A stretch of DNA of 58,733 bases, the filler included, from Platydemus manokwari (taxonomy: Eukaryota), in the NCBI GenBank assembly GCA_037951405.1. It is 5 parts of 5 records of this genome, joined end to end, with 100 filler letters (N's around TTAATTAATTAA, not from the genome) between each part and the next. Parts side by side here need not be neighbours in the genome. Positions count along the whole stretch, not along the records: positions 38,335 to 48,102 come from JBBMOY011207321.1; 4 more parts are not named here. The stretch is one strand, 5' to 3'. The position numbers were made by a program, and so were the translations under genes. The number at the start of each line of letters is the position of its first letter. The stretch's first letter is position 1. The notes beneath the pieces were generated by a model. The model was given only the letters and a program-made list of their open reading frames with translations. It was not told the DNA's origin and did not search any database. Shown here one piece after another: positions 1 to 58,733 of the stretch.

Positions 1-320
1 TATCTGCAAATGGAAAATATTTTGATTGAATTTCATTAAATAAATATTTTAAAAAATGTTTTTGTTTTTTAAAAAAAGCCGGAATCATACTAATACACCT
101 AATATAAACATAAATTGTTAATCAAAAATGTTTTTTATCAGATTTACTTACATGCAAATTATACATAAATAAATAGTTTATATTAATTGGATAAACCAAA
201 TTTAATGTTTTATGCCATAATAAACAAAATCGTTGTTTTTTTAAAGTATATTTTAATTTTTTGGTGTTAACAAACTTTTTTAAAAAAACTACTTTATTAT
301 TATTTTTATTTGGACTCGTA

Positions 321-356
321 AAGTGGGTCGCAACACAAAAGGTTTGAAGACCACTG
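321..356. mobile_element. hAT (Charlie-like) DNA transposon terminal remnant
   Basis: GGGTCGCAACACAAAAGGTTTGAAGACCACTG resembles the typical hAT/Charlie right end (...TTTGAGAACCACTG). No partner end is visible. Confidence 0.45.
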
Positions 357-3300
357 CTTCAGACAACATTAACTTAATTTTATTATATTATTATTATCAA
401 TAAATATTAAAGGTCGTTTTATCAAATCCCCAAATCTTGTTTAATTATTACCAGAAATTTATATTTGTTTTATCGAAGTTCCAAAGCTCCTTTCGAAGTA
501 AGTTTTTGTAAGCAAATTTTTCAAGCGTTAATTGTGATGGAAATTCATTTTCTTATCTACGATTTTCCATCACTTGTAAACTTTAATAATTTTTTATGAC
601 TTTGTTCCTTAATTATTTATCACTTTAAAAGTACAGTAAACTTAAAAATTCATTAATTTGGTTGACATTACAAATTTTATAATATAATTTGTCAATCTTT
701 ATTATTTAAATTCCTTTCTATTCTTTATTTATTTTATGACTATAATCATTCGATTTATATATTGGAGTTTTGACCCAATAATTAATTTACACTTAAAAAA
801 TTATGTGCTACATTGTATAAATTTTTATAACAATTATATTTTTATCCATGATAATACGTATGACATGTGCATCAATATTTATTGTATTGATTTTTATTTA
901 TTCAGTGTGTATTTTTTTATATCTTAACAACTCTTAAAAACATCTGGGTGAAATCATCTTAAAATATTATATTATATTTGTATTTATCGTAATTATTATC
1001 TATAAATAACTAAAATAACAATACCTAAAATTCCCGTTGACGAAAAATCCATTAAATCCCCTAAATAATAAATTAATTTATAAAATCACAGTATGCAATA
1101 TATTATCACGCAATAACATCGACAAATACTTTACCACACATTATCGCGCACATAAATTCAGTCATTGAATAAAATATCCACTCGATTAAATTTAATCTTA
1201 GAGAATATTTCTCTGTATAATAAATGTAATTAGAGAGAATTTCTCTCATCGATAAATAAATTCCAGTGAGAAAATAATAAATTCACTGGGTTAGATTTAA
1301 TAGCAGAGAATATCTGACAGTGATTCACCAGTGCTTATATAAGGCAGCAGTCACAATTAACTCTGCAAAAATTCCATTATTTTCACATTACTGAAGACAC
1401 AGCTACATGCCACATCGATCTTCATATACGGGAGAAAATATGTATATTATATATTATATAATTTATCTCTTATTATCGAGTTTTCACTGAACCACCTAGA
1501 AAGGTAATTGGTTCTGCTTCATGAGTAGGTAACACTACTGCCACACCTATTGTCTTCACATAATAAAGCTAGACGAAGGAACCACAACACAGTGAGGATT
1601 ACACCCGTGGCCTCAATCAGGAGCTCATAGAGACTGAATAAGACAATATTGGTATCAAATAGAATTAAGCTTACTAAAATAACAAAATCAATAAGGTCCG
1701 AACGTAACATATAAATAATAGTACATGTTTTATTGAAATATTTTATAAACATCCAGGTCCACACTTCAGTTTCTCTTATCCAATGTCTCAAATTTTTGAT
1801 TTGATTTAATTGGTGCGGTCGGCTTTTCAAACACATTTTTGGATGTTTGGGCAGTGATTGGGGCAGTGATGTGGGTATTAATGTGTGTTTCTCTTTTCTT
1901 GCTTGCAGGTATTTCTCCTCAGCTATTTTGCTCTTCACTCATCATATGAGCTGATAGTAATGGGAACTTTTTCTTCATCGCTCCTTCATTATTTGAGTAG
2001 AGCACTAGCCGATTAATGGTTACCTAAAAAACCCATAAATTTATTGTTGTTTATGATTTCCCAAAAATTTATTTTTAATTCTCTAATTTATTATGTACCT
2101 TGTAGCGAATTCAAAATGAATTAACGTTTTAAATTTAATTAATATTTCATATAAAATGAAATTAATTTGTTTAAATAATTGCATTTAATTATATAATATT
2201 GTGTAGTGACTTTTCCGGTATTTTTCATGGCGATCTTCATAAAATAGTTACAAATGACACATCACGTGCTTTAGTAATTGGTTACCCAGTCTGCTCCTGC
2301 AGCACATGGGATAGTCATATTTTAGTACTTTTAATCCCGCTGAAGAAACTTTATTAGAGAATGAAATTAGAGTGGGAATAGTAAAGCTTGAGATGATTTG
2401 TTTAATGAGGATAAAGGTGATGGAGAATTCTCCATAATAAACAGTTATTAGGTTATCAATCAATAATTTAGATCTGAAAAATTGTATTAACTAAAATATT
2501 ACACTCAAAGACTCAAAAACAACAGTAAATCTTTAAACAATTCACAAAGAAAATCATTCAAGACGTGATCACATTTATAAAAATAGAATGATCTATTTAA
2601 ATAATTTGAAATTAAATAAATGTCTACTTTTTAAAAGGTTTGCTCCACTAATTTAATCAAACCAGTTCACATTAGTCAATATAATAATGAATCTTCTTAT
2701 GGTAAATCTATGGATGATGCAAATATCGATGCCAGTCAATCAATTTTTATCATCTAAATATTTATACAATTTCCTTTATTCGTCTGGAAAATTATTTACA
2801 ATTTTAATATTTAGATTTCAAATATCGGAAAAGTTTTCCAAATAGACAAAGATATTAATTTATAATATTACATTTTAGAATCATAAAATCTTATGCAATA
2901 ATACTTATCGATTGTTCACACCACCTTCCGATTTCCAATATCAACATTTCTTTATCGACAACCTTAACATTGACTATTTCATTGATAATTGTGTCTGATT
3001 GACAATTAAAGCATTAAGCTGACATAAAATATCTTCAGAAATCGATCATTTAAAAATATAGTTAAGTCTTTGATTATTTTCGAAGAAACACCCTTTTACA
3101 CCCACAAAACAAATTGAATGAATAATAAATATAATTAATTTTATTATAATAATAAATATTGATTTATTTTTAATATTTTGAAAACAATTTATCAGTGAAA
3201 ATTTATGTTATTCATTTAGTTAAAACTATACTTATACAAAAGATTAAGCAAATAATTTTGGTTTTCCAATTTTGATGTTACTAAATTTAGATACAAAATT

Positions 3301-4149
3301 TTTGAAGTTTTAAAAATGTGAAATGTCGATTTGTATATCATTGTTAATTTTTCGTATATCAACAAATCTTACCTTTATTGCGTGTAAATTTAAGACGAAC
3401 TAAATATTCAAGATCTGACATCTTTATTTGAATATGAAAGGTTATTTCAAACTATTGGATAACATTATTCATTGTGTTTATTTCTTATTAAAAATAATGA
3501 TTCTTTATGAAATTGTTTTGATGGTACGAACTGATAGGAAATACCAAAACATTCAAAAGATAGTGACGAGTTGTAAAGACTATTTGCAAACTTATTTTAG
3601 TCATCAATCATAGAAATAATGTTCTTAAAATTACTGATATTCTATTGAAATATCAATCATATGCACTCATAGGTCAAGAATAAATACAAGGTAAAGAACA
3701 CTTGCAAAATTAAGAAAATGATGGGAATCAGTCACGAAAATAAATAGAAAACGAAGAGAAACCATGTCATCACACGAATTGAACAATTAATAAAGACAAA
3801 AATATTATAAGAAATAAATAAAATCAGTATATAATGTCAACATAATTAAAGAAAAAGTAAGTATGGCAAACAGTTATCAATTTTATGTATCATAAGTACG
3901 GCCTTTCGTTACATTAACACTTAAATGATCTTGCACAAAATTATTAATTTCACCTGACTAATCTTTGAAAATTATTGTTAAAATTGATTTGTTTATTAAA
4001 CTATTTATGTACATTGTGAAATTCCAATGGTTTTCCAAATCTAATTATACAAATCAACAATAAATTATGATTTTTCCATTGTAGCTAAATTTAGAATGAC
4101 GATAAAATATAAATATCCAATAAGTTTGCGTTATTTCAATTAATTCAAA

Positions 4150-5714
4150 ATGGCAGTTAAAATCGACTAGTAAGTTAAACTATGATACATTTTATAGTGT
4201 ATTTTAATTATTTATTTGGTTATGTCATTAAATATATGATTTCATCTTTATTTTAATTATAATAATTTTCATTTTAAAGTTGTTATATTGAAATTTATTT
4301 TAGTGCTCTTTATGAAAAATATAGATCGAAAAGTGAGCTGACAAAATATTTGAAAGACAATCCAAGATTCACATGTGAAGCGTGTAGAGAAATTTTAATT
4401 CAACCATATCAAACGATTTGTGGAAATAGATATTGTTATTCATGTATAAAAAAGTGGATTGATGAACTTCAAACATGTCCTGGATGTAATGAATTAATTT
4501 CGTCATTGGAAAATAACTTCATACCTGACAAAGCAATTGAAAAAGAAATTTTTAAATTAAAAATAAATTGCATAAATGAACCATGTGATGAAACTTTTCG
4601 ATTTATTGATCTCAAACAACATTTAGAAACTTGCAACTACAGAAAAGAGATTTGTAATCTTTGTAATGAAAAGTATTGTTTTAAAAATAAACAAGAACAT
4701 TTGGATTTTAATTGTAAAATGAAATGTATAAAATGTACAGATTGTGGTTTAGATTTTCAGAGACAACAAATGGAAATGATACACCGAAATGTGAATGTAG
4801 AAAATATAAATGATTTATGTGCAAAGTGGACTCGATCATGTCCCCATAATTGTTGTGATATAATATTTGATAATATTAAATTACATTTACAAATGTGTCC
4901 CAATCGACCTCTGAAATGCATGTTTGTGGGTATTGGTTGTAATAAAGTTGTTGAAAATGCATCGTTGAATGATCATCTAAAAAATGATGAATATACTCAT
5001 TTGAATTTACTGACAAATAATCTTCAAAAGGTCAAATCGGAACAGATTTGTATTGAATCTCAATTATCTGAAAACAGAAAATATTATTCTTCAATTATCG
5101 ATTCTATTAGAACTTCGACTATGTTTTCTAGTGAAACATTTTCGGAATTAACTGCAAAATTAATGGAAAGAGAAAATACGATGAAAAAACTTGAAGATCA
5201 AATTCGAACGATAAATAAAACCGATCCCAATACAATTCATCTGGTATCGTTGTCAAATAATGATGTGGAATTCGTTTGGACAATCAGAGATATTGTTGAG
5301 AAAATAAGAAATGCCAAAAATAATCTTCAAACTCAAATCGTCAGTAATTCATTCTATTTGAATATTCCTGGATATAAAATGGAATTGAAAATTTATCCCA
5401 ATGGAGATGGAATAGGAAAAAATGAATTTTTATCCATTTTCTTTACTATTTATAAAGGTGATTATGATGATGTGATTTCGTGGCCGTTTTCGAAAAAGAT
5501 TTCGATGGGTTTAATGAAAGATAATCGATTAATTTTATCAACAATGGTCACAATAAAACCAGATAATAATCCCATGTGTTACGGGAAACCTACTAATCAA
5601 TGCAATATTGGATTTGGACATCCTCAATTTATCAGAATCAGTGAAATATTAAATCATCACCACCATATCACAACAGATGGTTCATTGACGATAAAATTTA
5701 ATCTACAGTTATAA
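4150..5714 (+). CDS. TNF receptor-associated factor (TRAF) family protein: RING, TRAF-type Zn fingers, coiled coil, MATH domain
   Basis: RING CEAC...QTICGNRYCYSC...CPGC, TRAF Zn fingers, and MATH motifs FVWTI, GYKMELKIYPNGDG, WPFSKKI, GFGHPQF. Proposed exon 1 is 4150-4169 (ATG GCA GTT AAA ATC GAC TA|gtaagt), then intron 4170-4303 (tttag), then exon 2 4304-5714 in matching phase, giving MAVKIDYALYEKYRSKSELTKYLKDNPRFTCEAC. Confidence 0.95.
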
Positions 5715-6399
5715 TTCATGAGATTATTTTTGATAAATTTTATCTTTTCGTTATTTATTTCGAGGAAATTATGATTATTTTTGTAATTATTACATGTTTT
5801 GTTTATTAAACCGTTGCTAATTTCGTTTATTTTTCTATTTAATCAATATAATAATAATAATATAAATAAAATAACAATGAGTGATGCGACAAACATAAAT
5901 TTTTATCATATTCAAAAAGCAAATGAAAAAGATTACTATTATAGTTTATTAACAAATAGAAATAGTAACGAATCATTAAAATTGAATAACGTTGAAATTA
6001 TTATATGTTACAAATGCAAAAGTTTTAATTAAATGGAGGCATAAGAAGCGATATCATTCGTTAAAACATAGCATATAATGACTGTAAAACTTAGCATTTA
6101 CCTGCAAAAACCTTGGATCTAGGAGAGCGCTACTACTGACAACATAAGGATACAGATCATGACAAAGTGAAGGAAATTTATTTATTTTTTAGAGTGAGTA
6201 GATTTTATCATTTCACTATCGCAATTAACTATTGTAACATTTATGAAACCATTTCATTATTAGCTACCTCCACTTGGTTTTCGACATCTCTTGTGTGGAT
6301 ATTAGAAGCAGTCTACTTGCGTATTGTATTTGCCTATTTTGTTGTTCTTTACAATGTTGTTTAATTTTTAAGTTTTCCAAATAAAATTATCAATCGTAA

Positions 6400-7480
6400 T
6401 TGTTGTTTCTCTTCACTTATTGAATTATGGTATCCATATTTATTGATTAATGTGTACGTTATTATTAAAGATGTTGTTACCAGAAGGTTTTTTAAATCTC
6501 TAACTAATATGGACTCCAGAAGGTAAAGGCTGTTATTTAGAATTAATCTTCGGATTATAGTAAAAATAGTATCTAAAATATGAATAGAAATTATCAAATA
6601 AGAAAATATAAAACAATAAAATATATTTAATTGAGATAATTTTACAAAAATCAGCAAATAAGATAAAATTTTATTGTATAAGTACAATATCCACACGAGG
6701 AAACAAAGGCACATCACTTAGATGTTCAGACAGGTCTGTATATAAAAAATGAAAGAAGGAAACCAAATATTGAGTCTTTTGAGATTTTACAAAAGCGCGA
6801 GTATAGAAATAGTCTTGGGTCTGCCTATAATTACAATAACAACAAAAAATTTCTTCATCGTGGTATATCTTCAGAATAATTGAAATAAAAATTGAAATTC
6901 GCTCTGCAAATGAATAAGGAGATAATAAATTATTATGTGCCAAAATATCTAAGGTTCGGATATGTGCGAATGGTAACCTGTTCCACTTATTTACAAAATG
7001 TTTCAATGTATTCCATGTATGTATATTTCATGCGTCATGTCACTATTTTTAGTAACATTCTGTGATTAATATCATCTGTTACTATTCTTGGTGTCTCCAA
7101 TGTTTTAGTTATTGTTTTTTGTTCACATAGTCATTTATAATAACTTTTGATGTTAATTTTCCTGCGACTTAAGTCCTTATACGAGTTACTGAAGCCATTT
7201 AGGGACAAATTAGAGCTAATATCAAGTATCTTCAAATAACTTAAATTTAATAATATTGTTAAAGATTGTAGGTTTTAAATTTAAATATTCGATTTAGTTC
7301 AAATTAGAAATGTAGGATTTGTAAATATTATTGATTAATACTTTTATTAGTAGGCTTTTATAATAATTATCAGAATGGTTTTATCTATTTAATAATGCCG
7401 TCTATAATCTTTAACTTATCTGGACTCCATAACTAAGGTTGTTGCTGTTTTTGTCACTCGGTTATAAAATAATAAATAAC
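6400..7480 (-). mobile_element. possible degenerate non-LTR retrotransposon (L1/Tx1-like) ORF2 C-terminal relic
   Basis: Stop-riddled coding-like sequence with W...HNNLL...CCYCNYRQTQDYFY, loosely like the zf-RVT CxxC-ET-xxH region. No RT core is seen. Confidence 0.25.
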
Positions 7481-7658
7481 ATTTAAAATCTAAATAATCA
7501 AGACAAATAAGTCAACACAATAAAATATACTCATTTAATTAGCAGATAATATTAAATTAGTAAAGTTAAAAACAAATTCAATGGTGATAAGCAAAAGAAC
7601 CTTCTAGCAAACAGTATAGGGAATGCCGCTTGGGTGGCCGGACAAGCCTCTCTTAATA

Positions 7659-8273
7659 CAGTGGGGAACCAAAAATGTGAGCTTATGTGATTTAAAAATT
7701 TATGGTATTAATAAAAATATACTTTAATAAAAATAAAAAAAATGTTTACTTATGTTTATAGCTGGAACAATTGTAAAAATAATAAATAATTTCTTCCTAA
7801 TGTGGTAATCCGAACAATAAAGTCAAATATCTGTTTGGCCAAATTCTTTTTCTGATATTACAAATAAAATAAAATGTGTGCTATTCAATTTTGTGTCGTC
7901 GAAATTGTGCAGATGTAGAATTGTGCAAAAAATGATTATTTCTGCAAATATATATACTGTTTCATGGATTAGTATGATTCATGCTATCTTTAGTGACATT
8001 CTATGCTTAGTAGCATATGTTACTATGTTTAGTTTGAGTGGTTATTTTTGGTAACTTTTGATCCGATTTCGATTTTTCATATAATAGTACTTTATTTTTA
8101 GATTTTAATGCTATTTTTTCTAATGACCTTGATGTTGATTAATTTTGTTGTAGTAAAACAAATTTAAAAAATTTTATGAATATTTTTGTGTTATTTGAAA
8201 ATTTTTTTTATATTAATATTTCTGATTGTTTAATAATTAGTTGGGTTTAAATTGCCTGAATGGTTCCCCACAA
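7659..8273. mobile_element. candidate non-autonomous Tc1/mariner-type element
   Basis: Perfect 11-bp inverted repeat GTGGGGAACCA (7661-7671) / TGGTTCCCCAC (8261-8271), with TA at 7657-7658 and 8274-8275. The terminal 2 bp mismatch. Confidence 0.35.
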
Positions 8274-9079
8274 TATCATTTGTGTATATTTTTATGTATA
8301 TATTCAATACATTGTTATATTAGGACTTTCAGTTTGACATAATTTAAAGTGGTTTATTTGTTGTTCATTAGCTGTAATCATTAGTATGAAATATTAGTAT
8401 GAAATACTAATATCATCGATTCAGCTGTTGTAAATGCTACAGGGGTGTCATACACCCATTTGATTCATTTAAATTGTAAATAACATGTTGTAAATATTAT
8501 ATTATCCATACACAAAGCACATTGTAAATATTATAGCACATTATACGTATAAAATCATATCATGGTAAATATCAAATCACCTATCATCCATATAACAATC
8601 TAATACAAAACATCAACCCATCGTAACCATTACAATAGCATGTCATTTATCACCGTTTTTCTCTAATTATGAATGGAGAATCAGATCAATTACAATTGAA
8701 CGATTAATTGGATGATATTTGGATCGGACCATTGATGATATTGATTTAATTAATAATTATATTTTTAATGGACAATGTTATTTGATTATTTCATTTATTG
8801 CAATGATAATATTATATTAAATCATTTGATTTTTTTATTTATTATTTTAGTGTAATGATGGAAACTTGTTTGGTGAAGATTGATAGTAAATCAACGATTT
8901 TTCAACCGATAATTAACTCTATATTCAAGTGAGATGCTGTGAGCTAGAGATTGATGTTTCCACCAATATCTGAAACTTCACAGATTAATAGGTTGCGTGT
9001 ATTGAGTTATATAATAATATGAATAAGAATAACAATAATATGATAACAATACTTTATTATAGTAAATATTAACAAATGT

Positions 9080-9179
9080 NNNNNNNNNNNNNNNNNNNNN
9101 NNNNNNNNNNNNNNNNNNNNNNNTTAATTAATTAANNNNNNNNNNNNNNNNNNNNNNNNNNNNNNNNNNNNNNNNNNNN
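9080..9179. other. artificial contig spacer
   Basis: 44 N + TTAATTAATTAA (stops in all six frames) + 44 N. Confidence 0.98.
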
Positions 9180-9302
9180 ATTCTCTTCTTTAATGTTTAT
9201 TTTTAGATTACCCTGGGTGGTGGTTTATTGATTCTCTTCTTTAATGTTTATTTTTATGTCTGCAAAACAGTTTTATTAACACATTCTGTACATTGATTGC
9301 AG

Positions 9303-9506
9303 CTTTTGGTTGATGGACTTAACATTAAAGATTTGAATCTGAAGTGGCTTCGTGAACATATTGGTGTTGTCAGCCAGGAGCATGTCTTGTTTGATGCCTC
9401 TATTGAGGAGAACATTCGTTTTGGTAAAATTGATGCCACGGATAAAGATATTCAGCAGGCAGCAATGGACGCTAATGCTCCTGATTTTATTACGTTGCTT
9501 CCACAA
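9303..9506 (+). pseudogene. isolated exon of an ABCB/P-glycoprotein nucleotide-binding domain (Q-loop region)
   Basis: A 204-nt exon bounded by tgcag| and |gtaggt encodes LLVDGLNIKDLNLKWLREHIGVVSQEHVLFDASIEENIRFGK...ANAPDFITLLPQ. Canonical QEP is QEH and ANAH is ANAP. No downstream LSGGQ exon is found. Confidence 0.75.
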
Positions 9507-9931
9507 GTAGGTTCATGTTTACACCATATGCTATTTCTTCTTCATTATCTTACAAAATTATTATCAACTTTATTATTTATTAAAAACGATCTAAATAGCA
9601 ATGATTTATTTTATTCTTAATTTCGATATTTGAAATTAGAAAACATCTTTCGAAAACAAAAATAGTTTTTATAATAAAGCCAAAAAATTAACATTAAAAT
9701 TTCGATATGAATTTTATTTGAATATAGAACAAAATTTCACAGAGTTTTATATCTGCCAAATAAATACTTTCGTTCAATTTTATAATTTTCATTTCGATAT
9801 ATATATACGTAGATGTGCTGTCAATAAAAACGCATCAAATTACAAAATCATCTTCGAAAGATTCATTCATTCAATTGTGACAATTGATAGCGAAAATATA
9901 TTTTAAAAACGAATCAAAATAAGATAGAATT

Positions 9932-11131
9932 CTAGTTTTCTATTATAAGTCCTGAATTATAATGTCCAAAATTGTTGAAATCGATATCATTTCTAGTTTC
10001 AAATTTCAAATCATTATTTGGATACCCATTTGTAATTAATTTTGGCTCATGATGAATGAAATTTATAGAATTATCTTCTAACAATTTTGGTTCAAAATGA
10101 TGAAAGATCACTGAATCTTGATCTTTTATTAATTTAGGCTTATGATCATGAAATTTGTTATCTTCATCACCAGAGGAAAGGCTTAGTGAATCATCAGACA
10201 TCGATACTGTTCTGACCTTGCTTTTGAACTGAGCGCAGTACATATAGATTGAACCATTTTTATTATCTTCCAAGATATCTTTGCTTAAATAATTTATGCA
10301 GGTAACATCTTCATCACAATCACTCATATCTAAATACATCGTACTTCCTGGTTTCATATATAAATCCTTTAATCTTGGTTGAGAAAGACCATCACAGTGC
10401 ACTCTACCATCCATTTCACTCTCATCTGAACTTCGTGATGATCGTCTTGAGCTACTTACGGGAATATTCAGATCTGGCTCGTAGAAGCTTTCATCAAAAT
10501 TTACTACTGCCATTTCTCTTGTACTAAGCATTTCAGAATGAATGGATATTTTTTCAACTTCATCATTATTTTGTAATGAATAATCTACCGTGTCTCTTGA
10601 GTCCAGCTCAATTCTTGGTACATCGATCGACATGGATCGTGAATCATCTGACGGAAGAACGACATCCTTTACTTCATTGTTAACTTTCTTTTCTCCTTCA
10701 ATTTCATCACAAAACGCACTCAAATCGTCAACGTTATTGAATTGAAATACTAAAAACCATCGATGAGTTTTGTGATGAACGCCCATAATAACCATGGTTG
10801 GATCTCGATGCAAAACGAAAAACTTGTTTACTTGAGTATATGGAACCCTATGATGGACTTTAGAAATACCCTTTTTGTCACCAAATGAGAACATTTTCTT
10901 CGCCTTGTACATTTTGATCGTTGTATCTTGGAATAAATTTTCATTCTTTTTGTAAATGACTTCAAACAAATCAATGGCATTTTCTAAATTAATATCTCGA
11001 TTGTTCTTCTTCTTATTCAAATCATATTTGCCCCGAAATTTGCATGAAAATTCTAAGTTCGGCTTTGTCTTTGAACTGCTTTTGCTCGCCTTGCCAGATT
11101 TAGTTTGCTTATTAGATGAATATTTTGACAT
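9932..11131 (-). CDS. uncharacterised 399-aa intronless protein with predicted PH/PTB-like N-terminal domain and Ser/Asp-rich tail
   Basis: Clean 1.2-kb ATG-started ORF in AT-rich DNA. Residues ~25-145 show a beta-strand pattern followed by a terminal helix (FLVFQF...DDLSAFCDEI). There is a GSIYMYCA motif and three imperfect H-x-x-PKL repeats near the C-terminus. Confidence 0.75.
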   Translation of the reverse strand: MSKYSSNKQTKSGKASKSSSKTKPNLEFSCKFRGKYDLNKKKNNRDINLENAIDLFEVIYKKNENLFQDTTIKMYKAKKMFSFGDKKGISKVHHRVPYTQVNKFFVLHRDPTMVIMGVHHKTHRWFLVFQFNNVDDLSAFCDEIEGEKKVNNEVKDVVLPSDDSRSMSIDVPRIELDSRDTVDYSLQNNDEVEKISIHSEMLSTREMAVVNFDESFYEPDLNIPVSSSRRSSRSSDESEMDGRVHCDGLSQPRLKDLYMKPGSTMYLDMSDCDEDVTCINYLSKDILEDNKNGSIYMYCAQFKSKVRTVSMSDDSLSLSSGDEDNKFHDHKPKLIKDQDSVIFHHFEPKLLEDNSINFIHHEPKLITNGYPNNDLKFETRNDIDFNNFGHYNSGLIIEN

Positions 11132-14100
11132 TTGTGATTGATCTGTCGTTATTATTTGGTTTTCATTTTAATAAGCATATTTATATCCAGATTAATAGCC
11201 AATCAAAATGAGATTATATTTGACTTAACAAGCAACGTAATGAGTTTTGAAAAAGTATAACACACAAGTGTTTTTCTAAAGTATTACTTTAAATATAATT
11301 GATTAATATAACTAATGTTCATTCAGTATGCTTTTCTGTTATGCATTTTGATGTTTAACGAAGTTGTTTAATGATCTAAGCTAAATATCTTAAAAGTTTA
11401 CGTGCAAAAAAATTTGTTTGTATATTTCTGTAATATGTGAATTGATAATAAAAATATTTGAACTTCACATTGAGTCGATGTTTCCATGATTTTGTAATAC
11501 AACTTTATTTAAGTTTTATTATATTGGATATTTATTTACAAAACAACCAAAGTTGAAATTTGATTTCAAATTAATTACATATTATATCATAAAATCAATA
11601 CAAATCGAAGCTAATAAAATATAAATGTTATTTTTTTATGTGATGTAGTCAATCTAAAAAGATAGTCTGTTTATCAATGTTAATTATTTACTAAGTTAGA
11701 TAACAGATTTCCGAATGGTTTTATTTAAGCTAGTATAAAAATCGATTTTGTAAAATTGTACAGTTTGGATTTCTAGCATAGTAGACGCAATTTGAGTATA
11801 CAAATGTTTTCAATGAAACCTAAGATTGACGAAAATGACTTATAAAACTTATGTTCAAATCAATAATTAAATAAGTAATAATTTATAAGTTTGATGATTG
11901 ATAAATGTTAATGAAGTAATTTATGAATTATATTTATCATTTTCCAGAAGAAATTTATTAAATTGAGTTATATATTTTAATTTAAAAATAATACTAAGGT
12001 AATTTAACTGTAATTCCGATTACATTTTGTAAATTATGTACTCCGAAAAATAAACTCGTAATGGTCATTCGATAAATAAGTCTTAATTAAAATATAAAGC
12101 CCATTCCTACAATAGTTATCTAATGAGTTTTTTTCCAAATCCTTGTCTTGATTTTCGTTATGTAAATTATCCTAAAGATCACAATCTCCAATTGCCGAAA
12201 GTTATAAAAATTTTTGTAAATGATAAAACTAAATATCAATAAATATAAATCCAAACAATTTAAAAGTCATCAACTGTTTATGTTAGTCGATAATTATTCG
12301 AACATTTGAGAAAAATATATTGACAAAATTATATTCAACTAGATATACAAAATATGTTTCCATAAACAATTTCCTGATTGCATATCAGCTTAAACACTGT
12401 AATGTTTGGTTCATTTTTAATGAATAAATTTTAAAGTTTTGATCATCATATATCAGACTGGCACATGAAAACCTTAATACTTTCTTCCCAGAATAAATAT
12501 GTCGAATTGGTTGTAAGTTTATCAAGACATTATTACGATTATCCTGACTAAATTGTATTGAAATAAATGCAATTTCTGTAATGAAAAAGGATATTTGCTT
12601 TTTTAGATGTGTTAACGGCTGTGTCTGATAATATTCAAAGGTTATAGGTATTCCTAGCCAAAACAGCGAAATCATCACTATAAGCGAGGACCAAGACTTT
12701 CTCAATGAAAATCTCATAAGCCATGTGATTTTCCGACCCATCCTCAATAAACAGTGGATTGATGGCAATTGTAAATGGCGCCATAGATATAGAGCTTACC
12801 ATAGATATCTTGCTTTATCGCAATGCTAGTTGAGGTCTCTGCTGTGAATTTATTTAAACACATTTAGAATAGATGTCCTTGATTATATCAATAAAATCAT
12901 CACACAGAGTGTATTTTTACAGGATTTATGATATCAAATCGTGTGTGAAAATATGGAAAATACCTAACAAACTTAAAAAGTTTGTTGAGGTTTTGATGAT
13001 GCTCAAAGACAAAATTTAGGAGTTCTAGGATGTAAATTTTATGACTGTTACTTATTGAAGCAATCGATCAGCTACAATATATGTTAAGATTTTATATCTT
13101 GAGTTTGAGGATACCAATTCAAGATTGTTTAATAATCAGTTTACCTGGTTTTTGAACAAGAGATATGTTGAATATTTTACGACTTTATATATAATTTTTT
13201 TAATTCATAATTTAGGTTTAAAATACTTCTCGACAGCTTCTCGTAATTAATATTAAATAGACAAATCAGGTAGTAAAAAATAAAACAGCCTCACGGAATA
13301 GAAATTGTTCTGGAATAAAACTTGTAAAATTTCTTATTGAATAAAACTCGTAAAATTTGTAATTCAGAATTTCGTGATTCAAAATTGAGCGAAGTGTCTA
13401 ATTGCACTTGCATATATAACATTTTGGTGCTTTGTTCTATTACCTGATGTATTTGATAAAATTTGTCTCTATTTTTAGTTACACTTACACGATAGTTCTA
13501 AATTTAGTATCAACCCACAATTTTAGTTGACAATTACTATTAATTGGGGTAGTTTATTTTTAGTACTGTTGCAATTACTATAATTACATTATGGCGAGAT
13601 TTTTTTCATGACCCTGAGGTCGAGAAAACGATTTCTTTTTTTGATATAATACATAAACAAATTTTTATTTTTAATTTTGAAAAAAAATTTAGTGCTTTTT
13701 GTGTGAAAATATTTTAATTTTTATAGAAAAAAAATTCATATTATTTCAAATTTTTTATGTTTATAAAAAAATTAATAATGCGTTTTACTGTTTTTAATTA
13801 TTATTTATTCTCGGATGGTTCCACACAGATGCTTTAAATTTCCTCTATCTTGGGGGTGACTTAACTTTGTTTATGATTAATGAATACAGAAAATATGATA
13901 GTGATCTGAATATTTTTGAAATAGGATGCAGATTACTTTGTAAATTAATTATGTTTTTGAATTTGGTTTCGACCTTCCTTTATTCTGAGAGATATCCCTA
14001 TATATATTGTATTACTTGTTCATATTTTTATGGACAAATTTAAATATTGTTTTTATCAATTGTAAAGACATATTTCACCTTAACTATGATAAGTTGAATA

Positions 14101-17100
14101 AGTATGAACATTTACAGAAACTATTAGAAGCAATTCCGATAGTCAGATCGAAAGGACAAATAATTTTTGGAAAGATGCATTAATGAATATCGGTGAATGA
14201 AACCACGCTAGCTTTGCGGTTTATAAAGAGAAATAAACAATTTTTATAAACGTCGACGTCACGTTCTACACTCATAATTAAATAAAACATGAAAAAAAAA
14301 ATTGAAAATTCGTAATTGTTAAAACTGAATGGTTAAAACATGAAGAAAACATTAAGTATGCTCATATTTATGCATAAAAAACTTTTTAAAAGGTTTTAAA
14401 AATGTTAAAATAACCGCAATTATTTATCCAGTAATAACATAGTAAAATGGTCAAAGTTAAACAAACATCTTGACTGTTTAATCTGAGGTTAAAGGAACAA
14501 TTTAAATACCTGGAGATTAATAAATAATAAATAACAATTTTTAGCCAATAAGAAATAAAGATTATGAACAATCTAGTCAGATAACGAAGAATATATGACT
14601 ATATATACCCATACGAAAATTAATGGAAACCGAACAAATTTGAATAGGCCTGAACCTCCTTTCAAACAACTTAGCTAATAGAAACCATTAAATTTAATAA
14701 TTAAATCTTTAATCAAAAATTATATTAGAAAGATTATTTTATAAACTGAAAAAACTTGCTAGACTAAACGATAAATAATTTCAGTTAGGCATATTTTAAA
14801 ATCAATAATAAAGTGTTTAAACTTCATGCAATCTATCTGGTAATCATGATAACGACTCTTGCTCACTGGATTTCTTGAATTCACCTGTGAAACGAGATAA
14901 ATTGTGTTTGTGCTTTTTAAGTAAGTGATGTAAAATTCTTGATAATCAATAAAAAATGTTATATTAAAATTATATATATTATTACCGTTGATGATTACTG
15001 AAGTCAAAAAATTTGCCTAATTTATCTCTTGGTAAAAATGATTAAAAATATCCTCTAAAATTAGTTCCCAAGTCTTTCCAAAAACTATTCAAAATTGTCT
15101 GTCAACTTGTTAGTCATGTTGAGTGACATGAAATTCTGCAAAAAGAAAAACGAAATTACACCTTGGAACCCTTGTTTTGACACTCCGAACATTAGCATGC
15201 TTATTCAACCGTACAAGCATGTCAATCAGATTTTAGGTGAATACATTGTGGTTTTGTATATTGATTAATATACATTATATTAGAGTCAGGAGTTTTGTTA
15301 CTGATTATTATCTAACAGTCAGAATTGTATTCCATTTTTATAATGATAATCGAGTTCAATTTAAGATTCACCACAGTCTTCCATCCATATTCGATAAGCA
15401 CACCTGCCAAGAGCCAATCATATTCTTTCTATATATCACTCCATATTTAGAATTCAATTTTGTATGATTCTTCCACACTGAACTATATGTCCATTTTGTG
15501 CAATCTCAAAATGAAGTGAAAGTTGAAACTTAAATTTACAAAAACCGTGCTATTTAGCACTTTTGTTCTCATAAAATAATTATAAACAGCTTCAACTAGC
15601 TACCATAACCATAGATTCCACTCTAAACATCTTACGACTGACAAAAAGTGGTCTTTGAATAATTATCTATCTATTTTCATGTGTTTTCGTGTATTACAAT
15701 TTAATTTTATATTTTATTTCTCAAATTCCATTTGGGTGTATAAATTTTCATTGGCCTTTCCATTATTAATTTTTCTTATAACTTATTTGAATTTATTAAT
15801 TTATAATTATTTATCGAAATACGAAGTTATCAAGACAGAAAGAGGAGCCCATCAATTTTGTCATCTATCAACAGTCACTTAATGATCAATTAATTAAGTA
15901 CAGGTAAAAATTAGTGATATAATTTTTGTATTTTTATTTTCGATGTATGACGGTGAAAAATGATATCTATGTATAAAAGTATAATCTGTAAAGAAAAACA
16001 ATGTAATAATTTGTATTAGTAATTTTTACTTTGTCTCTCATTTTAACTGGAAGTTGTATGTTTTATTTTAGCGTGAAATTGTATTGATTTTATATTTATG
16101 CGCATTAATTTTATAGAAAATTAACTTCAAAGGAAAACAGGTCGATTGAAAATTTGAAATAAATTTCTAAGAGAAATAAAATTTTTACAATAAAAATATT
16201 TTTGCTCAAAGAATGTGACCTGCTGCAATGATAGTTAAAAATAATTAGCAATTCATATTTTCTTTTATTAATGTTTAGATCAAAATTAAATAGTGTTTGC
16301 CACAAATTATTAACACAAAACGATTATTTTCAAATATTGTGCTAATAAAATATCTCCTCATTCCAGTTGCACCAGACGTCATGCATTTGTTCTTTCGTCT
16401 TTTCCCAAAAACAGCGTCCATGTAATGTCATACCACTATTAGAATGAGAGATCTTTTACTGTGTTGTTTTTCCAAAGTCTTCATAATTTGTTCCCATATA
16501 TCCTTGTAGATCTATTTTCAATTTATCTTTTCAACATCGACCCGAATAAATACACCAATAAATAAAAATTCACTAATAGTCTTAATTCAATTAATCCATT
16601 GTATACATTCAAAAGATATTTGATATATCATAATAGCTCTGATTTTTATAAATCATGAAATTGAAATTTAAAAATCTCAGATAATTCTTTTATTAATTCG
16701 CTACCAAATCTAATTGTAATCTAAAGCAAGATGGAGATTTAATGTGATTACAATTACGTCATATTTATTATCATTTTGATTTTGTGTATGATATACTTAT
16801 TACACAAGAAATCATATTCACATTGTCGGTTACTATAGATACAATTTCGAAATAAAAATATTTTTAATAATACTAGATTAAAAATGTGGTTGTACAATTA
16901 ATAAACCATGTATATGATTATAAAAAGTTGTTAATTAATCGCTAATATTGTTTTTTTGAAAAAATAACAGCTTAGGACTTTCAAAATTATTTTTATTTCA
17001 AACTAAACTGTTACTTGAACTTAATTACAAAAATTATATTTAGAATGTTGTTTAAGTCAATTAATTAGTTTAAACTAATCGGAAAGTTTCTAATTTAAGT

Positions 17101-17231
17101 ATTTTATAATTTTTTTTAGAATATTTCCTTTTAAAATGTTTAATTTTTAATAATTTGTCAGCATATTAAACCAAATTTATATTTTATTCTAGATGAGAAA
17201 TTTAGTTTTGCAATAATATTTCGAACTAAAT

Positions 17232-20200
17232 ATGTCAGACGATGAAAAATTATATGAAACACTTTGGAGTTCTTCAGTAGTGGATTACCATAATATTACA
17301 AACAATATAAAACTTCCAACTCCTCCAAAGGATGGATTATTAAGGACCATTACATCAGAAAATGAAGACACTCTCTCACAGTCCTATGTAAGTTTTGAAG
17401 GAGAATCAGTTGATGATTTGGATATAAGTGTATTTAAATCGATTCCAAGTGATTCAGTTAAGAAAATAATGTATTCTAGACCTACAAAACCAGTTACGGT
17501 GCCATTTCCTAAAAAACCATGTTTTTCTGAGTTGGATGATAATGATAAATTAGAGTACCATGGACCTATCATTCATATAGTACAGAAATTGACAACAAAT
17601 AAAAAATCCCGATACGCTGTTTTGATCTCAAATAGACTGATACTGTTTGAAAAACCAGAACATAAAGTTTCCAAAATTCAAATACCATTATCATCAATGA
17701 CTAAAATTGAATGGATAGAAAGTGTGAACTATACCAACAAGAATGATTGTAATAAATTCAAGCTAGACACTCCAGTCAGATCGTACAAATTCCAATGTTC
17801 TAGCCACGAAAACGCCGGTGTCTGGATCAATCACATTGGGAAATTGATCTATGATAAACAAAATGTCGACGACACCAAACAACCGGCCATTCTCAAAGCA
17901 ACGGTGTCATTGGAAAATGTGAAAGGCAAACGGATTTTTGCAGTGGAATCGAAATATACGGTAGCATATTATGAATCTGAAGAAGATTACAAATATGGAA
18001 TCGCAATGCATCGAATCCAATTGCGATCGAGTGGACTGAAACGGATTGATGCGAATTCGTTTTCACTCATAACATCATATCGAGAATACAAATTGACATT
18101 TGAAACGAATATGATCTGTGATGAATGGTTTAAAACGTTGACTGTCATCATTCAGAATGCCATTTCATCAACGATTTGTTCGAAAAATGCCAAATCCGGC
18201 GATGAAATATTAGCTGCACTGTGTCAAAATGCGAGCAATCGATTCTGTGCCGAATGCAAATCGTCGGACATTCAATGGGCTTCGATCAATTTGTTCATCA
18301 CATTGTGTGCCAAATGTGCCGGTGTCCATCGGGGATTGGGTCCGAACGTTTCGAAAATCCAAGGAATCTTCACCGATGAAGTGATTTGGGAAGATGATGA
18401 TTTGATGAAACTGTTCCAATTGATTGGCAATGATCATGCCAACAGTTTCTGGATGGCTCATTATGATCGAGATGATATGAATGAATGGATGGATAATCAG
18501 CACCAGCATCCGCACCAGCATCCGCATCAGCAACCAATCACCTTGCAATCGGATGTAGATCAGAAATTTGTCATTGATAAATATGTTCGCAAGAAATATC
18601 TCGAGAAACGGGAGACGATTTTCGAGAAATATAAAGATTCAAAATTGTTGAATGAGGAATTATTGGAATGTATAAGATGTGGTGGTGGTGCTGGTGGTGG
18701 TGGTGCTGGTAGCTATGGTGATGTATTGAGATTGATGAAATTGTTTCATATTGGTAATGATATCCATTATGATCATTTGTTGAATTGTGGTGAACAATAT
18801 GGACAATCAATACAGATGGCATTTATCAAATATCAATGTAAAACACAGATTAAAGATTGGAGAAGTGATTTGTTTGATCATCATAATGGTGATGGTGGTG
18901 GCGGAGATGGTGGTGGCGGTAGCGGTGCTGATGGGACCATATTCGATAAACGATCTTTCCCATGTTCCATCAATAATCAACCATCATTCGATGAGAAATC
19001 GATATTGATCAAATATCAATCGTTACAGATTTTCGATAAAGCAAATGATTTGAAAATGATTTGTGTTGTGGATTTTAGAAATATTTGTTTGGTGAGAGAA
19101 AAACAAATGGATTGTGATCAAATCAATTTGATTATGATTGTACGAGAAACCGAATATTCAACAAAATCATCATCATCACATAATCATAATCATAATGATT
19201 CTGTCATCAATATCATCGAATTTGCTGCCAATGATCGAATCCAAGCCAATGATTTACGTGATTTTAAAAACGTTCTCGGCCAGAATATGTTTCCCGGTTT
19301 CATTCCATCATCGCCATATAATTGCATTGCCTGGGTCATATTGAGTACAATCAGTGAAGATTGGAAACCGTTGTTATTGTTTCTCAATTACGATAGTTTT
19401 GTGGAATTCTATCATCCCAAACCCAACGAACAAGCTGCGATTCGATTGGATTTGAGAAAAATCCAAAAAATCGAAGAATTGAAAGATAAGAATTATGAGA
19501 ATGTTTGTCCATATCAAATGTATAATTTGGCATCGATATGTTTGATATCATCCATTATCTATCATATTCGCGGCGATACCAAGGAATCGTATGAGGAGAT
19601 TTTGAAAGCCATTCAACAATCATGGTGTACACGAGATGCCAATACGTTATCGGATCAGTTTTTAACACAAAACAATGTGCCATTGCCGATTTATAAAATG
19701 ATTCGATATTTACAAATACACGGCACACAAATCGAAGGATTGTTCCGTCGGGTTGGCAGTGTGAGAGAAGCTGATAAAATCTACAATGAATTGATTACCA
19801 ATCCGAATTCGTATGTTTTGACCAATTGTGAACCACATGATGTTGCCAGTGCATTGAAATTGTTTTTTCGAAAATTGAAAGATCCATTGTTGACGAAACG
19901 ACTCTATGACAATTGGATTTATGCTGCCGATTTGCAGAATTCGGAAGAAAAATTGATTTATTATAAACAAATCATCCAAGCAATGCCATTGGTCAATTAC
20001 GAAACGCTGAGATTGTTAATATTTCTACTCGTTAATATCGATAAAAATAATGATATCACTCAAATGAATCCCGATAATTTAGGTACGAGTTTCAATACTT
20101 GCCTTTTAACTGGGTCTCAAAATGAAGTATTTATTCCACAATCATTGCTGATTTTACCATATTTAATCAGAAATTATCAAGATCTATTTGATGTGACACA

Positions 20201-21017
20201 AGAAGAATTGGAAATTGAAAAAATGTATGTGAAAGAACGGAAGAAAATCAATGATTTTGCACCAAGTGAAACGAGTATATTGAGACAGATATATATTGAT
20301 CCCGAATTGGAATGTCTGTTGAAGAAAGATATTAATTTTGAAAAGGAATCAGCGAATAAAAAGTCCAAAGAATTGTTGAGTAAACAATTGAGAATTGAAC
20401 AATCGATGACAACGATTTCTTTGTTGAAGAAAATATTTAATGATCAAACTGATTACAAGAATATTTTCATTTTTGAGGATAGAAAAATCGATGACTTACA
20501 TATGCATCATATGATTTATCCACACCAAAATTTGGTTGAAGTAATTCAAAATTCTGAACAATCCGATTCCAAAAGTGCATTGAATAAGAAATTTATTTGC
20601 AAAATGAACATTCAAGGATCTGGTATCAAACATAGTAGTAATTCATCATCATTCAAATGTTGGGTGTCATTATCAATTAAAAATAAAGTCTATTTGGAAT
20701 TGAGTGAAACCCAACAAATCAATATTTGGAAAAATGATCAAACCACTGAATTACTGATTAACATTCCAATAAGGGGAATGATATTATTCCGAAGTTGTGA
20801 AGCCGACAAATATATTGTTGCTTTTGAATATAGAAAAAATCAATCGAATTCCTCACAGATATTAAATCTTCTGAATTTATTTTCATTTAAATACCGCTCA
20901 TCTTTTAATTTCATTAGTTTTTATTCAAAATCAGATTATCAAACGTTCCTGCAATTTTACGATCAGGCAAAATTAATTGAATTAACATCAAGGCCAATCA
21001 CGAAAACCCATTTTTAA
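17232..21017 (+). CDS. ARAP: ARAP-family Arf-GAP with Rho-GAP and PH domains
   Basis: Two N-terminal PH domains, an ArfGAP Zn finger CAEC-x16-CAKCAGVHR (~18246), further PH-like segments, a RhoGAP with IEGLFRRVGS and DVASALKLFFRKL, then a C-terminal RA/PH-like region. It is a single 1261-aa ORF. Confidence 0.92.
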   Translation: MSDDEKLYETLWSSSVVDYHNITNNIKLPTPPKDGLLRTITSENEDTLSQSYVSFEGESVDDLDISVFKSIPSDSVKKIMYSRPTKPVTVPFPKKPCFSELDDNDKLEYHGPIIHIVQKLTTNKKSRYAVLISNRLILFEKPEHKVSKIQIPLSSMTKIEWIESVNYTNKNDCNKFKLDTPVRSYKFQCSSHENAGVWINHIGKLIYDKQNVDDTKQPAILKATVSLENVKGKRIFAVESKYTVAYYESEEDYKYGIAMHRIQLRSSGLKRIDANSFSLITSYREYKLTFETNMICDEWFKTLTVIIQNAISSTICSKNAKSGDEILAALCQNASNRFCAECKSSDIQWASINLFITLCAKCAGVHRGLGPNVSKIQGIFTDEVIWEDDDLMKLFQLIGNDHANSFWMAHYDRDDMNEWMDNQHQHPHQHPHQQPITLQSDVDQKFVIDKYVRKKYLEKRETIFEKYKDSKLLNEELLECIRCGGGAGGGGAGSYGDVLRLMKLFHIGNDIHYDHLLNCGEQYGQSIQMAFIKYQCKTQIKDWRSDLFDHHNGDGGGGDGGGGSGADGTIFDKRSFPCSINNQPSFDEKSILIKYQSLQIFDKANDLKMICVVDFRNICLVREKQMDCDQINLIMIVRETEYSTKSSSSHNHNHNDSVINIIEFAANDRIQANDLRDFKNVLGQNMFPGFIPSSPYNCIAWVILSTISEDWKPLLLFLNYDSFVEFYHPKPNEQAAIRLDLRKIQKIEELKDKNYENVCPYQMYNLASICLISSIIYHIRGDTKESYEEILKAIQQSWCTRDANTLSDQFLTQNNVPLPIYKMIRYLQIHGTQIEGLFRRVGSVREADKIYNELITNPNSYVLTNCEPHDVASALKLFFRKLKDPLLTKRLYDNWIYAADLQNSEEKLIYYKQIIQAMPLVNYETLRLLIFLLVNIDKNNDITQMNPDNLGTSFNTCLLTGSQNEVFIPQSLLILPYLIRNYQDLFDVTQEELEIEKMYVKERKKINDFAPSETSILRQIYIDPELECLLKKDINFEKESANKKSKELLSKQLRIEQSMTTISLLKKIFNDQTDYKNIFIFEDRKIDDLHMHHMIYPHQNLVEVIQNSEQSDSKSALNKKFICKMNIQGSGIKHSSNSSSFKCWVSLSIKNKVYLELSETQQINIWKNDQTTELLINIPIRGMILFRSCEADKYIVAFEYRKNQSNSSQILNLLNLFSFKYRSSFNFISFYSKSDYQTFLQFYDQAKLIELTSRPITKTHF

Positions 21018-21347
21018 ATATATATATTATATATAATACATATTATATATTGACAAATATTTTGCTATGAATCCGAATTACTTATATACTCCCTTTTCAT
21101 TTTGTGCTCAACTTACAGTTTTTATCAGATTTTATATGAATTTACCAATTTAATTTTGATTTGTATATATTTTATAATTTTTCAAATAAAGTTTTACAAA
21201 CGATTTTTATATTTTTCAATCAAGAAAATCAGCATTTTTATTATTAAAAATTAACAACACAATGGCCAATATTGATCGTACATCATTTTTTTTACAATTA
21301 TAACTGCAATTAAATTAACATTGGTTGTTGTCGTTACTAAAATGCAT

Positions 21348-24300
21348 TTAAAATTTTTCAGTACCAACAGAGCTTCTACGGAAGGAGTCGTCATGATTCT
21401 TGTGAATATTCTGATCAATAGAAAATCTTCGAGTTTTAATCATACTATCAGCCTTGCACAGAATTTCACTACAAAAATATAATTTATTAAATCAAGATAT
21501 AGCCAGAAACAACACATTGATTTTTTACCTGTAACTATTTTCATCACTATTATCATCATCATTTTCCATCATCTGTTCCAGTTTCAGAACACGTTGTTTG
21601 GATAATATCAATTCATTATTTTTCCTTTCCATCTCTTCTTCCATGTCATTGTTTTTCTCTGTAAGCATTTTTATCTTCATTTTCAAATCGGTAATTTCTT
21701 TGGTTTGTGAATCTTCAATATCTCTGGAATCTTTCAATTGTCTTTCTAATTTTTTCATTCGCTCTTGTTCTAATGAAATTTTACTCTGAACACTCTCCTT
21801 GTCAGACTAAAAACAATCAATACCAAACTGGCTAATGTTTTAATTACCTGAGCTTCAAACAATTGATCTTTCAATCTTTCATTAGCGGTTTGAAGTCGTG
21901 ATTTGGTTGAATCTTCATAATGCAATTTCATTTCTAATTCCGATACCCTGTTCTGTAATTTGATTGTTTCTGATTTATCAATCTGAACAATTTTACATTT
22001 CCATCATTAGCACACACATTTCGTACCAATTAAATATTATCACCTGATCATAATTATGCAAGCTTAATTCTTGATCCAGTTTCTCTATCTTTAATACGAA
22101 TCGTTTATTTTCATCTTCCAGTGTATCAACTTTTTCTTGTAAGTTATTGTTATATTCATTCAATAAAGTCATCTGGCTTTGAAGTTGTTTCAATTTTCGC
22201 TCAGATTGCTCAAACTGACACTCTAAATCTTCATTATGGCTTTGTACATTCAAAAAGTCAGATTTGATTTGTTTCAATTTAGATTCAACCTGTAAACATT
22301 AATTTGAAAAATACACACATGGATATTTATTTCATTTAATTAACTTCGTATTTCGATTTTGTCAAAATTTCCATTTCCTGGTGACATTCTTCAAGTTCTC
22401 GTTCTCGATTAACCTTTTGTTTCAAAAGCATTTCGTTAGCATGAACTGCATCATCGAGCTATATAAATGAAAATTGTATCATTACATTGCAAACATTGTG
22501 GATAGAAAAATTACCCTGAAAAAACATTCGACCAAATTAAATTTAGTTTATGCACACACACACGCACACACACACATATGTAAAACATTTTCAAAAATAA
22601 ACAATTGGAAATGAATATTTATAAATAACTAGTAATGATTTGTAAAGAATTCATAATGTATAACACAATTTCACGTATTTTAAGAAATTACATATGTTTA
22701 CGAATACAAATTCCGTTATTCCGGTTTCATGATTAATCAAATAAAATAATGCAACGATATTTCCAATAACTGAATTGTTCAATATTATTTAGAAATCTAA
22801 AGTTCATAACAGATAAAAAATTCTTCCACGCATTCCAAATCTTAGTAAAAGTAATCGAGTGATTGAACATGTTATAGCATGTCTTATTCCGGTTATTGCT
22901 GTAGGGCAGGGGTGGCCCTACCGGTCGATCTTGAAGCCAATTAAATACAACGCGTGATATAATTCAAATGAAAAGTCGATCTTACGTACACAAAAGTTGG
23001 CCACCTCTGCTATAGGGCATGGAATTCTTTAACAAAAATATTAGAGAAATAATTCATCATATTAAAAATCAATGAATATTTTTCACATTATCATAAAATA
23101 AACTTGTTTGAGCATTTACAGCTCAATTATAATCAGATGAAAAGACAAGCATTGATATAAAATATACATAACATTAAAGCTAAATAAAAGTAATTGACGA
23201 TGTGTGAATAGAGTGTATTGAATCAGAAAATATGAATATATTTCATTCAATATTTGATCATGACATGCTTTAGAAAATTAAACTCTGCTCTCTATAAACA
23301 AATTATTGTTTTATCTCATCAAGTAGTAGCTAATTATCAATTTAATTTTTAGTAATAAATTACTGTGTGATTTATTACGTACATCTGTTTACTTAAAATC
23401 GATAATTTGTATATAATAATAATAATTTATTATCAAAAGCATTTAATTCATTAAATATTAAATATATATTATATCAATATTCGAGAATTCAAAAATTACC
23501 TTGTCTTTTAAATCTTTCATTTCTGCTTTATTCTCTTTACGATTTTTCATTTCTTCAATTTTATCTAAAGCATCATTTAACAAATCTTTCGTAGTTTTTA
23601 ATTCCTTTTTCAATTTCTTTTCCATATCTAATATAGAAAAATCAATATCAATTGACAAAGAAAACAATAGACACTTAAATCTCTCTGGATGGCAATTTGT
23701 TCCTTCAATTCCATTACAAGTCTATCAGCCTCTCTTTTATCTTTGATTAAAGATTGCCGTTTGAGACTATCTTCTTCTAATTGTAATTCAATATTTTTCA
23801 GTTTTTTCGCATATGAAACTTTTATGTGTTCAATTTCATCGTCTTTTTCATTCAATTCGTTAATTTTCTCTTGATTAAGTTTTTCGATTTGTAATTTTAA
23901 TTTTATTTTTTCCTACAAAAACAATTATAATCAATGATGGAATAAATTGATTAAACTTTTTGCACTAAATCATAATTATCATTAGCTTCATCGACTTCTT
24001 CTTCTAATTCTTTAATACGTAAATCAAGTTCAGCTTTTTGCTTTTTGAAATAATATTCTTTTTCTTCAAGCTCCATATTACTGAATTCCACATTGGTAAT
24101 CGGTTGAAACGATGTCGGTTTATTGGATAATTCTGTTTTCAATTCCTAGAATCATTGAAACAAACAAAATGGAACATCGACATGTTTTATATTACTTTTA
24201 TGTCTTTCTCTAACAACAATTTTTCACTATAAATCTTATCGTTATCTCGTTTTAATTTCTCACGCAAAGATGATTCATCATGAAGCGATTTCTGAAGTCG

Positions 24301-25443
24301 TTTGATTTCTTTCTCATAATTTCTCTGTTTCTGTTCAATTTCATCCATTGTTGTATTGTTTTCCATTTGATATTTAAAATCTTCCAATTCAATTTTTAAG
24401 TTATCACAAACTTTTTTAGTTTTAACCAATTCTATTTCAAGTTCCTCTTTTTGTGATTGAGAATCTCTAATCAATTTCTCTATAGTCAGATCTTTAAATT
24501 GTTCATTATTAATTTTCGATTCCATTTTAATATAATTATCATCGACTAGATATTAAATTAAAAAAATAATTTTAAAATCCATTACATATATATATATTAT
24601 TTGAGGCCATACCATTATCTGTTTGGTCTAAATTGGATTTATAATTTTTTATTTCATTTTCTAATCCATGAATTTTATCATCATATTCTATCATTTCTTC
24701 CTAAATTAAAAATTGACAAATTTAGTTGATTGAAAAAGACGAAATATTTAAACAAATCCCAAATATTTGCTTTACCAAATCAAAACATTAATAAATTAAT
24801 CATTTAATGGATATCAAAAATGGATAAATTTCAAAATCTACTTGCCTGTAATTCTTCAATTCGTTTCTCTAATTGCATTTCGTTTTTTTCTTTATCTTCT
24901 AAAATAGAAGTCAATTTTTGAATTTTTTGACGATAAATAATCTGCTCATTTTTCAAATCATCCAACTGTGTTGTTGATATATATATTAATTAATAAATTG
25001 CTATATTAAATAAAAATATACGAACAGAATTTTCATATTGTCTTTCATCTTTCTTAAAACGATCCTTTTCAATTTCTAATTCTTGATTTTTAAGCTGAAG
25101 TTCATTAACTAGATCTTTAGTAATTTTTAATTCTTCATCAATTCTTAGAACTCTAATTAATGGTCTTATTTTTGAATATAATTTCCACCAAGGCCATTCC
25201 TTGATTTTTAAATACATTAAACAATTCCTCTGGATAATTCTAATGGCATCGGTTTGTAACTAGTGAATTATACATATATTAATATAAATTATACACTTTA
25301 ACGTATTATATCACTTTTAATTTTTCAACTTTCTTTTTAGCAAGATATTGTCTACTCAAAGATTGTAATTTGATAACAAAATTAGTAGATGCTAATTCTC
25401 TACTATTTTTCAATTCAAAAACTGTTCCTAATCGAAAGAATAA
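21348..25443 (-). CDS. MYO18: unconventional myosin XVIII, neck and coiled-coil tail (multi-exon, 5' truncated by contig end)
   Basis: Exon 25443-25315 gives LFFRLGTVFELK...KLQSLSRQYLAKK (converter/IQ). The exon from 25259 gives IQRNCLMYLKIKEWPWWKLYSKIRPLI. Tail segments EQKQRNYEKE, KKLKNIELQLEE and EKKLKKELKTTKDLLNDA parallel MYO18A. The last exon ends ...RRSSVGTEKF* with the stop at 21348-21350. Confidence 0.88.
22553..22576. repeat. (CA)n microsatellite in myosin intron
   Basis: cacacacacacgcacacacacaca. Confidence 0.8.
22907..23009. mobile_element. 103-bp hAT-type MITE in myosin intron
   Basis: TIRs CAGGGGTGGCC / GGCCACCTCTG. The 8-bp target-site duplication is CTGTAGGG (22899-22906) / CTATAGGG (23010-23017). 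Confidence 0.8.
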
Positions 25444-25535
25444 CTAAATATGATAAAATTAAGCATTTCATATTGTTAATAATTATAAAAATGATCACTT
25501 ATAAAATATAAATATTAATAATTTATAACTTCAAG

Positions 25536-25635
25536 NNNNNNNNNNNNNNNNNNNNNNNNNNNNNNNNNNNNNNNNNNNNTTAATTAATTAANNNNNNNNN
25601 NNNNNNNNNNNNNNNNNNNNNNNNNNNNNNNNNNN
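25536..25635. other. artificial contig spacer
   Basis: 44 N + TTAATTAATTAA + 44 N. Confidence 0.98.
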
Positions 25636-26339
25636 TGAAAATTTCACGGCAAAATCTTTAATGTTATCAATTACTTATTTTTTCAGAGGAATTTTCTATT
25701 TTGTTATTTATTCATTTTTTAATTATTGGAACATAATTTATTAAAATATGAGATGTTTTATTTTTTATTTCATTAAAATATAATTCCCTTTTCTATATTT
25801 TATTAAATCATAATTGTTTCAATTAGTTTTTCAAGTGATAAATATCATTTTGCATCATTAAAATGTAATTTATTTTACTTTATAGAAATTGATAAAGTAA
25901 TGGGATTCTATTGTAAACCAACATATTTAGTTCGCATGGTTTATTGTAGCTCCATGTCAATACAACAGGACAAGAAAACTTATATTGTAATAACATAAAT
26001 TTAAAAGACTACATCAAATGTAAATTTTCTCTATAGATGCAACCCTAAAAATGTTATAGCAGAGTATTATTATACTGCTTACAAATGAAATTTACCGGTT
26101 TATTCATCTAATTTCATCACATAAACAACTTGCATACTTTGATGATTGCATTTGTAAGAGAGATTAGTGTATGGAAAGACGAATGTCGTATATGTGATGT
26201 ACGTATGTTACTTGATAGCATATTGATCAGTGATTGCACAATTATCAAATCCTACAAGCTAAGAAATGATGTATATAACATTGTAATTGTATTAAGTAAA
26301 TTTTTCAGTGTAACACGGCTTATTTCTAACATTTCCATT

Positions 26340-26740
26340 AGCGTGCAGAACTTTATCAAACCTCCGGAGCATATACAGGCTAAAGATAATTTGGAGAAAT
26401 TCATTACATAAACGAAGAGATTCTTCAAGGTAATTCAACAGCCAAAATAATTCAAAAGAAAACATGTGAAGGCTCTTTTCGTGATAGCATTGCTACCAAT
26501 ATATGAAATTATCGAAGGTAGAGCTTTTGATGAGAGGCTTAGAAAAGCTTTTGAGCTTTAAAAGAACTTCACTGCAAAACTTGATCCAGCATTAAGATAC
26601 CGGAAAGGAAAGGAAGAAAGTTGCAATCAATTCTTCGAACAAATCTAGAAACTAATAGATAATAATATCCGTCGTAAATTAACAAAGCCGTCATTAATAC
26701 ATCAGATATCAATTCACTGCATTGACAGCGGTAGAAATGA
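26340..26740 (+). mobile_element. probable degenerate LTR-retrotransposon (Gypsy-like) gag relic
   Basis: One frame reads through several stops: FIKPPEHIQAKDNLEKFIT*TKRFF...FDERLRKAFE...ALRYRKGKEESCNQFFEQI*KL. It ends in a gag MHR-like Q/K-xx-EES-xx-F pattern. Confidence 0.4.
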
Positions 26741-28089
26741 CTATTTTCAATATCAATACAGAGTATCCAAGCAAGCCATCACAAGATACTCTAGAGGAAA
26801 TGATAACATATAATTTATTTATTTCATATTTAATTTGTTAATTCATTCTAACTTTAATACTTTATTTATTTGATATTTCATTAAATTATTTTTTGCATAA
26901 TTCTCAAAAATATATAATTTGTTTCATTCTATATTCCTTTTATGATTCTTTGTTATTTTATATATCAACCCTCTCATATTATTGTTCTTTTAGTGTAGAT
27001 TTTAAATATCTATTCAAGTTTCACTTTATCTCTCGTTTCCCATTATAACTTTTACTTTTTTTGTAAAAATATGTACTTTTCTTATCAATATAATTCTATG
27101 ATCAATGAATAACAGTAAAATAAAATAATGATAAATGAATACTTTTGTGCGTCACAATTGATAAATAAGCAAGATTATTGACAATCATATGAAACATAGA
27201 AATGAGGAAGTGTCACCTTGCTCAACAGGAAAGAAAATACTGACGATAAAAGGGTTAATCGTACAATCAAATAAACCCATAATGAAAGAAAATGACAAGA
27301 CAAAGATTTTGATTATAATGATGGAAGGAAATTCAACATTGTAAATGGTGGCTCCAGATGTGTATAAATTCCTAACATGTATATCAGCAATTATGTTATT
27401 GAATATTATTTTATATTTTTATACAAGATAATTTAATATATTCCTTAATTATTTATAGTTTAAATAATATAATTATTACTGAACAATAAAGGTTTTTTGA
27501 AAAGAAGATCAATTTTAAATAATAATTCGTACCCTTCATCGGACATTATGGCTTGATATATCGTAATTGATTACAAATGTAACACTGAAATTTCTATATT
27601 ATTTGATTTAATTTTATTATTCCCAACAGCATAAATATGGTCTATCTGAAACAATTTTTGAATTTACCACCGTTATTGGTAGCCAATTTATTTTATCTCA
27701 AAATTTCCTCTGTGATAAATTTCATCAAATATACCATTTTATCATAAATTTTCTACCAATTTCAAGTAAATATGAATAAAGTGAAAATTTTCTAATAAAA
27801 CATTAATTTAATTAATATTTTTCAAAAATGACGATAAAAAATATTATTTCATACCGTACGGACATTGATACGATATTGACTAAACACGACTGCCTGTTGT
27901 ATCAGATCAATTTGAAATTCCATATTTTTATAAGGTATTGGTTCTTCCGATGTCACGTAAATGATTCTTATCACAACCCATGCCGAGTCTATAACCTGTG
28001 TACCCCAATATGAACAAAACTACTTTGGAATGTAATGTAATGATGAAAATGAAAAACAATGTGAAATTTGTTTCCCACAAAATAATGAC

Positions 28090-28570
28090 AGTCCTCTAGA
28101 ATTTGATGATTTTGAAAATTGATAAGATAAATTGTCTGCAATACCATCACCAAACAGCGATGTTAAATAAAAGATTATTTTTTAAAAAATTTCCTCATCA
28201 AAAATTAGATAAATAATTATTATTACATTATAGTTTATAATCGAAACCATTGAAATATCCCACAATTGCAATAAATATTCAACAATAAACAGCAAAGAAG
28301 TTTTAACTACAACATCTATTTGTCTATTTTAAATCAAAGAGAATCAATGTTGCTGTTTCGCATCAAAAATATTGATAATCGATGTGGTTCAAACATCAAA
28401 TGAATGACATGCTTTAATTGTTGGAAATCCACAATAATCTAATCCAGTTTAAAATATCATTTACAATATTGTTGTTTGTTACAAAACAAGCTTTCACAAA
28501 ATAAAAGCAGATAATCGATTCAAATAATCAAGTTCACCAACTGGAAAGCATGAATTAATTAACATACAAC
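28090..28570 (+). pseudogene. Polinton/adintovirus pPolB N-terminal Zn-finger region remnant
   Basis: NNYYYI...CFNCWKSTII*SSLKYHLQYC...IIKFTNWKA resembles the CxxC...L-xx-H-xx-YC...IKF-x-N segment that precedes the exonuclease in this polymerase class. Several stops are present. Confidence 0.5.
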
Positions 28571-28589
28571 AAATATGACTTGTGCAAAA

Positions 28590-28850
28590 TAAGGGTTTGT
28601 CTTTTTCAAAATAAATTGCAAAGCCTTCAACTAAAGTTTCTTGTTTTTTATCCATCAAAATAATACACCAACCATATTTTGTATATAAATCAATAACAAC
28701 CAAAGTATATATAAATCCTTCTTTAGATTTTCTGGTCATTACAACTAAATCTGCATCATCAGTATTGTGTTTAAAACATATTTTAACTTATAAAAATTTC
28801 TTCGATATTTTATACTCATTATGCAATTCTTGAGCTAGTAAATCTTCATC
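28590..28850 (-). pseudogene. Polinton-type retroviral-like (rve) integrase remnant
   Basis: LLAQELHNEY...ADLVVMTRKSKEGFIYTLVVIDLYTKYGWCIILMDKK matches the Polinton integrase pattern LA-x-ELH...ADL-x-DM...GY-x-YIL-xx-ID-x-F-SKYAW. Confidence 0.8.
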
Positions 28851-28999
28851 ATGTAAATTTGTGTAGTTAATTTCTTCATCCCCATAATCTGAAGTTCCAT
28901 GTTTTCTTAATTGCTAAATCATTTTAGTTACACATGGTAAAAGTGATAAACCTTGTTCAAGCACAATTTTCAACCCCCCCCCCAAAATATTTTTAATTA

Positions 29000-29309
29000 A
29001 AAATCTTTCCAATTTTTCTGTGAATGTTAGATTCGATGTATCATTTTAACATCAGCAACATGTTTATCTTGTAAATCTTTTGAAATATTATCGCCATCTT
29101 GTTGCAATGCTATTGCATCTATATACTGGTCGATAATCTTTTTTTGGAATTGGAGGTATATCTAATTTTCCAGTTTTATTATAATTATTGATACTTTCAT
29201 TATAAGTTTGAAAATGTTCTTAAAGATTTGTTCCTGGAAAATACTAATATCTTTCAATATTGTTTGGACTATATCTTAAGCAATGATTAGGGATGATTAA
29301 ACTCTTCAT
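29000..29309 (-). pseudogene. parvovirus-type phospholipase A2-like gene remnant
   Basis: RY*YFPGTNL...IDAIALQQD...DLQDKHVADVKMI aligns by eye to Y-x-GPG-T-x-L...D-xx-A-xx-HD...RH-x-AD. It lies immediately upstream of the integrase. Confidence 0.6.
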
Positions 29310-29729
29310 ACCCACCGATGTTTAGTCTCTGAACAGTTTCCATATTCTCATCATAACCAACTTAGAAAACCTGTTCCGGATTGTCCATATATTCTAGAGA
29401 TTGCCCATATTACTAGAGATTAGTGGCAACCGTTTAAAGATTTCACGAATGAAGTAATAGATGAAAGTTTTAGGAGTTTCCGGTAATTTAAAGGTGTTAC
29501 CTGGTTTAAAGAAAATTTCACAAACACTAGCATGGACTTTGCATCAACACTCGAGCCCATTTTGAGAAGTATCAAGTAAGTTATTTTTAATATTATTAAA
29601 TCAATTAGTTGAAATAACTGAATAGTTGACATCATGAATTCCAGATAAATCCAATAAAGATTAAACTTAAGACAATAAATAATTCAGAAGAGTAAAGTCA
29701 TTGATAATTTAAAAATAAGGATAAAGGAC

Positions 29730-30506
29730 GATTCCCATGAAAAAAACATATTTGGATTTTTAGAAAGCTATTATATACCATTATTTTTGATTGTGATTAA
29801 ATAAACCTTAAACAGAAATATGGATGTTAAGAAAATATTTTACGGAACAAATCGTGAAGGAAAATTAACTGTTAAATCATTGGTATTTTGTTTGCCTAAA
29901 TTAACCTTAAATCCTGAGAATAAACTCAAATTATCGGAATGAATACAAACTGATATATCAATTTAGGTTAACTATTTAAATAGACTTTCAAATCTAATTG
30001 ATATTCATGAGTCGCAAACTTTTACACGACAAGTAACTTTTTTAAAGGATAGACGCGATATATTATATTAGGTTTTAAAGAACCTGAAGTTAGTTACATT
30101 AAAAATAATTCAAAATTCATGAATGGGAATGATTAATATTAATGGACATGATAAATATATAAAATCAATAAATGTTAGATTGAATAGCAATAACTACCCG
30201 GCCAATAAAATGCAATCTGATATCTCAACAAATAATCAGGATGCTCTTTAATGATCCATATCTTAATTTATGTAAAGAATTCAAAAAATACTCTCAATCG
30301 AATATGTTAGATTTTTAAAATTTATACTCAATATTTTATTTCGATGTTAAAGCTCAAGATGAAAAATTAATAGTTAATGATTATAAAGTATCGATTAAAA
30401 TGGAAAATTTATCAGGATTAAGTAGCAAAGCTTGTTGTTGTATATTAGATGAAGAATCTGTTGAAATATTAGTTAAAGGTGAAAGATGTTTTCAATACAA
30501 GACTGA
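29730..30506 (+). pseudogene. double-jelly-roll major capsid protein remnant (Polinton/adintovirus type)
   Basis: Frameshifted IPM...IFGFLESY, LNRNMDVKKIF...KSLVFCLPKL, IKSINVRLNSNNYP, NLYSIFYFDVKAQDEKL. A homologous second copy is at 47177-47585. Confidence 0.7.
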
Positions 30507-30554
30507 CTTTCAGGATTGCTTTCAAGATTAACTCGTAAATATTTTTTTAAAAAA

Positions 30555-30780
30555 ATGAGCAATTTTCTAGCAAAAATGGAACTAACAAAAACTGGTAATT
30601 TGGATTTGAAACGTATTGCGAATGATTTAATTTTAGACTTTAAAATTTTAATGAGATGAGTTATATGAAACATTAAGACATACATTATTATGGATTTAGA
30701 AACTACAAAAGAAAAGAGCACTCATTGACTATCAATTAGTAGGTCTAATAATACATATTTCATTCCTTGTATTTCATTCT
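30555..30780 (+). pseudogene. adenain-type cysteine protease N-terminal remnant
   Basis: NLDLKRIANDL...LMR*V...IIMDLETTKEKSTH*L corresponds to I-x-NLD-x4-5-GTHW, the catalytic His motif. It lies directly downstream of the capsid gene. Confidence 0.6.
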
Positions 30781-31264
30781 AAGTATTTAGAAAATATATA
30801 AATATGAAAAGTAAATTTCAGCAATTAAATAATTAAATTTCAGAAAATAAATTATTTTATTATAAAATCTCTCCATTAATCCGAGTACTTCCCAAGAGAA
30901 GTCATGCCAATGGTGCCAGCCGGCACAATCAATCAAGCCAAACGACTCAAACTAATTGATGATATATGACTATTTTGTGACTATTTGCTATTGGGCATCA
31001 GCATTTTAAGTGTATGTATCCGCCATTGGGAATCAGTATTATCTATCTTGTGCATATGTATTAATCTTGGTATACTGATCAAATCTCGTGTAACTTGACC
31101 ACTTAACATTTACAGGGACGTAAATGCTTAAGGGGGGATATGTTAGGGATTGTAACTACAACTCTAAGTATTTAGAAAATATATAAATATATAAATATGA
31201 AAAAGTAAATTTCAGCAATTAAATAATTAAATTTCAGAAAATAATTTTTTTTATTATAAAATCT
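30778..31264. repeat. ~95-bp direct repeat pair, second copy just inside a putative LTR
   Basis: TCTAAGTATTTAGAAAATATATAAATAT...TTATTATAAAATCT occurs at 30778-30870 and 31163-31264. A polypurine tract AAGGGGGGATA is followed by TGT at 31141. Confidence 0.7.
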
Positions 31265-31995
31265 TTTTGTAAATATAGACATTAAGCGAGTCGATTAAGA
31301 AAAGGCAAACAAAGCTAATTAATACAAAGAAATTTGAACTAAGTAAAAATAAACAAGGCTGGCAAACACAAAGAAACCTGAATTATGATAATTCACTGAA
31401 AACAAACAAAGCAAAAATTAAGACAAAGCACATTCTGTCAACATAAAGACATTAAGAAAAATCTAAACCAATCACACAAAGATATTAAAGAAAAGTTAAA
31501 CAAATATATCTAAAATCCAAAACAAACATATAAACAAATCCTGTCTTGTCCAAAAGGTATAAATATCAAGAACTCATTCAGTTAATAACCCTTTACAGCG
31601 CTAACAGCTAATGTAAGAGAATAATCTTAATGCGACTCATCAAACTATCATGAGTAATTCTATGCTTTTAATTAATCATTTCATAGTTATGCCTGCAATC
31701 ACTTCACGGGCTTGTCAGTTAGTATTAATCTGTCACAACTTTTTTCGGGTCTGAGTCTGTTTCCGGGCTATTAGGCGGCACCGACAATACCCCTCATCTT
31801 TAGGGATAAGCATTGAATCTGTTCATTTGGAACCCTTGATAACTCATTATTTATTATTCAGCTCGTACACCAATTGTATATCGCTAATCGTTATTCAGCT
31901 TGTACACCTGTCATATAAATCAATAAATACTTATTATATACTTTGTGTTGTTATTATATAGTTGTCATAAGTGCTAGTATTCGCAATATTTGGAG

Positions 31996-32390
31996 TCAGA
32001 TTGTGACACGGCTAAAGAACCGCTCAACCCTCAAGTAACGAAAATTCCACACTGTTGAGGCCGGAACTGTACCGAGTGAGCCTATAATGCACGTGAAAAG
32101 CTTAATATTGAAATCTGGTTTCAATTTGGCTAGCTCAATCCTAAAATCGGTATAATGAATTATATTATTTTTGTTTAACTCCTCGATGTTTCGAATTGTG
32201 TCAATTGGACATTTCATGTCTACCAGATCTTTTTTCGCTCTACACCAGTAACCAATAAATCGATGAGCTTTTTTCTTTCCGGTAACAGTGAGCACATTTG
32301 GTTCACTACTACAATAATATTCTTTGATCGAAGACAGTCAATAATTTTATTCAGGCATGCATCATGGCGAGCAGTTTGTAGCTTGTCTGT
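31996..32390 (-). mobile_element. non-LTR retrotransposon relic, restriction-like endonuclease (R2/R4/NeSL-type) C-terminus
   Basis: ARHDACLNKII...IDLLV...(frameshift) DMKCP...IIGSLGTVP shows the RHD, PD..D-x-K and GSLG motifs in the expected order. Confidence 0.7.
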
Positions 32391-35300
32391 TCGCTTATAT
32401 CACCACTTATTTGTGTTCCGATCATGTTAAGACTATTCGTTGACTCGCTATCTATATTTTCCTTTAACAATGATTGACTCCTTGATAAACTTCTTGTTAT
32501 TCTTCGAGTAACTCTGCTGTGTCACTTATAAATTCCTTCCTTTTCGACAGCTTGACTGTATTTATTATACTGGTATAAGAAAAATATAAAACACTACATG
32601 TGATTACGCAATCAACAAATTAAAATATAGATGTAATATTCAAATTTTGTTATATGATACAACTATTTAATAATATTTAATGAGTAATTGATTTGTGAAG
32701 CACTCTATTGATTAATATAATAATCGATTGATCCAATTGATTCAACCTCTATCAAGATTCAATTAATTCAACTTTAGATTCAGGCAATTTATTGCTCCTC
32801 TTTACCCTTAAAAATAGTTCGCGGCACCACTTTTTATTAAACTATTGGTTTTGGTGGCGGTTATTTTTATTTTACTGGTTCTAGGGGCTTCAGTAACTGG
32901 TATGACGACCGAGTTACTGGAAGATAATTCAAATTTATGATTAATAATTGAGCGCAGAGGAACTGAAGTTGATCTGAGCCTGAAAATAATGAGGTTATGA
33001 AACCCTGATTTGAATAGTCACTTATAGCTAAGTGAACCGAATTCAAAATTGAAAATTTAAAAAACAGAAATAAACTGAAAAGTCATTATATGAGACATGA
33101 TTTAAAAGGAAACACTAGAAGTATTCAAATCTGTGGAAATCAATATTGATTCATTCAACTTAATAATGAAAATGAAATCATTAAACATTACTTAATTCCC
33201 CATTGCACTTAATAATAAAGAAATTTCAATAATAAAAACAATTTGAATTGCTTCAAGAAAAACAATATAAATCATCCATTTTCGAATTCGTAAATTTCCA
33301 AATAGATAAACAAAATCATGAAACTTCAGTAATGATTTTGAATTATTTAAGAGAAATTATATAGTTAGTAAAATAAAAAATATCCGTAAAATAAAAATAA
33401 TAAATATATAACTTTAGTAATATATATACTAAAGTAGTATATAATTTATACAAACAGTCATAGTAATTTTCAAAATTTGATAATGACTTGCGTAGTTGTT
33501 ATGACAACTCAGCAATAGCCAATCAGAAGTAAACATGAACAAAAAGCTACACAAAAATTAGTCTAATAAGCAGATTGAAGAAAAATTCGCAAAAAAAGTT
33601 GGCACAAAGATTCCATTTCTGCAAATGTTCTACGAAGCAACCACGATGAGTAATGTATTATTTATTAAATTTTTATTATCGAAATATTAAGTTTTACGGA
33701 ATAAAAATTCTAAATTACTTCTCCGGTGACCTCTTTTTTACAAGTTACAAATAAGTTCCCCAAACAGACTTCCTAGGGAAATTAACACTGGAAGAAATGA
33801 TAGAGCTAGTTATCTATCCAAGTTATCAAAGATTTTACCCAAAAACAAGGGCTTTGGGTCATCTGGTAGCCACAAAATGGGCATAATTTTGTAGATCAAT
33901 CACAAATAAGTAAAAAGGATTTATGATAGCCTGTTTTTTTCTTAAAAGAATACAGAGAATACTAGATCTCTCAAATTATATTTGGCCACTACAAATATCA
34001 AAGTTAGCATGAGGAAATCTTAAACCAATATAAGTCGGCCATTAATGTACTCAACAATTCAGCACATATAAATAGAAATAGTATAAATATAATTACTTTT
34101 GGATAAATATTGAGGGGAATTATTAGACATGAAGTACCTTTACATAACAAATTATTATATCAGAAATTAATTAAGGACATTATTAAAAAGAATTCCAATT
34201 TGGTAAATAAATATTATTTAAAAATGAGAGCAATTATTAATATCAATCAAAGAAACTGATTCATAAACAACATGATATGACTAAATAAATGAATAATGAC
34301 AAATTTGTAAAAGAAAATAGAAAATGATTTTTACTTAGTGAAAGAAATAAAACTAATTAAAATCAATACAGATAAAAATTCAAGCCAAATTACCAACAAC
34401 CACATACGCAAATCGGAACGCAATCTCTCAACCACATTACTTGGACGTGTTTTGAACAATGTTTGAGTTCCTTTTATTTGACAACAATTTTTGTAATCAA
34501 AAATCATTTGAAACGTCGAAGTGCTTATTGGACAGTGATTGCACACAATATATATTTGAACGTAGTGATTGTATTGGTAAAAAAAGAAACAATAAACGAT
34601 TGTATTTTATCATTATCGAATAAATAAATTTGGAATTATTATTATTTGAAGTGATTATTAATATGATATCAAAGCTGACGAAATAACAATAAATCGATCT
34701 TAAATAAGCGACTTTATTATTTATAATTAATAAACCGAGCCAGTACATGTGTTCAGAGCAAGTTCACTATTCAGTTTTTGTTTAAATCAATACTCGATGG
34801 AATTAAATTTAGTTAATATTTGGTATTGAAAGGTTTGAAATAAAAAATTGTAAAAACACGTTATATATTGATTTAATAGTTTAAAAATCCGGGAATTTAT
34901 TGGAATATATTTTTATCCAATTTTTTATAATTAACAAGGTGAGGCTGATCATTGTGAAATTCAATTTGAAATGAGTCGCCAAGTTGATACCAAAATTGAA
35001 TGTCAGATATTGATTGGATTGCCAATTAAAATGTTTATATTTTCAGGAATAGCAAATGAATTGATAAAGATAAACGGCTTAATTGAAATCAATTATTGAT
35101 AAAATACCACTGATAAATAAGACATAAAAATATTAACCAAAATCCACTAGAATATTTAAACTGTTAATATCAACCATACATATTTATCTTGCCTAGCAAC
35201 GACAACCAACGACAATGGACAACCTACCTAATGACGCCTACAACTAAACCGCTGTACTCACGGAAAACTGAAATCAACTCATCACTGGCATATTGATTCG

Positions 35301-38234
35301 GTCTATTTCACTCTGCCTCAACCAGAAAACTCAAAATACCAATGGGAACTCACAGATTTGATGCCCCGAAACTCGAGCTCTGCTATATTGCTGCCGATTA
35401 CAAAAGGAATAACAAACTATAATCAACGATAAAAAGAACTCAATTAAAGTCAAGAGATGAGGGATTCTCTCACCGGCTCGTGAAGACCACCTGTATATCA
35501 AATACATATTAATTGATATTTTCACAGACAACATATTTTGGATTCATTTCGGAACAAGTTAAGACAGCAGTGTAACGATTTGAATCTTTAATCTCCTAAA
35601 ATATCGGATTGCTGGCTACAACATGAAATCTTATTGATTTGAAGGGAAAAACATTAAATTTGAAGATTTATAAATAATTAATTCAGATTAATCTTATTAT
35701 TTGGGGGAGGGGGGAATATTTTAATAATTTGATTCAATGGTTGATTCTTTCAACGGTGATTGTGTGTTTAATCATGCCCTAAAATCTATAAATAAGCTGA
35801 ACAGAAGGCTTTGAAGTCACTTTGGATCTCAACATGGTTAGGCAGTTCGCCTTTTTAAAAAATCTAGAAAAACTTGAACGAAAACGAGTCAAAAGATTAA
35901 CTGAAACATAAAATGGAAGAAGAATAACAAGAAGTCAAGCGAACGCGCGAGAACTAATAACATAGATAAAGACAGAAGTGAATCCATATTAAGATTTACT
36001 GGCGACAAAACACAATCTATAATAATTATCATTCATAATATAAATACGAAAACCACAAGCGTTGTCAAGAGTTATTTGACGTTGAATTCGATGAGTTTGA
36101 TGGGTTTGCAGCCACTCATGATTGTAATGATAAAAATAATTGTGGTTATCAATATGTGGCTATCAAGGCCACCAATATACGATTGCCATAAATAAGAATT
36201 TTAAAAGAATAATTTTATATTTGATCTGATAGGCAAAGCATTCAGCAAACGAATAACACTGGACTTCAATTTACACGAATACTATGTTTGACAATTTGTA
36301 GACAAATATCAATGCTCTTGAAAAGAAGCAGAAAAATAGTCAAAGAAATTGAATAAATTAACTAAAAATGCATACAAGAATACATGTTACTGATGCATGG
36401 AAAAATCGCATTATTATTGATTAATTTAAGAGAAAAATTAATATCGTTTTACAATTACAAATGCCATAGTTGAGAATTTAATATTAAAAGTTTGTCGATT
36501 AAAGATAACTTGTAAGATGAGTTTTCTTACCTCAGTGACTTCCATAATATTTGTTGAACTGGAGCGATCAAGCCAATCACTTTAAATTTATGTGAAAGAC
36601 AATTTATAAATATTTGAATTTTGTCCATTGTGGTTAACAAGCATTTCTTCGATTAAGCCTACAAGAAAATTTAAAAAATTCTTTACAAATAATTTTTACA
36701 AATGCTTATCATATTAAATTATCACTTCAAAAAATTTATTATTTATACAAAAACAAGCATAAAAGAAAGAATATTTTACAAGACATCATCATGATTGTCT
36801 AGTAAAGACAGACAAACACTTACTGTAATATAGATAGTAAACTCTTTCAAATAAATATATATGTTCTAAGAAATATCATAATCCCCCAAAATAATTAAAA
36901 TTGCACATACTTTATAAATATATTAAAACAATTACGAAAAAGATTTGTAAAATTAAATTTTTAATTTGTTGAGAATAATGAAATATTCATATAGTTTATT
37001 TAATTATAATCATTAAGAACATTTTGAATTTATTTAATGTTTATGAAGAATTTTAGTTGTTGAAATAAAATCTTAAATATACTGGAGTTACAAAATCTTC
37101 TCAAATTCGATTATCTGAAAGACAGGTCAAAGCAAATCAAATTGCAATTTCTAGAATATTAGCAATGATCTCTATTTTAAAATTAAAATAATATTTGAAG
37201 ATATTATAAATATTTACAATTAATTTACATAAACATAATTAAACAAAGTTTACTAAGCCTATTTGTATTTTTCTAATGAATTAAATTTGCAAAATCAGAA
37301 AGCTAGCATAGAAGTATTGTGATTGTAATAAGAACTAGTTTAAAAAATTATGTTTTTTCTCTATTCAACATTGTAAACAGTGTGCCTTTAATTGAATTAC
37401 AATAGCAAAATCAATCTCAAAATAATAAAAACATTTCATAAAAATAAAACTAGTTATTTTGAACAAATTATTTTGATAAAAATAGTGGTTGATATCTATA
37501 TTTTTTATTTCAAACATGGCATTTGTCGATCTAAGGCACTAAAATTGCAAGATAAAATTAACATTTAAAGTATTAGTTTTTATTCAATTGATGTCGGGTA
37601 AGGCCAGATAAAATATTCACATGTATAATTTAAGGTATTATAGATGACTTCCAAACTTCGGTTATCTTCACGGTACTGTTAAACCTTCAAAATTATTTAT
37701 CAATTCTTAAAACAGACAGATTTAAAAGAATAGTACTAAAGAATAGCTAATTCATATTTTTTATTTTAAATTTTAAAAAATACTATTATTGGGTTATAAT
37801 AGGTGTTTATTTGCTATTCAACCAACTCAACAGAGTGAGTTCCTTTTTTCTTTAAATTATATGAGTTTAATTAACAAAAATTGTTATTTAGCATAAAATT
37901 TGTGATTTATTACTTTAAAAATATTAGTTTCCGCTTAAGCTAAAATTAATTCAAAAGTTCAGATAACCAGATTTTTATCGAATTTTTAGAGAGTGAATTG
38001 TACATTGTACCTAGGAATTTCCATCACTCTTGTAAATTTTAAACTATATTTTTACCTTGGACCTTCAATGTTTATCATTTTAAAAGTCCTAGTCATTAAA
38101 AATTCTTAATAATTTATTTAACCTTAGAAATTTTATTATTAAATTATTGATATTAAAAATTATAGGGTTTTTTGAGTTTTAAAATAAATTTTGCACAATT
38201 TAAGATAATTATTTACATGAATAAGAGAATTGTT

Positions 38235-38334
38235 NNNNNNNNNNNNNNNNNNNNNNNNNNNNNNNNNNNNNNNNNNNNTTAATTAATTAANNNNNNNNNN
38301 NNNNNNNNNNNNNNNNNNNNNNNNNNNNNNNNNN
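38235..38334. other. artificial contig spacer
   Basis: 44 N + TTAATTAATTAA + 44 N. Confidence 0.98.
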
Positions 38335-38950
38335 TTTTTAAGCGAGTTATAGTCTTTTAAAGTTGCTGTTAGATAACGGCCATTATTTTTGCACCAACCT
38401 AATATTATTTTGAATCCGATTTGCAGAAATTATGAACAATTCGCGCATAGTTATGAAATATATACAAGTGGTGGTATGTTGTGATATGCGGGGCAGCCGC
38501 GTATGTTCAATACAACCAAGAATTAATGAAATTCTAATGAACATCAAGAATGAGAAGCAGTTTAAATGATAGAATTATTGTTCAGTGATGACATTTTCAA
38601 ATGGATTAGGCTTAGGAAATAAAAGCAATGAAAATAAAAAATTAAAGAATGCCAGCTAAAGAGGATTCTGATTCAGAAAAGTTTAAAAGAATTGAAATAT
38701 TAAAAGTAATGACAAAATCAGATGAATTGACTTAAGGTGTCTCTGTTGACTGTGAAATGAAAGTAAACATAATAAAACATTATTTATTAATGTGTCCGAC
38801 TTCATTAAATAACTGGTTTTTGTAAATGTCAAATTATCAGTGAGTGACATGTCACATTTGGAGATTAAGACTCACTTTAAATAACATTTTAAAAGTGGAT
38901 AATCTTTATATCTTCCCTAATTCAAAATATAAGATACACACACATACATA

Positions 38951-40138
38951 CAGTCAACCATCATTAATCCGAAAAAAATAGAAATCGATTTCCTTTCGAA
39001 TTGTGAATCAACTCGTATAATGAAGTAATTTAAAATCTAAAAGATCGCCGTATTAATGATGAAATTATTAAGAAAAAGACAATTATTTATTTAAAAAATC
39101 ATCTAAAGTTTTTTATAGAGTTTTAATTTGAATAAATTTCAGTAAATCAACTTTGGCCTCTTTTAAATTTTTTTGTGTCATTGGTTATTTTTTAAGTAGA
39201 GCTGCGTGAAGAAGAACTTGCTTTGATGACAATTTCAATTGCATGGAATAAATTGCTTGGACTTATGTTGTAACTGTCATCGACCTGACCATCTTCAGTA
39301 CTAAGTACAGCATCTTCAACAGTATATTCTTCTTGACACAGTGCAATAATTCTATCATCATCAATGACTTCTTCTGTTTGGATAATATCATCTTCAACCA
39401 TTATTTGGTCAAGCTCATTCTTGTGTGTCTCAAAAACAGGATCTGATGACAAGTTTTCTTCAGCATAAGATCCGTGAAGACCAGGAATAAAACGCAGTTT
39501 TTTTGAAACATATTTTGAAGGTTTCTTTTTTCACATCTTCCCAAACCTCATCAATATGCTTTCTTAAAATTAACAATAAAGGCTTTTGTTTGGTCAAGCG
39601 AGTTCATGTAGTCAACAACTACCTTTTTCTATAATAATGCTTTAAATTTGTTATAATATCTGCATTCATGGGTTGAAGATGATCAATGAAGTTCTTCGGA
39701 AGCATTAAAACTTCAATGTTCTGAAAACATTTCTTCAAGCTATGATTTGGAGAGTTATCAAGAAGTAGACAAAATTTATTTTTGTCTTTTCGAAGTTCAT
39801 CATCAAGGTGCAGCAAAAAACAATTAAACAAATAAGTAGTCACCCATGCTTTCGAATTTGCGTGGAATTTGCAGTACCATGCAACATTAAATCCTTTAAA
39901 ACATCTTGCTTTCTTATTGTGTCCAATAACAAAGTGTATAATTTTAATTGATCTACTAGAATTTGAACATAAAGCTATAGTTTTTCTAAACAATCTATTG
40001 TCTTATGCCTTTTCTTTGCGGACCATGAAGTTTCAGAACAATGAATGAAATTTGTTTGGAAACATTCGAAAATTGACGAAATATATGATTTTTTTCGTAT
40101 TTCTGGTTATTAAAGTTCGGATTAACGAGAGTTGACTG
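38951..40138 (-). mobile_element. internally deleted pogo/Tigger DNA transposon with both TIRs
   Basis: 23-bp TIRs CAGTCAACCATCATTAATCCGAA and TTCGGATTAACGAGAGTTGACTG match at 20/23, with TA on both flanks. The internal disrupted DDE_1 transposase reads NSKAWVT...LLLDNSPNH...LPKN...LQPMNADII, followed by an acidic tail. Confidence 0.9.
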
Positions 40139-40534
40139 TATATATATTTAAAGTATCACCTAAACATTGCTAATGTTCTATCCTAATGATTTTAAAATTA
40201 GTATTAAGAAATGACAAGGTATATATATTCATGCGATTGTTAGGCTTGAAATAAATATCATAATTATTTTTGAGGGTTTCTAAATCAATTAACATTTAAA
40301 TAATCATTTTAAATTGAAAATATATCCATATCAAATATTATAAATGATAATTTGAATTAGATTGTCTTTCATTTCATGTTCTATGAAATAGTAGCTGCTA
40401 ACGTGATGATTTTTTATTTAAGGATAACTAAATTTATAATATTAATATTAAGATTATTCTCATGAAAATGATAATGCAAATAAAAATAATTTATATCCTC
40501 AATTTACAACAATAATAATTTTTTTAAATAAAAG

Positions 40535-43500
40535 CATCGCCATCATTTTCCAAAACAATGCGCAAATTTCAAATAATGAACATTAATCGACAAGGATATA
40601 TTCGTTGTTGCATGGTCGGCGTGACGAGCATAACATGGTGGGTGAAGCCAAAGAAAACGAAAGAACCATTCAAAGAAATACTGCCATTAAAGGGAAAATA
40701 CAGAATTGAATCAAGAAATAGGTCATTGACAATTTTAACTGTAATTGTTTTTTATATTATCATTTCGATCATGTCGATCTATCATATCTCTGTATCATGT
40801 CTCTCTGTTATATCTGTCTATCATGTCTCTATCATATTTCTATATTATATCAATTCAATCATATTTTAAGCTGAAGGACGAGAAAAACCATTTGACTTTC
40901 AAATGCATTGGCAGAGATAAAAGGAATCAAACTATTGAAGGTCGAACTAATGTAACGCTTGGTGAGATTTCAATATTAATATCAAACATTAATATAACTT
41001 ACTTATAAACAATATTAATGGATTTATTTGGCTACATTTGCGTTTATGTATATTGTTGTAAATATATTTTTATGGTTTAGTTAAAACGAAACAATCGAAA
41101 GGCATTAGAATTATAAGCCGTTCAGATAAAGGAAAAATGATTTTCAAGGTCAAATCAAATCAAACTCTTTTCTGTACGGTAAAAGTAATTATTAAATTCA
41201 ATTGTAGGTTTTCATGGAATCGACTAATAAATGGTGAATATAAATCGATTTTGAATTCAACTTTTTTGGAGCATTTCAAAAAAAATTCATCACTCATAGA
41301 AGGATACAATGGTTGGAGTTCTCTTGTTATCAAGTATTCTTAGCATTTTGTTTCCATTATTGTGTCATATTCGACTTTATAAGACAATCGAACTCGATTA
41401 ATATTATCGCACGGTTTTCAGTAAAATTGTGATTTAAACAGAACTCACTGTAATACTCCTAATTATGACCAACAAACTGAATGAAATGATGAATGTTAGA
41501 ATTGCCAAAACATATTGACAATATTAAACTAAACTAATGGATTTTAGACTAGTGTGATATTAATCGAGTTGAGTTGAAATTTCATTTTCTATAAGATTTG
41601 TTATACATGTCAACTTATTTGATGTATCTTATGTCAGCCAAAGAATTTAGTAAATCCTTGATTTGCTTGTTTGAAACAAGAAATATTTACATTGATGGTA
41701 TATAATGAGTTATGTTTGATATACCGTTTTGCAGACGTTTCAAAGAAGAACATTATACTTACAATTTCACAATCACATTTTTCAATATAAAAGAAGAGGA
41801 TGAAGGTTTTTATAGTTGCCTGATTAAAGAGACGAATGAGAAAGATGTATCGATTTTTCAAATATACATTCAACATATGAGTGAGTTGATTTTATGTTTG
41901 GGTTTAATAAAATAAATTTTAATAAAAATCGAAACATTGCAATATTAGAAGAACTATTCAATGTTAAGCTTATTTAGTAAACTTATTCACTTCGTCCAAG
42001 ACCTGGTTTTAATGATTATTGTCATGAACTTGAATTATAATTCATCCAGCACTTGAATTAACACAGCAATAGTTATAATATCGAAACTATAGAGTATCAC
42101 TTAAAATATTATATTTCATGGTCTAAAGGATACGAATTCAACAAATACTAGTGATGGGAATTAACGTCATTTGTCTCTAATCTTAAGAGCTGCTTAAAAA
42201 ATTCTGAGTATAGAAGGCTGACTGATATTCGAATTTGAAAGTTCGTCGAATTTTTATAATCTGATTTTTATTGCTTACAAATTTACCATTGAAATAAAAT
42301 AAAAAATTGCAACAAATGACAGTGAAATAGCCTGTTGTCATTAAATGAAGACTTTTGTGTTGAAATTCTCATTCTGAGTCTTTCACAGTGGGATTTGGAT
42401 TCATATCTCTAGATTTGTCGGTTGGTTTATTTGATTTATATAAATTTAGAATATAGCTGCATTATAGTTTTTCATTAAACTGGTCACGGTTTAATGGTTT
42501 GCATATTTTACTTAGCGTTCTTGTTACTCATTTAGTTCAATAAAACCGCCAAGTAGTCCAATCACGTATAAAATGTTACATAAATAAATCAACTAAGTTC
42601 ACGAAAATGAAAAATCGAATACCAAATCGTTTTCAAACCCCCAATAAATGCGTTATAAAAATATTTGAATTACTTTTCGTGATTTTAAAATTTTTACCAA
42701 TTTCATAAATGTATTTTCTAGAGCCCAGCAAAATATATTTTACACTGCCAATGGTATTTCCGATGGTTTTCATTGTAATGTTGATGTATGTTTTCAAATG
42801 CGATTTGGTGATCCTCATTAAATACGCTTGTCGGACGATCTTGAGAACAGGTGATAACATTACTGTATCATATAATCTTTTAAAAATCGCACGGTCTGTT
42901 CACCGGTATTTATTAAAGACCATAATCTTATTAAAACAGAAATGATAAGAGTAAATTTATTCAGGATACTTTGACAAATATCATCAAGTCAGAGACTTTG
43001 TATACTTTGCATGATCATATAGTGGATCATATGTCGATAAGAGAAGATTTAAAAGTTGAATCACTCTCGGTTTTTTCATTTTTTACTACTTAGTGCTTTT
43101 TAAAGCCAAGATTGCAATGATCATGCCTTCAGAGATGATATAACATTGTCAGAAACCTTTACAATTTCAACGGATATTAAAAGATGCTCAGGATAATATT
43201 ACAATTATATAAAAAAGTCACCGATTTATAGAAAACTTGTTTTACTTAACAGACTATTAAAAATCATTTTCGAATAGGAATTTCCTTTGAAATAATATTA
43301 TAATTTGTTACACAAACCAATGATAATTCTATAATTAGCTTTCTAATGGATTTGAACTCACTGCTAACTCACTCAAGTTAATATCAATTGAGACAATCAT
43401 GGTAATTTATTTTTAATATGATATCACCATGTATCTCACAATGGCATATTCATCCGACTTAATCATGTATTGCAATATACCGGTACAAATCAGGACGATG

Positions 43501-45708
43501 TTTTGAAAATTTTATATCTATATCTATATCTCATATGTTTTACTTTAAGTATTACTTTCAGAAAAACCTAAAGACAGATACGATTTTTTCTTTATTTACG
43601 ACTTCGATCACGAGGAAATCTTCAAAACGGTTTTGGAAGTTATTAATAAGCTAAAAGATCAAGGGTGTAACTCGTACTTTCATCACAGGGATCAAATGTA
43701 TGGGAAAAGTAATGCTTTAATATTGAATAGAATTGAGCAAATAAACAAAGTAACCCTTGGAATGGAATAATTATTTGATGAAAACCATAAAATGAAGATG
43801 TATATTTTAAAGGAATAGAAAAGGATAACAAATTCAAATTTGAATGTTAAACAAGGATAATTATATGAGTTGACTAATTATAGGGAACAGGAAAAGCACA
43901 ACTGTATTCGATATAGCGATTATAAATCAATTTAAATTTAATAAGTGACACACATTTAAATTTTCTTTTATGTTTCTGCAAATTTTAAAATTAGTCCTTT
44001 TTAATTTTATTTTTAATTTAATTTATTTATTACTGATATTCAATAATCGATAGAATGGCTTTAACAAGTAAATATATCGTGATTATTGTTTACAATATAA
44101 TATAAATAATACTCTTTACATTACAAATCAGCAGACATTTGATGATTCACTAATTCAAAACGGTGTATCGATGTCAAACAATTATTTAAACAAATATATC
44201 ACCAACTTAAAATTGACAATCATATTTCAATTCTAATTAATCGATTTTAATTATATAATCGCTAAATAACTGTATAACTATACTTCAATTTTAATAACTG
44301 ATCTATTGATTTATAATTTGAAAATTTATTAAAATTTATTTCAAATCATTATTAAAATTAAGTAACTATTGCAAATTTTAAGTCGTTGCTTTATTCCGAT
44401 TTTTACATTTGTTGGGTTATCATGAAACAACATAGATCTGAAATTTTCTATTAACTATAATATTACACCAAAAGTCTAAACGACAACAGCAAATCTTTTC
44501 AGAATACTCAAGATGGGAACAGCAACCGAAAGTCAAAAACTGAATGAAAATTAATCAAAAACAATGATTATTAAAATCACACATAAGCTAAGCGCTCAAG
44601 TTACCGACCCAAAAGACTGGGAAGAATCCATAGAACTCAACTTCTTCTGTAGTCATAAAAGTTGTGTCTGCTTGATGTCCCGGATCTTCGCTTTCATTAA
44701 CTGAATTTATATATGGATCGATTTACTTGAGATTTTCTTTACATCTCTCGTATCATTGGCGGATATTGGAGCTTGCTGCCATTTGTAGGTATGTGCACGT
44801 TGATTAATATGGATTAACATCAGAATAAATCCGATTACTTAACGACATGTGTGTTCATCGGGTATGTGTGTATTGACCTTTTTTGGGGTTCTTTCCTTGT
44901 TTTTTGTGACCATTTTAATTGATTTTTATTGATCTACTTAGACCTTATTTTGTTATTCATAATCGCATATGAACTTTCAAAATTTAACGACATAGTTCTC
45001 AAATAAAAATATTATAACTAAATCATATTTTATGTTAAATAGAGACCTTGTAGTGTCTTCAAAGTTTGATGAGGTTAAAAGTGAGATGTTGCTTCCAACA
45101 AAATCTTCTATTTTCTCTGTCTAAAGCCTTATGTAGCCATTAAAAAATTTCTGAAGTCCATTTCCAATAAATGAAACTCTTATCAAATTCAAGTCCAATT
45201 TTTTCAGTGAAAGTCACTTGATGTCATTTTATCGTTATGACTATATTATGGAATTGAATAAAGTAATTATTGATTTCTTTTCTCTTAGATGTATTAGAAA
45301 ATATGATCGATAATCTCGCTAAAAGCGATATTATCGTCTGTTATGTATCCAATGGGATTTGGCAGAATGCAACTTGTAATTTCTGTATTCAAATGTCTAT
45401 AAAGGGGTATCCTAAAAAGAAAAGATTATATATTATCACAGAGAATAAGAAATCGGCTATGGAACGATGTGGAAAGTTTATATTTCTATTAATATTTTCG
45501 ACTATTTCGTTTAAATTTGATTTTCAGCAAAATCGTATTGATGGATACAAAATCATGCATGACATCGAAAGTGATTGTGTGGAATCCAGATAATGTAGAT
45601 GGAAAACAACCTGGTTTACTCAAAATATGGTATTGGCATCGAGTTTTATCGTGGCTTATATCGACACTACCTGTGTTACAATACGAATCTTATAAAGGAA
45701 TGCAGTAG
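40535..45708 (+). CDS. IL-1-receptor-like protein: two Ig domains, transmembrane helix, TIR domain (5' signal-peptide exon not identified)
   Basis: Phase-consistent GT-AG exons are 40535-40740, 40871-40961, 41081-41311 (or -41333), optional 41384-41420, 41735-41880, 42722-42850, 43562-43708, 45289-45475 and 45528-45708. Ig motifs are C..ITWW..SLTI..FKC and FC..FSW..DEGFYSC. The TM is IYFTLPMVFPMVFIVMLMYVF. The TIR reads YDFFFIY...YFHHRDQMYGKNVLENMIDNLAKS..IVCYVS...W...YW..LP. AATAAA is at 45807. Confidence 0.82.
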
Positions 45709-46586
45709 AATAATTTAAAAAATCAAAAAAATAACGCTCAATAATTTTTAAATTTTTTTTAAATATTTTTTTAATAATAAAATTTTTAAACTTTATTTAT
45801 TTATTAAATAAAAGACATAATTTCATCACACCAAATAATATATATTTATTTTACAATTTTTTTAAAACAAACTTTCGATTATTATTAACATTCTTTAAAA
45901 ATAAAAAGTAAAATTTAAATTTTTAAAATGATATTTCAAACATATTTTTTTTGAGAGGTGATAGAGGAATACATTTTAAAACTTTTTGCTGGATTTGAAA
46001 TACATTTGGGTATAATCGTAGTATTAAATTCTCTTAAGCGAAATTCCATTCAGCATTTACTCTACTGTTGAGTTATGTTGTTAAATTTTATCTCGTTTAA
46101 AATTAGTTTCGAAATTTCCGTTTTTAGCATCATTTAGAACATATTCACATATGCATAATAACAGCTCGCACATTCATTTTTGTACATTAATATTAAATAG
46201 CTTGCAATGGCCAATCTAAGATAGTTTGAATTTTTACAAGTTAGACCCAAAAGAAACAGTACTCGTGTTAGTAGCGGCAACTTCACTTGCAATTGATCTT
46301 TCAACAAAAAATTATAATTTCAGAGAGTTTTAATGTCAATTTTCTTTAAAGCTATTATTTAAAATAATGATTTTAAAATTACTTAAACATTATTTTAAAT
46401 TATTTTGAAAATTTTTTACCTTCATTTTTCATCTTTTATAATTCTCGCCGCTTACTCCTTTTTGTTTTATTTATTTTTTTATAATACTCTTGTAATCTTT
46501 TATATAATTTTATACATTATAAAAAAATTGACAAGAAATTTATAAAAATAACAATAAAATTGTGTATACCAAGTTTTATCGTTTCT

Positions 46587-46950
46587 CTATGAATTCCCTG
46601 ACTCTTGGTTATATGGTGATAAATAACGCCCTTCGCCTCTAATTTGTTTCAGAAAAGGTAACTTTTCTTTTCTAGTATTTTTTATTAAATCACATAAAGC
46701 TCTTCCTTTAAATCCTTCATACGGATTTAAATTAATACCAACTCCTTTATCACCAGCATGCTCTTATTTCAATACACCTTTTTGCTTTAAATTTGCTAAT
46801 TCTTCTTTTATTTTATCAATTTCTAAATTTGTTTTCTTATCTTGTTTTGCTTGATTTACTGGAATGCCAACTCCTCCTGTAATTCGTACTATAATTGTTG
46901 TTAATGGAGCTCTTAAAGGTAAAATTCCACCAACATTTTTTTCTTGTAGT
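46587..46950 (-). pseudogene. Polinton/adintovirus pX-like small virion protein remnant
   Basis: GGILPL...TGGVGIPVNQAK...GVGINLNPY...GEGRYLSPY has the GG(I/F)LPL and repeated G-x-G-x-YL-x-PY motifs seen in small virion proteins of these elements. Confidence 0.55.
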
Positions 46951-47176
46951 CATTTTTATTTTCTACTAAATTTCTTAATTTGTTAATAATTTCTTTAGAT
47001 AATTTTATATTTTCTCATCATAGTTAAATAATTTAAGTTTTCCGATTTTTGTTTTTTGTTTAAAAAATTTTTCTCATTCATTTTTTAAAAAATAAAAATT
47101 CACAGAGCATTATTGAATACGATATTGTTGAATGTTTATTAATCATAGATCGAAAATATGGATATTTAATCCCTTT

Positions 47177-47585
47177 TCAACCAGAAATTGAATACATCTG
47201 TTCACTTTTAATTAATATTTCAACAGTTTTTTCTTCTAATACACAACACTGAGCTTTGTATTTCCAACCGGAAGATTTTTCAATTCCAACTTTTACTGTA
47301 TATCTTTTTATTACTTATTTTTCATCTTTAGTTTTTACATCGAAACAAAATATTGAATATAAATTCTGAAAATGTATTTTACTGAATTGATGATAATTAT
47401 TGCATTTTTTACATAAATTAAGATATGCATCATTAAGGCCATCCTGATTAATTATTGTGAAATCAAATTGCATTCTATTGGTTGGAAAGTATCTATTACC
47501 ATTTACTATAACTTGTCATGATTTCATATATTTATCATTAGCAATATTTTGAATGAATTTTGAATTATTTTTAGTTAAGGTAATA
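47177..47585 (-). pseudogene. second Polinton/adintovirus major capsid C-terminal remnant
   Basis: KNNSKF...DKYMKS*QVIVNGNRYFPTNRMQFD...NQDGLNDAYLNLCK...NLYSIFCFDVKTKDEK...KAQCCVLEEKTVEILIK is colinear with the remnant at 30100-30506. Confidence 0.75.
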
Positions 47586-48102
47586 AGGTGTTGCTTTTCA
47601 AAATATTTCTCTATATCAGATGAAAAATTTTCATTTACTGCCATTTCTTCAACCACTTCGCCGAAACCAGCATGCCTAAAACAATTTTTTATGGTATTAC
47701 AGCTAACTTTTGACCAAGCCATTTTAACCATGCTAATTGCATCAAGAATACTTACTTTAAATTTTTCTTCTGGATAGGAATCATAAAAATGAATCATTTT
47801 TGTAACAATTCCTTTTTTATAATACTGCTTAAAAGCATTGATAACCCCGGCATCTAAAGGCTGTAACTTACTTGTAGTATTTGGAGGCATAAAAATCAAC
47901 TCAATATTTGTTAAAGATTGACCTAACGGAAGATGGGAAGAACAATTGTCTACTAATAAAATAATATTTCTTCCAATTTTTCTTAATTTAGAATCCCATG
48001 ACATAATCCAATTTGAAAAAATTGTTGATGTCATCCATGCATTCTGATTGTTTTTATAATTTAGGGAAGTAATATCAACATTTTTAAAACATCGGGGATT
48101 TT
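47586..48102 (-). mobile_element. pogo/Tigger DDE_1 transposase fragment (5' cut by contig end)
   Basis: PRCFK...NQNAWMTSTIF...ILLVDNCSSH...MPPNTTSKLQPLDAGVINAFK...AWSKVS...IKNCFRHAGF. Confidence 0.9.
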
Positions 48103-48202
48103 NNNNNNNNNNNNNNNNNNNNNNNNNNNNNNNNNNNNNNNNNNNNTTAATTAATTAANNNNNNNNNNNNNNNNNNNNNNNNNNNNNNNNNNNNNNNNNN
48201 NN
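48103..48202. other. artificial contig spacer
   Basis: 44 N + TTAATTAATTAA + 44 N. Confidence 0.98.
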
Positions 48203-50367
48203 ATCTTCATATAATATTGAACGTGAGGCGAAAATAATATTAAATAGGTTCTATAATTCGTACCTAGGGCTTGATCAGAACCACGAGAGACTGATTAAGT
48301 CGACAGTGATCATCAACATTAATAATAAAAAGAGACTGATAAGATTAAAACAACATAGCAAGCCCCAAACGCAATAACTTTGTAAGAAGTATTTCTATTA
48401 AAATCTTGGCCTTGCTGAATCTCACTGGAGTCAAAATGTTCTGTTTCAATTTATACATTAGTGATGAGAATGTTTATAACGGTTGCTTGGACCGATATAT
48501 AGGTGAATTAATTCCAAAAATTAGTTACATCAAATATATAATGTGTTGTGGTTATACGATTTTATGAGAATATTATGATTAAGGAATTTTAGATTTGATA
48601 TAACATACTAAAACATATCAACAAATATATAAACATATTTATAATTATAAAGCGATATCTGACTCCAAATAGGATAACTAATGTTGTTTAAATAAGTATA
48701 ATTAAATTTTTAACAAACACAAATTAATATATAAAATTACAATTTAAATAAAGACAACAATGGATGAAAGAATATCCAGATAATCTTTAATTTATTAGTA
48801 TAAGGTTTTGTTGATTGAACAGTTTTACAGAGTCCAATCCATTTAAGTTGTTTATGACGTAATTAACATTTATTATTTCACAAATTATTATAAAGCTTAT
48901 TTTAAACAATATTAATTACTTGACAAGATTTTTTTCTCTTGTTTAAATTACTTTGTATTTATAGATCGATTTTTCTTTTACTAATTAATCTTCAATTAGA
49001 CAGGATTGCTTTCTCGAATAATAATATTCTAGGTGTTGCAAGCAATATAGATTGTATCAAATTGGTTTATTGAATGATTAAATTTTCTGCGAAATGTTTA
49101 TTCAATATACGCATTAAGCTTACTAATTAATTTAAAGTATTCTATTACTGTGGTTCTTTTTTGTGATTTTTAGGTCTACTTAACCTGTTTATTTCTTCTT
49201 TGTTTACTTTTATTTCTATTTTTATACTTGATATATTATAATTATATAATTTTTTATTTAATGTTACTATTTCGTGACGCGCTAAGCATTGAATGAACTG
49301 TTTTTGTTATATTTTTCGGCTCTTGTTAACATTTAGTTTCATAAATAAAAAATTTATAAAAATCATCTCGAATGTTTTGAGTTACTTATAGATACAACAA
49401 TCAGTGAAGAAATATTTGTTAATCGGTATTATAATTTTAAAACTATTATCAAGATACAATACTGGTCTTTTCATTATTAAACTTAAATAATTAACATTCA
49501 TTTGCATAAGTTGAAGTCTCTTAGGACCAGTAATAAATCTAAGCTAACGTTAATAAACTCAAGTAAATCTCCAGCCAGCCAACATCAATAATCAGTTAAT
49601 AAAAACCAAACATATAAACTTGTTATTTAATACAATGATAATAATTTCTGTCAAAATGTGTGCGATGCGATATATTTTTATGTATAGCGGTCGTGCCTCG
49701 AAAGTTTTAAAACCACTGGTTTTGAAACTAATACATCCCAACTCTAAAGTAAAATGAAGGTTAAGGAGGAGTAAATTAAAATGATGTCAAATGTTCTATG
49801 AGAATTGATTAATAATTTGTTATTGGTGTTATTTACCATTTATTTATTGATTTATTATTTTGGTGACATGCGGGTTGCCATAATGACCTCCAAGTTGCTA
49901 TAGTATTCAAATAGCATTTTCATATTTGTAATATTTATTTTTTTGCGATTATATATGTTTAATGCTTATTTATTATTTTAATTGTGAACGTTTGCTTATC
50001 ATTTATTTGATTTGTAGATATTTGTGTTGGAAATGACTAACGATTATTAAGGTTAATTCTGGATTTGTGACATTTTGAGTTAAATATGGAATTTATTTTA
50101 TCAGTTATGCCTAAAATTTTCATAAACTTAAATTTTCCAAACTTCTACTCTAAATTGCATGTTTAGAGAATATTATAGTTTCCTGCTTATTTGTTTATTC
50201 TTTCTGTTTCTTTCTATAAGTCGATTATCGTGAGTTCTCCTTGGATTATTATTGTTTATATTGTTCCTTTTTATATGTCAATAACCGATTTCGAATGAGT
50301 TTTGTATTATTATTAGTTTATTTTTATGAATCACTTTAATAATTGTTTTATATAAATTATTGGTTAT

Positions 50368-50393
50368 TATATATATATATATATATATATATA
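50368..50393. repeat. (TA)n microsatellite
   Basis: 13 TA units. Confidence 0.9.
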
Positions 50394-50499
50394 AGGATTG
50401 GCTAAATCCTATATCTGCATAATCCCGAGTTTATGGATTTTGTCAAAATAACATTTTAATTTTTATTCGTGTCTGATTGGTTATCGTACGTTGTTGTAT

Positions 50500-51060
50500 A
50501 GTGTATAAGAATGTATATCTGCAATCATGGTTCAGGTGTAGCAATTTTTCTGTTAGTTGATTGTAGAGGTCAACACTTGGACTTTGTTATTTATGGTTAC
50601 ATAATATCTCTTCTATAAGTAGAACGTTTTTAAGAAGAGGAGCTGTGGTGCATTGCAGTGTAAGTTGCCACAGTGATGAGACATTGTAAATGGGGAGAAG
50701 TTTAAATTACAAATGTTTGACATTCGTAGGACTTGGGTAGTTTATTTTCGATCATTAATAATTTACCAGTGAACTACTTTATTAATAAAACAAAAGTTTC
50801 TTGTAGATTAGAAGCAGTATTAAATTGAAGGTTTCCTAGAATTAGAATTTCCGCTGTTAGTATATACAAAATTTTGTCCAATTTTCTTGCTTAATGGCTC
50901 AGAATTGATACCCTGATAGTTCCATGTCAATTTTTATTAGTCGTGGTGTCTGTCAGAACTTCCTATTTTATAGATCCAAGATTCACATGACAACTAGCTT
51001 TTGTGCTTAAGCTGTACTCATTGTTAGTCAATAAATCATCTTACATAATACTTCGCGTTT
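50500..51060 (-). mobile_element. highly degenerate Gypsy-like pol (RT) relic
   Basis: Fragments ILDL*N..F*QTP (cf. LDL-xx-GF-x-QIP), YPSPTNVKHL (cf. P-x-P-x-NVK-x-L) and TAPLLK appear in the expected order. Confidence 0.35.
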
Positions 51061-54041
51061 GGTTTTCTTTATTTCACACAGTAATAACCTTTAAATTCAA
51101 TATGTTTAATTAGTAATGTATTTCGATATTTCCGTAAATGGAATTTAAAAATTTAGAATAGCTATGTCAACTTATTTTATATTTCTAAATCGCCTTTAGA
51201 ATTTATTTTAAAAGAAGGGGTCCTCGCTAATTTTCAATTAATTGCATTTTGATCTACTTTGACCCGTTTTTCAAATAATTAATTTTTAGGAAATTTTAAA
51301 AATCCTGTGCATTTATTATTTGATTTTAAATAACTAAAATTTTACTCAAGTACATCAATAAAAAATTCAAAATTTTATTAAAGAATTTACTTAAAAATTC
51401 AATATATATTTTTGCATTACGTTCCACAATTTTAAAATTTTATTTTAGGGCCCTATTTTTTAACTTTAGCCGATTAAATTATTGTTAGACTGATTTAATT
51501 GTAAATGTTACTTTTGGTTTAAGATTTGATTATCTCACAAAATCTGTCCAGATAAACAAATAATAAAAAGCAATTTATCATTATAAAACAATTTTAGTTT
51601 TTTCAACACAAGTATTTCAATAATTTTCTATCAGTGTAATTATATTTAAATAATTTGTTTGGTTGAATTGTTGTTGAAAAACCGTGGAGAAAATTTTCGA
51701 ATTTATTCATTCACATGTAAATTCTGAAAATTATGAAAATAAGTTAACATATTAAGTATAATAAAATTGTGGTAATTTTAAATATCACGAACCTTTGTTA
51801 TTCGATAACAACTAATAAAAACAGTTAAACATATAAGCATCTGTGGTAATTACTAAAACATATTACAAACAAATGCATTATATGATTTACAAATATATTA
51901 ATCAAAAATTGGATGACGTATAAAGAGGTAACAGTAATGAGTTAAACATGGGCAATTCTACCAATAGAGTTTGTATTTGAACACAATTTATGGTTTGTAA
52001 GCATTTACAATGATCTTAGTTTGTATAGAGTTTGATGTGGTTTATCCCAAGATTTTTACATCAGCTTCATTCAATTTATATTAATCCGTTATGAAATCCA
52101 TTATATGTCGCATTAAATTTTTTAATTAATGTTTTATTAATGTTTTCCTTAATCGTTTACTCATTATATTGACTTGCTGTTATTAGGACATACATTTCCG
52201 TACCATATGATTTTCGAATTTTTACTCATAGTTTCCATTAATCATTATCATTTTTTTATTTATTTGTAATGTTATTTATTTAATATTTTACTTTCTTTGA
52301 TCACTGTTCATGCCAATAATCTTATTAAAGCAAAAAAATACATTGAATATTTAATAATTACCAAATTTGTAATTCGCATAATAACAGATAAAATTCTGCT
52401 CTACTTTCGTGAATATTTTAACCGTACACATAATCAATGTCAAAATAATATTAACAACCTAATAATTCAATGAAAATTGGTTGACAGTGATATCATTGGA
52501 CAATGGAATAAGTTGTAGTTTCTTGAATGTGTTTGGTTTTTGAACACAGCTTTCAACAGGTTCAGGAGTCTCGATTTATTGACGATATTTCATTAATTTG
52601 CTGAGAGTTCGTTGTGATTAGTGCTATGGGTGGTTGATTTAGATTGTATTCGAATGGGTTAATGTAAAACGGTGCATCACGGACTACCGAAGGGATGTTG
52701 ATGACCAGCATATCTATAAAATTCCATGGCAACAAAGTTTAATTTTTGAAAATTAAAATAGATTCGAAAAAGAAAGCTCCGAATGATCCAAATGTAATTA
52801 TAATATAAAATATTATATTCGAATAATCAATAAAATCAATATTTTACATTATAGTTTCTTACAATGAATTAAATTTAGTAATGATATTTAGTAATATAAA
52901 TTTTAATTAACTTGTATTTCACATCTTATATTTTACCACGGATTACTACATTTTTAAAATGAATTTTCTCACAATAATAATTATTTCAAAATAATTTCAT
53001 TCATAAATTCTCCATAATATCAACTTATGCATTCCAGTAAATGATATTAATCGAGTTTATTAAAAAATATGTTAAAATACTATTTAAAAACTGATAAATA
53101 TATACAATTACTCAATCCAGAACTATCGATCAATTTTTAGCTGTTTTATTATTAACTGAAATATGATTTCGTACAAGTTTTCTCTGTAATTTTTTCCAAT
53201 CAAAAAATAAAAGTAAATTGAACCAAGTTGATATTAATCGAGTTGTTCTTTGAATAATTAAATTAGCGAATCTTTATGTAAAGATAATTTTGGGTATTTA
53301 TCGAAACTTAAATAGTCTTGATAATTTTTCTGAGTTTAACTGTTTAATATTGAATATAAAAATTTTATCAACATATAAAGTCATTTAATTAACTAAACTC
53401 GTACAACAATGATTGAAATTTATGGTAATCTTTATTTTACTTTTAAAAGTTTCTATTATTAATAAAAATTTTCAACTTTACTTTATTTAACGTTTAAAAA
53501 TCGGTAAAATTTTAGAATGATAAAATTACTAAATTAAAATTTGGCAAACAATATTAAGGCATATCAAAGTGGATATAAAGTGAAATGTCCAAAAATTATT
53601 TGACATTATGAAGACTTTTTGATCTTAAATTGATAATTATATTCTATATATCATCACCAGATTAATTATCCTTCGAAATAATCATATTTTCAACCGAAAT
53701 TTTACTCACAAAGCGACGGTTTATTTGTTTTAATTCTAAATTAACAATCAAACTCACCAATTCATTATCGATTTAAATTACTTACTTAATAATTTATTTT
53801 AAATCGTTGTTTATATCACCGAATTTTCAAGTTTGAATATAATAATTTTTAATTATAACAAATATTAAACGGTAAGTATCACGCATCAACTTTTAATCAC
53901 CAATTAACGTAAATACAACATTTTTATTTTAAATTTAAAAATAAAACATATTTTAAAAATTATTTTGAAAATCTATCAGATATTATTTGTTTAAATTTTC
54001 GTGTACAAAAAAGTCTGATTTAATACGATATAATAATTTCA

Positions 54042-57000
54042 ATGTTTAATGGTAAAGATTTTATTATTATCATTATTACTATTAATATTATTTGAAATTA
54101 AAAATTTTTTAAATACTGTAGCGTCAAATCAAATCGGAATGTTTGGAAGTCAACAGGGAACGAGTTTATTCGGACAGAATCAAAACCAATCAAATGGATT
54201 TATGAGCAACAATATTTCCAGTGTAGTCGGGACAACCACAAAATTTGCCCCGATTTGCGATACGGACACGATTAAAAAAGATAACAGAAATGTCACAGTT
54301 AAAACAATGCTGCAATGTATAACGGCTATGAAAGCATACGAAACAAAATCCATTGAAGAATTGAGAAGTGAAGATTATTCTGCTAATAGACTTAGTTCAC
54401 AGAATCAACAACCATTTGGTACTCCTCAGCAATCGGCTCTAGGTTCCTCTGTGCAAAATGGTCTTTTCGGAGCTAATACTCAAAACAGTGCATTTGGAAC
54501 AAATAACCTATTAGGAGCAAAGACCACTACAAACTCAACATTTGGTTCCTTCAACAGCCAACCACAACCGACTAATAATTTCGGAACAAATAATCTCTTT
54601 GGTGGAGCGACAGCATCGGCAAATAATTCGTTTGGTTCACAACCAACTAATGCTTTTGGATCAAATAATCTTCTAGGCGGAGTCAAACCTGCTACAAACT
54701 CAACATTTGGTTCCTTTAACAGTCAACAACCGGCAGCAAATGCATTTGGAACAAATAATCTTTTTGGTGGTGCAACATCATCTGCAAATAATTCATTCGG
54801 CTCATTTAACAATCAGCAACAACCAGCTAATACTTTTGGATCAAATAATCTCTTAGGTGGCGCAAAGCCAGCAACGAACACTGCGTTTGGATTGAATCAG
54901 CCACAGCCAAAAAACAGTCTTTTCGGTGGCTCTGCTACGTCTACCAATAATTCATTCGGTTCGTTCAATAATCAACCTCAAACAGCAAACGCAATTGGAA
55001 TGAATAATACAGCAAATAAACCACTTTTTGGATCTACACAACCTACACAATCACAGGGCTTATTTGGTTCTCCTCAACAGGGCTCGTCATTATTTGGGAA
55101 TCAGAGCCAAAATCAACAAAATACTTTATTTGGTGGTGCACAACAACCGTCACAGCAAACAGGACTGTTTAATACAGTTAATAATACGAATTCAAAACCT
55201 GGTTTCCAAAATTCTACTGGGTTATTTGGATCAAGCAATTCATCACAGCCATTGGGGAATGCTCCTCAACAGAATAATGGATCTTTATTCGGTAATCAAG
55301 TACAAACTCAACAAAACAGTATGTTTGGAGGTGCACAACAGTCCAGCCAATCAACCGGTTTATTTGGATCAAATACCGCAGTATCGAATTCAAGTCTCAT
55401 CAAACCAGCTGGTACATCTTTGTTTGGCAATGCTTCTCCATCAGGGGGATTATTTTCAAAAACTACTTCTGGCGGACTTTTTGGAAGTCCAAACGCTAAC
55501 ACTGGTTTGGGAGGTACACCAGCAAATACCGGTTTTGGAACTACACCGTTAAATAATGGGTTTGGAAGTGCCCCAGCAAATACAGGATTTGGAGGTGCAC
55601 CAGCAAATACAGGATTTGGAAGTACTCCAGCAAATACAGGATTTGGAAGTACTCCAGCAAATACAGGATTTGGAAGTACTCCAGCAAATACAGGATTCGG
55701 AAGTACTCCAGCAAATACAGGATTTGGAAGTACTCCAGCCAATACAGGATTTGGAGGTGCCCCAGCCAATACAGGATTTGGAAGTACTCCAGCAAATACA
55801 GGATTTGGAAGTGCCCCAGCAAATACAGGATTTGGAATTAAACCAGCCAATACCGGATTTGGAAGTACACTAGGTGGTTCCAGTTTTGGAAGCACATTGG
55901 GTAATTCGGGTTTTGGAAGTAAACCAACCAATACTGGTTTTGGAAGTACTTTGGGAGGTTCCAGTTTTGGAAGCACATTAGGTAATACGGGTTTAGGAAG
56001 TACTGGTAACTCGTTGGGATTAACAAATCAACCTTTTAATTCTGCATCTCAACTTGGTGCTGCTAATAATATGACCGCCATGAGCAATGCTGATGCAGTT
56101 GTGCAACAACAAATAATGCAGAAAAAGATTCTTAATTTAGTGTCCAATAGTCCGTATGGTCTTAATAAATTATTTATGGGTCAACATTTACAAGATAATA
56201 CTAAAATAAATGGTACCGAAATAAATAATAATAATCCAACTTTATTAACTCTTGCTATTAAACGCGATGAAAATGAAAAATCCAAAAACCTTCAGAGACG
56301 ATCTGTTTTGAAACAAAACACAAAAGTCATACCAAATCGTTTATCAATGGTATTTAGTGGATTTGATGAAATAGAAGATGTATCAAACAAATCAACTAAT
56401 AGTGTCGATAATTTCCTATTCACAAGAAGAGAAGATTGGAAATATTTACCACCAGATGCATTAAAGCCTTCAAGAAAATCTTTGAAAATTCAAGACAATT
56501 CGTCTATCAATTTCAATTCGATTCATTCTGAAACTATTGAAGAAACAAATCACATTATTTCTTCTCCACTTCGAACAATCGGTCAACAATTAAAAGAAGA
56601 AGCTAATTATTATGATAATTTATCAACTCCACAATTTTCAACATTGTTGCAAAAGTCAGTAACCAATAATCAAACCTTCTCAGATTCTCTCATAATTCAT
56701 AATGAAAATTCAACAGTTAATATTAATCAATCAAAACAGATCAATTCTATTTTAAATGATATAAACAAAGATGGCGAATTGTTATTGGTTAAGTCAAATG
56801 ATCCAATCAAATCTATAATCAATAAAAGTCTTTCTAATGAAATTGATGATATAAATAATGACAAAGAAAATAGTGATTATTTCGACATTGATGATAACAC
56901 CTGTAAAGTTAAATTAACTAAAGAAGATTATTATATTGAACCAACATTAGAGATTCTGGATAAATTAGTTTCGATAAATGAGTCTGGAGTTAGCGAATGT

Positions 57001-58682
57001 TGGGTTGAAAATTTCATTATCGGTCGCAAAGATTATGGATCAATAGAATTTCCCGGATTAACAAATGTATATGGATTATGTCTCGATGATTTAGTGGATA
57101 TTCGACACAAAGAAGTATCTGTTTATCCAAATGATGAAACAAAACCAGAAGAAGGAGAAGAATTGAATAAATTAGCTCGTGTGATTTTATCGAAAGTGTG
57201 GCCGATGGATAAATCAAGTAGTGAACCGATTCGAGATGAAAATCGATTAAAAAATATGAAATTTGAGGATAAATTGAAAAAGTGTACTGAACGACTCGGT
57301 GCACGATTTATTAGCTATGAACCAATTGACGGAACTTGGATGTTTGAGGTTGATCATTTTTCAAAATATACTTTCATGGATTCTGATGAGGATGATGATG
57401 AAAGGGTTGACCAAAAACCTCCGAAAGATGAAATAAGTCCAAACCCTCTTTCAAATATGTTTCATCAACCTAAATCGGTTTTGGAAAGATTTGTTAATCC
57501 TTCGAGTTCATTCAATGTTCCTAAAATGAAGAAATCACTTTTTCAATACGACAGTGATGAGGAAGCAATGTTTAATCAATCGATCAATAAACATTCCAAG
57601 AATAACAATAACTTCATTTTCCAAAACAATGGACCGAAAAACGAAATATGTAACTTTATTAATTAATTCGATCTTGAATAATATTTTTATTAGCGATTTG
57701 TCTTTAATTTTTTTTATTATTTTTGTAAATGATTTGATGTTCCTCTAATGTAATGAATAAATATCACAGATGTCTTATATTTTAAATTGACTGATAGTCG
57801 TATCGTTATTTAATTAAATAATTTATAACAGACATGAATCAATTGATGCCAATCTCGTCTCAGAATGACTCTAAGATGGATTGGTCAAAATCAAATAATG
57901 CATTGATTTGTGTTGATGGGAATCGCAAACAGGATGATGATAAACGACCAATTAAACCATTAACAGCCGAGCACATTGCATCGACATTAGCTGTAAAATC
58001 TCACAGCGGATCATCCAATCAACACATTATCATTCCCAATCATATGAGAGACTTACGTGATATGAAAATGCCTTATCTGCTATCAAATATTATGAATTAT
58101 TTTGGTATGGTGCCTTTTGATCCATTAATTGATATGGTATAATATTCCATTTTGTTTAGATACTGTTGTTTTTGATATTCATAACAAATGTGCCAACGAT
58201 GTAGCTTTGTCCCAAGGAAATCGATTCCGGACTGGGTTTCTATCATCTCGGTTTTCATCGACATCTGGTTTGAAAATTTTCAAGATCAACAACGAGAAAA
58301 GCAGTTTAAGGTCATTTAACGGAGGGATTAAAAAGACTTTGCCAAATGCTCTTAATGTTATGCGGCTCAATTCAAATAAATTACAAAATATAGATTATCA
58401 TAACAGATTAATGGAAGCGGCATTGTCTGTGTCTGAATGCTCGTTCAATGAAGATAATAAATGCCCTTTGTGGAGTCCAGCTGATGGATTTAGTGCTCTC
58501 AATTGCTACTTAAAAGTTCATTTGGATATAAGTAAAAATGAGAACTGTCTGGAAAGGACAACTTTTGAGAGGATTGTCCGACTCTGCAATGCATTATGGA
58601 ATGATCTCGATGATAAAAAGAGAAATTATCAATCATTCGTTTATGATTTAGGTCGTAAGCAAATGTTTTCTCAATGGATCAA
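54042..58682 (+). CDS. NUP98: nuclear pore complex protein Nup98-Nup96 precursor (3' incomplete)
   Basis: FG/GLFG repeats, GLEBS (GTTTKF...QCITAMKAYETKSIEELRSEDY), an autoproteolytic domain ending F-E-V-D-HF/SKY, and Nup96 DVALSQGNRFRTGF. Proposed exons are 54042-54051 (ATG TTT AAT G|gt), 54122-57649, 57832-58104 and 58160-58682, all phase-consistent. Confidence 0.97.
55561..55857 (+). repeat. coding 27-bp minisatellite, 11 near-identical units (FGSTPANTG)
   Basis: Unit TTTGGAAGTACTCCAGCAAATACAGGA. Diverged 9-aa units continue on both sides (about 55507-55995). Confidence 0.95.
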
Positions 58683-58733
58683 GTAGGATATTGATATCTG
58701 GATAGATTGTTATAAACTGATGTCGATAGGATG

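What the first reader, a model, noticed from the sequence alone, without database searches (positions are those of the whole stretch)
40535..45708. Hidden multi-exon Ig-Ig-TM-TIR gene: an IL-1-receptor-like immune receptor in an invertebrate
Seen: eight or nine small exons, which the ORF track shows only as unrelated fragments (the first TIR exon 43562-43708 is absent from it), join through canonical GT-AG sites. Every splice phase matches and there is no internal stop. The ~450-aa product has Ig1 (RCCMVGVTSITWW...RSLTILT...TFKC), Ig2 (LFCTVK...FSW...NFTITFFNIKEEDEGFYSC), a hydrophobic helix, a juxtamembrane YVFKCDLVILIKY, and a TIR (box1 YDFFFIY, box2 HHRDQMYG, NVLENMIDNLAKS, terminal W...YW...LP). 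Established: Ig-TM-TIR is the architecture of the vertebrate IL-1R family, whose juxtamembrane has a similar F-K-x-D-I/L-V-L pattern. Ig-TIR receptors also occur in sponges and cnidarians, while IL-1 cytokines are a vertebrate feature. Inference: this is a receptor for an unknown ligand in an uncharacterised invertebrate (probably flatworm) innate-immune or developmental pathway.
Basis: partly seen in the sequence, partly recalled or inferred. Interest (0 to 1): 0.92.

Follow-up and report, generated by a model that had tools for sequence, protein, structure and literature searches.

The report
Split Ig-Ig-TM-TIR receptor gene
The window holds an intact eight-exon animal gene for a membrane receptor with two immunoglobulin-like domains outside the cell and a Toll/IL-1-receptor (TIR) signalling domain inside; this receptor type is already known from sponges to vertebrates, but this lineage has almost no detectable relatives.

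Summary
Eight GT-AG exons on the + strand (40558-45708) join into an open 438-codon frame.

The only detectable relative among 1.84 billion proteins lies on an intron-poor, transcript-like contig (L001). That contig carries the same Ig1-Ig2-TM-TIR order, colinear with the model at 45% identity. It keeps one unspliced intron at exactly the position of window intron 3.

- **Ig2:** the exon 4 piece passes Pfam's ig threshold.
- **Ig1:** supported only by language-model features and a moderate predicted fold.
- **TIR:** a two-sequence profile hits only TIR domains at the top of the PDB (E 4e-4). Pfam TIR models are sub-threshold. The low-confidence fold model matches TIR clusters.

Not shown: expression of this locus, the signal-peptide exon (probably missing upstream), the organism, and any special kinship with vertebrate IL-1R. 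The best sequence matches are TLR-type TIRs.

Verdict: a real gene, a new and divergent member of the known IgTIR (IL-1R-like) receptor type. It is of moderate interest, and more so if the host is a flatworm or rotifer.

The parts
40535..40740 (+). Exon 1 of the model: Ig1 strands A to E. The first ATG is at 40558. An AG acceptor at 40533-40534 makes 40535 the likely exon start.
   Evidence: Open frame and GT donor at 40741. tblastn with the relative gives E 4e-14. The relative's contig L001 begins at the base homologous to 40535, and the residues upstream of the ATG are conserved (xPxFS[KR]xM).
40871..40961 (+). Exon 2: Ig1 strands F and G (LTFKC).
   Evidence: AG/GT borders, phase 0 to 1. 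Colinear with L001. Ig fold of the homologous domain.
41081..41333 (+). Exon 3: linker and the first part of Ig2 (LFCTVKVIIKFNCRFSW).
   Evidence: Removing 41185-41207 breaks the frame; reading through keeps it. tblastn E 4e-15. L001 retains an intron at exactly the position of the donor at 41334.
41735..41880 (+). Exon 4: Ig2 strands E to G (NFTITFFNIKEEDEGFYSC).
   Evidence: Pfam PF00047 ig: E 8.5e-5, 23.2 bits, above the gathering score of 21.8. V-set and I-set also match. 63% identical to the relative.
42722..42850 (+). Exon 5: the single transmembrane helix (aa 229-250) and the basic juxtamembrane stretch (FKCDLVILIKYACRTILRT).
   Evidence: Highest Kyte-Doolittle 19-residue windows, 2.2-2.5. 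Phase 1 to 1 with AG/GT borders. Only 22% identical to the relative and not found alone by tblastn.
43562..43708 (+). Exon 6: TIR strand A, helix A, strand B and the BB loop (box 1 YDFFFIY, box 2 HHRDQMYG).
   Evidence: Atlas features point to SEFIR/TIR_2 clusters at 0.92-0.93. tblastn E 5e-17. Part of profile A2, which hits TIR domains.
45289..45475 (+). Exon 7: TIR helix B, strand C, helix C and strand D (NVLENMIDNLAKSDIIVCYVS).
   Evidence: Atlas features point to TIR_2 clusters at 0.92. 60% identical to P0001, E 6e-17. Aligns to the TLR2 and Hydra TRR2 TIR core.
45528..45708 (+). Exon 8: TIR strand E and helix E with box 3 (IWYWHRVLSWLISTLP), then the TAG stop at 45706-45708.
   Evidence: AG acceptor, frame closes at TAG. 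tblastn E 1.9e-15.
45776..45812 (+). AATAAA polyadenylation-like signals at 45776 and 45807, about 70-100 nt after the stop.
   Evidence: Pattern search. The sequence is AT-rich, so this is weak evidence.

Best explanation
This is a real, probably functional, protein-coding gene of an AT-rich animal genome. It encodes a single-pass membrane receptor with two divergent Ig-like domains, one transmembrane helix, a short basic juxtamembrane stretch and a C-terminal TIR domain. That is the IgTIR, or IL-1R-like, architecture.

Shown: the gene structure, the open frame, the domain assignments, and the same exon joining in a spliced transcript-like contig of a relative.

Inferred: an upstream exon, outside the model, supplies the signal peptide. 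The glycosylated Ig domains then face outwards and bind an unknown ligand or partner. Receptor pairing brings the TIR domains together, and these act as a scaffold for a TIR adaptor such as MyD88 rather than as an NAD-cleaving enzyme. The reason for the last point is that the position aligned to the conserved Glu of TLR2 (YEL) is Cys in both family members.
For: - **Gene model:** eight exons, all GT-AG, 438 open codons. The chance of such an open frame is about 3e-17.
- **Relative:** among 1.84e9 proteins the only hit is P0001, at E 6e-17. It lies on the 1511-nt contig L001, which carries Ig1, Ig2, TM and TIR without introns at six of the seven homologous junctions. L001 keeps one unspliced GT..AG intron exactly at window intron 3.
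- **Exon recovery:** colinear tblastn HSPs at E 4e-14 to 4.5e-22.
- **Ig2:** Pfam ig above threshold.
- **TIR by sequence:** Pfam TIR and TIR_2 on P0001 at E 0.006. phmmer top hit TLR2 TIR. Profile A2: top nine PDB hits all TIR, best E 4.2e-4.
- **TIR by features:** Atlas features of exons 6 and 7 taken separately.
- **Topology:** one hydrophobic segment, with 7 N-X-S/T sites before it and 1 after it.
Against: - There is no RNA evidence for this locus. The only run that holds it looks like DNA.
- There is no signal peptide at the modelled N-terminus, and no convincing upstream exon in the piece. The best candidate, 40085-40130, lies inside a transposon end and has a weak donor.
- Pfam TIR scores are below the gathering thresholds, and single TIR exons hit nothing in Pfam or the PDB.
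- The TIR model has low confidence (pLDDT 51), and other flavodoxin-like folds score nearly as well.
- Ig1 is invisible to Pfam and to PDB sequence searches.
- Synonymous sites are saturated, so purifying selection could not be measured.
- The joined window protein itself could not be given to Pfam or to structure prediction, because it has no reference.
Confidence: 0.75

Rival explanations
1. The locus is an unexpressed or recently dead copy (pseudogene) of an IgTIR gene. The working family member would be the one seen as transcript L001 or another paralogue.
For: No RNA run holds this locus. The 5' signal exon is missing from the model, and a pogo-type transposon sits 400 nt upstream of exon 1. 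A high-copy repeat lies in intron 6.
Against: All 438 codons are open in AT-rich DNA where a stop is expected about every 12 codons. All seven introns keep GT-AG. Conservation is domain-shaped: TIR 57%, Ig about 40%, TM 22%.
Confidence: 0.12
2. The gene is real, but the protein works as a cell-adhesion or synapse-organising molecule, or as a developmental receptor, as IL1RAPL1 does in vertebrates. Alternatively it is a signalling damper like SIGIRR. In either case it would not be an immune sensor.
For: The ectodomain is two generic Ig domains with no identifiable ligand. The BB-loop proline is replaced by Tyr (RDQMYG) in both members. Vertebrate family members with one or two Ig domains (SIGIRR, DIGIRR) are inhibitory, and IL-1R9/10 are brain orphans (PMC9020223).
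Against: Nothing here discriminates between these roles. No expression pattern or partner is known.
Confidence: 0.3
3. The C-terminal domain is an enzymatic (NAD-cleaving) TIR, as in SARM1 and in plant and bacterial TIRs. The protein would then signal through a small molecule or by NAD depletion.
For: The best structural matches include plant NLR, SPARTA, AbTir and ThsB-type TIRs. A 2026 preprint reports catalytic activity of diverse animal TIRs (10.64898/2026.04.20.719644; abstract only seen).
Against: In the HMMER alignment to TLR2, the position of the conserved Glu (YEL) is Cys in the window protein and in P0001. The structural ranking rests on a low-confidence model.
Confidence: 0.08

Closest known systems
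Invertebrate IgTIR / IL-1R-like receptors (Amphimedon AmqIgTIR, cnidarian IL-1R-like, and protostome and amphioxus homologues)
   Same: Extracellular Ig domains, one membrane span and a cytoplasmic TIR. No IL-1 cytokine is known in these animals. The literature places such genes in Porifera, Cnidaria, Protostomia and Deuterostomia (PMC9020223, PMC11087794, PMC6043800).
   Different: No sequence of that group was retrieved by any search here. The only detectable relative is one unannotated transcript contig, so kinship with any named IgTIR is not shown. The architecture could also have arisen by separate domain shuffling.
Vertebrate IL-1 receptor family (IL-1R1, IL-1RAcP, IL-18R, ST2, SIGIRR, DIGIRR)
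   Same: Ig-TM-TIR order. Boxes 1, 2 and 3 of the TIR are recognisable. There are two Ig domains, as in fish DIGIRR (PMC9020223). A basic-x-D-hydrophobic juxtamembrane stretch recalls FKIDIVLWY of IL-1R1; this is from memory and was not tested.
TLR1/2-type TIR domains and Hydra Toll-receptor-related 2 (TRR2)
   Same: These are the best sequence matches of the TIR core, from strand B to helix C: 4w8h E 4.2e-4, 1fyx E 5.9e-4, 7nuw E 0.003.
   Different: TLRs carry leucine-rich repeats, and TRR2 has almost no ectodomain. Here the ectodomain is two Ig domains. The BB-loop Pro of TLR2 is Tyr here.

Membership tests
TIR domain superfamily (Pfam clan STIR; PF01582/PF13676) | Significant profile match over the domain | tested here: inconclusive
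   Pfam on the 57%-identical relative P0001: TIR 16.8 bits (gathering score 21.3) and TIR_2 17.6 bits (gathering score 28), E about 0.006. Single window exons give nothing. A two-sequence profile against PDB sequences gives TIR domains as the top nine hits, best E 4.2e-4. The joined window protein could not be submitted to Pfam.
TIR domain superfamily (Pfam clan STIR; PF01582/PF13676) | Flavodoxin-like five-stranded beta-alpha fold that matches solved TIR domains | tested here: met
TIR domain superfamily (Pfam clan STIR; PF01582/PF13676) | Box 1, box 2 (RD..G BB loop) and box 3 (W-containing) motifs in order | tested here: met
   YDFFFIY, HHRDQMYGK and IWYWHRVLSWLISTLP are read directly in the translation. 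All three are conserved in P0001. Box 2 aligns to RDFIHGK of TLR2. The BB-loop Pro is Tyr.
IgTIR / IL-1R-like receptor architecture | One or more extracellular Ig-superfamily domains | tested here: met
IgTIR / IL-1R-like receptor architecture | Single transmembrane segment between the Ig and TIR parts, on one transcript | tested here: met
   One hydrophobic segment at aa 229-250. The relative's transcript-like contig carries Ig2b, TM and TIR in one frame (P0001). For the window locus itself the joining is a model only.
IgTIR / IL-1R-like receptor architecture | Signal peptide giving type I topology | tested here: not met
   The modelled N-terminus (MRKFQIMNINRQGY...) has none. No convincing upstream exon lies in the piece. 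Conservation upstream of the ATG, and the relative's contig ending at the exon border, suggest a missing 5' exon. The gene model is therefore incomplete; this does not show that the feature is absent.
Vertebrate IL-1 receptor family proper | TIR domain closer to IL-1R-family TIRs than to TLR or adaptor TIRs | tested here: not met
   Profile search of PDB sequences: TLR1/2/6/15 and Hydra TRR2 are listed, and no IL-1R-family chain appears at E up to 10. IL-1RAcPb TIR (7fcc) is in the library and ranks 37th by structure. This is a ranking, not a phylogeny.
Vertebrate IL-1 receptor family proper | Binds an IL-1-family beta-trefoil cytokine with an accessory chain | not testable with these tools
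   No ligand gene can be searched for in this genome with the tools at hand.
Vertebrate IL-1 receptor family proper | Conserved juxtamembrane motif (F-K-x-D-I-V-L-W-Y) | not testable with these tools
   The window has FKCDLVILIKY and the relative has LRYDVKIFMKY. The PDB search with exon 5 found no chain. The comparison with IL-1R1 rests on memory only.

The most novel reading that the evidence does not exclude
The host may be a flatworm or a rotifer. These phyla are reported to lack TLRs, and in Schmidtea no TIR domain was found linked to an Ig or LRR domain (PMC7958881). If so, this gene and its transcript-supported relative would be the first Ig-linked TIR receptors of such a phylum. They would have been overlooked because both Ig1 and the TIR fall below Pfam thresholds, and they would be a candidate for the missing surface receptor upstream of MyD88 there.
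Probability: 0.2. Interest if true: 0.7.

Novelty: new member of a known kind. Interest (0 to 1): 0.5.

Why it matters
Ig-TM-TIR receptors are older than their only known ligands, the vertebrate IL-1 cytokines. What they bind in invertebrates is an open question. This lineage is so divergent that standard domain scans miss two of its three domains. Surveys that report 'no Ig-linked TIR' in some phyla may therefore be undercounting.

A defined eight-exon model, together with a transcript from a relative, gives a concrete target for cloning, localisation, knock-down and ligand fishing. The value depends on which animal this is, and that could not be established here.

Tried and rejected
**Gene model**
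- The nine-exon model with a 23-nt intron at 41185-41207 breaks the frame.
- Candidate signal-peptide exons upstream: the only hydrophobic one (40085-40130, MIFFVFLVI...) lies inside the terminal inverted repeat of a pogo element and has a GTTGAC donor. It was rejected.
- A trans-spliced leader at the 40535 acceptor was considered. It would give no signal peptide, and the residues upstream of the ATG are conserved in frame, so an ordinary upstream exon is more likely. This is not settled.

**Searches that gave nothing**
- Pfam on single TIR exons and on Ig1.
- phmmer of single exons against the PDB, and of the Ig1 profile or ectodomain.
- More family members with P0001 and with profile A2: only P0001 itself was found.

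**Measurements that failed or were unavailable**
- dN/dS against the relative: synonymous sites are saturated, so no value.
- RNA evidence: the one run that holds the locus is contigs that cover the introns at even depth, that is DNA-like, with no splice joints.

**Organism identity, not obtained**
- The run accession appears in no paper.
- A window ORF is not on record.
- Relatives of the transposase are uninformative.

- The joined 438-aa protein was not sent to Pfam, structure prediction or the protein databases.
- For the same reason no TIR phylogeny with IL-1R, TLR and MyD88 sequences was built.
Full report
**1. The observation**

I rebuilt the gene from the sequence. With the proposed 23-nt intron at 41185-41207 removed, the frame collapses into stops.

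Reading that stretch through gives eight exons:
- 40558-40740
- 40871-40961
- 41081-41333
- 41735-41880
- 42722-42850
- 43562-43708
- 45289-45475
- 45528-45708

All seven introns (52 to 1580 nt, 19-28% G+C) begin with GT and end with AG. The phases fit, and the 1317 joined bases give 438 codons ending in TAG. From the base composition of the locus a stop is expected about every 12 codons, so the chance of 438 open codons is about 3e-17.

**2. Independent support from a relative**

A full HMMER scan of 1.84 billion representative proteins with exon 7 (61 aa) found one protein, P0001 (297 aa, 60% identical, E 6e-17). Word-indexed searches with P0001 and with a profile found nothing else, so the family is very thinly represented in public data.

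P0001 is encoded on a 1511-nt Logan contig of run SRR21676451 (L001). Reading L001 shows four parts:
- an upstream frame with Ig1 and the first part of Ig2;
- an 87-nt stretch with GT..AG ends (554-640);
- the frame of P0001 with the rest of Ig2, the membrane segment and the TIR;
- a stop and a 3' end with AATAAA.

With the 87 nt removed, the 455-aa product aligns with the window model from end to end with almost no gaps. Overall identity is 45%: TIR 57%, Ig1 40%, Ig2 41%, membrane/juxtamembrane 22%.

The retained intron sits exactly at window intron 3 and in the same phase. The other six window junctions are continuous in L001. L001 is therefore best read as a partly spliced transcript of an orthologue or paralogue. 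It shows that in this family the Ig exons really are joined to the TM and TIR exons.

A tblastn of that product against the whole piece, which uses no knowledge of my model, recovers these exons in order on the + strand:
- exon 1: E 4e-14
- exons 2+3: E 4e-15
- exon 4: E 3e-12
- exon 6: E 5e-17
- exon 7: E 4.5e-22
- exon 8: E 1.9e-15

Nothing else significant is found. Exon 5 is too divergent to be found alone. It rests on its hydrophobic content, its phases, and the shared KPSK and KY residues.

**3. The domains**

*Ig2.* The 48-aa exon 4 piece alone passes Pfam's ig gathering score (23.2 against 21.8 bits, E 8.5e-5) and also matches V-set and I-set.

*Ig1.* Pfam and PDB sequence searches see nothing. 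Other evidence does support it:
- The domain has the Cys...Trp...Cys spacing.
- Language-model features of the relative's Ig1 give an ig cluster at 0.95 with 175 shared features, and all ten best families are in the Ig clan.
- An AlphaFold model (pLDDT 64) has seven strands.

I take Ig1 as a divergent Ig-like domain, with less certainty than Ig2.

*Membrane segment.* There is one hydrophobic stretch, aa 229-250. Seven N-X-S/T sites precede it and one follows it.

*TIR.*
- Single exons give no Pfam or PDB hit.
- Exons 6 and 7, tested separately, both land on TIR_2/SEFIR clusters by features (0.92-0.93).
- P0001 matches Pfam TIR and TIR_2 at E about 0.006, below the gathering scores.
- Its TIR region has the TLR2 TIR as best PDB sequence hit.
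- A profile of P0001 plus window exons 6-8 raises this to E 4.2e-4 (Hydra TRR2), 5.9e-4 (TLR2) and 0.003 (TLR1). The top nine hits are all TIR domains.
- The AlphaFold model is poor (pLDDT 51) but shows the beta-alpha x5 order.
- Foldseek gives a mix of flavodoxin-like folds rich in TIRs.
- All ten rows of the ESM-Atlas fold search are TIR clusters.

No single line is strong, however, and the joined window protein itself could not be submitted.

**4. What is missing**

*The N-terminus.* It has no signal peptide. The frame cannot extend beyond a TAA at 40525. An AG at 40533-40534 makes 40535 a likely exon start.

L001 begins at exactly the homologous base, and the eight residues before the ATG are conserved in frame. 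This points to an upstream coding exon that neither sequence shows.

The only hydrophobic candidate in the piece lies inside the end of a pogo-type transposon, so I reject it. That element has inverted repeats at 38944-38973 and 40116-40145 and broken DDE_1 frames.

*Expression of this locus.* It is untested. The single run that holds it covers the introns evenly and shows no splice joints.

**5. Mechanism**

Shown: the architecture.

Inferred from what is established for TLR and IL-1R signalling:
- ligand- or partner-driven pairing of the ectodomains brings the TIR domains together;
- the paired TIR domains nucleate a TIR adaptor such as MyD88.

The aligned position of the conserved Glu of TLR2 (YEL), which is the catalytic Glu in NAD-cleaving TIRs, is Cys in both members. 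I therefore favour a scaffold role over an enzymatic one. The BB-loop Pro is Tyr in both, which leaves open a damping role like that of SIGIRR. Nothing here decides between an immune, developmental or neuronal role.

**6. Comparison with what is known**

Ig-TM-TIR genes are already described in sponges, cnidarians, protostomes and deuterostomes, in the absence of IL-1 (PMC9020223, PMC11087794, PMC6043800). The kind is therefore known.

Membership of the vertebrate IL-1R family proper is not supported. The nearest TIRs by sequence are TLR-type. No IL-1R-family TIR reached E 10, although IL-1RAcPb is in the library. The juxtamembrane likeness could not be tested.

I file the gene as a new, divergent member of the IgTIR architecture class.

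The literature also says that rotifers and flatworms lack TLRs. It says that none of 20 Schmidtea TIR proteins is linked to an Ig or LRR domain (PMC7958881). If the host belongs to one of these phyla, the gene would matter more. Its invisibility to Pfam would also explain why such genes were missed.

**7. Verdict**

The IL-1R label should be read as 'same architecture', not 'same family'. Interest is moderate.

Noticed in passing
window 38944-40145: A decayed pogo/Tigger-type DNA transposon of about 1.2 kb lies about 400 nt upstream of exon 1. It has 30-nt terminal inverted repeats (87% complementary, CAGTCAAC...TTAATCCGAA) flanked by TA. On the minus strand it carries broken DDE_1 frames (39619-39993, E 7.5e-25).
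   Followed up: partly
window 47516-48034 (- strand), running to the piece's right edge: A second DDE_1 (pogo/Tigger) transposase remnant: 172-aa ORF, Pfam E 1.6e-28. Its nearest database relatives are at most 48% identical and come from widely scattered eukaryotes.
   Followed up: partly
window about 44514-44860 (intron 6): A stretch with contig depth of 1500-2400 in the one DNA-like run, against about 14 for the rest of the gene. It is therefore a repeat with on the order of a hundred copies in that genome. It is 36% G+C, has no Rfam or Pfam match, and many contigs break or diverge inside it.
   Followed up: no
window 40765-40851 (intron 1): A tandem array of about six copies of a 13-nt unit (TCTATCATRTCTC-like).
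   Followed up: no
L001 554-640: The relative's contig retains one 87-nt GT..AG intron, with in-frame stops, at exactly the position and phase of window intron 3 (401 nt). This is a conserved intron position, and it indicates that the contig comes from partly spliced RNA.
   Followed up: yes
L001 1-2 and window 40535: The relative's contig starts at the very base that follows the AG acceptor in the window. This could be an assembly break at an exon junction, or a trans-splice site.
   Followed up: partly
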